Part shown: piece after piece, positions 1 to 64,000 of the stretch | Layout of the letters: each line of letters opens with the position of its first letter | How positions within the stretch are numbered: position 1 is the first letter of the stretch | Virus record (IMG/VR): IMGVR_UViG_3300028591_000020 | Location: 11,596 to 75,595 of that record | Strand: one strand, 5' to 3' | Length of the DNA stretch: 64,000 bases | Source: a virus | Taxonomy: Duplodnaviria > Caudoviricetes | Program-made: the position numbers and the translations under genes | Notes under the pieces: model-generated | What the model was told of the DNA's origin: nothing | Database searches by the model: none | The model's input: the letters and a program-made list of their open reading frames with translations, nothing else

Positions 1-3000
1 ATGTACTGCAAGTTGAACCAGTAGATGGGGTCTGCAAGTTTATCTTCATTCCAGTCTGTCGGGTCAACAATGAGATTTATATACCCAAACCACGTAAAGC
101 CACTGCCATAACCCTTGCTGCCTCCTGCGCTTGTGTCAAGCCAGAATGCCTGAACAGGACTGTAAGCGTCTTTCGTGTTGTAGTAATAGACATCGCCTTC
201 TTTCGTCCTATTGTAGTCGCTATCCTGCATAACGTTGTAACCCCTAAGTTCAAGCTCTTCAATAGACCTACCGTTAAGCATGGTCTCTTTGCTCGAAATG
301 ATACCAGACTGAGGATTATTACACGTCACGACGATACCACCACCATAGACATCACCAGTCTGGAATGGAGAGTGGTAGCTGGCCTTAATGAATTTGCCAT
401 TAAAGTATCTTGCTTCTTCACCACTTGCACAATAGTTGCCACCAAAGTAAGCATTTGCCATGATCTTGGCAAGATACTTTTTCAGGAAAGTCGATGATGG
501 TGGCACCTGACTCTTGAACATATACCGATATACCGTAACTATTGCGCTATTTGGTATTTCCGTTGCATCGTATGAACCGTCATCAATGTTGTAATATTGC
601 AGTGTAAACGATTCAGCCTGAGACTGTGTTCTTTCAGATTCAACAGGGCCGAGACCGTATGTAAACATACCGTTTTTGTCATAGAAATTCAGTACAGCAC
701 AACCGTTAGCATCAACACCAAGCACGATATTCGGGAAATTGTAAGCACCATAGAGCTTGATAACACCTTCGCTGATTTCAACCTTTGAAGATGGACCAAT
801 GGTAACGATTTTACCTCTGATGTTGGCATCGTTCTGATAGGTACGGCCTGTTCTTAAGTCAACGGCATAGTTTGGAATGAATCTGGCATCGGTTGACTCT
901 ATTTCGATAGATTCAATATAACCAATCTCTCCGTTCTCATTCATGCCTGCGCGGAGATTAAATTTGCCACTACCTGTAGTTATCGTCTTTGTGTACACAA
1001 GTGTCACAACTTCATCACTCGTTGTTGAACCAAGATAATAAGCGTCGCTCGAATCGTTGTCATCGAACAGCCTCAGATGCATGGTGTCACTGCTGTTTAC
1101 GTAACACGTAATCTTGATGATATATGTACCTGCAGTAAGGCTGAAATTATTGGTGATTCTGGTCCACTCATTGCTATAACCCTTATCAACTTCATCGGTT
1201 TTAACAGGAATCTGAAAACTCTCAAAGCCCATCGGATATGCAGGGTCGAAATAGGTATAGGCAGCACGGTTTTTGTATTCGCCTGGCTCTTCCACAGAAC
1301 CACCGTAATATACACCGTCAATTGTTCCGTGAACAGAGATAAGCCAGTCACCTGTTATGATGGCAGCTCCGAACTGAGCGAAGTTCTTGACAAAGATTGC
1401 ATCAGTGAGTACCACACCATAGTTCTGTAGAATCTTCCACTTATGACTGCTGTTAGATGGTATATCATTGGCCGTTGCAGATGCAACGTCGAGATACCAC
1501 CATGCGGTTGCGTAATAAACCACAGGACATAACTTTGCCGTGCGTGAATAGGGAGCTTTCTTTGGGAACTCGCCTGCAATGTAGTACATGCGGCCAGTAT
1601 CTCCCTTATCACCTTGATTGGCAATCGTCACATACTTGACACACTTGACAGAACCACCGATAACGATGGCTGCAAATATACTGTTGGAACCTTTGGCATA
1701 ATCATTTTGGTTGTCATCATTGAACCAAGTTCCAGCATCAAAATTTCCGCTTCCGTCAGTTGTGGTGTCTGCATACGTTTTATCGTCATTCAGTATATAG
1801 CCGTATCTTATCATCGTGTTTGTGAGTACGGAGCGCGTGCTTCCAACGATTTTATAAGCTGTACCAGCAAGGCCTGCCGTAATGATTCCACTCGAATCAA
1901 CTTTTGCCCATGCAGTATTGAGTACTATGTCATACATAACAGCATCGTCACCATCCTCACCTTTTTCGCCATCTTTTGTATGGCTTACACAAGTGCCAGT
2001 GATGGAATTTGCGTTAACGCTTGTGCATTTATAGATAGCAGTATGATTCTTACCTGAGTCACTTGATGTACCGGTAACTACGAAATAGTCACTTACACGG
2101 CAAGCAGTAAAATCGCTGTCACCAGTACGCTTGGTGTAATTCTCAGAATGTCCTAATTCTGCATAGGTATTCCAGTTGGCATCAGTGTAGAGGTTGTTTC
2201 TAATCAGAGTCAGAGCAATGCTATAACCAGTTGCACCGTCATTACCAAAATAGCCAATACACTGACCTGATTCTGACGGAACATAAGTTGTACCACCACC
2301 GCTGTAGACTAACTTTGTGCGCGTCCACAAATACTTTCCTTTCTCTGCAGTTGGAGGTGTATTATCCTGCCAAGAGCCTGTTGCAGTAGAAGCCGTACCA
2401 AGTGCATACTGCTCTGTGACGGAAGCAAATTCACTAACTTTACCCAGGCATTGCTTACCTGTATATTTAGTTGTATTGTTGGAAAGCGTAACCTTCGTTG
2501 CCTGCCAAATATATTTCGATGCGTTGGCAGAAGTTATGTCTAATTCAGCAAAAGTTGTCTTCCATGATACAGAGTCAGCAGGCGCAGTAGAACCGCTGTC
2601 ACTCAGAACGAACACAATATCTGCTGACGATATGCTTACACCGTCTTCTACCAATTTCGTTGCTGGATTGCTCCACTCGTCGGCATTGATCGTGTCGGTA
2701 GTTCCACGGCTTACTGCCATTGCCTGACGTACCCAGCAGGGATAGTGGTTGTTGTCAGTGGCAGGAATATTCGTGCTCCAGCCATTCAGTGTACCTGTCA
2801 AGGCTCCAGTAGCGAAGGTGTAAACAGCTCCGTCGGCTGGCTTGTCAGTAGGCTGAGAGGCTGCACGTTTATAGATAAAGACAGGAGCAGAACTCATACC
2901 GTCGGCAACGTATTCGACGGGAGTACTCCAATCGGAAGCTGCTATATCGTCAGTATCAGACTGACTACGGGCAACAGCCATGATGACATACAGCTTTGTG

Positions 3001-3227
3001 TTAGCTGATGCCGTGGGGATATTCTGACTCCATCCGTTGAAGTATGTCGATGCGCCAGTAAGCCTACCTGTACTGAAAGTATAGGTAAGGGGTCCTGACG
3101 GGCGGTTATTGTCCGTTAGTACGCTGGCAGAGCGACGGTACAAAGGTACGACGACTGTGTTGTAGCCGTCAGTACCATTGGTTCCGTCGATGATACCTTG
3201 ACAAACTAAGCCTCCTGATGCTCTCAT
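1..3227 (-). CDS. Tail fibre / tail-tip host-interaction protein, >1075 aa, 3' end outside the window
   Basis: Manually translated frame from ATG 3227 (MRASGGLVCQGIIDGTNG...) with no stop found down to base 1. Contains YKRAASQP/YRRSAS repeats, KYLWTRT/KYIWQAT repeats and FAQFGAAIITGDWLISVHG. Absent from the ORF track because it has no stop in the window. Confidence 0.8.
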   Translation of the reverse strand, partial: MRASGGLVCQGIIDGTNGTDGYNTVVVPLYRRSASVLTDNNRPSGPLTYTFSTGRLTGASTYFNGWSQNIPTASANTKLYVIMAVARSQSDTDDIAASDWSTPVEYVADGMSSAPVFIYKRAASQPTDKPADGAVYTFATGALTGTLNGWSTNIPATDNNHYPCWVRQAMAVSRGTTDTINADEWSNPATKLVEDGVSISSADIVFVLSDSGSTAPADSVSWKTTFAELDITSANASKYIWQATKVTLSNNTTKYTGKQCLGKVSEFASVTEQYALGTASTATGSWQDNTPPTAEKGKYLWTRTKLVYSGGGTTYVPSESGQCIGYFGNDGATGYSIALTLIRNNLYTDANWNTYAELGHSENYTKRTGDSDFTACRVSDYFVVTGTSSDSGKNHTAIYKCTSVNANSITGTCVSHTKDGEKGEDGDDAVMYDIVLNTAWAKVDSSGIITAGLAGTAYKIVGSTRSVLTNTMIRYGYILNDDKTYADTTTDGSGNFDAGTWFNDDNQNDYAKGSNSIFAAIVIGGSVKCVKYVTIANQGDKGDTGRMYYIAGEFPKKAPYSRTAKLCPVVYYATAWWYLDVASATANDIPSNSSHKWKILQNYGVVLTDAIFVKNFAQFGAAIITGDWLISVHGTIDGVYYGGSVEEPGEYKNRAAYTYFDPAYPMGFESFQIPVKTDEVDKGYSNEWTRITNNFSLTAGTYIIKITCYVNSSDTMHLRLFDDNDSSDAYYLGSTTSDEVVTLVYTKTITTGSGKFNLRAGMNENGEIGYIESIEIESTDARFIPNYAVDLRTGRTYQNDANIRGKIVTIGPSSKVEISEGVIKLYGAYNFPNIVLGVDANGCAVLNFYDKNGMFTYGLGPVESERTQSQAESFTLQYYNIDDGSYDATEIPNSAIVTVYRYMFKSQVPPSSTFLKKYLAKIMANAYFGGNYCASGEEARYFNGKFIKASYHSPFQTGDVYGGGIVVTCNNPQSGIISSKETMLNGRSIEELELRGYNVMQDSDYNRTKEGDVYYYNTKDAYSPVQAFWLDTSAGGSKGYGSGFTWFGYINLIVDPTDWNEDKLADPIYWFNLQY

Positions 3228-3248
3228 GTCTTTATCTATTCGTTTGCG

Positions 3249-4508
3249 TTAGAACTCTGATGACTGTGCGTGAATCTTTACAGGTCGAGCTACCTTGTTG
3301 CCGTTCCCATCAGTGAGCACGACATCCTGGTAGCGCAACGAGCAATATGTCTGACCGCCAGTAGATGGAATGCCGGGCAGGTCACTGATAGATGCTCCTG
3401 TATTGGCATCGTCTGCGTTGAACGTCCATGTAACACTGGCTGCACTGCTGCCAGCAGGGAACGTGTCACCCTTATCCGTGTAGAGCTTCGGGAAGATATA
3501 CTTCGTCTGACCTGTGCGGATATTCAGGCGAGGCTCAAGACCTGTCAACTCTATGCCGTTTGTGCCTGCTGCATTATCACAGATAAGCCACTTCACAGCG
3601 TACGGGTCGCTGAGGTCGTAAACAGCAGAGGTACCACTGGCCAACTCGTTACCCTGAGCATCGTACACACGGCAGCGGAGAGTTAGCAGACAGTCAACTG
3701 CTTCCGGACCAATGGTAATCAAGTCGCCAGGAACAAGGCTCTGACCAATGGTGATGTCGGTTGTTCCACCTGCTGCCTGACTGTCTTTCAGTTCCACCTC
3801 TGTAGGTCCTGTGATGTCAAAGAACTTGAATGTATAACCTGTCATGTCTGATGCGCTAACAGGAACACCGTTATGATACAGTCGTGCAAGTCTCTGAGTG
3901 GAAAGAATCTGATTGCTGTTGTTGGTCATGATGAACTTAGCAACATTCAGCGGAACGTGCATTTCCACTGAGTAGCCTGCGTTGGCATCTGCTATCGGAC
4001 GAATGGCAACGTCTTTGCCAATACCACTGAACTGAATCTGACCGCCACCACTGACTACGCTACCATCAAACGAGATACGGTCATCGTCGGGATTCAGTAT
4101 GGCATCTGCAGGATTGCCTATCATTACCAAGCAGGGAATTGTGCCACCATCATACGCGAAAGTGTCTTTCTTTAACAATCCAGGAACACCGCCTTGCTGG
4201 TTGGAGATATTGTCCGTGAAGCCAACAAGATTGCCGTTATAGTAGATGTTGGTGATATTAAGGGTTGATGTGATGTCTTGACCTGACGAGGTATCAAAAG
4301 CACGGATGATGATGCGTGGCAGTGTCGCTTTCTCTGCTGATGTGCCATGCTCATAGATATGCGCCCAATCAGGTGTGCATGTCGTTTCGTCGAAATACTG
4401 AGTTAGGGATGCTGGATTGCCTGCAGCATCTACTACCATGATGTCATATGCAACGGTTGTTCCGTCAATGGTGCCTGCTACAACGAGGCCCGCGTTTACT
4501 CTATTCAT
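3249..4508 (-). CDS. Virion tail-associated protein (beta-rich)
   Basis: 419 aa ORF in the tail operon, translationally coupled to its neighbours. Confidence 0.6.
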   Translation of the reverse strand: MNRVNAGLVVAGTIDGTTVAYDIMVVDAAGNPASLTQYFDETTCTPDWAHIYEHGTSAEKATLPRIIIRAFDTSSGQDITSTLNITNIYYNGNLVGFTDNISNQQGGVPGLLKKDTFAYDGGTIPCLVMIGNPADAILNPDDDRISFDGSVVSGGGQIQFSGIGKDVAIRPIADANAGYSVEMHVPLNVAKFIMTNNSNQILSTQRLARLYHNGVPVSASDMTGYTFKFFDITGPTEVELKDSQAAGGTTDITIGQSLVPGDLITIGPEAVDCLLTLRCRVYDAQGNELASGTSAVYDLSDPYAVKWLICDNAAGTNGIELTGLEPRLNIRTGQTKYIFPKLYTDKGDTFPAGSSAASVTWTFNADDANTGASISDLPGIPSTGGQTYCSLRYQDVVLTDGNGNKVARPVKIHAQSSEF

Positions 4509-4693
4509 ACGGTCCCTCCTTTCTTCATCTTGGAGCGAAGCTCATTGAGCACCGCTGTATTGGGTACCAAGGTGACTCCTTCAAGAGCACCCATCAGTCT
4601 TGCCTCGCGTCCGCTGACAATGGCGCGTCCGTCGGGCATCGTCTCGTAATGTCTTCCTTCTGGCAGACGGGATTTGTCAATCAATACATACAT
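4505..4693 (-). CDS. Small hypothetical tail-operon protein
   Basis: 62 aa; stop overlaps the next gene's start. Confidence 0.6.
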   Translation of the reverse strand: MYVLIDKSRLPEGRHYETMPDGRAIVSGREARLMGALEGVTLVPNTAVLNELRSKMKKGGTV

Positions 4694-4711
4694 AGCTATA
4701 ATGTTTTGAAT

Positions 4712-6031
4712 TTACTCGAATGATGGCGATATAACCTTTTGGTTGTCGTCTATAACTTGACTGTCGTTCTCTACGACAATATCACAGCCTGAATAGAGAG
4801 AAACGTCAGCCCATACGTTAAAGCCCTCGGGGAACGAGAATCCTTTTTCGCTTGGGATAAAGCTGATGTTTGGCGTAGTACCCAAGGAAATGATTGCTCC
4901 AGTTTTGAGATTCTGAGCTTTCCAGTGAATGCGGAACAGACATCTTCGGTTTTGTGGCACGTCTCTTCCGTTATAGCGTAGCTGCATTTCGTAGCTTGCC
5001 CGGATGCTCATGTGTACATCTTGCCTGTTACCAGTCAGCTGAATGGGGTCTGCGTGTAAGGTATCGTTGAGCGTCATCGTAAACTGTGTGGTGTAGAATG
5101 GATTGTTGTCTGACAAAGGATTCTGCCAAGCCTCGTCTGCTTCCTTACGCTTGCCGTAACAGCGAACCTTGAACTTAGTTTGGATCATCCTCGCGTCAAA
5201 GGTCAGCGTCTTGGTCTTTACTCCTGTCAGCTGCAGATTCTCTATCTCTTCTTCCGTGAACTGCCTCCAGCCGCTTGCCGATGTGCTATCCTCTTTCACC
5301 CAAAGATAGCTTGCCTCGTTGTCTGGAACTTCACCGTCAGTACCTATCAGCTGTACGTTTACAGAACGTGGCCAAGGAATATCAAGAATGGTCTGACCAG
5401 TAGGAATAGCATCTGTGAAGGACAATGGATCAAGCAGAACTTCGTCACCACAGTCACCCTTCATTACAATCATATCCGTATTGTAGTTCTCTGTAGTGAA
5501 GTCAATGCTCTTCAAGACACGCATCGTCATACCTGTACGAGTGTCAACGAACTTCAAGACGGCATAGATAGGCATTGCTGTTAGACGTGTCACATTCTTG
5601 TGGACGATAAGGCACAAGTTTGGAACGTTATCACACCATGCAGCGTTGCTTCCGTCACTTATCAGGAAGTCTTCACTGCGCCATGCTGCTTCATGAGTCA
5701 GCTCGCCAGTCTCTTCGTCGTAGATGTCAACATCATCCAATACCGACTGTGCAGGATTGGAAATGCGGCCTGTCTGATAGTCACCCTCTATAGGCATCTG
5801 TGTGTACCATTCTATATCGCTCAGTGTGACAAATCCAGTCATGATGTTTGAAGGGTCATTGACAAACACTTTTCCACCAAGAATACACGGCACCCACTTT
5901 CTGTCATCCTCAAAGGTGCTCTCGGTAGTATAGAACATCTGACGTGTACTGCCACCAAGGATTACGATGTCTGCAGACATCGACAGTGCATCGAACACCA
6001 TTTGGCTGGAATTGGTTCTACTCTTTATCAT
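4712..6031 (-). CDS. Virion tail/baseplate-associated protein
   Basis: 439 aa, between the tail hub gene and downstream tail genes. Confidence 0.6.
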   Translation of the reverse strand: MIKSRTNSSQMVFDALSMSADIVILGGSTRQMFYTTESTFEDDRKWVPCILGGKVFVNDPSNIMTGFVTLSDIEWYTQMPIEGDYQTGRISNPAQSVLDDVDIYDEETGELTHEAAWRSEDFLISDGSNAAWCDNVPNLCLIVHKNVTRLTAMPIYAVLKFVDTRTGMTMRVLKSIDFTTENYNTDMIVMKGDCGDEVLLDPLSFTDAIPTGQTILDIPWPRSVNVQLIGTDGEVPDNEASYLWVKEDSTSASGWRQFTEEEIENLQLTGVKTKTLTFDARMIQTKFKVRCYGKRKEADEAWQNPLSDNNPFYTTQFTMTLNDTLHADPIQLTGNRQDVHMSIRASYEMQLRYNGRDVPQNRRCLFRIHWKAQNLKTGAIISLGTTPNISFIPSEKGFSFPEGFNVWADVSLYSGCDIVVENDSQVIDDNQKVISPSFE

Positions 6032-6043
6032 ATCTCTTTCGTT

Positions 6044-9000
6044 TTAGAATACATAATCTGCAGGCATGTTAACTACCTGTCCGCTATTGCTAAATGTGAC
6101 AATGCAAGTGATTAGGGCTTGTCTGTAGGTTATCATCCATCCACTACCCATGTCACCGCGTACCAGCTTTATCCTGTTGCTCTTCGCGTCACCAACTATT
6201 GGGTTGCCGTCAGGACCGACAACAACAGGAGTCCAAGACAAATCTTCGCTGGTCTGCTCAAACTCTTCGGTTGCGCTGTTGTAGCCCGTACTGCGTTTCC
6301 ATGCTATTCGGAAATCATCGACGTTCATAATATGGCCGGTAATATCTTCATCACCAAACCATACGTGCATGGTAAGGATGGTGTTAACATTACCACCTCT
6401 GAACGTACGCCCGTTGCTGGTGGTAATCTCGCTCAGATATACGGTATTGCCGCCTACAGGAGTCCAGTCGGTGCAATTCCAACAAGGCTCTTGTCTTGTT
6501 CCGTCAACCAAACATTCCCAGAGAATGCCGTTGTTCCATACACGGCTAATCTCCAAGTCCACCTTCCACTCCTGCATCATCTTTGCATGCAGCTGCTCGT
6601 CGGTAAGGTCGCTATACGATGCGTCATTACGATATTGCAGCCACAAGGCACGGGTGTAGGTTCTGAAATGGTAAGGCTCGCTAACGGTGGTTCCGTCAAC
6701 TACGATGGTGGGATTGTTGACCCACTGGCCCCTGTCAGTTCTTACGATGGTGGCAGGCCACTTGATTTTGTGTGCGTGCTCGTAGAAGATCGTGTTGACA
6801 TACAACGATGGCATGTTCTTGTCACGAATCTGACTTGGCAGCACTCCTTCGTCATCCAGTACAGAGGGGAGAATACCAAGAGCCAGAGCGTAGTTCTCGG
6901 CATGAAGGATGGGCTGCGTGACATTCCAGTAATGTGTCAGCCTGTGGTCGGTTCCGCTTAGCTCCCAATAGCTCTGACGTAATGGATTGGTGGTGTTACC
7001 TCTACGGGCAACGGTCATGAAGTCCTTTGGAGCGAAGTTCTTACCGCCAGGCACCATATTGTCAGCCCACAAGGAAACTACCATCACGTCGCGCTCCATG
7101 CCGTCATTGAGCGTCATGCTGTGAACGCGCATCCATGAGGTGTAGTATTCGTAGCCGTCATCACCTGTCTCGTCATCAACCTTACCAAAGAGAATATCGT
7201 TCTCTGCAATGGCAGGGTGACGGCCTTCTTTCTCCTTGTGCATGTAGCAGGTATAGGTCCCGTCACCATTATCCACAACTTCCTCGATGTCACCACCACC
7301 ACTAAACTGGTAGTCCTGTTCCATGATTTCAAGGTAGTTGTATATCAGCTTTCGGAACATTGCCCAGCCTCTCACAACAAGGCCGTCGGTGCTGATGACA
7401 CCTGTAGAGGCATCCATGTGAATGCCAGTACCTTCCATGTCGGGAGAGCCACCCGGAGAGCGCAGAATGTTTCTGAAAACTATCTCGCTGGCTCTCATTG
7501 CTTGCTCTACCGTGAGGTCGCCCTTCACGCAGTCACGGACTATAAGGCTGATAAGGTCGGCTGCACCGTCGGGAGTGATAGCGGCTCCTGTATCAAGCTC
7601 GTCACCTGCTATCGGATGCTCACGATGGTAGTCACCAAACCACGCCTCAAACAAAGACGTGAAACCTTTCTCGAAGGTGATACGACCTTCTGCTATATCG
7701 TTGTTAAGCCTCGAAAGGAACTGCTCACTACCGTAGTTCTCGATAAGACTCTGAATCTGCTTGCTGGTATAGCCACCGCCACCACCGCTGCCACCACCTG
7801 ACACGCTGTTGCCTGAAATGGCTTTGTCTATCATGCGCTGAATGGTGCTCACCTGCTTCTCGTCTCTCAGAGTGACTTCGTAGGTAGGCAGCTCACCATT
7901 ACCGCGCTCTCTGATAGTCAGCACGTCGATGATGATACCCTCGTCGATGTCAAGGTCTTCGTCGGCAAACAGGAAGATGTCACCTGCATGGATGGTGTCA
8001 TGGATAGATGTCTCACCACGCTCAATAGCTTCGTCGTGCTGTCGGGCCATCCATATTTCATCAATACGGGGCTGATAGGTGAAGCGTGTGGTGTCATTCT
8101 TTTGCAAGGCTTCAATGGCTGCATACAGCAGCTTCTCACTGGCTGCAGAAACATATTCGTCGGGCAGCTTGATACCTGTCAGCACGTAATGGTCGCCAGT
8201 CTTGATCTGGAAATCCTTGTAAGGAAACCAAAGGTCAAGAGAATCATCTTTCACGCGCTCTACTCGGCATTCCCACTGGCCGCTGTTATTCTTGGTGGGT
8301 CTGTTGGCCATCTTGAAGCTGCGAGAGCCACACATGCCATCCTTCATGTCGATGGTAGCTCCTTCCTCGTAGTATTCTGCAAGGTCAAAGCCAAGGTTGG
8401 GTAGGGTAATGGTGAAATTGGGAACGTTACCCTCTCCATAGACACCGTTATCAGTTATCTGCTCGGCTGAAACAACCTTGTCAACATCGTTGCCAAGATA
8501 TTTCATACCTTCCAGCGTAGGATGGATATTCTCAGTATCGTTGTTGCCGTCGAAATATATGTTGCTGGGTCTGATACCGTACTCGTCGGCTTTCAGACTT
8601 TGAATCCATGGACGGTGCTTTTCCTTTGAGAAATAGCCAGTGAAGCCGTTGATGGTGGCCTTACCTGTTGCATCGTCGCAATCCGTACCGCCATTCTCCT
8701 TCACCCAATTGTACAGCGACTTGTTGGGGAATCCGGGCAGCATCAGACGTGACACAGCCATATTGTTAGGCAGATTCTCAGTAGCGTAGTTCTTGTTTGC
8801 GAGTGGGAAAGCACTCTTCTCTACACCACCAACGAAATATACCAAGTCACCCTGCTTGATAGCCTCAGAGAAAGCATTCATTGCTGACTGGTCTGGCTCG
8901 TCGCGGTCATCCTCTGGATTCACACCTGTATATTCGCAATAGACCTCACAGCGGTTGGAGTTGTAGGCCATCGTGACATAACCCTTCACGGTAATGCCGT

Positions 9001-10015
9001 TTGCCTGTAGCTTGACAATGAAGTTATAGTCACCCTTTCCACCGTAGTTTCCGGGATATGACTTGGATATTTCGGTGAAATACTTCTGATAGTAGTCAAG
9101 GTCGAGAATGAAGTTGGCATAATGCAAGCCAGACGTTGCGTAGTTGGCCTTGATGCTCTCCACGTGGGCAAATACCTGCAGATTCAGCTCTGCATAGTAG
9201 CGGTTAGGAAGGTTTTCCTCACTGCCGTATGCTTTCAGACGTGTGACTACCTGCTGGCCCTCTTCGCTGATGCGCTCTATCTCGTAGAGTCCGTTACCCT
9301 TACCATAGCGGAAAGTGTTGGAGGTGAATACGCCATCGGTGCCAGCGATAACAACATTGCCACGCTGGATGAAGTTCAAATCAAACTCAGAGTTGATTTT
9401 CGTCAGAGCCTCCCAACAGGTGATATTATCCACCGTCAGGGCTACACTCGTCTTTCCGTAAGAAAGTGTGCGCTCGGCTCCCGTCGGGTCCACATACTGC
9501 TTATAGGCATCAATGAAAGCCTGCTGTCTGCCAACAAGTGAACCACGTTGGGCGTTTCTTGCGGTATTCAGTCCAATGAGAATGAATCTGCCAGGATAAA
9601 GCTCTTCCAAACATGCCTGCACTCTATCCAAGAGGTCATCAACACTCTCGCAATAGAAGGGGAACGTAGGCAGTCCCGTGTAGTGCATCTGATTGTCATC
9701 AAGCACAATGTCAGTAAAGTCACAGCCCACAATCTTGCTCTGTGGGTCTGACACAAACTTGATGTTCTCGTAGATGAATCCCTCACCATGTGTACCACGA
9801 CGGGCTTTCTTCAACACCCGTGGATCGTAGTTGATGCAATAACGCTCGCCTCGGTAGTCGATATAGTCACCAATCTGGAATCTGACTGGATTTGCATCCT
9901 TGACCGTGACGGTCAAATAGCATTCAGCCATCCATTCGTCGTGAAGCTCAAGCTCTTTCACCTGCGCCCTCTCGACTCCGTTGATGCTATATATCTTCCA
10001 CTCGTTCATACACAC
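6044..10015 (-). CDS. Tail tip / baseplate hub protein (Tal-like)
   Basis: 1323 aa downstream of the Dit-like gene; FRYGKGNGLYEIER and VTRLKAYGSEENLP motifs typical of Bacteroidota siphophage hub proteins. Confidence 0.7.
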   Translation of the reverse strand: MCMNEWKIYSINGVERAQVKELELHDEWMAECYLTVTVKDANPVRFQIGDYIDYRGERYCINYDPRVLKKARRGTHGEGFIYENIKFVSDPQSKIVGCDFTDIVLDDNQMHYTGLPTFPFYCESVDDLLDRVQACLEELYPGRFILIGLNTARNAQRGSLVGRQQAFIDAYKQYVDPTGAERTLSYGKTSVALTVDNITCWEALTKINSEFDLNFIQRGNVVIAGTDGVFTSNTFRYGKGNGLYEIERISEEGQQVVTRLKAYGSEENLPNRYYAELNLQVFAHVESIKANYATSGLHYANFILDLDYYQKYFTEISKSYPGNYGGKGDYNFIVKLQANGITVKGYVTMAYNSNRCEVYCEYTGVNPEDDRDEPDQSAMNAFSEAIKQGDLVYFVGGVEKSAFPLANKNYATENLPNNMAVSRLMLPGFPNKSLYNWVKENGGTDCDDATGKATINGFTGYFSKEKHRPWIQSLKADEYGIRPSNIYFDGNNDTENIHPTLEGMKYLGNDVDKVVSAEQITDNGVYGEGNVPNFTITLPNLGFDLAEYYEEGATIDMKDGMCGSRSFKMANRPTKNNSGQWECRVERVKDDSLDLWFPYKDFQIKTGDHYVLTGIKLPDEYVSAASEKLLYAAIEALQKNDTTRFTYQPRIDEIWMARQHDEAIERGETSIHDTIHAGDIFLFADEDLDIDEGIIIDVLTIRERGNGELPTYEVTLRDEKQVSTIQRMIDKAISGNSVSGGGSGGGGGYTSKQIQSLIENYGSEQFLSRLNNDIAEGRITFEKGFTSLFEAWFGDYHREHPIAGDELDTGAAITPDGAADLISLIVRDCVKGDLTVEQAMRASEIVFRNILRSPGGSPDMEGTGIHMDASTGVISTDGLVVRGWAMFRKLIYNYLEIMEQDYQFSGGGDIEEVVDNGDGTYTCYMHKEKEGRHPAIAENDILFGKVDDETGDDGYEYYTSWMRVHSMTLNDGMERDVMVVSLWADNMVPGGKNFAPKDFMTVARRGNTTNPLRQSYWELSGTDHRLTHYWNVTQPILHAENYALALGILPSVLDDEGVLPSQIRDKNMPSLYVNTIFYEHAHKIKWPATIVRTDRGQWVNNPTIVVDGTTVSEPYHFRTYTRALWLQYRNDASYSDLTDEQLHAKMMQEWKVDLEISRVWNNGILWECLVDGTRQEPCWNCTDWTPVGGNTVYLSEITTSNGRTFRGGNVNTILTMHVWFGDEDITGHIMNVDDFRIAWKRSTGYNSATEEFEQTSEDLSWTPVVVGPDGNPIVGDAKSNRIKLVRGDMGSGWMITYRQALITCIVTFSNSGQVVNMPADYVF

Positions 10016-10030
10016 GTCATGTATGCCGCC

Positions 10031-10507
10031 CTACGGCAGCGTCACATCGGTAACAGGGTCATTGACCTTGAGCGTTACTTCAAATATCAGGTATTCGTTG
10101 TTATCGTCAGACTTCCACTTGGCGTTGTCTGATACACCATCCAAGCGGACATTCTGTCTGCCGATACGAGTATAAGAGGAATAGAGCTTAAACTGCCCTA
10201 ACTTCAAATGATTTAGGAATGTGCCAACTTTATTGCGGACATCGGCTATTGAGCCGCTTTTCTTGCAGCCAAATTCCACCTTCATGGTGTAGGCTTCAAG
10301 TTTCAAACCATCTTTGGGAATGTACTCGTCATCACCGTCTTCATCATTCCAAGAACGCTTGGCCGGGTCTTTGACTTTGTTGAAAATCACGAAGGGAATC
10401 TTCTTGCAGTAGATACCCCATGTGGCAACACTCTCGCAAATGGGATATGGAGCGTCGTTTGCATCCGTTCCCATTAACTGCAAGAAAAAGTTCTGCCATT
10501 TCTCCAT
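10031..10507 (-). CDS. Distal tail protein-like
   Basis: Likely start MEKWQ at 10507, because a promoter box lies inside the longer ORF call; position between TMP and hub. Confidence 0.6.
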   Translation of the reverse strand: MEKWQNFFLQLMGTDANDAPYPICESVATWGIYCKKIPFVIFNKVKDPAKRSWNDEDGDDEYIPKDGLKLEAYTMKVEFGCKKSGSIADVRNKVGTFLNHLKLGQFKLYSSYTRIGRQNVRLDGVSDNAKWKSDDNNEYLIFEVTLKVNDPVTDVTLP

Positions 10508-10550
10508 AAGTCTTAACGTGTTTGTTATCCCAAATAGTTGATTTTCGCCA

Positions 10551-10558
10551 CAAAGATA
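10551..10558 (-). promoter_or_regulatory. Bacteroidota sigmaA -7 box (TATCTTTG) for the tail-tip genes
   Basis: Matches TAnnTTTG in an AT-rich intergenic gap. Confidence 0.6.
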
Positions 10559-10645
10559 CAAATATTTTCCGTATAAATATACAAATAATGCGAATATTTA
10601 TGCAATTTAACAGAAATTTTTGCATAAAGATGGTAAAATGCAGGG

Positions 10646-11155
10646 TTATTGCCCTGCATTTCTCTTATCTCTGATGGTGACATTACCCTCGTAGGTTATC
10701 TCGCCACCATGCCAGTACACGAAAGCTTTTGAGAATCCTTTGGCCACCACATGAACACGGCAATTATCGTAGGCTTCGACAAACACCTTTGAACTTTCAT
10801 CAACCTCTATTCTAAGGTTGGCATGGTGTCTGACATAGACATTTCCCGTACTATTGGTATGGTATCTGAGCGTGCCGATACTCTCACCAAGGGCAACAGC
10901 TGTAACGAGGTTGCTGGCATCAATACTGCTGTCAAGAAATATTCCTTTCGCCATGAGAATATCCTTGGGGAACACCTTTCTTGCAAACTCCAGTTTGGGA
11001 TAGTCATGCTTGATGCAAAAATCAATGCCACGTAAATATTTTTCAAGTAACTGTTGTATTGACTCTTTATCGCCCCAATCATTATACCATTGGTCGCACA
11101 AGCCAAGTTCTCTTGCTCTTCTCTTTAGAAGATTGTTAAGTTCTTTCTCCTTCAT
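10646..11155 (-). CDS. Hypothetical phage protein after TMP
   Basis: 169 aa ORF starting 2 bp after the TMP stop. Confidence 0.65.
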   Translation of the reverse strand: MKEKELNNLLKRRARELGLCDQWYNDWGDKESIQQLLEKYLRGIDFCIKHDYPKLEFARKVFPKDILMAKGIFLDSSIDASNLVTAVALGESIGTLRYHTNSTGNVYVRHHANLRIEVDESSKVFVEAYDNCRVHVVAKGFSKAFVYWHGGEITYEGNVTIRDKRNAGQ

Positions 11156-11156
11156 G

Positions 11157-14100
11157 TTATTTAATTTTTATACCCTGTCCGTCTGGTGCTAAGCTATGCA
11201 GAAGGTTGTAGATGTCCTCTGCGAAGCTGGCATTCTTGCTGGTGTTCCTTGCTATCTGCTCCAGTTGTGCGAGCTGTGCGCGTGCAATGATAGGCATTTC
11301 TGACTGACCCTGCACGATTGCAAGCATCTGCAAAAGCGTAGCCCTGTTTACACTGACATCTGCACGGATAGCATTCAAGTAGGATGCAAGAAGGTCTGCA
11401 GTACTCTCAGTGATATTCTTGATACTCGATGAAGCAGAACTGCCGGAATCGTCTCTGATGGAATCTCCGTGACGGTTGGCAATCTGCTCAAGACCATCAA
11501 GGAATACGGTAGTGACACGTGCTGCCTCGTCGGCATCGGAATACATCTTGGCAAGGATTTCAAGACCGCGTTCGTCCATGCGTCCATCATTGGCCTCAAA
11601 ATACTTCATGAACTCATCCATGTTCTTTTGAAGGAGAGGTTCGAGGTACTTCTGAGCGATAATCTTGGTGCCTACCTCCTTGATCATTTCGCTGACCTTC
11701 TTCTTGTAGGCATCAACGGCATTCTCACCAGTAGACCAAGCTTCAACGAGGGCATCAGCCAGACCGGACGCCCAACTCTTATAGTCGATACCGTACAGGT
11801 CCTTGGCCATTTCCTCAGCAAAGTAGCGAATCTCAAGTTCGAGTTCCTTGATTTGCTGCTCCATGTCCTGTACCTTATCCCAATCGGTTTCCTTCTTATC
11901 CTTCTCAGATTCTATCTGACTGCGAAGTTCGTCCTGTTGCACCATGAGAGAAGCCTTTTGGGCATCGTAGTAGCTCTGACTCTTCTCGGCTTCCTTGATT
12001 GCCTTATATGTACGCTCCTGGATATAGCCGTTGCTGGTGGCACCAATAATATTCATAATGGTGTAGTTGCCAGTATTGAGTTCACGTCTGGCCCTCTCTC
12101 TTTCCTCGTATTTCTGACGATACTCAGCCATCTTGTCAGACGTTTCCTTGTCAGCCTTGGCAGTATAGATACCTCCCAAAGTATGCTCAAGAACGGTCTC
12201 GAGATTCTTTGTCAGATTCTCCATTTCCTTTTGTCTGCGCTTAGAGGCTTGGATTTCCTCTTCAAGTGCTTCGTCGTGACCGCCAAAGATGGCTTCTATA
12301 CCAGAGCTAATCAGACTTACACCTGCACCAATGGCAGCACCCCAAGGACCAGCTGCTTGACCAAATATAGCTGCTGCACCTGCTGCACCAGTGGCAGCAC
12401 CACCAAGTGCGCCCTGTACTGCGCCAAAAGCCTGACCAACACCCTTCATGCCAAGTTGGTCGAAGAGATTGATAACGGGGTCGAGTGCACCAGCAAGTGC
12501 ATCAAACTTTCCTCTCAATCCTTCAACACCCTTCACGAAGTCAGAGCCAGCGGCTTTCTTGCCATTCTTGATTTGACCTTTTGTAACAGTACTACCAAGC
12601 TTCACGCCAAGGATGGAAGACAATTCTTGATTGGCTATCAGGTCGCCTTGTTTATTGGCCTGCTTCTCGTAGCCATTGAGAATCCTCATGCGGCTCATGG
12701 CATCACTCATTGCCAAGAAGGGATTGCGGTTTGCCAGCTCTTCGCGCATCTTGGCAATGGCACTCTGCAAGGCTTTCACGTCCTCTACACTAAGCCCGGC
12801 TGTGTGTCCGAATCTCTCAGTTTCGGTCATCAAATCCCTCAGAGTCTCAGTAGTCACTCTGTCAAGGTCATCGAAAATCTTCACCCAATTCGTGTTGGCC
12901 TTGAACTGCTCAAACTGATAATGGGCAATCTTTTCGTTATGCTCCTGTGTGGCTCCTGCCTCTGCCTGCTGGCGAAGGGTGGGGTCATTGATTTTCTTGA
13001 TAAGTTCCAGCTGACGCTCGTAGCGACGGTTTTCATCCTCTATCTGCTGGGCAAGAGTGCGATTCTTTGTAACCGTCTCTTCCATCAGCTGTAGAGTTTC
13101 TTGCTTAATCTTCTTTTCGTTGGCAGCATAAGCCTCGTACAACTCAGAGAAAACCTTGCTATTCTCGCCAAACGTCTTAGCGAAGGTGTTCTTATCCATG
13201 GCGAAAACGTCCTCTGCTTTCAGGGCGCCTTGTGGATTGGCTGCAAGGGCTTCGCGCATCTGACGAATCAGTTCATCCTTATATGTTGCACTCTGCACAC
13301 CGCCACCAAAGGCAATAGTCATGGCTCCCTGCTGATTACCTGTCAGCTGATAGATTTTCTTATAGGTGTCGTACTGCTCAGAAAGCAAGCTCAACTGCGT
13401 TTTCAGGTCGCTGTTGATTCTGCTAATAGCGTCAGCATCAGCCTTACGCTGCTGTGATACCTTGTCAGCATCTACGGAACTGACAAACTTCTTTCTCGCC
13501 TCAGTATTGGCCTTGAATCCCTTGGTCAGCTCGTCGAGACTCTGGCTATAGTTGGTAACGTCACCAAGATTCCAGCCAAAGACATCGGCAAAGCCATTGG
13601 CTTTCAGATAGTCGGTTGCACCAGAGCCATACAGCTTACGGGCATTCTCCAACTCCGAATAGAACTTCTTATAGAGGTCAACACGATTCTTCAAAGACTC
13701 AAGAGCCTTATCCTTCTTGTTGCCACCACCTCCAGTAGTCTTTTTCTTATTGACATTCAGCCCAAGGTCTTTACCAGCCTGCACAATCTTGGCATCCTCT
13801 GCCTTATCGTTGTTATAGTCCTGTAAAACCTTGCTGACATAGCTACGCCACTCGGGGGCAAGTGGAGCAAGGCCGTTTTCTATATCCTTTGGAAGGCTGC
13901 TCAGGTCGAAGCCGAACTTGATAAGAATCTTACCGTTGCGCTCCATGGATTCCTGCATTTCCTTGTGTTTGTTTTGAAGTTCTTTCTCGACTTTCTCCAA
14001 GGAACTCTGGGCATCAACGGTAATCCTTATCTTGTTATTATCGAAATAATTCTTCAAATCCTGCTGCCAGGGAGCGAGGTCCTGCTCTTCCACTGATGGT

Positions 14101-17100
14101 AGAGCCTTGATCTTGATGACCATCGGCTCACTAAGCAGCTGGCTATATAACTTGTCACGGAAACGCTCTTTGGTCTCACCATCCAGCTCATAGCTATTCA
14201 GCACATCGTTGACGGAATCGCGGAACTTCATCAGACCCTCGTTATCCCATTCTGCTATGGTAGCCGGATTGAGACCCTGAGCTTTCAGGGTTTCGTTAAG
14301 AGCAATTTCAATATGGTCGGCATACTCCTGCATCTGAGTGTCAACCTCTGCCTCTTTGTTCTTAAGAGCATCAAGGGCATTGCTGTATTTCTTGATGGAC
14401 TCATAGACTTCATCATCAAAGTCTGTCTGTCTGCGAGCATTGAGGAAATTCTTAAAATTACCACGACCAGTATCTGTTAGCTTGTCATACAACGATTGCC
14501 AGTCAAGCGAAGCCATCTTTTCCTCGTTCCATGCTCCAATTTCCTTATAGAAAAGTTCGAGCTGTACCTTCATGGCTGCACCTAATCGGTCAACACCCTT
14601 CTTGGCAACATTCTTGGCGATATTGGCCTTACTCCAGTCGGCAAGGTCCTCAGCCATGTTGTCATTGAAGAGCTGGGTAAACCAGTTTCCTTTACCGCTC
14701 TGGTTGGCAGCTGCAATGTATGCCTGAACGTTGTCACGCATGATAAGATACTCGTTAGAGACACGCTCCAGCTCGCCAAAAAGGATGCGATATTTCTCTG
14801 TCAGACTATCAGTACCCTGAATCTGCTTGTCAATCTCTTCACTATAGTTGCCGCTATTCTTGAGGGCGTTGGTCATGCGCTCAATGGCACTCGTCATGTC
14901 CTCTGCATTCTTCGGACGTTCCTTGTTAAGGGAGTTATAGAGATTGTTGACGCTACTCAGATGCTCAAGCATGGAACCTGTTGCGTTACCTGCCAACTCA
15001 CTTGCACGCTTGGCCTGCTCTGAGGCACGCTCATAGAGTGCAACGATACCACCGATGGCAGCAAATGCTACACCAGTCCAGCCGCCCACAAAGCTAAGAG
15101 CACCTTTGCCCATTTTCGACCACATACTCTGACCACCTTGAAGCATATTCAGGGCATTCAGCTGTGTGGCATTGGCAATGGCTACACGCTGTTGACGTGT
15201 ATAACCCTTCATCTGCAGCAGACGGTAGAAATCGCTTTTCTCCATCTTGCCTGCTATCATGAGTTCGTAGGCTTTCCTCTCTGTTATCTGATTTTCGGCT
15301 GCAAGGATGGCATAGTCAGAGCTGACAAGTTTATTCTTGTTTTGTACGAGCTTCTGCTCTTCGGCATTCAGCTGTCTGCCATACCACAAACGTTCGCGCT
15401 CAAGGCGGTTTGCTTCCTGCAACTTGGCAAGCTCCATGTTCTTGATAGCCGTATTTCCACTGGCCTTATCAATGCTTGCACCAATACCAGAGGCCGCATA
15501 CTTACCAAGTCTGGCAAGGGCAATACCACTTAGCATCGGCATGAGAGTATCGGCTGCTGAAACAATGCTGACAATAAGCTCAAGGATATATTTGAGACCA
15601 CTACCCATCATGCTCTCACCATCGGCAATACGTCCTAACATAATCTGCCAGGAGTCCTGTAGCTTCTGGTACTTACCATACAGGGTATCGGCAAGTTTTG
15701 ACTGCATATCAAAGAACTGACCGCCCTCGTTGGTCATATCCCAAAGGACTTCCTGCACCATCTTGAACGGCACGGCACGCTTGGAGATAAGCTCAAAGAC
15801 CTCACCAGTAGTTACCATTCTTCCATTCAGATCGGAGAATTTCTCGGCAAGCTTCTGTACCATCGGAATACCTGCCTCTGTGAACTGACGCAATTCCTGA
15901 CCTCTCAGCACGGCAGCACTACGTACCTGACCGTAAGCCAATATCAGACGATTCATGTCAACACCAAGACCAGTAGAAATGTCTGCCAGTCGCTTGGTGG
16001 TGTCAAACAGTTCCTTGTATGGTATCTGATAAGCTGACAGCTGCTTGGTGTAAGCCGTCAACTCCATGAATGTTTTCGGTGACTCGATAGCCATATCCTG
16101 CAACTGAGCAAATAGGGTGTTGGCCTGCTCCACATCACCAAGGATATTCTGCAAGGCAATATGCTGGAACTCAAACTGACCGCCAATAGTGATGACACTC
16201 TTCAAGATGCGCTCTAAACCATAGAGTCCTGCGTAGGCTCCAATCTGATTCTGTAGCTGTACGGTGATTCTGTTGGCTTGGTTGCCTGCCTCTGCAATAC
16301 GATAGTAGGAAGAGGTAAGACCTTCATTGACGTGGGCCAACATACTGACAGCATCAGCAGCTTTTCTTGCAGCATTGGCACGCTGATTCTTGGCAGCGGC
16401 ATCGTCAAGTTCACGCTGTCTGCCTGCTGCAAGGGATTCGTTATATCTGCGCTGAATGGCATTCAGCTCTTCCGTAACCTTTTCCTTCGTCCATGTGGGC
16501 GTAGTGATACGTCCAGACATCAGCAAACCATTCTCGTAGCTGACGTTATGAATCAGAGCTTGTATCTCCTGAATCTTACGACCAAGGGCAGCATATTCCA
16601 CCGTCTGCTTGCGGATTCCTGCAATCTTCTGCTGACTGGCGGCATCGGCACTCAGCTTATTCAGGGCAGATTGCAGTTGTTTGTTGGCTTCCAGTCGGCT
16701 GTTGTAGTCGCTGGTGGCACTCGTCAGACCGTTCAACTCTGCCTTGACACGTCTCAGGAACTCTTCGTAGTCGGCACCGGAGGCACTTGCAGGCATGCCG
16801 CTACCATTGCGCTCAGCACGCTTCACGGCTGACATTCTCGCGGATATACTGTTGATGATGCTGACAGAGCCGGACGTGTCAGTACCAGGAGCCGCACCAA
16901 CAATGGCATCAGACAGTTGCTTGCGATAACGCTGCAGCTCATAATACTTGGCTTTGAGGTCATCAATACGTCTTGACTCGTTGGCAGCATTCTTGGCCTC
17001 GGCAGCTTCCTTGGCCTCGATGTTGTCAACATAGCGAAGGGTATCTTTGAGCATCAGCTCGATATTCAGACGGAGCTTGTCAAACTTGACCTCACCCTTG

Positions 17101-17423
17101 TTAAGAAGCCTGTCGGGGTCTTTGAACATTTCAGTAAACTGCTTGCGCACATTCTCAAGCTCGCTACTCATGTTCTTAAGACCTTTCCTCTCGTCTCTTG
17201 TGAGATTCGCACCTTTCAGCTCGGAGATACGTTTCTGAGCGATATATATCTTGTCATAGACGTTGGAAACGTCAACGATATTCTGATAGACATTCTTCAA
17301 CTCTGCTGCATCGTCACTGAGGGCATTTGCCAGCTTCTCAGAGTTACGCATCAGCTTCTCAAGAACACCCGAAATCTCGTCTCTTACACCCAGCTCAAAC
17401 CAAAGTTTATCTGCTGCTGCCAT
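11157..17423 (-). CDS. Tail tape measure protein
   Basis: 2088 aa, helical and Ala-rich; tape-measure domain (LILAYGQVRSAAVLRGQELRQFTEAGIP); follows the tail chaperones. Confidence 0.95.
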   Translation of the reverse strand: MAAADKLWFELGVRDEISGVLEKLMRNSEKLANALSDDAAELKNVYQNIVDVSNVYDKIYIAQKRISELKGANLTRDERKGLKNMSSELENVRKQFTEMFKDPDRLLNKGEVKFDKLRLNIELMLKDTLRYVDNIEAKEAAEAKNAANESRRIDDLKAKYYELQRYRKQLSDAIVGAAPGTDTSGSVSIINSISARMSAVKRAERNGSGMPASASGADYEEFLRRVKAELNGLTSATSDYNSRLEANKQLQSALNKLSADAASQQKIAGIRKQTVEYAALGRKIQEIQALIHNVSYENGLLMSGRITTPTWTKEKVTEELNAIQRRYNESLAAGRQRELDDAAAKNQRANAARKAADAVSMLAHVNEGLTSSYYRIAEAGNQANRITVQLQNQIGAYAGLYGLERILKSVITIGGQFEFQHIALQNILGDVEQANTLFAQLQDMAIESPKTFMELTAYTKQLSAYQIPYKELFDTTKRLADISTGLGVDMNRLILAYGQVRSAAVLRGQELRQFTEAGIPMVQKLAEKFSDLNGRMVTTGEVFELISKRAVPFKMVQEVLWDMTNEGGQFFDMQSKLADTLYGKYQKLQDSWQIMLGRIADGESMMGSGLKYILELIVSIVSAADTLMPMLSGIALARLGKYAASGIGASIDKASGNTAIKNMELAKLQEANRLERERLWYGRQLNAEEQKLVQNKNKLVSSDYAILAAENQITERKAYELMIAGKMEKSDFYRLLQMKGYTRQQRVAIANATQLNALNMLQGGQSMWSKMGKGALSFVGGWTGVAFAAIGGIVALYERASEQAKRASELAGNATGSMLEHLSSVNNLYNSLNKERPKNAEDMTSAIERMTNALKNSGNYSEEIDKQIQGTDSLTEKYRILFGELERVSNEYLIMRDNVQAYIAAANQSGKGNWFTQLFNDNMAEDLADWSKANIAKNVAKKGVDRLGAAMKVQLELFYKEIGAWNEEKMASLDWQSLYDKLTDTGRGNFKNFLNARRQTDFDDEVYESIKKYSNALDALKNKEAEVDTQMQEYADHIEIALNETLKAQGLNPATIAEWDNEGLMKFRDSVNDVLNSYELDGETKERFRDKLYSQLLSEPMVIKIKALPSVEEQDLAPWQQDLKNYFDNNKIRITVDAQSSLEKVEKELQNKHKEMQESMERNGKILIKFGFDLSSLPKDIENGLAPLAPEWRSYVSKVLQDYNNDKAEDAKIVQAGKDLGLNVNKKKTTGGGGNKKDKALESLKNRVDLYKKFYSELENARKLYGSGATDYLKANGFADVFGWNLGDVTNYSQSLDELTKGFKANTEARKKFVSSVDADKVSQQRKADADAISRINSDLKTQLSLLSEQYDTYKKIYQLTGNQQGAMTIAFGGGVQSATYKDELIRQMREALAANPQGALKAEDVFAMDKNTFAKTFGENSKVFSELYEAYAANEKKIKQETLQLMEETVTKNRTLAQQIEDENRRYERQLELIKKINDPTLRQQAEAGATQEHNEKIAHYQFEQFKANTNWVKIFDDLDRVTTETLRDLMTETERFGHTAGLSVEDVKALQSAIAKMREELANRNPFLAMSDAMSRMRILNGYEKQANKQGDLIANQELSSILGVKLGSTVTKGQIKNGKKAAGSDFVKGVEGLRGKFDALAGALDPVINLFDQLGMKGVGQAFGAVQGALGGAATGAAGAAAIFGQAAGPWGAAIGAGVSLISSGIEAIFGGHDEALEEEIQASKRRQKEMENLTKNLETVLEHTLGGIYTAKADKETSDKMAEYRQKYEERERARRELNTGNYTIMNIIGATSNGYIQERTYKAIKEAEKSQSYYDAQKASLMVQQDELRSQIESEKDKKETDWDKVQDMEQQIKELELEIRYFAEEMAKDLYGIDYKSWASGLADALVEAWSTGENAVDAYKKKVSEMIKEVGTKIIAQKYLEPLLQKNMDEFMKYFEANDGRMDERGLEILAKMYSDADEAARVTTVFLDGLEQIANRHGDSIRDDSGSSASSSIKNITESTADLLASYLNAIRADVSVNRATLLQMLAIVQGQSEMPIIARAQLAQLEQIARNTSKNASFAEDIYNLLHSLAPDGQGIKIK

Positions 17424-17467
17424 AGTTGTTATCCTGTTATATTGTTATGTGGCAAAAGCCACTATGA

Positions 17468-17719
17468 TTATTCTACTTTTCCTTCCATGAAGTCATTCAG
17501 AGAGAATGTCTTACCTGCGTAGGTCTGACCGTTGCGGTCTTTCTTCCATGCTTCTACCAAATTCTTCATTTCATCCTCTTCCTGCTTAGTGGCAATCATC
17601 GACTTCTTGCCTTTTTTATCCTTGTCTGAGCCATATTCTACGGTGGGCTGGTCCATAATCATCAAGTCTATCTGAGCCGATGTATAACCGAAACGCCATC
17701 CGTATTCCATGATACCCAT
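17468..17719 (-). CDS. Tail assembly chaperone C-terminal (gpT-like) part
   Basis: Frame is open back to the A10 run at 17880-17889 and is the -1 frame of the upstream ORF. Confidence 0.75.
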   Translation of the reverse strand: MGIMEYGWRFGYTSAQIDLMIMDQPTVEYGSDKDKKGKKSMIATKQEEDEMKNLVEAWKKDRNGQTYAGKTFSLNDFMEGKVE

Positions 17720-17751
17720 GAAGGGAGTAAACAGGAACGGGAGTTTTTCTG

Positions 17752-18222
17752 CTACGGAGTGATTTCCTCCCCACGACGTGCGACTTGGCCACGCTCGTGT
17801 CGAGCTGTCGTCATCATCGTGTCCATTGCCTCTATCATCAATACGGTAATCAGACCTAATGCGTCTGATCGCTCCTTGATTTTTTTTTTACTGGTTAAGA
17901 TGACTTCCATCTGGAATGCCGTGCAACGCTCGCGCTTCACATACCAGAGCCAACGCCAGTAAATCCAATAGCCCAGCCAACTCAATACCCATGTCAGGAA
18001 ACCACTCCTGCGGTCCAACTTGACGAGAGCAAACCATTTCACCAGACGCTTCTCAGCATGTTTCTCTTTCAGCATCAGGTGAGCTATACGGGCCTCGGTA
18101 TCTTTGTGAAGCCACCCAATAGTGGTTACACGACCATTGACCTCAATAGTCTCACTCTCATTTCTCGTTAGGTCACTCAATAGTTCCTGAACATCTATCT
18201 CTGGCTGTTTTACTTCTTCCAT
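17752..18222 (-). CDS. Tail assembly chaperone (gpG-like)
   Basis: Between major tail protein and TMP; contains the slippery A10 (S-K-K-K). Confidence 0.75.
   Translation of the reverse strand: MEEVKQPEIDVQELLSDLTRNESETIEVNGRVTTIGWLHKDTEARIAHLMLKEKHAEKRLVKWFALVKLDRRSGFLTWVLSWLGYWIYWRWLWYVKRERCTAFQMEVILTSKKKIKERSDALGLITVLMIEAMDTMMTTARHERGQVARRGEEITP
17880..17889 (-). other. Programmed -1 frameshift slippery site (A10)
   Basis: agt aaa aaa aaa atc; the -1 frame reads without a stop into 17719-17468. Confidence 0.75.
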
Positions 18223-18402
18223 TCTTTTATTTGCTTAGTAAATCCAAAAAGAAAGCAACTATCTGATAATCAGAGAGTTCTTATTTTCTTCTTTTATGGT
18301 TTTATCTTTTTTATGCCACTTTTTAAAAGAAAAGAGTGACGAAGCGGAATGCCCGCCCGCCACTCGGTTTCTTCACTACTCCCTGTCTTGGCAGGGCGTA
18401 GC

Positions 18403-18975
18403 TTAGTTGGTCTTCTTCTTCAAGAAGATAACGTCTGGGTTGGTGCCGTCAGTCTCAATAGAACCGTTGAAGTCAACAGCAATAACTCCCTTTGCGTCGC
18501 TGTCGAGAACGAGGCTGGCAAACAGAGCCGTGTTGTTGATAATCATGATGCGGTCCTTGGCACTGTTGACAATCATCCAAGTACCCTGAACCTTCTTGTT
18601 CTTGAGGATAAGGGCCAGACCCTCGTAGTCCACGTCGTCAACCTTACCAGTGATTGCACTAACAGCGTCCTCACCAAAGGCCAGCTTGAGGATGTCCCCA
18701 GAGATAGAGGGAACGCGGAAGCCAAGGTCGATGTCACCCGGCTCGGAGTCAGTGATCCATGCGCCAGAAAGACCGATAACCTTATACTCTTCCACTTCGG
18801 CCTCACCCTGCTCGAAATTCAGGGAGTCAACCTTACAGGGAACGTCCAGCTCGGGAGTGGCGGTGAAAGACTTTACACCTGTTTCCTGGTCAGTTGTGAT
18901 TTCCAGTATACCACTCTGATAGAGCAATGAGCTGGGGCCACTGAACTTGTCTGCTAATTGAGCTTTTGTCTTCAT
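18403..18975 (-). CDS. Major tail tube protein
   Basis: 190 aa, acidic and beta-rich, upstream of chaperones and TMP. Confidence 0.75.
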   Translation of the reverse strand: MKTKAQLADKFSGPSSLLYQSGILEITTDQETGVKSFTATPELDVPCKVDSLNFEQGEAEVEEYKVIGLSGAWITDSEPGDIDLGFRVPSISGDILKLAFGEDAVSAITGKVDDVDYEGLALILKNKKVQGTWMIVNSAKDRIMIINNTALFASLVLDSDAKGVIAVDFNGSIETDGTNPDVIFLKKKTN

Positions 18976-19006
18976 ATCAGTAAACTTTTAAAAGTGAATA
19001 AATTAT

Positions 19007-19426
19007 TTAAACCATCGTTGTCATCTTTGCCTGTATGCGCGTATAGTGGTAGCCGTGTCCGTCGCTCGATGCAGGAATGACCGTTCGAGGAAAGTCTATC
19101 TTGAACTGATTAGGCACGACGATAGGAAAAACCTCCATCAGTGCATTTCTCAGACGCTTCATGGCTGGCTGATTGAACTCCTTCGGATTACTTCGGGTTT
19201 TCCTGTCAGCAACGAATATCTCAAAGACAACGGTAATATCCAGCCACCAGTCATCAGCCTCGCCAAGAGTCTTGTTGACGGTAGAGTATGGAAGGGAAAC
19301 GACGATAAACTCAGTCAGCTTCTCGTCAGTGGCATTGGGACGCTCCTGCAGGAACGTCTTCGCGCACACCCTCTGCGCTTCCTTATCCATTGTCTCAAGT
19401 ATGTCCTCTGGAGTAATCATAATCAT
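19007..19426 (-). CDS. Tail completion/terminator-like protein
   Basis: Synteny; 139 aa. Confidence 0.55.
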   Translation of the reverse strand: MIMITPEDILETMDKEAQRVCAKTFLQERPNATDEKLTEFIVVSLPYSTVNKTLGEADDWWLDITVVFEIFVADRKTRSNPKEFNQPAMKRLRNALMEVFPIVVPNQFKIDFPRTVIPASSDGHGYHYTRIQAKMTTMV

Positions 19427-19983
19427 GCAAACCTAAACTCTCTGATGTCACCACCACGACCTTCAATGTCATCGGCTATCTGTAAAAGAACCTTATTGCC
19501 GCCTACCATCTTGGCATAATCGACAACGGTAACCACTCTATACGCTAACGATTCCTGACCCTTCTTTACCCTTGGAGCGTATCTGCTCAGCCACCTCACC
19601 ACTTCTGCATCAGCTAAGATGTGACGCATACCTTCGGGTGCCTTGAAGGTGTGTTCCTGGGTGCTTCCGTCATAACGCTGACGGCCCTTGAGAAACTTGT
19701 CACCTTCTGCAAGCGTCAACTGAATGGGTGATTCCCCTTCAATATCGTTGCTGGTAGCACAGCCCACAAACCTGCCATTCCTGTATAAGGCAATGCCAAA
19801 TGAGTTGATGTAGTTACCCGTCATGTCAGACATTTTCAGCTCTTCCATTGTTTCACGGGCAAAGTCATGTATCTCAGACATGACCGATGGCAACGCTCTC
19901 AGCATTTCACGCTGTGCCTTGTTGTAGGCATTCTTGCGGAGATTATCATAGACTTGCTTGATACTGCTTCTGCGTACTGCCAT
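19423..19983 (-). CDS. Neck/tail-completion protein
   Basis: Synteny; DMTGNYINSF motif typical of neck proteins. Confidence 0.55.
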   Translation of the reverse strand: MAVRRSSIKQVYDNLRKNAYNKAQREMLRALPSVMSEIHDFARETMEELKMSDMTGNYINSFGIALYRNGRFVGCATSNDIEGESPIQLTLAEGDKFLKGRQRYDGSTQEHTFKAPEGMRHILADAEVVRWLSRYAPRVKKGQESLAYRVVTVVDYAKMVGGNKVLLQIADDIEGRGGDIREFRFA

Positions 19984-19988
19984 AAACG

Positions 19989-20345
19989 CTACTCCATATT
20001 GGCATTTCGGTTCATTTCTCCATAAATTACACTACGGTTGTTGTCCGGCTCGAAGTCTTTGACTTCCCATTCCTCGGTGATATTACCTTTTACCACTATC
20101 AGAACGTCACCAGACATTGGTATCAGGCCGTTCCACTCGTCAAAGCGAACTGGAATGCTGGCCTTGCGCTTGTTGCTGTCAACTTTAGCGTCTCCCGTTG
20201 TCGTGGTGTCTGTATAGCTGCGGCCTATACCCTCATAGACAATCTGCTCACCAAGCCCTCCCTCGGAGTACCTGTCTGGCATTTCACGTCTCACTATCTT
20301 GATAGAGTGAGGGTATCGCGGATTACTGACCTTAATCTTCCTCAT
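19989..20345 (-). CDS. Head closure (stopper) protein
   Basis: Synteny; 118 aa, beta-rich. Confidence 0.55.
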   Translation of the reverse strand: MRKIKVSNPRYPHSIKIVRREMPDRYSEGGLGEQIVYEGIGRSYTDTTTTGDAKVDSNKRKASIPVRFDEWNGLIPMSGDVLIVVKGNITEEWEVKDFEPDNNRSVIYGEMNRNANME

Positions 20346-20842
20346 AGTGCAACTTCATGTGGAAGCGGAATACCAGCCTCATTGTAGTCACAGGGCTGAA
20401 TCCCAAAGCTGCTTACATTTACCTCAACAGAGTCATCGTAGTCAAACTCTTCGTCATACTTTTCGTAGATAGACTTGGCGTAAGCAAGCATGCGGTCTTT
20501 ATCTTCATCCGTCAACTGATAGCCGCCCTCGGAATGGCTCCAACCGTTATCAGAGTCAGAAGTGGAGTTGACCTTTGTAGGACCCATACAAATCCATACG
20601 TAAAGGTCGGCCTTCAGAAGTTCCTTCGTACGCTTCGGCTCGATGACGTTTTCATCATCAGCTACAGCGTCCGGAGCGTCAGCTTCGGGCTTAGGGAATA
20701 GTTCATCAAACGTCTTGTCTGGGTCTATCCCTCGTTCGTCGCAGATGTGTTCTGCTGTTTCGTCAGATATTTGGAAATTCACACAGCCAAAAACATAGTC
20801 TCTGACTGTTCTGACCTTCTTCTCTCCACTTTCGTTATCCAT
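20342..20842 (-). CDS. Head-tail adaptor protein
   Basis: First gene after the MCP; ELLKADLYVW motif. Confidence 0.6.
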   Translation of the reverse strand: MDNESGEKKVRTVRDYVFGCVNFQISDETAEHICDERGIDPDKTFDELFPKPEADAPDAVADDENVIEPKRTKELLKADLYVWICMGPTKVNSTSDSDNGWSHSEGGYQLTDEDKDRMLAYAKSIYEKYDEEFDYDDSVEVNVSSFGIQPCDYNEAGIPLPHEVAL

Positions 20843-20859
20843 ACGGGCAAATATTAGAG

Positions 20860-20896
20860 AAGGTGCGGCAGGCTGTTGCCAACCTGCCTACACCTT
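20860..20896 (-). terminator. Hairpin after the major capsid gene
   Basis: AAGGTG-CGGCAGG...CCTGCC-TACACCTT interrupted stem; weak U tract. Confidence 0.4.
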
Positions 20897-20897
20897 A

Positions 20898-22265
20898 TTA
20901 ATTTTGTGTGCGTACGTAGTAGTCAGTACCCTCAACAACCTCGGTATCGGTTGACAGAACGAAGCCACCGTCAGACTGAACGTACCAGCCCTCCTGAACA
21001 GGATTCTTACCCTCAGTATCGGTCACCTTGGTATAGGTGTAGGTCGGCTCTACTGGAGCCTCGCCCATGATATTCAGGTAGTAGAACCAGCGAGTGAGGT
21101 TAGGAACACACATCGTCTGAGACTCAGACTTAACCTTGATCCACATCTTCTCGCCGTTGCGAACCTCGCGGAACATGGTACGGCCACCGTCGATGAAGGC
21201 GGTGCGAGTGTTACCACTGTCAATAGCAACGAGCTTACCACTCTGGGTAGTACCGATGTCACCATCAGGAATGTACACCAGAACACCCTCGCGGAAGGCC
21301 TGCAGGTTGTGGTATGCAGCCTTATGGGTGCGTGGGTCAATAAACTCGATTGCACCTACCTTGTCAACAACCTCGATGCGTCCGATGCGCTGCTGGATAT
21401 AGTTCCAAATCAGCTCTTCATCTTGAGTGTAAGACCATGAGATGCGCAGAGTGTCCTTCGTGATGTCGGGACGCTGAGCAACAGCAAACAGCTCGCGGAA
21501 GAAAGGCATAGCCAGAAGGTCGCGCTTGGTGCGCTTGGAGCACTCCCAGTGTCCGGCAGGCATGCTATCGTTCTCTTCTGCATCCTCGACGATCTTCTGA
21601 CAAACGGTGATTGGGTTGACACCCTTACCAATGCCGGAAACCTGAACTACGTTGCCCTGACCATCCTTGTAGAACCAAGTGCTGGTCTTCTTGTTCTTGG
21701 CAGGAACGCCAAAGTCAATCTCGAACGGCAGACCGTAGGGGTTGTTAATACCGTCGATGACGAGCTTACCCTCGTTACCAACAATCTGATGACGCTGGAA
21801 CTGAACGGTGTTGAAGTTACCACCAATCAGAGAGTCGGAAGCGGTGAAGAAAAGATTCATCACTGCATCAACAATATCCTGGCGCATGCCACCCAGCATG
21901 TCAATGAGAGCCATCTTCTCACGAATCTTCTTACGGTCAAGGTACACCTCATGCTTGAAGATGTTAATCTCACCAGTCTTGAGGGTTGCACCGTCAACGC
22001 TCTTAGAAGGACCGTCAGAATCGTAGTCCACGTAGGCAGCCATCGTGTAAGGACGGATGACGGCCTCAATCTGCTCGTAAGTAGGATTCAGGCGAATGTC
22101 CGGATCCAAGGGGAAGCCCATCTGAGCATAGGTAGCTTCGGCATTCCACTTCTCGGCAAACATATCGTCAAGATACATCTGCAGAGAGGCGTGACCACCG
22201 TCTACATAGCCCATAGAGGCAAGGCCCTGAGCAATAAAATCGTAAAATTGTGCGTCGCGTATCAT
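20898..22265 (-). CDS. Major capsid protein
   Basis: 455 aa after scaffold and decoration genes; IDFGVPAKNK-type motif seen in phage capsid E-like proteins. Confidence 0.8.
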   Translation of the reverse strand: MIRDAQFYDFIAQGLASMGYVDGGHASLQMYLDDMFAEKWNAEATYAQMGFPLDPDIRLNPTYEQIEAVIRPYTMAAYVDYDSDGPSKSVDGATLKTGEINIFKHEVYLDRKKIREKMALIDMLGGMRQDIVDAVMNLFFTASDSLIGGNFNTVQFQRHQIVGNEGKLVIDGINNPYGLPFEIDFGVPAKNKKTSTWFYKDGQGNVVQVSGIGKGVNPITVCQKIVEDAEENDSMPAGHWECSKRTKRDLLAMPFFRELFAVAQRPDITKDTLRISWSYTQDEELIWNYIQQRIGRIEVVDKVGAIEFIDPRTHKAAYHNLQAFREGVLVYIPDGDIGTTQSGKLVAIDSGNTRTAFIDGGRTMFREVRNGEKMWIKVKSESQTMCVPNLTRWFYYLNIMGEAPVEPTYTYTKVTDTEGKNPVQEGWYVQSDGGFVLSTDTEVVEGTDYYVRTQN

Positions 22266-22289
22266 AATTGAATACCTTTTAGAGATTAG

Positions 22290-22724
22290 TTACTCGATGC
22301 CGTATGCCTCGCGAGCGTCTTTGCGCAAGCGGACGAACTCAATGTTCGGCAGCTGTGCCTCGACACTGGCAGGAACATCAGTGGCATCACCCCAGCACTT
22401 ACCCGACGTAACAATAGCTGTGGATGCGTAGAACGTACCCTCAACAATCTTGATGTCATGACGGGTCATGCCATTCACAGTCTTTAGCTTGGCAGCACCA
22501 GCGTCAGCCTTGATAACTTCGCAATAATCGCTTTCGTTGTCAAAGTGGACCATGGAACCAGCAGGGATAACATCACCTGCCTTGAAGCCTTGCTTAGCCA
22601 AATCAATCTTTCGACCGATATGGATAATCTTGTCAACGTCAATCCAGCACTCAACGTTACCACCACCGATTGAGTGGGTCTGCTGAGACATGGTATTGTC
22701 CGTTCCTCTGTTGTAATAGCCCAT
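22290..22724 (-). CDS. Head decoration-like protein
   Basis: 144 aa between scaffold and MCP (GDVIPAGS motif). Confidence 0.55.
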   Translation of the reverse strand: MGYYNRGTDNTMSQQTHSIGGGNVECWIDVDKIIHIGRKIDLAKQGFKAGDVIPAGSMVHFDNESDYCEVIKADAGAAKLKTVNGMTRHDIKIVEGTFYASTAIVTSGKCWGDATDVPASVEAQLPNIEFVRLRKDAREAYGIE

Positions 22725-22777
22725 AACTGAAATGTTAATGAATAATGTTACCTGAAAAATCTTTTTACCCTAAAGAA

Positions 22778-23485
22778 CTATTTCTTCTCTTCGGGTTTTG
22801 GGAGCTTGCCGCGAGCACGCATCTTGGCTTTGAAGGCCTCACGCTTCGCGAGAGCTTCCTTGTCTGGTCCGTCGGTACGATGCTCCTGACCCTTGCGGGG
22901 ACGCTCGAACTTGATACCAGCATCCTTCAACTCCTGATAGTAGGCTTCCTCTGCGTCCTTTGCCAGTTTGTCAATGTCGTGAGTCTGACCTTCTTCGAGT
23001 TTAGGGAGCTTAATCTTGGCAATAGTAGCGTTGACGAAATACGAGTTAGGGGTGATTTTCCCTTCCTTGAACGTCTCATTAAGCTTGTTGCGGACCTGGG
23101 CGATAACAGCATCATTTGCTGCCTTTTCGTCCTTTTCTTTGAGAGACTTCTTAAGACCGTCAATCTCATCCTTCAAGGCTTTGAGTTTCGGGTCATCCTC
23201 ATCCTCTTCCTGATGCTCATTGGGCTTCGGCTTCGGAGGGGTCTGCTGCGGATGCTTTTTCTTCCAGTCGTTAATCTGGGTGCCTGCCTCTTTTGCAACG
23301 TTTCCGTTCATACGAATCAGACGGTTGGCAATCCGTTTGCAGAATGCTTCATCGGCCTGACTGTCTTCGGTGATTCCTTCGAGCGCGTCATCCAACTCTG
23401 CGTTAATAGTCTCTTCGCTGAGCACTGTGATGCGTGATTCGCCATACTGTGCTTCTACTAATGGTCTGAGTGATTCTCTATCCAT
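22778..23485 (-). CDS. Capsid scaffolding protein
   Basis: Charged coiled-coil, 235 aa, first gene of the head operon. Confidence 0.65.
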   Translation of the reverse strand: MDRESLRPLVEAQYGESRITVLSEETINAELDDALEGITEDSQADEAFCKRIANRLIRMNGNVAKEAGTQINDWKKKHPQQTPPKPKPNEHQEEDEDDPKLKALKDEIDGLKKSLKEKDEKAANDAVIAQVRNKLNETFKEGKITPNSYFVNATIAKIKLPKLEEGQTHDIDKLAKDAEEAYYQELKDAGIKFERPRKGQEHRTDGPDKEALAKREAFKAKMRARGKLPKPEEKK

Positions 23486-23527
23486 GATTTTTAAAGTTTA
23501 AAATTGATGATTTCAATCGTTACTTAG

Positions 23528-23600
23528 TTGCAGGAGTGTGACTCGAACACACGACCTCAAGGCTATGATCCTCGCGAGCTACCGACTGCTCCATCCTGCG
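23528..23600 (-). tRNA. tRNA-Met(CAT), initiator-like
   Basis: CGCAGGA/TCCTGCA acceptor with C1:A72 mismatch; GAGC/GCTC D-stem; CGAGG-ATCATAG-CCTTG anticodon arm; TTCGAGT T-loop; CCA not encoded. Confidence 0.85.
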
Positions 23601-23702
23601 ATATTAAAAACCCGACGCTTCGGGTTGATTGTTAACCATGAAAAACATAAATCTACTAACCTTTTGACCACCCTCACGGGTACGATTTTGCATAAATATA
23701 CC

Positions 23703-23772
23703 TAATTTTCTGCAAAAATATGAATAAAAATTGTATAAAACAAATATTTTTGCGTATTTTTGCAGAAAATTA
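23703..23772. promoter_or_regulatory. Divergent promoter pair formed by an 18-bp inverted repeat
   Basis: TAATTTTCTGCAAAAATA (23703-23720) and TATTTTTGCAGAAAATTA (23755-23772); each arm contains a TAnnTTTG box facing outward. Confidence 0.65.
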
Positions 23773-23798
23773 TGAATAATTATTCAATTTCGGGGTAG

Positions 23799-25469
23799 AT
23801 GGAAAAGTTTTCAGGACTTAAAATGCCCGATGGTGAGCCGATTCTGACTCAAGAGTACATCAATACCCTCCAGCAGCAGGCGATTGCAAAGAAACTCAAA
23901 AATGCAATCGTGCCACAGGCTGGAGGGCAAGAAAACATGCTCGCTACCAATGTGGATATACTGATTTGTGGTGGTTCGCGTGGTGGAAGTAAAAGTTTTT
24001 CGGGATTGATGGAAGCACAAAAAGACATACTAAACCCCGATTTCCATGCAGCCGTATTCAGAAACAACAAGAAAGCCATGGAAAAACTGATACGTGACTC
24101 ACGTAAACTTTTTTCACAATTTGGCACTTATAACAAGTCTCAGTCTGATATGACGTGGAACTTCAATGCAGGCGGCACCCTCGGCTTCTACTACCATGAT
24201 GACAGCTATGAAGATTTCAAAGAACGTTTCCAAGGTCAGGAGTACGCATACATCTTCATCGACGAGATAACACACATCGAATACAACAAGTTCAAATACC
24301 TCACAACATGTAACCGTAATGCCTATGGCATTCGCAACCGTTTTTGGGGAACTTGTAACCCTGACCCTCGCTCATGGGTACGTCAGTTCATCGACTGGTG
24401 GATTGACAAAGACGGATATATCGACCCTGAGCGTGACGGAAAGGTACGCTATTGCTTCATGAAGGGTGACAGAATCAATCAGATTGTCTGGGGTGACACT
24501 CGCGAAGAGGTGTATCTCAAGTGCAAGGAAGAGATTGATGAAGTCTGGAATCCCAAGTTTGATGAATACGGTATGACGAAGGAACAGATGGTGATGTCCG
24601 TCGCTTTCGTACGTGCTGACCTCTCGCAGAATCCTATGCTTCTGCTCTCTGACCCCACATATCTCGCCCGTCTGGCCCAACAGGACAAAGGACAGGTATT
24701 GCGTGACCTCAAAGCCAACTGGAATGCCTCTGAGGTGGGGGATGACATGATTTCCTACGACGAGTTGGAACAGGTGTTCGGTAATGCCTATCAGTATGGT
24801 GACGGCATCAGACGGTGTACGGCAGATATTGCCCTCGAAGGCGGTGATAACCTTGTCATGTATCTTTGGATAGGCTACCATGTTGCTGACTTCTGCTGTG
24901 TCAACGTCAATTCCAAGACGGCAGTATCAGTCATTCAGCATAAATTGAAGGAGTGGGGTGTGCTCGAAGAGAATTTCTGCTACGACCTGCAGGGTGTAGG
25001 ACAGCTCGTAAAGGGATTCTTCCCAGAAGCCATACCATTCAACAACCAGGCAGCTCCTATTGCTGACGAGGATGATGACTATGATGACGGGGTGAAGTAT
25101 CTTTACAAAGACCTTAAATCACAGTGTGCATATCTCACCTACCGCAAGCTCAAGGAGCTGAACATATCTTTCGATGCAAGTCTGCTTGACCGGAAGGTGT
25201 CGGGTAATGGCTACGAGGATATTATGCTTCGTGATGTGTTACAGAAGGAGCGTATGTCATTGCGTCGTGATCCAGATACAAAGGACAAGGGTTTCTGTCT
25301 GATGCCAAAGAAAAAATCGAAGGTAATAGTAGGACACTCGCCTGACTGGTGGGAGTCTCTGTATTTCCGAGCGTACTTTGACATTGCAGAACCCGTACAG
25401 ATGGAAGTCGAAAACTCATGGATGCTGGGGGCAGACATGGAAATGAATTTTGATATGGAATTTAATTAA
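23799..25469 (+). CDS. terL: Terminase large subunit
   Basis: Walker A GGSRGGSKS, Walker B YIFIDE, GTCNP coupling motif, nuclease TADIALEGGD. Confidence 0.95.
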   Translation: MEKFSGLKMPDGEPILTQEYINTLQQQAIAKKLKNAIVPQAGGQENMLATNVDILICGGSRGGSKSFSGLMEAQKDILNPDFHAAVFRNNKKAMEKLIRDSRKLFSQFGTYNKSQSDMTWNFNAGGTLGFYYHDDSYEDFKERFQGQEYAYIFIDEITHIEYNKFKYLTTCNRNAYGIRNRFWGTCNPDPRSWVRQFIDWWIDKDGYIDPERDGKVRYCFMKGDRINQIVWGDTREEVYLKCKEEIDEVWNPKFDEYGMTKEQMVMSVAFVRADLSQNPMLLLSDPTYLARLAQQDKGQVLRDLKANWNASEVGDDMISYDELEQVFGNAYQYGDGIRRCTADIALEGGDNLVMYLWIGYHVADFCCVNVNSKTAVSVIQHKLKEWGVLEENFCYDLQGVGQLVKGFFPEAIPFNNQAAPIADEDDDYDDGVKYLYKDLKSQCAYLTYRKLKELNISFDASLLDRKVSGNGYEDIMLRDVLQKERMSLRRDPDTKDKGFCLMPKKKSKVIVGHSPDWWESLYFRAYFDIAEPVQMEVENSWMLGADMEMNFDMEFN

Positions 25470-25483
25470 AACAGGATAACAAT

Positions 25484-27148
25484 ATGGCAAAGAGATTTGA
25501 TTTCAAGGAAGTTCTCGTTCGCAAGCCTATCTACAAAGTCTTACCAAGCGAAACGAACATTAAGTTTGAGACCTATCAGGGCAGCGATATGTCGGAGCCT
25601 AATGACCCTCTCAAGCTACAGGTCTATACGCAGTCGCAGATGCTACGTGAATACTACCCGTCGGCTCATAACATCAACAATCCTGTCCTCTATCCAGATG
25701 TGTGGAAGGAAATGCCTGTGCCGGGCAAGCCGAATCAGAAGCGTTACTTCCGTCAGCCCATCACACGTACTGCTCTGGCTTTCCAGCGCGTCATCAAAAT
25801 CAAACGTAATACGCATGTGTGTGGTAACGATATGCAGTTTGAGTTGGCATCCAAGAGTCGCGACGAAAAGAAAACCCTTCAAGATACGCTGTCGCTGCTG
25901 GACTTCAAGGAAGGCTGGCTGACAATGGGGATGGAAGAGCGTTTCTACGAGGCTGTTGATTCTATCAACACCGTTGCGGATGCTGCCGTGGTTGGCTTCT
26001 TTGATGAAAATGGTGAACCTCAGACGCGCACATTCTCCTTCATCAACGGCGATAAGCTCTATCCGCACTACGACCCCATCACTGGCCGCATGGTTCTCTT
26101 TGCCCGTAAGTATTACGACCTCGATGAAGATGGAAAGCGTACCACTGAATGGGTAGAGGTGTGGGATGATGAATACCTGTATCGCTTCAAGCGTGACGTG
26201 AAGAGTATTTCTGCTACCATTCTTGACATCTTCGGACTCAACGGATTCAAGCAGGTGGGTGAACCTCAGAAGCACGGATTCCCATTCATTCCTGTTGCCT
26301 ATCATGTCAATCCCGAAGGTCCGGCATGGGCTTTCTCGCAGGACACTATTGAGAAATACGAAGAGGCTATGTCGTACTTCTTCGAGAACAACAAGGCATA
26401 CGCTTTCCCGATATTCTATGCTAAGGGCAAGGGCGTGAAACTCAGCGGCAACATGAATGGTGCTGTCAAGGCGGTGGCCATCAGCGACCCCAAGGGTGAA
26501 GCTGGATTCCTCAAGCAAGAGGACGTTTCCAACTCTTACAACACGCTCCTTATCAAACTCTACGACCTTATCTACGAGCAGTCGTTTGCCGTCAAGCCAC
26601 CTGAATTGAAGTCTGGCGACCTGCCAGGAGTGGCCGTTAAGCTGTTGTTCTCTCCTGCCATTGAACAGGCTATTGGTGATGCTGAACATCTGCAGCCGTT
26701 CGTGGAGCAGCTGGTACGTATCGTCAAGTATGCTTGGGGATATAAGCTCAACCATCCGGCTACACTCATGGCTCTGCCTATCAAGTCGTGGATTGAGCCA
26801 TATATTCATCAGAATGATAGCGAGCTGATGACAAACCTCGCTACCGGCGTATCGAATGGCTTCATTTCCATACAGACGGCTTCTGAGCGTGCTTCTAAGT
26901 ACACGAAGAATGATGAAATGGATCGTCTGCTGAAAGAGTATAAGCAGAAGCAGGAACTCGACCTTCTCTATGAAATCAAGAAGAAGAAGGCTGAGGTGGA
27001 GGCTGAGATTGAAAAGCTCAAGCAGACATCGAAGATTCAAGCCAAGCAGGGTAATGTCCGCACTGGCAACGGACGTACTCGTACCACTGACGAGAACGGC
27101 AACCACGAAGGAGAGAATAATTGGGACACATGGGACAAAACGCATTAA
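25484..27148 (+). CDS. Portal protein (SPP1-like)
   Basis: 554 aa directly after terL; helical C-terminus; SGVAVKLL-like motif (PGVAVKLLF). Confidence 0.85.
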   Translation: MAKRFDFKEVLVRKPIYKVLPSETNIKFETYQGSDMSEPNDPLKLQVYTQSQMLREYYPSAHNINNPVLYPDVWKEMPVPGKPNQKRYFRQPITRTALAFQRVIKIKRNTHVCGNDMQFELASKSRDEKKTLQDTLSLLDFKEGWLTMGMEERFYEAVDSINTVADAAVVGFFDENGEPQTRTFSFINGDKLYPHYDPITGRMVLFARKYYDLDEDGKRTTEWVEVWDDEYLYRFKRDVKSISATILDIFGLNGFKQVGEPQKHGFPFIPVAYHVNPEGPAWAFSQDTIEKYEEAMSYFFENNKAYAFPIFYAKGKGVKLSGNMNGAVKAVAISDPKGEAGFLKQEDVSNSYNTLLIKLYDLIYEQSFAVKPPELKSGDLPGVAVKLLFSPAIEQAIGDAEHLQPFVEQLVRIVKYAWGYKLNHPATLMALPIKSWIEPYIHQNDSELMTNLATGVSNGFISIQTASERASKYTKNDEMDRLLKEYKQKQELDLLYEIKKKKAEVEAEIEKLKQTSKIQAKQGNVRTGNGRTRTTDENGNHEGENNWDTWDKTH

Positions 27149-27151
27149 GAC

Positions 27152-27718
27152 ATGGACGTAACAGTATCATCAAAGACTAACAAGCTCGCTCGCTCATTGG
27201 GCCTTACTCCTGAGCAGATGGCTTTCGCTGACCTCATAACGCAAGGATGGCCAGAGGAAGATGCGTATGCCGTTGCTATCCGTACTGGCATGGCAACATG
27301 GAACCGTGCAGCTATCAAGGATGAAGTGGCAAAGATTCTTTCTTCTACTGCCGTACAGAAGCGTATCGCTGCCAACAAAGAGGTGCTTCGCGAGTCGCAG
27401 GTGAAGAAGATTCAGAAGGATATGAAGGATAATGCCAATGACCTTCTGGAACTCGCTACAAATAAGGAGAAAAAGCTGATAGAACTGCAGACCATCCTCA
27501 AGACGCTCAAGCCCGGCTCGACGGAATATAACAAGGTCAATGACCAGATTATCAATATCTCTCGCATGAAGCAGAACGAGGTGAAGACGGATGACAAGAC
27601 CATCCACTACTACCTGCCCGTCTCATATCCTACTGGCTGTCACGACTGCCTGTATTCTCGATGCAACGAATGTCGGTATAAGCGAGAATGCGAAGAAAGA
27701 AAGAAAACCGAGGAATAA
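27152..27718 (+). CDS. Putative terminase small subunit with C-terminal Cys cluster
   Basis: N-terminal LTPEQMAFADLI...AYAVA helix-turn-helix resembles TerS; C-terminal CHDC-CNEC. Confidence 0.55.
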   Translation: MDVTVSSKTNKLARSLGLTPEQMAFADLITQGWPEEDAYAVAIRTGMATWNRAAIKDEVAKILSSTAVQKRIAANKEVLRESQVKKIQKDMKDNANDLLELATNKEKKLIELQTILKTLKPGSTEYNKVNDQIINISRMKQNEVKTDDKTIHYYLPVSYPTGCHDCLYSRCNECRYKRECEERKKTEE

Positions 27719-27778
27719 CAACACTTCTTATAAAGCCAACGTTAAAACTTTTGATTTTTGTATCATACGAAGAGAGAG

Positions 27779-27810
27779 AAGGGGAGCCACTTGTGAAAGC
27801 AGCTCCCCTT
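27779..27810. terminator. Bidirectional terminator between convergent operons
   Basis: AAGGGGAGC...GCTCCCCTT stem with a purine tract before and a T-rich tract after. Confidence 0.65.
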
Positions 27811-27838
27811 TGTTGTGTCTATTGCCGTGTTACGACGA

Positions 27839-28060
27839 TCATTCGTCAAAATGCTCACAAGCTCTGTCGCTAAGTAGTACACAAAACTTTCCGTCTTTAT
27901 ACCAAGGGCATCTTCCCATGGTGGGCTTGCGTCCGTGAACACTCAGCGTATGGTGTGAGGTCTCTGGAGTGCAGTTCTTACATTCGCCACACTTCCTACC
28001 TACCCATTTCTTGGGTTGTTCGGGTTTTGGTTGCGGATTGGGCCTCCTGTAAACTGCCAT
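27839..28060 (-). CDS. Small Cys-rich (Zn-finger-like) protein
   Basis: CGECKNC...C...C motif, 73 aa. Confidence 0.6.
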   Translation of the reverse strand: MAVYRRPNPQPKPEQPKKWVGRKCGECKNCTPETSHHTLSVHGRKPTMGRCPWYKDGKFCVLLSDRACEHFDE

Positions 28061-28061
28061 A

Positions 28062-28535
28062 CTATAAGCCTACCTCTATCTTACGACCATACTCTGCCAA
28101 GAGCAAGGCATCACAGATGGCAAGCGTCACACGCTCCTTGGGGAATAACTGTTGCGCCTTGGCTTTCAGCTTATTCTTCCACTCTGTCTTAGAAGCAGCT
28201 GATGACTTGCCAAGCTGGTAGGACTTCTCCCACTTGTTGGGTGTGACATCATTCGTCTTGATACCCAAAGCAAGAAGGGCCATTTCAAGATGGCCGCAAT
28301 GACGGGCAAAGGTAGCGGTAGCCTTGGAACTCTGACCAGGCATACCAGTACCAACCTTCTCGAGATAGCATACACCGTCATTGCTGAACAGGGTAGAACT
28401 GGAGTACTTTCTCAGACACTCCAAAATGTCTTGTGGGGTGCCGGGCATCTTACGGACATCAATGACGTTTCCGTCAATATCCAGCACGGCAATACCACCG
28501 TTGGCTCCTGGGTCTATTCCTATAATATACTTCAT
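28062..28535 (-). CDS. RuvC-like Holliday junction resolvase
   Basis: IIGIDPG, YLEKV and CDALLLAEY catalytic motifs. Confidence 0.85.
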   Translation of the reverse strand: MKYIIGIDPGANGGIAVLDIDGNVIDVRKMPGTPQDILECLRKYSSSTLFSNDGVCYLEKVGTGMPGQSSKATATFARHCGHLEMALLALGIKTNDVTPNKWEKSYQLGKSSAASKTEWKNKLKAKAQQLFPKERVTLAICDALLLAEYGRKIEVGL

Positions 28536-28732
28536 AACAACTTCTTTCTTAAGTCCTTGATATGTTCGGTAATCGTAGTCAGACGGTCAGTAATCAAACC
28601 GTCGTTACACACAGGGATATAGTTTGGAATCTCTACCTTCGGATTCTCAATGGCACAGCAGAGCTGATCCAAATAATCTGTGACTCTGGTGTGGTCCTCG
28701 ATAATCTCTATATAGCCTTTATTTTTGTCCAT
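28532..28732 (-). CDS. Hypothetical protein
   Basis: 66 aa, coupled to neighbours. Confidence 0.55.
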   Translation of the reverse strand: MDKNKGYIEIIEDHTRVTDYLDQLCCAIENPKVEIPNYIPVCNDGLITDRLTTITEHIKDLRKKLL

Positions 28733-29282
28733 CCTCTACCTCCTTTGCCATTTCAACAAGTTTCGCCTTGGCTTCTTCATCAGCCTTTACCTCTTCGAGA
28801 ATCTTGTCATCCTCTGCCTTCTCTTCGGCAGTCTCAGCAGTACCAGCAAATGCTTTCTGACGCTCAATGAGGGCTTTCAGGGCATTGGCCTTATCCTCGT
28901 AATACTTCTGGTCGCCAGTGGTACACACGTCAGTCATCCACATGCCAAAGACATGCAGAATATCGGCAAGGCTGTTCTGTGCCAGCGTCTCACCCTTCTC
29001 ATGAGCCTCTAAGGCTACAGGGATGCAATAGTCAAGCCAACGGAATACCTGTGTGTTGAAGCAGAACGTCAGCGAGAAGATACCGCTGATGGCCTCCACC
29101 TTGATATAAGGTATTCCTGCACGGCTGAACTGCTTCTTGATTTTGTCAGGCACGTTCTCGTCAGCACGCAAGCCTTTGAGCTGGCTCTTACTGAGGGCTT
29201 TCGTGAACTTGAGAACCTTATAGTTCCCGATTCTTACTTCCTTGCCAAACGGCAGGGCTGGTCTTTCTTTCTTCTCTTCCAT
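28719..29282 (-). CDS. Hypothetical protein
   Basis: 187 aa, coupled to neighbours. Confidence 0.65.
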   Translation of the reverse strand: MEEKKERPALPFGKEVRIGNYKVLKFTKALSKSQLKGLRADENVPDKIKKQFSRAGIPYIKVEAISGIFSLTFCFNTQVFRWLDYCIPVALEAHEKGETLAQNSLADILHVFGMWMTDVCTTGDQKYYEDKANALKALIERQKAFAGTAETAEEKAEDDKILEEVKADEEAKAKLVEMAKEVEDGQK

Positions 29283-29283
29283 G

Positions 29284-30807
29284 TTAATCGTCTTCTTTTA
29301 TGAATGTTCCTTTTTCTTCTACGTAATCTACTTGAAGGTTGGCATCGTTGATGACAAACTTCTCTTTCAGACGCTCAGCATTACAGCCATAGACAATATA
29401 GCTGTTGCCTTCCTGTGAGCGTTTCTTGCCAAAGCCAAGCTTACTCATGGTATGCCCGAACTTCTGACCAGTAACAGGCTCCACATCGTTATCCTTGCAG
29501 AACTGATTGAGGCTTTCAATCATTTCCGATGAAGGAATAAGGGTGTACTCTTCATGTACTGCATGGGCCTCTTTGCGCATCTGATAGCTGTTGACCCAAG
29601 CCAACACAGGATTCATCTGCAGCTGTGCCAACAATATCTGCCTACGGTTGCCCTCACTCGATGGGAATACGAACTTCCTACGTTTCAACTCTCTGCTGCC
29701 TCGCAATATCCAGTTGAAGATGCCGGGGTACTCTGCAACTAACTCACGGCTCAAAGCAGGATTCTGCTTTTCCTTCGGAATGGTAATCTCGAAGCTGATG
29801 AACTGCAAGCGTCTGATAAAGCCAAGGCTTTGGTCATCGGAATATGGCAACTCATTGAGGTTGAAGATAAGGAAAGGGATATTGTAGTTCTCACGAACGT
29901 CCTCACCAAGCTTCCTGTCCGTAACACTCTCACCAGACACGATGCGCTTGAATACTCCAGTGCGCTTTCTTCCAAAGGTACGCTGGTCTGAGTCTGATGA
30001 CCAGTTGAAGATGGCATCACGCAACAGCCTACGCGCACGCATACCTTCATCACCTGTCGCAGTAAGATCGTCGTAGTCGAGTCCACTGATACGCTCCTTG
30101 CCAAAGATACCTATCGCAGTATCGTAGATGGTGCTCTTGCCGTTGGCTCCTGCACCAAGGAGTATCAGGCACAACTCTATCTTTGCGGCATTCTTGCCCT
30201 CGTAGGGATTGTACACCGTACCACGCTCCATCAGCCCAAGGCCCAAAAACATCTGTAGTATCAGGCGGCTGTTCTTATCGGGCAACACCTCATGCAAGAA
30301 GTTGTTCCACTTATTACACTTGGCATTCTCCTTATATTCGTAAGGGTGGTAGTATGTCACATGATACTCAGGACTGAAAGGAAACAGCCTGTACTCACGC
30401 AAATCCAACACACCATTCTTGAAAGCTATCAGGTCCGGTCTTGGGATAAGCTGGTTGTAATAGCGGATGATGTCGATGAAGTATTTCTTGCAGACGGTCT
30501 TCTCACCAATCATCGGAACTATCCTCAAATGCTCCAAAAGAAGGTCGTAGGCAGTCACTATCAGTTCTTCGCGGATGGTGACATATATCTTGCCGTCAAA
30601 GAGGTAGAAGCTGCCATCGTAATACTTGATAGCGGCTTCCTTGGCCATATTCCTTATCTTCTCTATGAAGTCCAGCTTCTTCTCTTGGTAGGCCTCGGAA
30701 GTCCTGTAGCCCCAGCGGCCCTTGAACTTCTCGAAGTTATAGTCACCACCGGAGCACAGTTGCAAGAGACTGGCAAAAATCTGATTGATAACTGTACTGT
30801 CTGTCAT
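29284..30807 (-). CDS. D5/P4-type superfamily 3 helicase (no evident primase domain)
   Basis: IAFKNGVLDL D5-N motif, Walker A GAGANGKST, FKRIVSGE, FIRRL. Confidence 0.85.
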   Translation of the reverse strand: MTDSTVINQIFASLLQLCSGGDYNFEKFKGRWGYRTSEAYQEKKLDFIEKIRNMAKEAAIKYYDGSFYLFDGKIYVTIREELIVTAYDLLLEHLRIVPMIGEKTVCKKYFIDIIRYYNQLIPRPDLIAFKNGVLDLREYRLFPFSPEYHVTYYHPYEYKENAKCNKWNNFLHEVLPDKNSRLILQMFLGLGLMERGTVYNPYEGKNAAKIELCLILLGAGANGKSTIYDTAIGIFGKERISGLDYDDLTATGDEGMRARRLLRDAIFNWSSDSDQRTFGRKRTGVFKRIVSGESVTDRKLGEDVRENYNIPFLIFNLNELPYSDDQSLGFIRRLQFISFEITIPKEKQNPALSRELVAEYPGIFNWILRGSRELKRRKFVFPSSEGNRRQILLAQLQMNPVLAWVNSYQMRKEAHAVHEEYTLIPSSEMIESLNQFCKDNDVEPVTGQKFGHTMSKLGFGKKRSQEGNSYIVYGCNAERLKEKFVINDANLQVDYVEEKGTFIKEDD

Positions 30808-30814
30808 CGGGATA

Positions 30815-40232: not shown

Positions 40233-40568
40233 ATGGAAACAAATGCAGTAGAAAAAGATGCTAAGCGCATCCACGAAGTGACAGGCCGACCAATGGCTGA
40301 GTGTGAAGAGCAGGCAAAGCAGATTGCCGAGTGTGTACGTGAAATGTGTGACCGCGTGGTGGAGTTCTTTTATCTCAAGAAGGATGGAACCACACGACAG
40401 GCTTTCGGTACGCTTCAGCAGGAAGTTGTCATTGCTCATGTGACAAGTCAGCCTTCCAAGGAACCAAACCCTGACCTCGTAACGTACTTTGATACTGAGG
40501 CTCAGGCATGGCGTTCCTTCAAGAAGGTTAACTTCAAGAGCTACGTAAAGCAGGGACAACAAGCATGA
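40233..40568 (+). CDS. WYL-like / SH3-barrel protein (DUF2693-like)
   Basis: VEFFYLKKDGTTRQAFGTL...YFDTEAQAWRSFK. Confidence 0.7.
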   Translation: METNAVEKDAKRIHEVTGRPMAECEEQAKQIAECVREMCDRVVEFFYLKKDGTTRQAFGTLQQEVVIAHVTSQPSKEPNPDLVTYFDTEAQAWRSFKKVNFKSYVKQGQQA

Positions 40569-40702
40569 CGAATATCGCGAAATATGCTTGGTGTCTCTTC
40601 CTTGCAGCCCTGACGTTTGGTATCTGGACGCTCCCAATCTTAATCGTCTTGGTCCTCGTCAATCTCTATCTTATCAAAAAGCATCCCGAATGGTACAAAT
40701 GA
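40565..40702 (+). CDS. Small membrane protein (45 aa)
   Basis: Hydrophobic MTNIAKYAWCLFLAALTFGIW... Confidence 0.5.
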   Translation: MTNIAKYAWCLFLAALTFGIWTLPILIVLVLVNLYLIKKHPEWYK

Positions 40703-40761
40703 AGTCTCAAGCCGTGCAAAGGACACGGCACACATTATTAACCCCTAAAATGTAGTGAATT

Positions 40762-41676
40762 ATGAAAAAAGAAAAGAACATTTGCGTAGAAGAAGTTGCC
40801 AAAGTTCCTGTTGTGAAGTACTACTTTTACAGGAAAGACACGAATGGCTATCTGAAAACGGATGGTGGGCTTGTTTATGTGTCAGTCACGGCTATCAGCA
40901 TTGACTTCAAGAAACAGCTCTTAGTAACGACGCTCACAGACAAGAGCGGCAAGGAGTATCTGAAAGAAGGTAAATTCTCTCTTTATGCAAGTCCAGAGGC
41001 GTACGAAGCTGACGATCCAATGAGAATGAACGTGTATCAGACGTGGGAACTTCTTAAGTTTGCCGATTGGGGCCGACTGACTGATTGCGCTGTTGGTATT
41101 GTTGACGAGGAAGAAGGCAAGCAATCCTGTTATATCAAGGTATGGATATTCGAGGATGGTGGTGCAAAAGAAATTCCCGTTGTCATCAACTCCATTGCCT
41201 GCGACACGTACGAGAAATGGCACTTGACCGACGGCAACATTCCTGTGAAGATATGGGAAACCAGAGCTGACGCATACGCCTGCAACGAATATCAGATTAC
41301 TGATAGTGACGGCGAGGTGTTCACTGAGGAAGGATTTCAGAAAAGACTTGTACCGACTCCTGCACAGTGGGTTGTCATTAAGCAGATGAAGGTGCTCTTC
41401 GATAAAGCAAAGGCATTAGGACTCCGCTTCATGTGGGACCGCGAATATGGCGGTAACCTCAAGGCTGTAAACTATGAGAATGTACACATCTTCGAGTACG
41501 ACGCTCAAGCGTTTGAAGGTGGCGACCTCGTTCAGGTCAAGGACCTTGCGTTTGCAGATACCGGAATTGACTTCTTCGATTACTGTGGTGACGAGGGTGA
41601 TAGATATAAGTTTGCCCTCAATCCAACAGCGCGTCAGAAAAAGGAATGGCTCAAAGCCACTCAAGGTAACGAGTAG
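40762..41676 (+). CDS. Hypothetical protein
   Basis: 304 aa flanked by modules. Confidence 0.75.
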   Translation: MKKEKNICVEEVAKVPVVKYYFYRKDTNGYLKTDGGLVYVSVTAISIDFKKQLLVTTLTDKSGKEYLKEGKFSLYASPEAYEADDPMRMNVYQTWELLKFADWGRLTDCAVGIVDEEEGKQSCYIKVWIFEDGGAKEIPVVINSIACDTYEKWHLTDGNIPVKIWETRADAYACNEYQITDSDGEVFTEEGFQKRLVPTPAQWVVIKQMKVLFDKAKALGLRFMWDREYGGNLKAVNYENVHIFEYDAQAFEGGDLVQVKDLAFADTGIDFFDYCGDEGDRYKFALNPTARQKKEWLKATQGNE

Positions 41677-41714
41677 TCTTTCTCCCTGCTTGCATGCAGG
41701 GAACAACAAACCAA

Positions 41715-42150
41715 GTTTTGTTCGCTACGAGCAATCTCACGGCTCGCAGTTGCCATCAGTGGGTGACAGTAGGGAAAGACCTCCGTCTCATTCTCCACCA
41801 CGTATCAGACGTAAAAGCACGGGTGCGGTTTGTGACATGACAAAGTACACGTTGTGCGGCAGACGGGAGAAATTCAAGCACTTAGCATTTCGGTTCCTCT
41901 CACTCCTTAATAAAGAGAGCATGCGAAAGCCGTCGAAGCCACTTAGGGACGTAAAGGCAGTGGGGGTATGCAACCACCAAGTGAGTAACATCGGCTGATG
42001 AAGGAAAATAACAGGGCGTGCCGTGCGGCCATAGAGGCGGATAGTGCAGACCACACCTGCGCGAATGACAACCAAAGGCTACCGTTTAACGCTAACGCAA
42101 AAGCGCAAGCCATGGAACAACTATTCACGGAATTATCGTGTCTGAATTGG
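41715..42150 (+). ncRNA. Candidate structured ncRNA occupying a cassette slot
   Basis: No credible ORF; nested multi-branch stems; bracketed by modules at 41675 and 42155. Confidence 0.4.
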
Positions 42151-42210
42151 TAAAAGTCTTACAGGGAATGTGGACGCACATTCCCTACCAATAACCAACT
42201 ACACAAGATT

Positions 42211-42729
42211 ATGGCAAAGTTAAACGTCTATTCATTTGCCGACTATAACTCTGTCCGTTTCCTCGCCCATCAGGTGAAGGATGGTAACGACAGCAGTATC
42301 AGTCGTGCAGCTCGTTACATGGCGCATCTTGTGTCGTGTATCGCTGACGAGCGATGTGTTATCATTCCTGTACCTGGTCGTACAGGTGTCGCTCTCTACA
42401 CAAAGGTTCTTGCCGAACGTATCTCTGAGTTGACTGGTGTATGTGTCGTGGACTGCCTAAAGTGCAAGCCACACATGACTCAGTATCTCCGCAAGATACG
42501 CTATGGACTTGACAGCATGCGTCCGATGGATTTCTCCATCACTCAGGACGTTCCATCAGACGTTATCCCTATCCTCATAGATAACGTTCTCGACACAGGT
42601 ACTACCATCATGTCAGCCATGAAGGCATTGAACAGAACTCTCTACGTCGTTGTGCTTGGCAACACGCACAACTTCCTGCATTTCAATTATCCTATCAACC
42701 TCTACGAACAGTCTCTTGCTCTCCAGTAA
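42211..42729 (+). CDS. ComF-like phosphoribosyltransferase-fold protein
   Basis: VIIPVP and ILIDNVLDTGTT PRPP-binding-type motif. Confidence 0.75.
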   Translation: MAKLNVYSFADYNSVRFLAHQVKDGNDSSISRAARYMAHLVSCIADERCVIIPVPGRTGVALYTKVLAERISELTGVCVVDCLKCKPHMTQYLRKIRYGLDSMRPMDFSITQDVPSDVIPILIDNVLDTGTTIMSAMKALNRTLYVVVLGNTHNFLHFNYPINLYEQSLALQ

Positions 42730-42767
42730 CATGGAGAGTGCTATTAACCCATAAAATTATCAAGAAT

Positions 42768-43094
42768 ATGACAAAGATTACCTACAATGAGCAAGAACTT
42801 CGCCTTGTGCAGTCTCGCTATCAGAACAACAATGCGCTCTACGTTGGACTCGTTGACAATGACGGAGAGTTTTATGCAGATGTGACGGTCAACATGCCCA
42901 TCAGCAGCACTATGCCGACTGACTGCGCTTTCGTTGACACAAACAATCTCTCTTGGAAAATCATCGAAGTGCTGACTGATGCAGGTATTGTGACACCTAT
43001 CCATCAGACGTGCAGAAGTGGTTTCTATCAGTATCATGCTTTCCGCTTTCAGAATCTCTGGGATATTGATGACATCACAGCAGCGATCAACTAA
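42768..43094 (+). CDS. DUF4313-like protein
   Basis: YQNNNALYVGL...YADVTVNM...AFVDTNN. Confidence 0.6.
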   Translation: MTKITYNEQELRLVQSRYQNNNALYVGLVDNDGEFYADVTVNMPISSTMPTDCAFVDTNNLSWKIIEVLTDAGIVTPIHQTCRSGFYQYHAFRFQNLWDIDDITAAIN

Positions 43095-43296
43095 GTACGA
43101 AGCCGTCTGCGAGTCAGGAAATACGGATGCTGACACCATCATAAAGTTCCCTGACCGCGAATCGGCAGAAATGTTCTGTCAGATTTGGCGTGCCTCGCAT
43201 CCTGGCACCCATGCTTGGGTACGAGAGACACAGCACCGCCACATGGAGCACAACACGCTTGGCCGTTCCGTAATGACGGTGGACCTCTACGATTAG
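43069..43296 (+). CDS. Small hypothetical protein
   Basis: 75 aa ending at a module; start uncertain. Confidence 0.45.
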   Translation: MTSQQRSTKYEAVCESGNTDADTIIKFPDRESAEMFCQIWRASHPGTHAWVRETQHRHMEHNTLGRSVMTVDLYD

Positions 43297-43356
43297 CCTC
43301 AGTGTGCAGCGTGATTTTGTCACGCTGTTCCCAATAACCCCTAAATACATCAGAAT

Positions 43357-43893
43357 ATGAATGAATACAAACCAATCTTCGCCTGCTATGAAGAAATCAA
43401 GCAGCGTGAAATCAGAGAATTGAAGGATGCGGTACGAGCAGCGAGAGGGCAGTATGTTTTCCCGAAGGATAAACATCCGTATGTGATGTGCAACCTCGAC
43501 TCTGGCCCGTGTGACCTACGTGTTGACAGCGTAGAGATACAAAACATTTCAGACGTAGATGTACTGGTCATCTTTGGTTACGACGAGCAGGCAGGGCAGG
43601 CAGTTGAAATCTCTCTTGAGGATATTGCTTACAGCCATATCTCGTTTATCACAGAGGCTATTCCCGTTCGCAAGTTCACACAATCTTCATTCTCTATCTC
43701 TCGCCTCAGTCGTGAAGACCTTGAACAAAAAGGATTTGATACGTCTGACGTGGATGACAAGACGATGGAAAAGCTGGCTTCTAAGCTGGGTGATGACTAT
43801 TGCGAACAACTCTTTTGGATTTCGCTCGAAATCATTGCCGAATCTATGGGCATTCCTCGCAGAGAGGACCACAAAGAGGATGATGACGAATAG
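43357..43893 (+). CDS. Acidic hypothetical protein
   Basis: 178 aa; LSREDLEQKGFD...DDKTMEKLA motif. Confidence 0.7.
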   Translation: MNEYKPIFACYEEIKQREIRELKDAVRAARGQYVFPKDKHPYVMCNLDSGPCDLRVDSVEIQNISDVDVLVIFGYDEQAGQAVEISLEDIAYSHISFITEAIPVRKFTQSSFSISRLSREDLEQKGFDTSDVDDKTMEKLASKLGDDYCEQLFWISLEIIAESMGIPRREDHKEDDDE

Positions 43894-43895
43894 CT

Positions 43896-44105
43896 ATGGC
43901 CACCATCCGCTTGCAGCTCATTAAGGGCTTCTTCTATCCGACGGATGCAGATAGTCGTAAGATTCTCGAAGAGAGTATGCGGCTTGACCGCATCCCACTT
44001 GAACGAATAGACGTGGTATCTCCCAAACTTGTGAAAGCTGGTCATGCTCTGGCTATCACAGGCTGGGACCCACCGCCTGTTCCCGTGCGCTTTTCGTCTC
44101 TTTAG
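43896..44105 (+). CDS. Small hypothetical protein
   Basis: 69 aa. Confidence 0.5.
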   Translation: MATIRLQLIKGFFYPTDADSRKILEESMRLDRIPLERIDVVSPKLVKAGHALAITGWDPPPVPVRFSSL

Positions 44106-44155
44106 CCGTAAGAAATTTACGGCACTACCTAACCCCTTAAAAGAAAGGATTGAAT

Positions 44156-45064
44156 ATGAGTCAAAACAATGTTTATCAGATGGTGACTGACCGCATCGTG
44201 GCACAGCTGGAGCAAGGGCTTGTTCCTTGGCATAAGCCGTGGACGGGCGTAGGTCTTGAAGATGGTGGAGCTATCAACTATGTCAGCCGAAAGCCTTACA
44301 GTATGCTGAATCAGATGCTTCTTGGACGCGAGGGAGAATATCTCACCTTCAAGCAGATCAAGGAGCGTGGAGGTAGTATCAAGAAGGGAGCGAAAGCTGG
44401 TGTCGTGGTATTCTTCACCACTACGACCTATACCAAGCGCGAGGAAGTGCAGGAAGATGGCTCTACCGAGACTGTCAACGTCGTAAAGGAACATCTTATG
44501 CCTGTGCTCAAGTACTACAACGTCTTTCATATTGACGATTGTGAGGGTATCGAGAGCAAGATTAAGGTTGAAGAGGATGCTGGACCGAAGATTTCTCCCA
44601 TCGAGTCAGCCGAGAAGGTTCTGAACGGCTACGTCGAACGAGAGAAAGAACTGCAGTTCCGCAACAATATACCGACTGACCGGGCCTACTATTCTCCGAC
44701 ACTCGACCTTATCTCTGTTCCTATGCTCTCTCAGTACGAGATTGCGGAAGAGTATTACTCGACCACGTTCCACGAAGCGATTCACTCTACCATGCCAGAG
44801 AATCGTTGCAACCGCAAATCTGAGCAGAAACTTGCTGCCTTTGGTAGTGAGGACTATTCTCGCGAGGAACTTGTGGCCGAGATTGGCTCTGCCATGCTCT
44901 GCAACAATGTTGGCATCGACTGCGAGAAGGCTTTCAAGAACTCTGTAGCCTATATCCAGGGATGGCTTAAGAAGCTCAAGAACGACAATCGAATGATTGT
45001 GTGGGCTGCATCCCGTGCTGAGAAGGCTGCAAAGTACATTCTTGGTGAGCCTGACGCTGAGTAG
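44156..45064 (+). CDS. ardC: ArdC-family antirestriction protein (ssDNA-binding domain + zincin-like domain)
   Basis: VYQMVTDRIVAQLEQGLVPWHKPW, YSMLNQ, FHEAIHST (HExxH), YSREELVAEIGSA. Confidence 0.9.
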   Translation: MSQNNVYQMVTDRIVAQLEQGLVPWHKPWTGVGLEDGGAINYVSRKPYSMLNQMLLGREGEYLTFKQIKERGGSIKKGAKAGVVVFFTTTTYTKREEVQEDGSTETVNVVKEHLMPVLKYYNVFHIDDCEGIESKIKVEEDAGPKISPIESAEKVLNGYVEREKELQFRNNIPTDRAYYSPTLDLISVPMLSQYEIAEEYYSTTFHEAIHSTMPENRCNRKSEQKLAAFGSEDYSREELVAEIGSAMLCNNVGIDCEKAFKNSVAYIQGWLKKLKNDNRMIVWAASRAEKAAKYILGEPDAE

Positions 45065-45121
45065 TCTATCATTCCTGATGTGTAAGGCATCGGGAACTAT
45101 AAACCAAACAATATCAAGAAT

Positions 45122-45820
45122 ATGGAAAGAACATTTTTACCCGTAAACTGTTGGGCAGCGGAAGATATTCCGTCCAACAAACTGATTGAGGGCAACCCCG
45201 AGAACATGAGTAATGCAGAATTGCTCTCTATCATCATTGGCACTGGCTCCGATAAGGAGAATAGTGTAGAACTTGCACGTCGCATCCTTCTAACCTGTGA
45301 CAACAAGCTTTCAGAGCTGGCTAAGAAGTGCAACAACCCCAACAATCTCACCTACATGCGTGGCGTGGGCAAGCAGAAAACTGCTAAGATTATAGCAGCT
45401 CTCGAACTTGGCAAGCGTCGCCAGCATGAGCAGGCCACCGAACGGCCTGAACTCAAAACGGCAGTACGAGTCTATAATATGATGGCTCCTATCATGCAGG
45501 ATTTGGAAAAGGAAGAGTTTTGGGTGCTTCTCATGGGTCAGCACTTCAAGCTGATAAAGAAGTTCCGGCTGTCACAGGGTGGTATCTCTGAGGTGTCCGT
45601 GGATATTCGCATCATCATGAAGGAAGCGGTTCTGAATAACGCCACCGTCTTGGCTGTCTGTCATAACCATCCCTCTGGCTCTCTGAATCCGAGCAAATGT
45701 GATGACGATATAACATTCAGCCTCAAGAAAGCCTGTGATGTTATGCGCATCCATCTCAGCGATCATGTCATTATAACTGATGGCGCATACTACAGCTATC
45801 GCGAGCAAGGAAGAATCTGA
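45122..45820 (+). CDS. radC: RadC / JAB-domain protein
   Basis: MSNAELLSIIIGTG, EEFWVLLM, HNHPSG, DHVII. Confidence 0.9.
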   Translation: MERTFLPVNCWAAEDIPSNKLIEGNPENMSNAELLSIIIGTGSDKENSVELARRILLTCDNKLSELAKKCNNPNNLTYMRGVGKQKTAKIIAALELGKRRQHEQATERPELKTAVRVYNMMAPIMQDLEKEEFWVLLMGQHFKLIKKFRLSQGGISEVSVDIRIIMKEAVLNNATVLAVCHNHPSGSLNPSKCDDDITFSLKKACDVMRIHLSDHVIITDGAYYSYREQGRI

Positions 45821-45840
45821 CCAACAAATGACCAACAATT

Positions 45841-46056
45841 ATGTTATACACCGACGTTCAAGCTCAGGAACTCGTAGGGCAGGTTCTCGAATCTCTCAAC
45901 GAGGATGGCCGTTATCCTCTCCATGAGGGAGATATGGGCTACTACAAGAATGCCAATGGAATCTGGACGGCTTGGGATAATTCTACAGGCGACTGCTGGG
46001 TAGAGGATTTCAAGACCCGAAAGGAGGCCATTGAATGGTTAGGAAATGTTAATTAG
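45841..46056 (+). CDS. Small hypothetical protein
   Basis: WTAWDNSTGDCWVEDFKT...AIEWL motif. Confidence 0.65.
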   Translation: MLYTDVQAQELVGQVLESLNEDGRYPLHEGDMGYYKNANGIWTAWDNSTGDCWVEDFKTRKEAIEWLGNVN

Positions 46057-46096
46057 TCTTTTTATCCTGCATGACATTTGCCGTGCAGGATGCAAC

Positions 46097-46219
46097 TCAC
46101 ACAGCAACTCACACACTGATTCACACAGTAATTCACACACTTAACACATTGTGTATCAAAGAGTTAATGCAAAACATCACACACCAATTCACACAGCGAT
46201 TCACACACTAACTCACACA
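46097..46219 (+). repeat. Iteron-like array: 2 blocks of 4 TCACACA at 12-bp period, followed by an AT-rich tract
   Basis: Copies at 46097, 46109, 46121, 46133, 46177, 46189, 46201, 46213. Confidence 0.85.
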
Positions 46220-46379
46220 ATCGCGCGTGTGTATATAAAGGTACGTGCGCGTTTATTGTTATATAATAAATATATATTCTACCAGTATATATATACTTGT
46301 TCAAAAACGACTTTTTGTCTCTGATGTTAAAAATTCAGAAAACATCCTATATTATAAACCAAATTATTAATTTTGCAAT

Positions 46380-47354
46380 ATGAAAGAATTAAGAGGTCTC
46401 AGTTTAGACCAAAACAAGAAGTTCAAGTTCGCTATAGAATGCGGATATTTGGACGATTGGGAAACTGACCCACGAAAATGGAAACATACTTTCGTAGGTG
46501 CTTTCCTATGGAAATATCCCTCAAGGGTTAAAATCCTGAATATCCTCAAGGATATTATAGGCAACATACCTACGTGGGGTGACTTGAATGACGAGACATT
46601 ACGCGACCTCGTAGATGAACTGATAGAGCAGGGCCTTGCCACGTCATCCATCAGAACGATGTGTGCAGAGCTGAAAGTGGTACTCAATGAGAATGTGAAA
46701 AAAGTACCATGCGACAGCTTCCAGAAGATATTGTCTGTGAAGGGGTCGGCAACAAAGCCAGTCTATCTGACGAGTAGCGAAATGGAACTCCTTCTTGCTT
46801 TCAAGCCTCGTACAGAGACGGAACACTACGTGCATCGTAACTTCTGCGTCTCTATGCTCACGGGCGCAAGGCTTGTAGATACATTGAAGCTAACCATCAG
46901 TAATTGTGACATTGAAACAAATATGCTGTCATACATTCCTCAGAAGACTCCTGGCATTGTCGTACACGTTCCCGTTGATGAACGGCACCACCTGCGAACG
47001 TTCCTTGCAGATATACCAAAGAACGACAGGTGCCTTGATACGTACAACGAGGTCATACGACGCATCTGTGAGCTTGTTGGCATTGACACGGTATGTAATG
47101 CCGTCAAGGCAGGAAAGGACGTGACAGCACCAAAGTATCAGCTTGTCAGCTCTCATACAGCACGTCGCTCCTTTGCGACGAATCTATATTTGGCTGGTGT
47201 GTCGCTCGAAGACATATCCATGATGATGGGCCACGGCAAGAATATCGAGACAACAAAACGGTATATCTGTGCAGAGCGTGCGCTGAATCCAAACGTCATG
47301 TCATACTTCCAGCAGCCAGTCACCACTCCCTCTGAACTATCAGAGGTTGGTTAG
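46380..47354 (+). CDS. Tyrosine recombinase without an evident arm-binding domain
   Basis: TGAR, HTARR, MMGH and RY catalytic residues; 324 aa. Confidence 0.9.
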   Translation: MKELRGLSLDQNKKFKFAIECGYLDDWETDPRKWKHTFVGAFLWKYPSRVKILNILKDIIGNIPTWGDLNDETLRDLVDELIEQGLATSSIRTMCAELKVVLNENVKKVPCDSFQKILSVKGSATKPVYLTSSEMELLLAFKPRTETEHYVHRNFCVSMLTGARLVDTLKLTISNCDIETNMLSYIPQKTPGIVVHVPVDERHHLRTFLADIPKNDRCLDTYNEVIRRICELVGIDTVCNAVKAGKDVTAPKYQLVSSHTARRSFATNLYLAGVSLEDISMMMGHGKNIETTKRYICAERALNPNVMSYFQQPVTTPSELSEVG

Positions 47355-47356
47355 TC

Positions 47357-48589
47357 TCAAGGCAGGGTTTTCCCTGCCACAAAATCAACCACTCTTCTCA
47401 CAGCATTGTCTATCTTACGCTGGTCATGGGCGATATAACGTGCCGTAACGCGCTTACTCCAAGAATGCCCGAGACACTGGCCGATAGTCTGCTCACTGAT
47501 GTCAAGGTCGTTTGCAGCTATTGATCCGAACGAGTAGCGTGCTGAATAGAGTGTGATGTCAGGACAGAGTGGTGCATACTCCATCTTTCGGAGCTTACCT
47601 ACTTTGTCCTTTACCTTCCAGCTTGGACCAACCTTCTGCAGAGCTTCGTTGGCTTGCTTGGCGAACGAGTGATAGTCGCTCCTGCAGTCCATAAAACTAA
47701 CGAGCCAGCCCTCTCTCGAAGGATAGCGGTCAATAATCTCCTGCGCCTCTGGCAGTACTGGCAGGGTGATGACACGAATCTTCGTCACACCTTCCTTATT
47801 CGTTTTCTTTCTGATAAACGAGATGTGGCCATCCTTGATGCTGTCTGCTTTGAGCGATAGCAGGTCAACGGGATTGATGCCTGCAAGGTAGAACGATAGG
47901 AAGAAGAAGTCAACGTATGGCCGTTGCCACGGCTCACAAGGATAATCTCTGAGTCGTCTCAGTTCCTCGACGGAAAGATTGTTGGGAACTGTCTCTTCCT
48001 CTCTGATGTGATAGTCCAGGAAAGGATAGTTTGTGGTCATTCCCTTGCGTCTGGCCCAATTGAACACAGCACGGATATTCCTCAGTTCCTTTGCCACGCC
48101 ATTTATCTTCATGCCATGCTTGATGCAGTGGTCATAGAACGAGTCCATCCAGTCTTTTTCGATTGAAAAATCAGCGTTTCGATCGAACGATTCCACCTTC
48201 CTCGCTGTTATCCTATACAAAACAGCCGTTTGTTCCCTTTTTGTGGCGGCGAACGATTGGATAGCATCTGACAGGGCGAACGGCTTGGCTTTCTTCTGAA
48301 TGCCGAAAACCTCATTCAAAATACGCTCCTTGAGTTCTTTGTTGCTCAGCCCTGCAATATCCCGTTCGAGACATAGCGAGGTTACAGAGGCGAAATATTT
48401 GCCCAATAGGATAGTCTTACGCTTCCAATCTCTATCAGACTTTGGAAACGACATCTCAACCAGCTTATCACATGTAGTGATGCCAGTGTTCACGAAAAAT
48501 CTGCCCTGCTTCGTACTGACGATGAAGTACACAGGGAAAGAGCCGTCTTTGTTCGCTCTTGTTGTGTTTACATAAGGATAAATCTTCAT
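47357..48589 (-). CDS. int: Phage integrase (tyrosine family)
   Basis: 410 aa; N-terminal arm-binding-type beta domain; YSARYS, LGHSW and RY (variant residues); adjacent to attP. Confidence 0.9.
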   Translation of the reverse strand: MKIYPYVNTTRANKDGSFPVYFIVSTKQGRFFVNTGITTCDKLVEMSFPKSDRDWKRKTILLGKYFASVTSLCLERDIAGLSNKELKERILNEVFGIQKKAKPFALSDAIQSFAATKREQTAVLYRITARKVESFDRNADFSIEKDWMDSFYDHCIKHGMKINGVAKELRNIRAVFNWARRKGMTTNYPFLDYHIREEETVPNNLSVEELRRLRDYPCEPWQRPYVDFFFLSFYLAGINPVDLLSLKADSIKDGHISFIRKKTNKEGVTKIRVITLPVLPEAQEIIDRYPSREGWLVSFMDCRSDYHSFAKQANEALQKVGPSWKVKDKVGKLRKMEYAPLCPDITLYSARYSFGSIAANDLDISEQTIGQCLGHSWSKRVTARYIAHDQRKIDNAVRRVVDFVAGKTLP

Positions 48590-48608
48590 ATTCTGAGTAT
48601 TAACTGGT

Positions 48609-48862
48609 TTGCTACACTATTTGCTGCACCAAATTAACCCTCAAAAGCCTGCAAAAGCCGCGATTTCTCTTAATCGCATGGGGATTTTCCCCAACTCAGA
48701 ATAATATTGTAAAACCCTAACTTGCTGATTATCAGCATTGAGCGGAATACGGGACTCGAACCCGCGACCCTCGGCTTGGGAAAATTCTGAGCCAACTTGC
48801 AGAACCTTTATTTATGGGGCTTCTGAGAATCGGTACAGATTGCTACACTATTTGCTACACTA
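48609..48862. other. attP region: tRNA-Gly(CCC) 3'-half core with flanking arm-type direct repeats
   Basis: 48740-48782 reverse complement = TTCCCAAGCCGAGGGTCGCGGGTTCGAGTCCCGTATTCCGCTC. TTGCTACACTA-type repeats at 48609, 48621, 48840 and 48852. Confidence 0.85.
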
Positions 48863-48864
48863 AA

Positions 48865-49260
48865 TCACGTCTTTTTTATTATCCATACGATGATGATAAC
48901 TACCAACCATATCGGTGGAACCAGCAGAATAACGGCCCAACCGAATATAAAGAGTAAGGCAGCACCGATTAATGAGCCTACCACTATCAGAATATTAGTG
49001 ATAAGTTCCTTGCGCCTGGCTGTCTGAACAGGATTCTTGAGCTTTTTGCTCTTCAAATCCTCAATCATTCCGTTGATCGCCTCTTCACGCTTGTCATTGA
49101 GACTGCGCCCGTCCTTTTGTTTGCGGAGCATACTATATCGAGCTTGGAAAGTGTGAAAGGCGAATGAGCCATCTGCACCAAACAGGTTATTGACTTCATC
49201 CAACGAAGCCTTCCTGTTGGTACGTATGTACTCCAGAGCTGAGATACATTTATTCTCCAT
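48865..49260 (-). CDS. Membrane-anchored protein downstream of the repressor
   Basis: Two C-terminal hydrophobic helices. Confidence 0.65.
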   Translation of the reverse strand: MENKCISALEYIRTNRKASLDEVNNLFGADGSFAFHTFQARYSMLRKQKDGRSLNDKREEAINGMIEDLKSKKLKNPVQTARRKELITNILIVVGSLIGAALLFIFGWAVILLVPPIWLVVIIIVWIIKKT

Positions 49261-49263
49261 AGC

Positions 49264-49593
49264 CTACCTGATTAGTGATACCAATTTATTCATAACATCT
49301 TCACGCTGTTGATAGTTGGCTACGAGCTGTTTACATAGCTCTATCAACTCCGTGTTGGTGGCTACATCTACATTCCGTCGGTCTTTAGAGAGCATTGGGC
49401 CCTCACCATGTGTCAATAACCATTCCGCAGATACTCCTTCACACTTGGAGAAAAGAAGTTCTACGTCAAATGTGTCACGTTTCAGCCATGCGCTGATGTT
49501 CTGAGCAGGAACGCCAATCATGTTGGCGAACTGAGCCTGATTGCCGTTTGTGTAGTGCAATATCAGACATTTGAGCATTTCACTTTTCTTCAT
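49264..49593 (-). CDS. CI-like HTH repressor
   Basis: NQAQFANMIGVPAQNISAWLKR helix-turn-helix, VSAEWLLT; divergent from the Cro-like gene. Confidence 0.85.
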   Translation of the reverse strand: MKKSEMLKCLILHYTNGNQAQFANMIGVPAQNISAWLKRDTFDVELLFSKCEGVSAEWLLTHGEGPMLSKDRRNVDVATNTELIELCKQLVANYQQREDVMNKLVSLIR

Positions 49594-49614
49594 AACGACC
49601 TCATTGTGTTAAGA

Positions 49615-49679
49615 ATCTACAAAATGTGTATAATATCTACAAAATTTTTATGTTCATATCTACGAAATGTTTATCTTTG
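49615..49679 (+). promoter_or_regulatory. Operator repeats ATCTAC(A/G)AAAT x3 plus -7 box
   Basis: Repeats at 49615, 49635 and 49658; TATCTTTG at 49672. Confidence 0.7.
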
Positions 49680-49764
49680 TACCGTGAAACCTTAAAAACG
49701 AGTTTACAACTTGTTTACATTTTGGTTCCAGACTGCAAATTTAAAAATAAATTTTTAAATAACA

Positions 49765-49956
49765 ATGGCAAGAAAGAAAAAAATTATTCAAGTACCCTCG
49801 GGAAACGTCGAAAAACTCATGAAAGTGATGCGTTGCTCCCGTTCAGCAGTGTTTAATGCACTCGCTTACCGCTCTGATTCCGAATCTGCCAAAGCTATTC
49901 GCTCACAGGCTTTGTCTGCCTATGGGGGTATAGAAACATTTAAGTACGTTCTCTAA
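49765..49956 (+). CDS. Cro-like small DNA-binding protein
   Basis: 63 aa with HTH-like KLMKVMRCSRSAVFNAL. Confidence 0.7.
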   Translation: MARKKKIIQVPSGNVEKLMKVMRCSRSAVFNALAYRSDSESAKAIRSQALSAYGGIETFKYVL

Positions 49957-49968
49957 CCAACCGCAACC

Positions 49969-50808
49969 ATGCAAGAAGGATTGATTGATTTTGGCGACAG
50001 CCACCCTGCACAAACTCCTATTAGTAGAGTTTTTGCCTATAACGGCACTAACGTAACCTTTGCAAAGAAAGGTGGCACCGTCATGATCAATGCCACCCAA
50101 ATGGCAAAGCCTTTTGGAAAGAGACCTGTAGATTGGCTACAGAACTCCCAAACCTCTGATTATCTCAGCGAATTATCCAAAGTGAGAAAAAGCACTTTGG
50201 CCGATTTGGTGAGAGTTACGAAGGGCGGTAACAATCCTGGCACATGGATGCATGAAGACGTAGCCATTGAGTTTGCCCGTTGGCTCAGCCCAGCATTCGC
50301 TATCTGGTGCAATGACCGCATCAAGGAGCTAATGAAGTATGGCATTACCGCCACTGAGACCACGATTGATAGTATTATCGCAGACCCCGACAATGGTATT
50401 CGTCTGCTGACAGCTCTTAAGCAGGAGCGTGAGCAACGTCAGTTGGCAGAATCAAGAGCTGCCATGCTCGAAGAAGTAACCAAGGAGCAGGCACCAAAGG
50501 TAGCATTCGCAGATGCAGTACTTAGCAGCCCGGACTCCATCCTTATCGGTGAACTGGCCAAGATTCTGTGTCAGCGAGGCTATCAGACTGGAGAAATTCG
50601 TCTCTACGAGCAGTTGCGCAATGAAGGTTATCTTTGCTCAGCTGGCTCCGACAGAAACCTACCCATGCAGCGTTATCTCGAAATGGGCCTGTTTGAAGTT
50701 ACCAAAGGAACACGTTCCGGCAACGGTGGCGTTATGCACGTCACACGTACTACTAAGGTAACACCAAAGGGCTGTCAGTATTTCATTGATAAATTCCTTG
50801 CACAATGA
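49969..50808 (+). CDS. Antirepressor (KilA-N + ANT/KilAC)
   Basis: INATQMAKPFGKRPVDWL, GTWMHEDVAIEFARWL, APKVAFAD, VTPKG. Confidence 0.9.
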   Translation: MQEGLIDFGDSHPAQTPISRVFAYNGTNVTFAKKGGTVMINATQMAKPFGKRPVDWLQNSQTSDYLSELSKVRKSTLADLVRVTKGGNNPGTWMHEDVAIEFARWLSPAFAIWCNDRIKELMKYGITATETTIDSIIADPDNGIRLLTALKQEREQRQLAESRAAMLEEVTKEQAPKVAFADAVLSSPDSILIGELAKILCQRGYQTGEIRLYEQLRNEGYLCSAGSDRNLPMQRYLEMGLFEVTKGTRSGNGGVMHVTRTTKVTPKGCQYFIDKFLAQ

Positions 50809-50902
50809 ATAAGCCCAGCCAACATGACATAATCATGATGTTCCTGCTTGCTTTCCTTGCATTCGGAATAGTATTCACCCTCATTTTCATGGTAGAATTG
50901 GT

Positions 50903-51139
50903 ATGGGCGAAATGAAAGTAGCAAAAATCGACACCCGTAAGCTCTGGCTCTCCAACAAGGAAGCTGCCAAGTATCTCGGTGTTAGTAAGGACTGGCTCAA
51001 AGACCGTCGTGAGAACGGAACGCTGCATTACTCAGTGGTTGGCAACACCATCTTCTACATCAAGAAGGAGATTGACCGACTGATAGCTGATAATGCAATA
51101 TCTGGAAAATCCATATTTAACGACATAAGCAACTTATAA
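50903..51139 (+). CDS. Excisionase-like HTH protein
   Basis: WLSNKEAAKYLGVSKDWL...FYIKKEID. Confidence 0.8.
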   Translation: MGEMKVAKIDTRKLWLSNKEAAKYLGVSKDWLKDRRENGTLHYSVVGNTIFYIKKEIDRLIADNAISGKSIFNDISNL

Positions 51140-51254
51140 ATCCTCAGAGGTCCTACAATGTCGTGAGACACTACCTCAACTCAGAATTAACAAAGTAAAT
51201 AAATTCATAGGCTGACCTTGGCCGCTGTGAAGTTCCCAAGGTTTTCAACAAAAC

Positions 51255-51334
51255 GGAAGAGTAGCTCAGCTGGTTAGAGCGCACGGTACGGCCATGTACT
51301 GTGAAGGTCGCAGGTCCGAATCCTGTCTCTTCCC
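51255..51334 (+). ncRNA. tRNA-like RNA A with extended anticodon arm
   Basis: Perfect 7-bp acceptor, D arm and T arm; 8-bp anticodon stem with 6-nt loop GGCCAT; T-loop TCCGAAT. Confidence 0.8.
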
Positions 51335-51626
51335 AAAGCCATTTATCAGCAGTGCCGATGATGTCTGTGTGGCGAACAGAAGGAGGCCGGGGAATTGCTA
51401 CGTGGCTAACAGTCGCACGGCTATTGAGGATTTATCCTCGCGATGATGACGGCCACGTTTGTTCTTTGACTTATTGATACACAAAGTACACCGCAATAAA
51501 AGAAGTTTGATGAAATGATTCATCGAGTTATAAACCAAATATATGCCCCTGAAAGGACAGGGGAGAGGTGAAAGTCCTCACAGAACAGATAACAAACCCA
51601 CATTGCCCTCAGTCGTGAGGGCAACA

Positions 51627-51736
51627 CTCCACTTAGCTCAGTCTGGCAGAGCGTCGGCAAACCCTATTGAAGAAAGTAAAGTGCCATAAAAAATTAATAT
51701 AGCCGAAGGTCGCAGGTCCGAATCCTGCAGTGGGGA
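51627..51736 (+). ncRNA. tRNA-like RNA B with 43-nt anticodon loop
   Basis: CTCCACT/AGTGGGG acceptor; GCTC/GAGC D-stem; TCGGC/GCCGA stem around 51659-51701; T-loop TCCGAAT. Confidence 0.8.
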
Positions 51737-51738
51737 CT

Positions 51739-51915
51739 ATGGAAATATACATAAGCAAAACCAATTATAAGCTCCTTTGCGAGCTCGTTGATAAGGCGGT
51801 GGCCATCATTCAGCAGGGAAATTCTTCATGTCGCGAGTACAATATTGCCCGTCGGCTCAGATTGACTAAAAATGCCATCGTCAGGCAGGTCGAGAAAGGT
51901 AATAAAACAAAATGA
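51739..51915 (+). CDS. Small hypothetical protein
   Basis: 58 aa; ATG 3 nt after the discriminator of tRNA-like B. Confidence 0.55.
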   Translation: MEIYISKTNYKLLCELVDKAVAIIQQGNSSCREYNIARRLRLTKNAIVRQVEKGNKTK

Positions 51916-51916
51916 T

Positions 51917-52837
51917 ATGTATAAAGAATTTCGCATTCAAGGTGGCGTGACTGAAACGGTCAACGCAGAAGGCGGTATAGTTCATCTATACGGCGGAGTA
52001 GTGGAGCATCTTAACCTTCAAGGTGGTAGCTTCATACAGCATGGCGGTATTGTAGAGCGAAAAATTCAAATTGACAGCTCTGGTACGAAACCTGAACCAC
52101 AGGTGATTTATAAAGACCGTATTCAATATCGCGATAGGGTGGTCTACAAAGACCGCATCGTTTACAGAGATTCTATGCAAGTAACTGCCTTACAGCAGAA
52201 GATTCAGAAACTCGAAGAGGAACTTGGAAAGAAGAAAGCCGAGGAAACCCCGAACGATGACGTGCTTATAAGACGCATCGAACATCTGGAGTCTATTCTC
52301 AAACTGGAACGTGAACAACACGATCGAGAAATTGGTGACTTGAAAGAGAATCTGAAAGGTGTCAAGGAAGCATATTTTCAACTCCTTCACCAGCAGAATA
52401 ATGTTGATACCAACAAACTTAGTCAGCAGATTGCCGATGAACACATTGATATTCTTGCTACACTGATGGCAGCTTATCCATTCACTCCAACGGATGACTT
52501 GACACTTGAGTTTGGTATCACACAGTCACGCATCAGCTATGTGGCACAAGTCCTTGGCTCCATCAAGTCTAAGGATGCCCGTAAAGAAGCTCGCGAGTAT
52601 CTGCAGAAGCAGAATATTCAGCTTTTAGATCGACGTGGTGGCAATCAGGGAAACTACCCAAATAAAGTAAAGGTAGAGAAAGTTGCCAAGAATGGACGTG
52701 TAGTAGAAACATACGATAGTATCAGCGAAGCCATCGAAAAGACTGGCATGTGCGATAAGACTATCAGAATATATTGCAACTCTAAGAAGAAGAAATACAC
52801 CAAGGAGGGATATACCTTCCGATTCAAACAACAATAA
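51917..52837 (+). CDS. Coiled-coil protein with C-terminal NUMOD1-like DNA-binding motif
   Basis: GRVVETYDSISEAIEKTG...IRIYCN...EGYTFRF. Confidence 0.7.
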   Translation: MYKEFRIQGGVTETVNAEGGIVHLYGGVVEHLNLQGGSFIQHGGIVERKIQIDSSGTKPEPQVIYKDRIQYRDRVVYKDRIVYRDSMQVTALQQKIQKLEEELGKKKAEETPNDDVLIRRIEHLESILKLEREQHDREIGDLKENLKGVKEAYFQLLHQQNNVDTNKLSQQIADEHIDILATLMAAYPFTPTDDLTLEFGITQSRISYVAQVLGSIKSKDARKEAREYLQKQNIQLLDRRGGNQGNYPNKVKVEKVAKNGRVVETYDSISEAIEKTGMCDKTIRIYCNSKKKKYTKEGYTFRFKQQ

Positions 52838-52841
52838 CGAT

Positions 52842-53555
52842 ATGCTATTACTGAATATGACACATGAAGAGGTGCGCAACGAGATTCTTAAGGACCTCCC
52901 CAATGTAGAGAATTGGGAACGCCACCTATGGAAAGACTTCCGTCGAAAGTCGCTCAAGATGCACGACTTTCCCAAGTATCTTTTCACGGAGTATGTCAGC
53001 CCTCGCAAGAATACTTGGCTCGTATCGACCAAATTCTTCGGCAAGGATGACTTCTCTTCTACCTTCGGTGTGCTACAGATTCAGAATGGCCTCGTTCTTC
53101 ATCAGGCTTTTGTCAATCAGGCAGAACAACGATTCTCTACCATCTGCACCTTCATTCCTCACTTCTTCGAGAGGTACGCTCAGTACAATAATCTCGACCT
53201 CAAAGGTAAGGCTCTGATAAAGCAGATGCTCAAAGATGACTGTTCCTTCAATATTGACAAGACGCAATATATCTCTGGCCGCAAAGAACGCCACAGGGAT
53301 GACAACGTACATGCCTGCATGAAGAATGTTGTTGGTCTTGGTTATGAGGTTGGCAAACGTCACTATCTGATAAAAACCTGCATAACCTACGACATGTCTA
53401 TGGGCAAGCAGAAGGAGATATTCGAGTCCAAGCGCAACGATGTACTGAGAGTAACGGCCAAGCCATCACTCTTCACACAGCCGTTGACACGGATAAACTT
53501 AGGAATCACTGAGAAAGTAGTTGAAAAGCTCAAGCGAAAGCTGGGCATGAAATAG
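52842..53555 (+). CDS. Hypothetical protein
   Basis: 237 aa. Confidence 0.7.
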   Translation: MLLLNMTHEEVRNEILKDLPNVENWERHLWKDFRRKSLKMHDFPKYLFTEYVSPRKNTWLVSTKFFGKDDFSSTFGVLQIQNGLVLHQAFVNQAEQRFSTICTFIPHFFERYAQYNNLDLKGKALIKQMLKDDCSFNIDKTQYISGRKERHRDDNVHACMKNVVGLGYEVGKRHYLIKTCITYDMSMGKQKEIFESKRNDVLRVTAKPSLFTQPLTRINLGITEKVVEKLKRKLGMK

Positions 53556-53578
53556 TGTTTAATTTTAATTTGAAGCTC

Positions 53579-54397
53579 ATGCAGGAAACAAAGCAAGAGA
53601 AGTTAGGAGAGTGGAAACGTCCAGAGGATATTGTCACTTTCCGTACTGCCGATCAAGCCGAAATGATTGGTAAATATCTTCCTCGAAGAGTCCTAAAGAC
53701 TTGGAAGGAAGATTTTACCGATGAAAATACAGGTGAGATTGTCAGTATCGAACGCAATGAAGTTCTGTTTGATGCCGGACAAAAGATTACCAAGGACCTT
53801 GCGGCCAAGATTATGTTCAGCATCCAAGCAGGAGAAATCGAAGATGTAGAAGTTTCGGAAGATTTGGTATTGCCAGCCGAACGCTACATTGGCCACTACT
53901 TTATCAATTATGCTGTGGGCATAAGTGCTAACAGCGTGAAACGATTGTTTGTGGTTCGTGCTCAAAACATCGAGACAGCCATCAAGGTTGCTGTAGATTT
54001 TGCCAACGTTTATCGTGGTGCAAATGGTCTTATTACTCCCATAAAAGTAAATCCTGTCAACTGCACCATCATTGATGACGACGATGATTGCATTCCAGAG
54101 GAAGAGAGAATTGCTCTTGAACTCCAAAAGGATTACTACATGGTAAATGTTCGTTTCCTCGAATTTGACAACAACGAACAGAAGTGGGAGAAAACCGACT
54201 ACAACTACCTAATTACGGCTGATGATGTAGGACAGGCAAAGAAACGTGTCGAGTCATATTGCAACGACGTGTTTGATGAAGTTCTCAAAAGACACCCTGA
54301 GAATAAGTTTGTTATTCGTAAGGCTGCACCTTTTGAGACTGATGGCCTCGTACCAAAAGAGTATTGTTTGCTGTACAAACAAACACCTACAATATAA
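53579..54397 (+). CDS. Protein with N-terminal RpoB-insertion-like segment and DUF4494-like C-terminal domains
   Basis: [41 protein letters not shown]. Confidence 0.7.
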   Translation: [272 protein letters not shown]

Positions 54398-54603
54398 TGA
54401 TAGGTACAGGAATAGACAATAGTGGCAGCAATTCTGCTGCCACTTCTTCACGAAAATACTACTATCGTAGGCATGGACGTGACTTTGAGATTTGCGAGAC
54501 CGCTACAGGTCAGGCCGTCTTTCCGTTTATACGTTTCCGTTCACAGGAAGAGGCCAAGAATAAAGTCTACGAAATGAATGGTTGGAAACCAAAAACAAGT
54601 TAA
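54397..54603 (+). CDS. Small hypothetical protein
   Basis: 68 aa; EEAKNKVYEMNGWKPK motif. Confidence 0.55.
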   Translation: MIGTGIDNSGSNSAATSSRKYYYRRHGRDFEICETATGQAVFPFIRFRSQEEAKNKVYEMNGWKPKTS

Positions 54604-54607
54604 CGCA

Positions 54608-55525
54608 ATGAATAACATTTTAGAAACTATCAAGACTGTTTCACATGAGCAGATTCCCGACCTCGCACATGACAAATTCGTGCAGGTCTATTCACAAAAG
54701 TTCGGTGCTGAGAAGGCCGAAGCATTCTTTGAAGAGCAGAAGAATCTCTTCATCAATGAGCTGACATACGGATCCTACAAGGATTTGTTGAAGAATGCCG
54801 ATGCTATGTCAATCTACTTCGCTTTCCTCTTCCTGGCAATCAACGGACTTTCCATCGAGAAGGGCAACACGACGACGTGTTATCTGGAGTGTAAGCGTGT
54901 GAAGATTGGTGAGAATCAGGGTAAGGATGGTAAGAACTATCCCGTCTATCAGTCGAACGCTGTCATCACCGTCACCGGCTATGGTGAGATTATCCTGCGA
55001 CAGCGTGCCAAGCAGATTCGTTCCGTCGATTCTCCAAAGGTTGTGTACGACTGCGACACGTTCCGTTATGGCGAGTCTGATGGCCGTCCTACGTTGACAT
55101 GGGAGAAATGCCTGCCACGTCCGCAAGGCTCGCGAGTCATTGCCTGCTACGTTCGCATCATCAAGAACGATGGTTCTGTTGACTATTTCGTTCTTGACAC
55201 CGACGAAATCCTGCGTCTCAAGCAGTATTCAGGCAAGGCTAATGCCTATTGGGATAACAATGCCCGTGTGATGGTGCCACGTCCTAACGCACTCTACGGC
55301 AAGGCTGATGACGGTTCTGATATTGACACAGGATTCCTCAAGTCAAAGACTGTCAAGCACGCTTTCAAGGGCTATCCAAAACTCAGCATCGGTGCTGGTG
55401 GTGCTTTCGAGTCTGACAAGGATTTGGACCCTGTAGATAACGCTAATGTTCCTGCCACACCGGAAGAAGCTCCTGCCAACGGAGTACAGGTAAACACAGA
55501 TGAAAGTGATCCATTTAACCAATAA
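54608..55525 (+). CDS. RecT-like single-strand annealing protein
   Basis: First gene of the recombination module; VITVTGYGEI, VIACYVRI, KTVKHAFK. Confidence 0.75.
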   Translation: MNNILETIKTVSHEQIPDLAHDKFVQVYSQKFGAEKAEAFFEEQKNLFINELTYGSYKDLLKNADAMSIYFAFLFLAINGLSIEKGNTTTCYLECKRVKIGENQGKDGKNYPVYQSNAVITVTGYGEIILRQRAKQIRSVDSPKVVYDCDTFRYGESDGRPTLTWEKCLPRPQGSRVIACYVRIIKNDGSVDYFVLDTDEILRLKQYSGKANAYWDNNARVMVPRPNALYGKADDGSDIDTGFLKSKTVKHAFKGYPKLSIGAGGAFESDKDLDPVDNANVPATPEEAPANGVQVNTDESDPFNQ

Positions 55526-55528
55526 GTC

Positions 55529-56734
55529 ATGGCAGAAAATCAGTTACAAGTAATTATCAAGCAGTCAGCGGAAGTCACAAAGAATGTGGCTTCCATCAAG
55601 ACTGACATCACGAACGCTATTCAGGAGAATAACGTATCGCTGCAGAACTGCATCAATGCAGGCGAAGCTCTGCTTGCTCAGTCTGGTGAAATGACAGACG
55701 AGCTGGATGCTCAGATTGCATCCTTCATCAAGAAAGCGTCAGTCACTCAGAAAGCAATGACAGAGCGACGCAAGGGTGTTACTCAGGTGTTCGACCTCGT
55801 AAAATCTGGTTTCACAAAGATGGAAGCCCTTCTTGATAAGAAGTCAGAGGACAGCATCATCTATAAGTTACAGAAGAAACGTGACGAATACGCTGCCTAT
55901 AAGCTGGACCTGCAACGTAAAGCTGAGGCCGAGCGTCAACGTCTCGCACGTATCGAAGCTGCCAAGACACAGCTTCATGATGACGTTATCTCTATCTGCA
56001 ACAAGATTGTCAACGAGAAAACATCTGAGGCTCTTGATAAGTTGTCCGAGAAGTTCCGGCTCATGACACTCGACAATGCCGAGCAAGTCAAGAAGGAAAT
56101 ATCTGAATATCCTACAGAGATAAAGATTGCGACGTTCCTTTCAGACCGTAAACCGTCAGTATCTCCAGAGGTTGACCCCGAAGAGGCACGTCAGATAATG
56201 AATGCAGCCTATCGCGAAGTCAACGAGCAACTATCCAAATCCTTCACGGATTCCGTTGCTCAGACCAAGCAGGATATTCTCGATACTTTTGACTCTAAGA
56301 TTGCAGAGCTGCAGGAAATCAAGAAGACTGCCGACGAAGCCGAGAGAAAGCGCAAGGAGGCAGAACTGAAAGCAGCCGAGGAAGCAGCCGAGAAAGAACG
56401 TCAGGCAAAAGCCGAGGAAGAAAAGAAAAAACGTGAAGAGGAAGAGCGACTGCGTAAGGCTCAGTCTCAGACTCAACAGCTTTTCGACCAGACTCCAACC
56501 GTTGCCGCTCCTGTCAAGGCGAAGGTGTCACACCGCATTGAGATAGATGCTCCAGAGGGCTATCTTGCAATCATTCAGATGTGGTGGGCGCATGAAGGCT
56601 CGAAGATGTCTCTCGAAGACTTGGCCAAGAAGTTGGGATTCATGACGAAGACCTGCGAAAAGCTCAAGAACAAGGAAGACCTTGCTATTATCGACGAGCA
56701 TGTCATCTACGTCGAAGAAATTGCAGCGAAGTAA
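55529..56734 (+). CDS. Coiled-coil recombination-module protein
   Basis: 401 aa helical protein between the annealase and the exonuclease. Confidence 0.7.
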   Translation: MAENQLQVIIKQSAEVTKNVASIKTDITNAIQENNVSLQNCINAGEALLAQSGEMTDELDAQIASFIKKASVTQKAMTERRKGVTQVFDLVKSGFTKMEALLDKKSEDSIIYKLQKKRDEYAAYKLDLQRKAEAERQRLARIEAAKTQLHDDVISICNKIVNEKTSEALDKLSEKFRLMTLDNAEQVKKEISEYPTEIKIATFLSDRKPSVSPEVDPEEARQIMNAAYREVNEQLSKSFTDSVAQTKQDILDTFDSKIAELQEIKKTADEAERKRKEAELKAAEEAAEKERQAKAEEEKKKREEEERLRKAQSQTQQLFDQTPTVAAPVKAKVSHRIEIDAPEGYLAIIQMWWAHEGSKMSLEDLAKKLGFMTKTCEKLKNKEDLAIIDEHVIYVEEIAAK

Positions 56735-56735
56735 T

Positions 56736-57401
56736 ATGGATCCGTACTACTCAAGAAGTGAGGTCAGTAACTCTGACCTTACTTCGCTCAAACTCAAGCT
56801 CTATCCGCAACTTGATTTCGTCAAGCCAAAGGATAAGAAGAAAGCGTTCCACCTTGGTACGCTCGTTGATGGGCTTGTCACTGAGCCAAAGAATTGCAAT
56901 CACTTCCGCTATCTTGTTGGTGACGAGAAGTACACCAAAGAAGAATGGGAGTGGGGAAAGAAACAGCTCGAAAAGCTACGTCATGCAGCAAAGAAAGACC
57001 CATTCCTTGCATACGTCCTCGCTAATGCAGACGGTCAGAAATGGTTTGCTACTGAGTCACAGCATTTCGATGTTGGCTGTTATTCCTTCGACCTCGCTAC
57101 GCGCTGCAAATTCGACTGGTGGCTGGGTAACTTTGGTGGCGACCTCAAAACTACCGTTGCTACGTCTCAGGACCAGTTTGAAAAGTGCATCGACTACTTT
57201 GAGTGGGACAGAAGCCGTGCATGGTACATGGACCTAACCCATTCTATCAATCCTCTTTGGGGTAATCAAGATTTCATCTATGCCATATCAAAGACTGCCA
57301 ACAAGGTATTCTACAAAAAGATTATCCGTGGTGACGAACTCTATGAACGTGGCAAGGAAAAGTATCTTGAACTGGCCTTTAAGTATTGGTTATTCGTTTA
57401 G
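56736..57401 (+). CDS. PD-(D/E)XK exonuclease (ExoVIII/DUF3799-like)
   Basis: YYSRSEVSNSDL, CKFD, GGDLKT. Confidence 0.75.
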   Translation: MDPYYSRSEVSNSDLTSLKLKLYPQLDFVKPKDKKKAFHLGTLVDGLVTEPKNCNHFRYLVGDEKYTKEEWEWGKKQLEKLRHAAKKDPFLAYVLANADGQKWFATESQHFDVGCYSFDLATRCKFDWWLGNFGGDLKTTVATSQDQFEKCIDYFEWDRSRAWYMDLTHSINPLWGNQDFIYAISKTANKVFYKKIIRGDELYERGKEKYLELAFKYWLFV

Positions 57402-57458
57402 TCTCTCGCTGGGCGGTCATCCCGTCCAGTACTCACAAACCCTTTAAACAAAAGTATT

Positions 57459-58853
57459 ATGCCAAAGTACAAACCGTACAGTTATCAAGAAGAGGGTATC
57501 AAGAAAACCCTCGAAATGAAACGTTGCATCAATGGCGACGAAATGGGTTTGGGAAAGACAGGTCAGGCGATTGTCTCAGTAGAAAGAGCACACGCCACAC
57601 CATGCCTGGTGATTTGTCCTGCCTCTCTCAAAATCAACTGGCAGCGTGAGGTAGAGAACTTTACCGACCTACGGCCTCTCATTCTCACCGATGCCATCAA
57701 AGCGACATTTCCCTATTTCATAGGGCAGATGAATCTCTACGATGTCGTTATCGTCAACTACGAATCTCTCAAGAAGTATTTCGTGGTCAAGGCTGATAAG
57801 GGTGCCAAACTCAAAGACATCATCTTTCAGAATGTTATCAAGCAATTCAAGTCTGTCATCATCGACGAGTCACACCGCTGCAAGAATCCATCAACGGCAA
57901 CAGCCCGTTTCTGTATGGGAATATGTAACGGCAAAGAGCATATCAATATGCTTACCGGTACACCTGTTGTCAATGACACACTCGACCTTGCAACACAACT
58001 CTGCATCCTTGGGCGTATAGATGATTTTGGCGGCTACCGTAACTTTGTCAATACCTACGGTGACGGCAAGCATCTGGAAGAGCTGAATGCCATCCTTCAC
58101 AACTCATGCTATTTCCGTCGTGGAAAGAAGGAAGTACTCAAAGACCTTCCAGACCTCACACGCTCAAAGGTTATAACTGAGCTGTCAAACCAAGAGGAAT
58201 ACGATATGTGCGAGAATGATCTTCGCTCATATCTACAGGAATACAAGAAACTAACCGACTCCGAGGTACGCAAGAAGATGCGTATGCAGGCTTTGGTGAA
58301 GTTTATGAATCTCAGAAAGATTGCAGGCCAAGGTAAGGTAGATGCCGCCATCAGCTTCATACAGGACTCCACTGAGCCTATCGTGGTGTTCGCTGAGCAT
58401 CATGACATCGTAGATAGTTTAGTGGAAGCTATACCCGATGCCGTTTGTGTTACAGGCCGTCAGAATGCCGTACAGAAACAGGCCGCTATCGACGCTTTCC
58501 AAGCTGGCGAACGTCGTGTTATCATATGCTCCATCAAAGCAGCAGGCGTTGGCCTCACACTCACAGCATCGTCAAATGTGCTATTCGTTAATCTGCCGTG
58601 GACCATGGCCGACCTCTCTCAGTGTGAGGCTCGTTGTCATCGTAACGGTCAGAAGAATGCCGTCAACTCATGGATTCTCATTGGCAACCGTGGTGAACTT
58701 GAAACCATCGACTCCTATCTCTTCTATCTGATAATGAAGAAGGGTTCAATGGCCAACAAGATAACTGGTGCCGTTGACGATGCACTAAAAGATGAACACT
58801 ACTTCGATGAACTCGCAGACTTGTTTATTAATGGAATCAAAGAAGGTAAGTAA
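57459..58853 (+). CDS. SNF2/HARP-like superfamily 2 helicase
   Basis: GDEMGLGKT, IIDESH, LTGTP, AAGVGLTL, QCEARCHRNGQ. Confidence 0.9.
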   Translation: MPKYKPYSYQEEGIKKTLEMKRCINGDEMGLGKTGQAIVSVERAHATPCLVICPASLKINWQREVENFTDLRPLILTDAIKATFPYFIGQMNLYDVVIVNYESLKKYFVVKADKGAKLKDIIFQNVIKQFKSVIIDESHRCKNPSTATARFCMGICNGKEHINMLTGTPVVNDTLDLATQLCILGRIDDFGGYRNFVNTYGDGKHLEELNAILHNSCYFRRGKKEVLKDLPDLTRSKVITELSNQEEYDMCENDLRSYLQEYKKLTDSEVRKKMRMQALVKFMNLRKIAGQGKVDAAISFIQDSTEPIVVFAEHHDIVDSLVEAIPDAVCVTGRQNAVQKQAAIDAFQAGERRVIICSIKAAGVGLTLTASSNVLFVNLPWTMADLSQCEARCHRNGQKNAVNSWILIGNRGELETIDSYLFYLIMKKGSMANKITGAVDDALKDEHYFDELADLFINGIKEGK

Positions 58854-58874
58854 TAATTTTAAATCATAAGTAAC

Positions 58875-59309
58875 ATGGAATTAACTGGCACAATTATCGC
58901 TATTATGCCTGCAAAGTCAGGTGTATCAGCACGCACGGGCAATCCGTGGATGACTCAGGAATATGTGATTGAAGTTCCTGGGCAGTACCCAAAGAAATGT
59001 GCGTTCTCTATCTTTGGTGAGGACCGCATTAAACAGTTCAATCTCCAACCAGGAGAGCAGAACGTTACCATTCAGTTCGACATCGACGCAAGGGAGTACC
59101 AAGGTCGTTACTACAACGATATTCGTTGCTATAACGTTCTGAGAGCAAACCAGCAAGCCGCTGCACCTGCTGCCGCACCAGCTCCACAGCAGACTGATAT
59201 GTTTGCAGACCAAGGCCAACAGCAGGCTCCAGCTCAGAATCAGAATCCCTTCCCACCTGCCGCTGATGGTCAACAGGAAGGAGAGAATAACGACGATCTG
59301 CCCTTCTGA
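58875..59309 (+). CDS. ssb: Single-stranded DNA-binding protein (DUF3127-type)
   Basis: OB-fold motifs, Gln/Pro-rich linker, DDLPF tail. Confidence 0.85.
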   Translation: MELTGTIIAIMPAKSGVSARTGNPWMTQEYVIEVPGQYPKKCAFSIFGEDRIKQFNLQPGEQNVTIQFDIDAREYQGRYYNDIRCYNVLRANQQAAAPAAAPAPQQTDMFADQGQQQAPAQNQNPFPPAADGQQEGENNDDLPF

Positions 59310-59311
59310 TT

Positions 59312-59749
59312 ATGAAGCTGCTACTCAAAAACACTCGCGAAGGTCTGAAACCAATGTATGATGATGACTACGACGAGAAAAAGAAGCTCAAGATAGGTGA
59401 GGTGTACGAGGCAACAATCAAACAGCCTCGTAACCTTTCCTTTCACCGCAAGTACTTCGCACTCCTGCGTTGTTCTTGGGAATATCTTAACGAGCAGCAG
59501 CAATCCTTCTTCAAAAATGATTTAGAGGTATTCAGAAAGTCCCTCGAAGTTACTGCCGGATGGTGCGAGCCTCTGTATAATATTCACTCAAATGAATGGT
59601 TCCACGCTCCTAAATCCATCAGTTTCGAGAAGATGAATGAGACAGAGTTCAACACATTATATAATAATGTACGCGATATACTCTTCAAGGCTATCATCCC
59701 TAATATCTCGAAGGAGGAATTTGAACGTAACTTGGTAAACTTTTTATAG
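59312..59749 (+). CDS. NinB/DUF1367-like protein
   Basis: RNLSFHRKYFALL and PKSISFEKMNETEF. Confidence 0.75.
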   Translation: MKLLLKNTREGLKPMYDDDYDEKKKLKIGEVYEATIKQPRNLSFHRKYFALLRCSWEYLNEQQQSFFKNDLEVFRKSLEVTAGWCEPLYNIHSNEWFHAPKSISFEKMNETEFNTLYNNVRDILFKAIIPNISKEEFERNLVNFL

Positions 59750-59757
59750 TATTGTGT

Positions 59758-60627
59758 ATGTGCGAAGGATTCAAACAAATCTCCAACGACTTCTTTAAAA
59801 GCGACTATTGGCGTCAATCCCGTACTTATAATGATTGCGAAGCTCTACTTGATATTATCAATCAAGTGAGATTTGAGGCATCTGAGCATACTGCTCGTAT
59901 CGGAGGTCGCGAAGTAACGTGGGGTCAGGCACAGTGGCCTGCATCTGTTCGATTTCTTGCTGCACGGTGGCACTGGACGGAATGGAGAGTAAGAAAATTC
60001 CTTTCAGGTTTGAAAAGAAAAGGTGTTATTGATACAGCCGATGACCAAGGCGTAAATATGATTACGCTAAAGAAGTATCTAATCTTCAAGTCAGAGGAAT
60101 CTCACACACCAACTCACACACTTAACGATGTGGAAATCAGCGAGTTAGCTAAAAAGCTCACACAGCAAATCACACAGCAAGAAGCAGGCTCACACACCGC
60201 TCACACAAAACATAATAATGGAAAGAATAAAAGAGATTCTTCACTACGTTCAGAATCTACTCTGTTCGATATGGAAGAAGAATTTCCATTCTCAGATTTT
60301 TGGGAACTTTATGATAAAAAGGTTGGAAAATCTGATTGTCAGAAAGTGTATGCCAAAATCTCCCTTAAAGACAGAAAAGCTATATTTGATTATCTGCCCA
60401 AATATTTAGAGGCAACAACTGTAAAGCAGTTTCGAAAGAACCCGCTTACATTCCTGCATCAGCGTGCTTGGGAAGATGAAATAATAATCAGAAATCAGAA
60501 TGAAACAACCTCAGCTGCTACAGGTAGTCGGGCAGCAGGTGCTCCAACAAACGAGCAACTTGTCAACGACACCTACGACCTCATTAATGAAGCCAGAGCA
60601 AGGGAAAATATTGACGATTCTTTCTAA
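59758..60627 (+). CDS. Replication initiator (lambda O / DnaD-like) containing origin iterons
   Basis: N-terminal wHTH (SVRFLAARWHWTEWRVRKFL); C-terminal FSDFWELYDKKVGK...NPLTFL; internal TCACACA repeats. Confidence 0.8.
   Translation: MCEGFKQISNDFFKSDYWRQSRTYNDCEALLDIINQVRFEASEHTARIGGREVTWGQAQWPASVRFLAARWHWTEWRVRKFLSGLKRKGVIDTADDQGVNMITLKKYLIFKSEESHTPTHTLNDVEISELAKKLTQQITQQEAGSHTAHTKHNNGKNKRDSSLRSESTLFDMEEEFPFSDFWELYDKKVGKSDCQKVYAKISLKDRKAIFDYLPKYLEATTVKQFRKNPLTFLHQRAWEDEIIIRNQNETTSAATGSRAAGAPTNEQLVNDTYDLINEARARENIDDSF
60102..60207 (+). repeat. Origin iterons TCACACA x6 inside the initiator gene
   Basis: Copies at 60102, 60114, 60158, 60170, 60190 and 60201. Confidence 0.8.
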
Positions 60628-61141
60628 GTTTGGTGATAGAGACCAGTTCTTGGCAAGAGTCAACCCTAAAACTCAGGCTTCATTTGCTCTGAAAAAGGAG
60701 AAAGCCATTATGGGTGACTATCCTACGCTGACGGATATTTGTCTGGCGTATGGCAAAACATTCTCCTTTCAGTGGCTATGCCCTCAGATTGTGGACTTGT
60801 CAAAGTTCACAGGTGCCAAGAATCTCGACAAAGAACAGGTGGAAGGCCTCGCAACTATCATAGCTGCAGAATATCACTACCTGAAAGTTACTGAGCTTCT
60901 TCTCTTCTTCTACTATTTCAAGACAGGCCGTTATGGTCGTTTCTATGGCTCCGTTGATCCAATGGTGATAACCTGCGCTCTACGAGATTTTATCAAAGAG
61001 CGTAACATCTTCATTGACCAGTATGAGCGAGAGCAGAATAACCTACAGCGAGAATTGAACAAACAAGGTGCAATAACTCGCGAGCAATGGCTTGAGCAAA
61101 AGAAACAACTTAGTCTGGAAAACAAAAATGAGCAAGAATGA
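60611..61141 (+). CDS. Replication accessory protein following the initiator (start uncertain)
   Basis: YLKVTELLLFFYYFKTGRYGRFYGSVDPMVIT motif common in Bacteroidota phages. Confidence 0.65.
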   Translation: MTILSKFGDRDQFLARVNPKTQASFALKKEKAIMGDYPTLTDICLAYGKTFSFQWLCPQIVDLSKFTGAKNLDKEQVEGLATIIAAEYHYLKVTELLLFFYYFKTGRYGRFYGSVDPMVITCALRDFIKERNIFIDQYEREQNNLQRELNKQGAITREQWLEQKKQLSLENKNEQE

Positions 61142-61403
61142 TACTCTTTGTCAGCATGGAGATAAGATGATAAACATGAAGTATCTCCCTCAGTGGAATG
61201 ATGATAACATGCCGTCCATGTCTGACAACAGCTCTATGGAAGAGGAAAAGCGTTTTTGGCCGGACGAACAGCCGTTAGACGCTAATCAGATTGACGATTA
61301 CGACAGCTTCAAGTCTGTGCCAGTTCTTGACAGGAACGGCAATATTATAGGCGAGAAGATGGTGCCTGCAAGAAGAAAACGTAAACCAAAGAAAAATGAA
61401 TAA
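61128..61403 (+). CDS. Hypothetical protein
   Basis: 91 aa, coupled to neighbours. Confidence 0.5.
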   Translation: MSKNDTLCQHGDKMINMKYLPQWNDDNMPSMSDNSSMEEEKRFWPDEQPLDANQIDDYDSFKSVPVLDRNGNIIGEKMVPARRKRKPKKNE

Positions 61404-63105
61404 CATCAAACTACTCTACATTGACCTCTTCTGTGGTGCTGGTGGCACTTCCACAGGAGTTGAGTATGCACAGCTCAATGGAGAAAAATGTGCGAAGGTG
61501 ATAGCGTGTGTTAATCATGACGCTAACGCTATCTTATCCCATCAGGCAAACCATCCTGATACGCTACATTTTACTGAGGATATTCGGACGCTGAATCTTA
61601 CACCGCTCGTTGAGCATCTACAGAAGATGAAGAAACAATATCCTAACGCTTTGGTGGTCCTGTGGGCTTCACTCGAATGTACCAATTTCAGCCGTGCCAA
61701 AGGTGGACAGCCTCGCGACGCTGATTCCAGGACGCTTGCAGAGCATCTTTTCAGATATATCGAAGCAATCCGTCCTAACTGGATTCAGATTGAAAACGTC
61801 GAGGAATTTATGATGTGGGGTGAACTTGACGAAAACGGCAAGCCTGTATCAAAAGACCAAGGCTCTGATTATCTTCGCTGGGTACGTAAGGTACAAAGTT
61901 ACGGCTACAATTTCGATTGGCGCATTCTGAATGCAGCAGATTTTGGAGCATACACCTCGCGCAAGCGTTTCTTTGGTCAGTTCGCTCAAAAAGGATTGCC
62001 TATCTCGTTCCCTATTCCAACCTACGCCAAGAATGGTGATGAAGGTGGAATGTTCTCTTGTTATCATAAGTGGAAACCTGTGCGTGAAGTGCTTGATTTC
62101 TCAGATGAAGGCGAGTCTATCTTTGGACGAAAGAAGCCTTTGTGCGAGAAAACACTGGAACGTATCTATGCAGGACTGATAAAGTTTGTAGCCGGAATGT
62201 CTCAGAAAGATTTTTCAGCCTTTATCGTGAAGTATAATTCCATGAACAAAAGTGGTCATTATGTTGCTCCTTCTATCGACGAGCCATGTCCTACGGTTGC
62301 CTGTCAGAATCGTCTTGGTATTGCACAAGTATCTTTCCTGTCGAAATATTATGGTGGTAAAGACCATAACGTATCAATTGAAACTCCTGCAGGAACAGTT
62401 ACAGCAAAAGATCATCATGCGCTCGTTGGTGCTGAGTTCCTGGATATTTATTATGGAAACGGATTCAATACTTCAATCAACGACCCTTCACCAACTATAC
62501 CGACCAAGGATAGAATCTCGCTCGTTCGCTGTTTCATTGATAACCAGTACGGCAATGGTACACCATCATCAGTGACACAGCCTTGTCCGACTATTCCTAC
62601 AAATCCAAAACAGTCAGTAGTTCATGTGAAGCCTTGGGTGATGAATACGAATTTTAACAATGTAGGAAGTTCGGTTGAAGAGCCTTGTCAGACTATAACA
62701 GCTAACAGAAAGTGGCACTACCTGATGAATCCACAATTTGCGTCAAAGGGTGGTAGCGTGGATAAACCTTGTTTCACATTGATAGCACGTATGGATAAGA
62801 TGCCGCCATATCTCGTATGTACTGAACGTGGAGAGGTGGGTATTGCTATCTACGAAGATGACTCTCCGATGACTCGCAAAATCAAGGAGTTTATGGCTAT
62901 CTATCGTATCATTGATATTAAGATGCGGATGCTCAAGGTGTCAGAACTCAAAAAGATTATGGGATTCCCTGAGAACTATATTCTTGTTGGCACTCAGTCA
63001 GAGCAGAAGAAATTTATAGGCAATGCTGTTGAAGTTAACATGAGTCGTGTTCTTTGTGAAGCACTCTGTCAGAAACTTTCTAATATTATTAACATAGCAG
63101 TTTAA
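61396..63105 (+). CDS. dcm: C5-cytosine DNA methyltransferase with repeated variable region
   Basis: IDLFCGAGG (motif I), SLECTNFS (IV), IENV (VI), RKRFF (VIII), IGNAV (X). Confidence 0.9.
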   Translation: MNNIKLLYIDLFCGAGGTSTGVEYAQLNGEKCAKVIACVNHDANAILSHQANHPDTLHFTEDIRTLNLTPLVEHLQKMKKQYPNALVVLWASLECTNFSRAKGGQPRDADSRTLAEHLFRYIEAIRPNWIQIENVEEFMMWGELDENGKPVSKDQGSDYLRWVRKVQSYGYNFDWRILNAADFGAYTSRKRFFGQFAQKGLPISFPIPTYAKNGDEGGMFSCYHKWKPVREVLDFSDEGESIFGRKKPLCEKTLERIYAGLIKFVAGMSQKDFSAFIVKYNSMNKSGHYVAPSIDEPCPTVACQNRLGIAQVSFLSKYYGGKDHNVSIETPAGTVTAKDHHALVGAEFLDIYYGNGFNTSINDPSPTIPTKDRISLVRCFIDNQYGNGTPSSVTQPCPTIPTNPKQSVVHVKPWVMNTNFNNVGSSVEEPCQTITANRKWHYLMNPQFASKGGSVDKPCFTLIARMDKMPPYLVCTERGEVGIAIYEDDSPMTRKIKEFMAIYRIIDIKMRMLKVSELKKIMGFPENYILVGTQSEQKKFIGNAVEVNMSRVLCEALCQKLSNIINIAV

Positions 63106-63121
63106 TTAAATCTTTACTAAC

Positions 63122-63919
63122 ATGAATCAGAATCAAGATTTAAAAATGCAACTGTTGAAGCAGTTTGGCATTAGTGACGAACCAAAGACTATAGACTTCT
63201 GTCGTGAAGCCTATAAGTTCCTTGTTGAAGGTGACACTATGAAACTTGTCGGTTACGACGAGAATGGTGCACCTATCATCGAAAAGACATCGTTCTCTCC
63301 TTACGATACAACTCCAAAGGAGATAACAGCTGTTGACCTTGGACTCCCGTCCGGTACTCTGTGGGCTGACCGTAACCTTGGTGCCAAATCTCCATCAGAC
63401 TACGGTGCTTTCGTATCATGGGGTAATACTGACTTGCATTTTCCCGACAAAGGAGATGTTGATTGGGGTGATAACGATAACGCCTTCAAAGACTACGAGT
63501 TTAGCTCTGACGAATACGAAGACACTCCAGGAGCAAAGCTCAAAGGAGATATTGACCTCGAACATGACGCAGCGCACGTTAACCTTGGTGGTGACTGGCG
63601 TATGCCTACCAAAGAGCAATTCCAGGAACTCTATGATAACTGCAGATGGATTCGTTCTACAGTTAATGGTGTTAACGGCTATCTCGTAGTTTCTAAGATA
63701 AATAAAGCATCCATTTTCTTCGCTTGCTCTGGCAACGGCTACGGCTCGTCTTGGTACACTCGCGGCTCGCACGGCAGCTACTGGTCTGCATCGTTCGGCT
63801 CGGCTGTCAGTGCTCGGCGCTTGTACTTCTACTCTGGTGGTGTCCATCCGCAGAGCAACAACTACCGGTACTACGGGTTCGCTGTTCGCCCTGTTCAGAA
63901 TATCGTTACCAAGAAATAA
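63122..63919 (+). CDS. C-type-lectin-fold (DUF1566/Fib_succ-like) protein, probable DGR target
   Basis: AVDLGLPSGTLWADRNLGA, WRMPT and C-terminal YWSAS...YYGFAVRPV variable region. Confidence 0.8.
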   Translation: MNQNQDLKMQLLKQFGISDEPKTIDFCREAYKFLVEGDTMKLVGYDENGAPIIEKTSFSPYDTTPKEITAVDLGLPSGTLWADRNLGAKSPSDYGAFVSWGNTDLHFPDKGDVDWGDNDNAFKDYEFSSDEYEDTPGAKLKGDIDLEHDAAHVNLGGDWRMPTKEQFQELYDNCRWIRSTVNGVNGYLVVSKINKASIFFACSGNGYGSSWYTRGSHGSYWSASFGSAVSARRLYFYSGGVHPQSNNYRYYGFAVRPVQNIVTKK

Positions 63920-63928
63920 CCAAACACT

Positions 63929-63976
63929 CGGCTCTGCCAACAAGCCGTTCCACAAGAACGGCCCAAGGCAGAGTCG
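63929..63976 (+). other. Nested stem-loop downstream of the DGR variable region
   Basis: GCCGTTC-CACAA-GAACGGC inside CGGCTCTGCC/GGCAGAGTCG. Confidence 0.7.
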
Positions 63977-64000
63977 CATATTATAGACGATATGAAATTC

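Follow-up and report, generated by a model that had tools for sequence, protein, structure and literature searches.

A free-standing homologue of the Bacteroidota RNA polymerase beta-i4 insertion fused to a DUF4494 domain in a family of phage proteins

A protein encoded among the early genes of a Bacteroidales-type phage carries at its N terminus a true homologue of the beta-i4 insertion of Bacteroidota RpoB, complete as a domain and detached from all other elements of RNA polymerase (RNAP). The rest of the protein consists of a DUF4494 domain. We suggest that the protein probably acts as a decoy or an adaptor for whatever docks on the beta-i4 spot of the host polymerase. All positions given below are those of the window, that is, the whole stretch of 64,000 nucleotides of viral DNA that was analysed.

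Results

The gene lies in an early, recombination-type row

The segment 53663-53860 (+ strand), in which an earlier note made from the sequence alone had recognised an RpoB-like element, translates exactly as quoted there and lies inside a longer open reading frame (Table 1). The GTG that opens this frame overlaps the stop codon of the upstream gene. Judging from its relatives, the true start is probably the ATG at 53579 (residue 9), since homologues of 264-278 aa begin near residue 9, as does the public Atlas record of the protein itself. The protein matches the phrog_35807 profile over its full length (E 3.7e-39, residues 25-276 against profile positions 12-277 of 283), which in PHROGs represents a family of phage proteins of ~270 aa and unknown function.

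The gene forms part of a tight row of early genes on the + strand, with a RecT-type gene two genes downstream and an exonuclease VIII-like gene further on. Its assignment to an early or middle operon is borne out, the row being of an early, recombination type. The source is a virus record of 75.6 kb with terminal repeats. Only one near DNA match was found among deposited phages, to the methylase gene of a Bacteroides phage.

Table 1. Features of the phage protein and of the neighbouring recombination genes (window positions).
Feature	Position	Strand	Basis
Whole ORF, 280 aa from GTG	53555..54397	+	ORF list and translation
Domain 1, single BBM2 module copying the beta-i4 / SI1 insertion of RpoB as a free-standing unit	53633..53869 (residues 27-105)	+	phmmer, Foldseek, VIA-align, model
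Acidic beta-hairpin, best-conserved part of the family, near-identical to the Bacteroidota RpoB hairpin	53678..53770 (residues 42-72)	+	consensus comparison
TDENTGEIV at the hairpin tip, match to the helicase interaction motif	53717..53743	+	translation, alignment, model
Domain 2, first DUF4494-type repeat	53882..54064 (residues 110-170)	+	hhalign, BFVD
Domain 3, second DUF4494-type repeat	54122..54349 (residues 190-265)	+	Pfam PF14902, hhalign, BFVD
RecT-like single-strand annealing protein	54578..55525	+	Pfam RecT 28 bits (cut-off 24), phrog_148
Exonuclease VIII-like gene, recombination partner of RecT	56682..57401	+	phrog_412, E 3.3e-17

Domain 1 is a complete beta-i4 domain

An AlphaFold2 model of the protein, built with 25 relatives in the alignment (pLDDT 89.9, pTM 0.70), contains three units, each with the order strand-strand-helix-strand. 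When the whole protein was compared with PDB sequences using phmmer, RpoB was the sole significant match, with hits to the proteins of Flagellimonas taeanensis (9n9p_C, residues 229-279, E 2.7e-9) and Porphyromonas gingivalis (8dkc_C, E 3.9e-5), and a search of 5.8 billion proteins returned RpoB fragments at E 2.3e-5. BLASTP against P0053, a partial Bacteroidia RpoB, gave 25 identities in 36 positions (69%, E 5e-15), placing the hairpin at P0053 residues 240-275; the same database fragment contains the Bacteroidota RpoB sequence given in the earlier note, which is essentially right. In line with these sequence matches, Foldseek aligned the model with the Flagellimonas RpoB chain 9n9q_F over 81 columns (rmsd 2.5 Å, E 3.7e-4), the only fold match in the PDB with E<=0.001. 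The likeness to Bacteroidota RpoB is hence significant in sequence as well as in fold, and what the two proteins have in common is a whole domain of ~80 residues, not a short low-complexity acidic motif. Furthermore, VIA-align matched domain 1 to the beta-i4 regions of cyanobacterial, plastid and E. coli RpoB (Z 4.8-5.7). As had been stated from the sequence, no other RNAP motif accompanies the domain: a Pfam search detected no other RNA polymerase family in the 280-aa protein.

In E. coli RpoB, residues 225-343 constitute beta-i4 (SI1), an insertion that comprises between one and six BBM2 modules and has two in this species (Opalka et al. 2010, PMC2939025). In a MAFFT alignment of six Bacteroidota RpoBs with E. 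coli RpoB the segment falls within residues 225-343, on the second BBM2 repeat, and the best local alignment between phage domain 1 and E. coli RpoB covers residues 295-333, inside beta-i4; both results confirm the original placement in the insertion that corresponds to E. coli beta-i4. Because the segment aligns with the second of the two E. coli repeats, the Bacteroidota beta-i4 is of the one-module kind. The similarity spans the whole insertion and stops at its limits, and the flanking beta2 lobe is absent from the phage domain.

Domain 1 shares both sequence family and fold with RpoB beta-i4/SI1, also described as dispensable region 1 (Iyer et al. 2004; Lane and Darst 2010; Opalka et al. 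2010). It differs in position: the RpoB insertion sits in the beta2 lobe, whereas the phage copy is a free N-terminal domain and lies outside the positional definition of BBM2 modules, which were described solely as components of beta and beta' (PMC2939025). Our literature search found no paper on a free BBM2 domain or on a phage copy of beta-i4.

The family is large, and its hairpin is held close to that of RpoB

An exhaustive HMMER search of 1.84 billion representatives identified 497 clusters (at 50% identity) with E<=0.001, 275 of them with E<=1e-10. The best 150 of the 497 clusters are nearly all 250-300 aa long and have the same architecture as the protein described here. Family members come from phages and metagenomes, with relatives found on phage-like contigs of 44-108 kb, where their genes stand in early or accessory rows together with methylases, a VRR-NUC nuclease and HU; in one relative the protein is extended by an FtsK-gamma DNA-binding domain. 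Copies of domain 1 on their own (93-134 aa) have junk-like tails and look truncated or frameshifted, and we did not count them as a separate form. When the 66-aa piece was used to look for longer proteins, family members alone came back, which reflects a limit of the word index. A single diverged query, the C-terminal 173 aa, found no prophage copies among 121 genomes of the family to which the Phocaeicola genome belongs, a weak indication that they are absent there.

We compared the hairpin with that of host polymerases using the 80 best loci obtained when genomes were scanned for two conserved peptide patterns. All 80 loci are Bacteroidota RpoB, with open frames of RpoB size that have the motif at about residue 250. 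They come from several classes of the phylum and yet hardly vary in the 29-residue hairpin (~100% per position). The consensus of 172 phage representatives is identical to the RpoB consensus at 26 of the 29 positions, and the individual phage hairpins have a median identity to it of 69% and a maximum of 86%. Domains 2 and 3 of the same representatives have a median identity of 20-22% to the protein studied here, and within domain 1 the helix and the last strand drift while the charged residues of the hairpin keep their RpoB identities. Since the hairpin has been kept at 26 of 29 positions amid 20-22% identity elsewhere, selection for the same binding surface fits the pattern. A protein that imitates a binding surface would be expected to be conserved in this way, and the pattern is consistent with the idea of a mimic or decoy.

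With regard to origin, a single branch with an SH-like support of 98 divides the phage sequences from those of RpoB in a tree of 252 segments. At the DNA level, the identity with the 80 rpoB loci is 72-77%, in stretches no longer than 107 nt, the best matches being to Flavobacteriia and Chitinophaga, not to gut Bacteroidales. The single split in the tree together with the low DNA identity argues that domain 1 was acquired or shared once, long ago, and the sequences point to a single old origin followed by selection on the hairpin. On the same two observations we reject recent or repeated capture from hosts. Of the earlier interpretation, the part that stands is a true and complete beta-i4 homologue fused to DUF4494 with no other RNAP element; the description of the domain as captured does not fit if a recent transfer is meant.

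The hairpin tip matches the site at which PcrA and UvrD dock on RpoB

The only ligand of this hairpin that has been mapped experimentally in any bacterium is the Tudor domain of PcrA/UvrD. It docks on a helicase interaction motif, VDPETGEIL in B. subtilis and IDESTGELI in E. coli SI1 (Urrutia-Irazabal et al. 2021, PMC8318588), which was mapped by HDX-MS, pull-downs and a glutamate mutant. The T-G-E triad lies at the exposed tip of the hairpin, and mutation of the glutamate strongly lowers binding; RpoB SI1, UvrB and others are among the partners that carry the motif, and the partners listed include no phage protein (PMC8318588). In E. coli, the C-terminal domain of UvrD binds core polymerase with ~77 nM affinity (PMC7585439), and the crystal structure of the lobe-SI1 region with this domain has been solved (7EGS).

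The phage TDENTGEIV, the Bacteroidota RpoB VDEDTGEVV and the E. coli IDESTGELI line up in the alignment, so that the phage nonapeptide is positionally homologous to the E. coli motif, and in the model the TGE triad occupies a loop (residues 56-61) between strands 46-55 and 62-72, with local pLDDT of 87-92. In its sequence, its position and its modelled shape, domain 1 thus agrees with the helicase interaction motif, and the binding it suggests is putative. A UvrD/PcrA-type helicase of ~780 aa with a C-terminal PF21196 Tudor domain was found in 27 of the 31 Bacteroidota genomes searched, and it is usually the sole PF21196 protein of its genome. A second Tudor match in Xylanibacter is no separate Tudor protein but a shortened duplicate of the 3' end of uvrD. 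The factor that docks on the insertion, which the earlier note had left unnamed, thereby gains a candidate in the Tudor domain of UvrD/PcrA.

We then predicted a complex between domain 1 (residues 22-108) and the Phocaeicola Tudor domain, supplying both as alignments (25 sequences for the Tudor domain). The prediction gave an ipSAE of 0.33 (0.31-0.35 in three runs), compared with 0.00 for the highest-scoring of three controls; at least 96% of the contacts are common to the runs, and the pLDDT of the partner is at least 79. In calibration, 58 of 80 solved complexes passed the same mark as this pair, and so did 2 of 110 mismatched pairs. Only 7 of the 80 solved complexes, but both of the passing mismatches, did so with ipSAE values of 0.60 or under. 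The pass may also reflect likeness only, as the similar complex 7EGS has already been solved. The predicted complex accordingly lends weak support to UvrD as the partner.

The conserved surface may extend beyond the Tudor site

Unlike the known partners of PcrA/UvrD, the phage family varies the triad in nearly half of its representatives: an exact TGE is present in 92 of 172, with the glutamate in ~79%, as against 79 of 80 RpoBs. The tip is less constant than R67, D56, E52 and F54, so selection may act on a surface wider than the Tudor site, or on another one. In addition, the equivalent hairpin of UvrB lacks the TGE in Tenacibaculum and Phocaeicola, the two Bacteroidota genomes compared, a result that is neutral with respect to an RpoB-type site. 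Because the TGE varies, other residues are steadier and the UvrB hairpin of these two genomes is without the triad, we give more weight to a general mimic of beta-i4 than to UvrD as its specific partner.

These data bear on whether the phage domain imitates beta-i4 for the benefit of some factor other than UvrD, such as a Bacteroidota transcription factor, a secondary-channel factor of the DksA/TraR type or a defence protein that reads RNAP. Conservation of the whole 29-residue hairpin, with a tip less constant than the charged residues flanking it, speaks for such a factor, as does the literature, where the RNAP insertions of Bacteroidota are called uncharacterised and are thought to bind transcription factors. 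In work on TraR, the lobe-SI1 module is reportedly a moving part of E. coli RNAP. TraR binding is associated with changes in the conformation of the E. coli enzyme (PMC6970531). Against this stand the absence of any known factor of the kind and the mapped PcrA/UvrD Tudor contact itself, and we regard this reading as unlikely, while placing it ahead of the two that follow.

It could instead be argued that no mimicry is involved and that domain 1 is a stable module of shared ancestry put to another use, such as nucleic-acid binding or oligomerisation, with the hairpin retained for folding. W50, F54, V63 and I65 are indeed among the most constant positions and, being aromatic or aliphatic, could form a core; moreover, D-x-x-T-G-E hairpins occur in unrelated proteins, and in one relative this region has a weak match to NusA_N, which is sub-threshold and is not taken as evidence. 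Folding does not, however, explain why E52, D53, D56, E57, D58, E66, R67 and E69, residues of an exposed type, keep their RpoB identities, and the invariance of these same residues in RpoB across classes of the phylum argues for a ligand. It seems reasonable to consider this explanation improbable.

The C-terminal part is one DUF4494 domain of two repeats

The earlier note had described two DUF4494-like domains. The likeness to DUF4494 holds, but hhalign relates domains 2 and 3 to each other (probability 95%, E 2e-8), making them two homologous repeats of a single DUF4494 domain. The idea of domain 1 as a third repeat finds no support in sequence, its hhalign probability against domains 2 and 3 being <1%. 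The Pfam model PF14902 matches residues 192-238 at E 9.6e-5 and 22.7 bits, under the gathering cut-off of 27 bits, and a relative with 98% identity carries a precomputed PF14902 match. In BFVD, domains 2 and 3 together match three DUF4494 proteins over ~160 columns (E 4.9e-6 to 1.1e-4); the structural match to the DUF4494 proteins of Tenacibaculum phage pT24 and a crAss-like virus reaches E 4.9e-6, with TM by target of 0.70-0.72. Likenesses to eL20/LX and PurS (Z 6-7.8 over ~56-66 residues) were within the range of noise.

DUF4494 is a small cellular protein specific to Bacteroidota that also occurs in phages of that phylum. The cellular form (~165 aa) was found in four of five Bacteroidota genomes, and among 14 control genomes in B. 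thetaiotaomicron alone. Ordinary DUF4494 proteins have ~140-180 aa and lack the RpoB-like domain, whereas the phage protein has both parts. We found no paper on DUF4494 in the literature search, no solved structural relative and no NCBIfam model.

The fusion raises the question of whether host DUF4494 itself docks on beta-i4, with the phage copy of beta-i4 serving as an internal ligand, a dominant competitor or a variant of it. That both modules are Bacteroidota-specific, that phages of the phylum also carry DUF4494 alone and that the three-domain model is confident as a whole would suit this arrangement, but binding of DUF4494 to RNA polymerase is purely hypothetical and the gene neighbourhood of DUF4494 is not transcription-related in two genomes, which makes it the least probable of the alternatives.

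Discussion

The reading that we prefer is surface mimicry of beta-i4 with a UvrD/PcrA-type helicase as the best candidate partner, which would be either titrated or carried to phage DNA or the recombination machinery; we assign it a probability of roughly 0.45. The homology, the fold, the limits of the domains, the pattern of conservation, the match to the motif and the occurrence of the Tudor helicase in the host phylum are observed; that the protein binds a partner, which partner it is and what follows from it are our inferences. Domain 1 displays the acidic hairpin of the host polymerase with its TGE-type tip, and through it the phage protein would bind a factor that normally docks on beta-i4, for which the UvrD/PcrA-type helicase of the host is the best candidate. 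Two outcomes can be envisaged. As a decoy, the protein would titrate the helicase, or another factor, away from the transcribing polymerase; as an adaptor, it would use its DUF4494 part to carry the factor to phage DNA or to the neighbouring RecT/exonuclease machinery. The RecT and exonuclease neighbours and the FtsK-gamma relative are hints of work on DNA, and neither decides between decoy and adaptor. Any output proposed for the phage protein is a guess.

A broader version of this proposal, which we hold to be doubtful, is that the beta-i4 hairpin is a docking hub that a large phage family has copied as a soluble decoy, one that would pull UvrD-type helicases, and perhaps Tudor-bearing defence proteins, off the polymerase or onto phage DNA, and in which the DUF4494 fusion would mark host DUF4494 as polymerase-associated.

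This early protein would join other phage proteins whose action involves the periphery of the polymerase. T4 Alc and T7 Gp2 act on host RNAP by way of its accessory surfaces, and the 'paf' mutations that escape Alc concern beta-i4. Those mutations are named in connection with beta-i4 in PMC2939025. T4 Alc and T7 Gp2 bind the polymerase, whereas the protein described here copies a piece of it; a structural likeness to T7 Gp2 (Z 4.6) was at the level of noise. Mimicry of a host surface is a known kind of phage strategy, and what is new here is the match of a hairpin tip to the PcrA/UvrD Tudor motif and with it a candidate partner.

The lineage-specific insertions of bacterial RNAPs are mostly unexplained, and those of Bacteroidota have explicitly been called uncharacterised in the literature. 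A phage family of ~500 clusters that keeps the hairpin almost letter for letter is strong natural evidence that it is a ligand site, and domain 1, with ~85 residues, offers a small soluble bait with which the beta-i4 ligand may be found. If that ligand is UvrD/PcrA, Bacteroidota would be a third phylum with the contact between helicase and polymerase that was defined in Firmicutes and Proteobacteria. In that case phages would also be seen to disturb, or to make use of, the machinery by which R-loops and conflicts between transcription and replication are resolved. The fusion also provides a first functional lead for DUF4494. Finally, if the hairpin is indeed a docking hub that is copied as a decoy, the protein would provide the first known case of a phage product that works through a copied piece of the host RNAP surface.

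UvrB and UvrD homologues in Bacteroidota

The helicase interaction motif, the TGE-tipped hairpin on which the C-terminal Tudor domain of PcrA/UvrD docks, is carried on a hairpin of UvrB in B. subtilis (PMC8318588). In the two Bacteroidota UvrB proteins that we examined, the equivalent hairpin reads IETNEV (Tenacibaculum) and PVSGHR (Phocaeicola); UvrB of these two organisms therefore does not retain the TGE triad. We also found that the Xylanibacter brevis genome holds, in addition to a full-length uvrD-type helicase gene, a 224-aa open frame on a different contig that is a second copy of the 3' end of this gene, Tudor domain included.

Cellular DUF4494 proteins and gene surroundings

The cellular DUF4494 proteins of Bacteroidota are 162-175 aa long and built of two repeats, each of which opens with an aromatic residue together with a charged hairpin and closes with an acidic tail. 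Because the genes flanking the two loci differ between genomes, these neighbours provided no operon clue. The relatives P0049 and P0035 have Tad2-like, N6/N4 methyltransferase, VRR-NUC, HU-like and 'Sequestin' genes as neighbours, and early regions of such composition often house counter-defence genes. Within the window, ARAGORN called no tRNA at 51627-51736.

Loci examined and tRNA calls
Feature	Location	Strand	Remark
Relative P0049	contig L113		gene neighbourhood inspected
Relative P0035	contig L115		gene neighbourhood inspected
Cellular DUF4494 gene, Bacteroidota	L118:1474-1962
Cellular DUF4494 gene, Bacteroidota	L119:1489-2016
X. brevis locus L083	G002:C11:105725-108853		holds 224-aa open frame
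tRNA-Arg	window 51255-51334	+	anticodon ACG, 80 nt; ARAGORN
tRNA-Met	window 23527-23600	-	ARAGORN

A relative with an additional DNA-binding domain

One relative within the family, P0144 (354 aa), carries an additional C-terminal FtsK-gamma winged-helix domain (PF09397, residues 273-331, E 2.3e-24). This extension provides a hint that the family acts on DNA.
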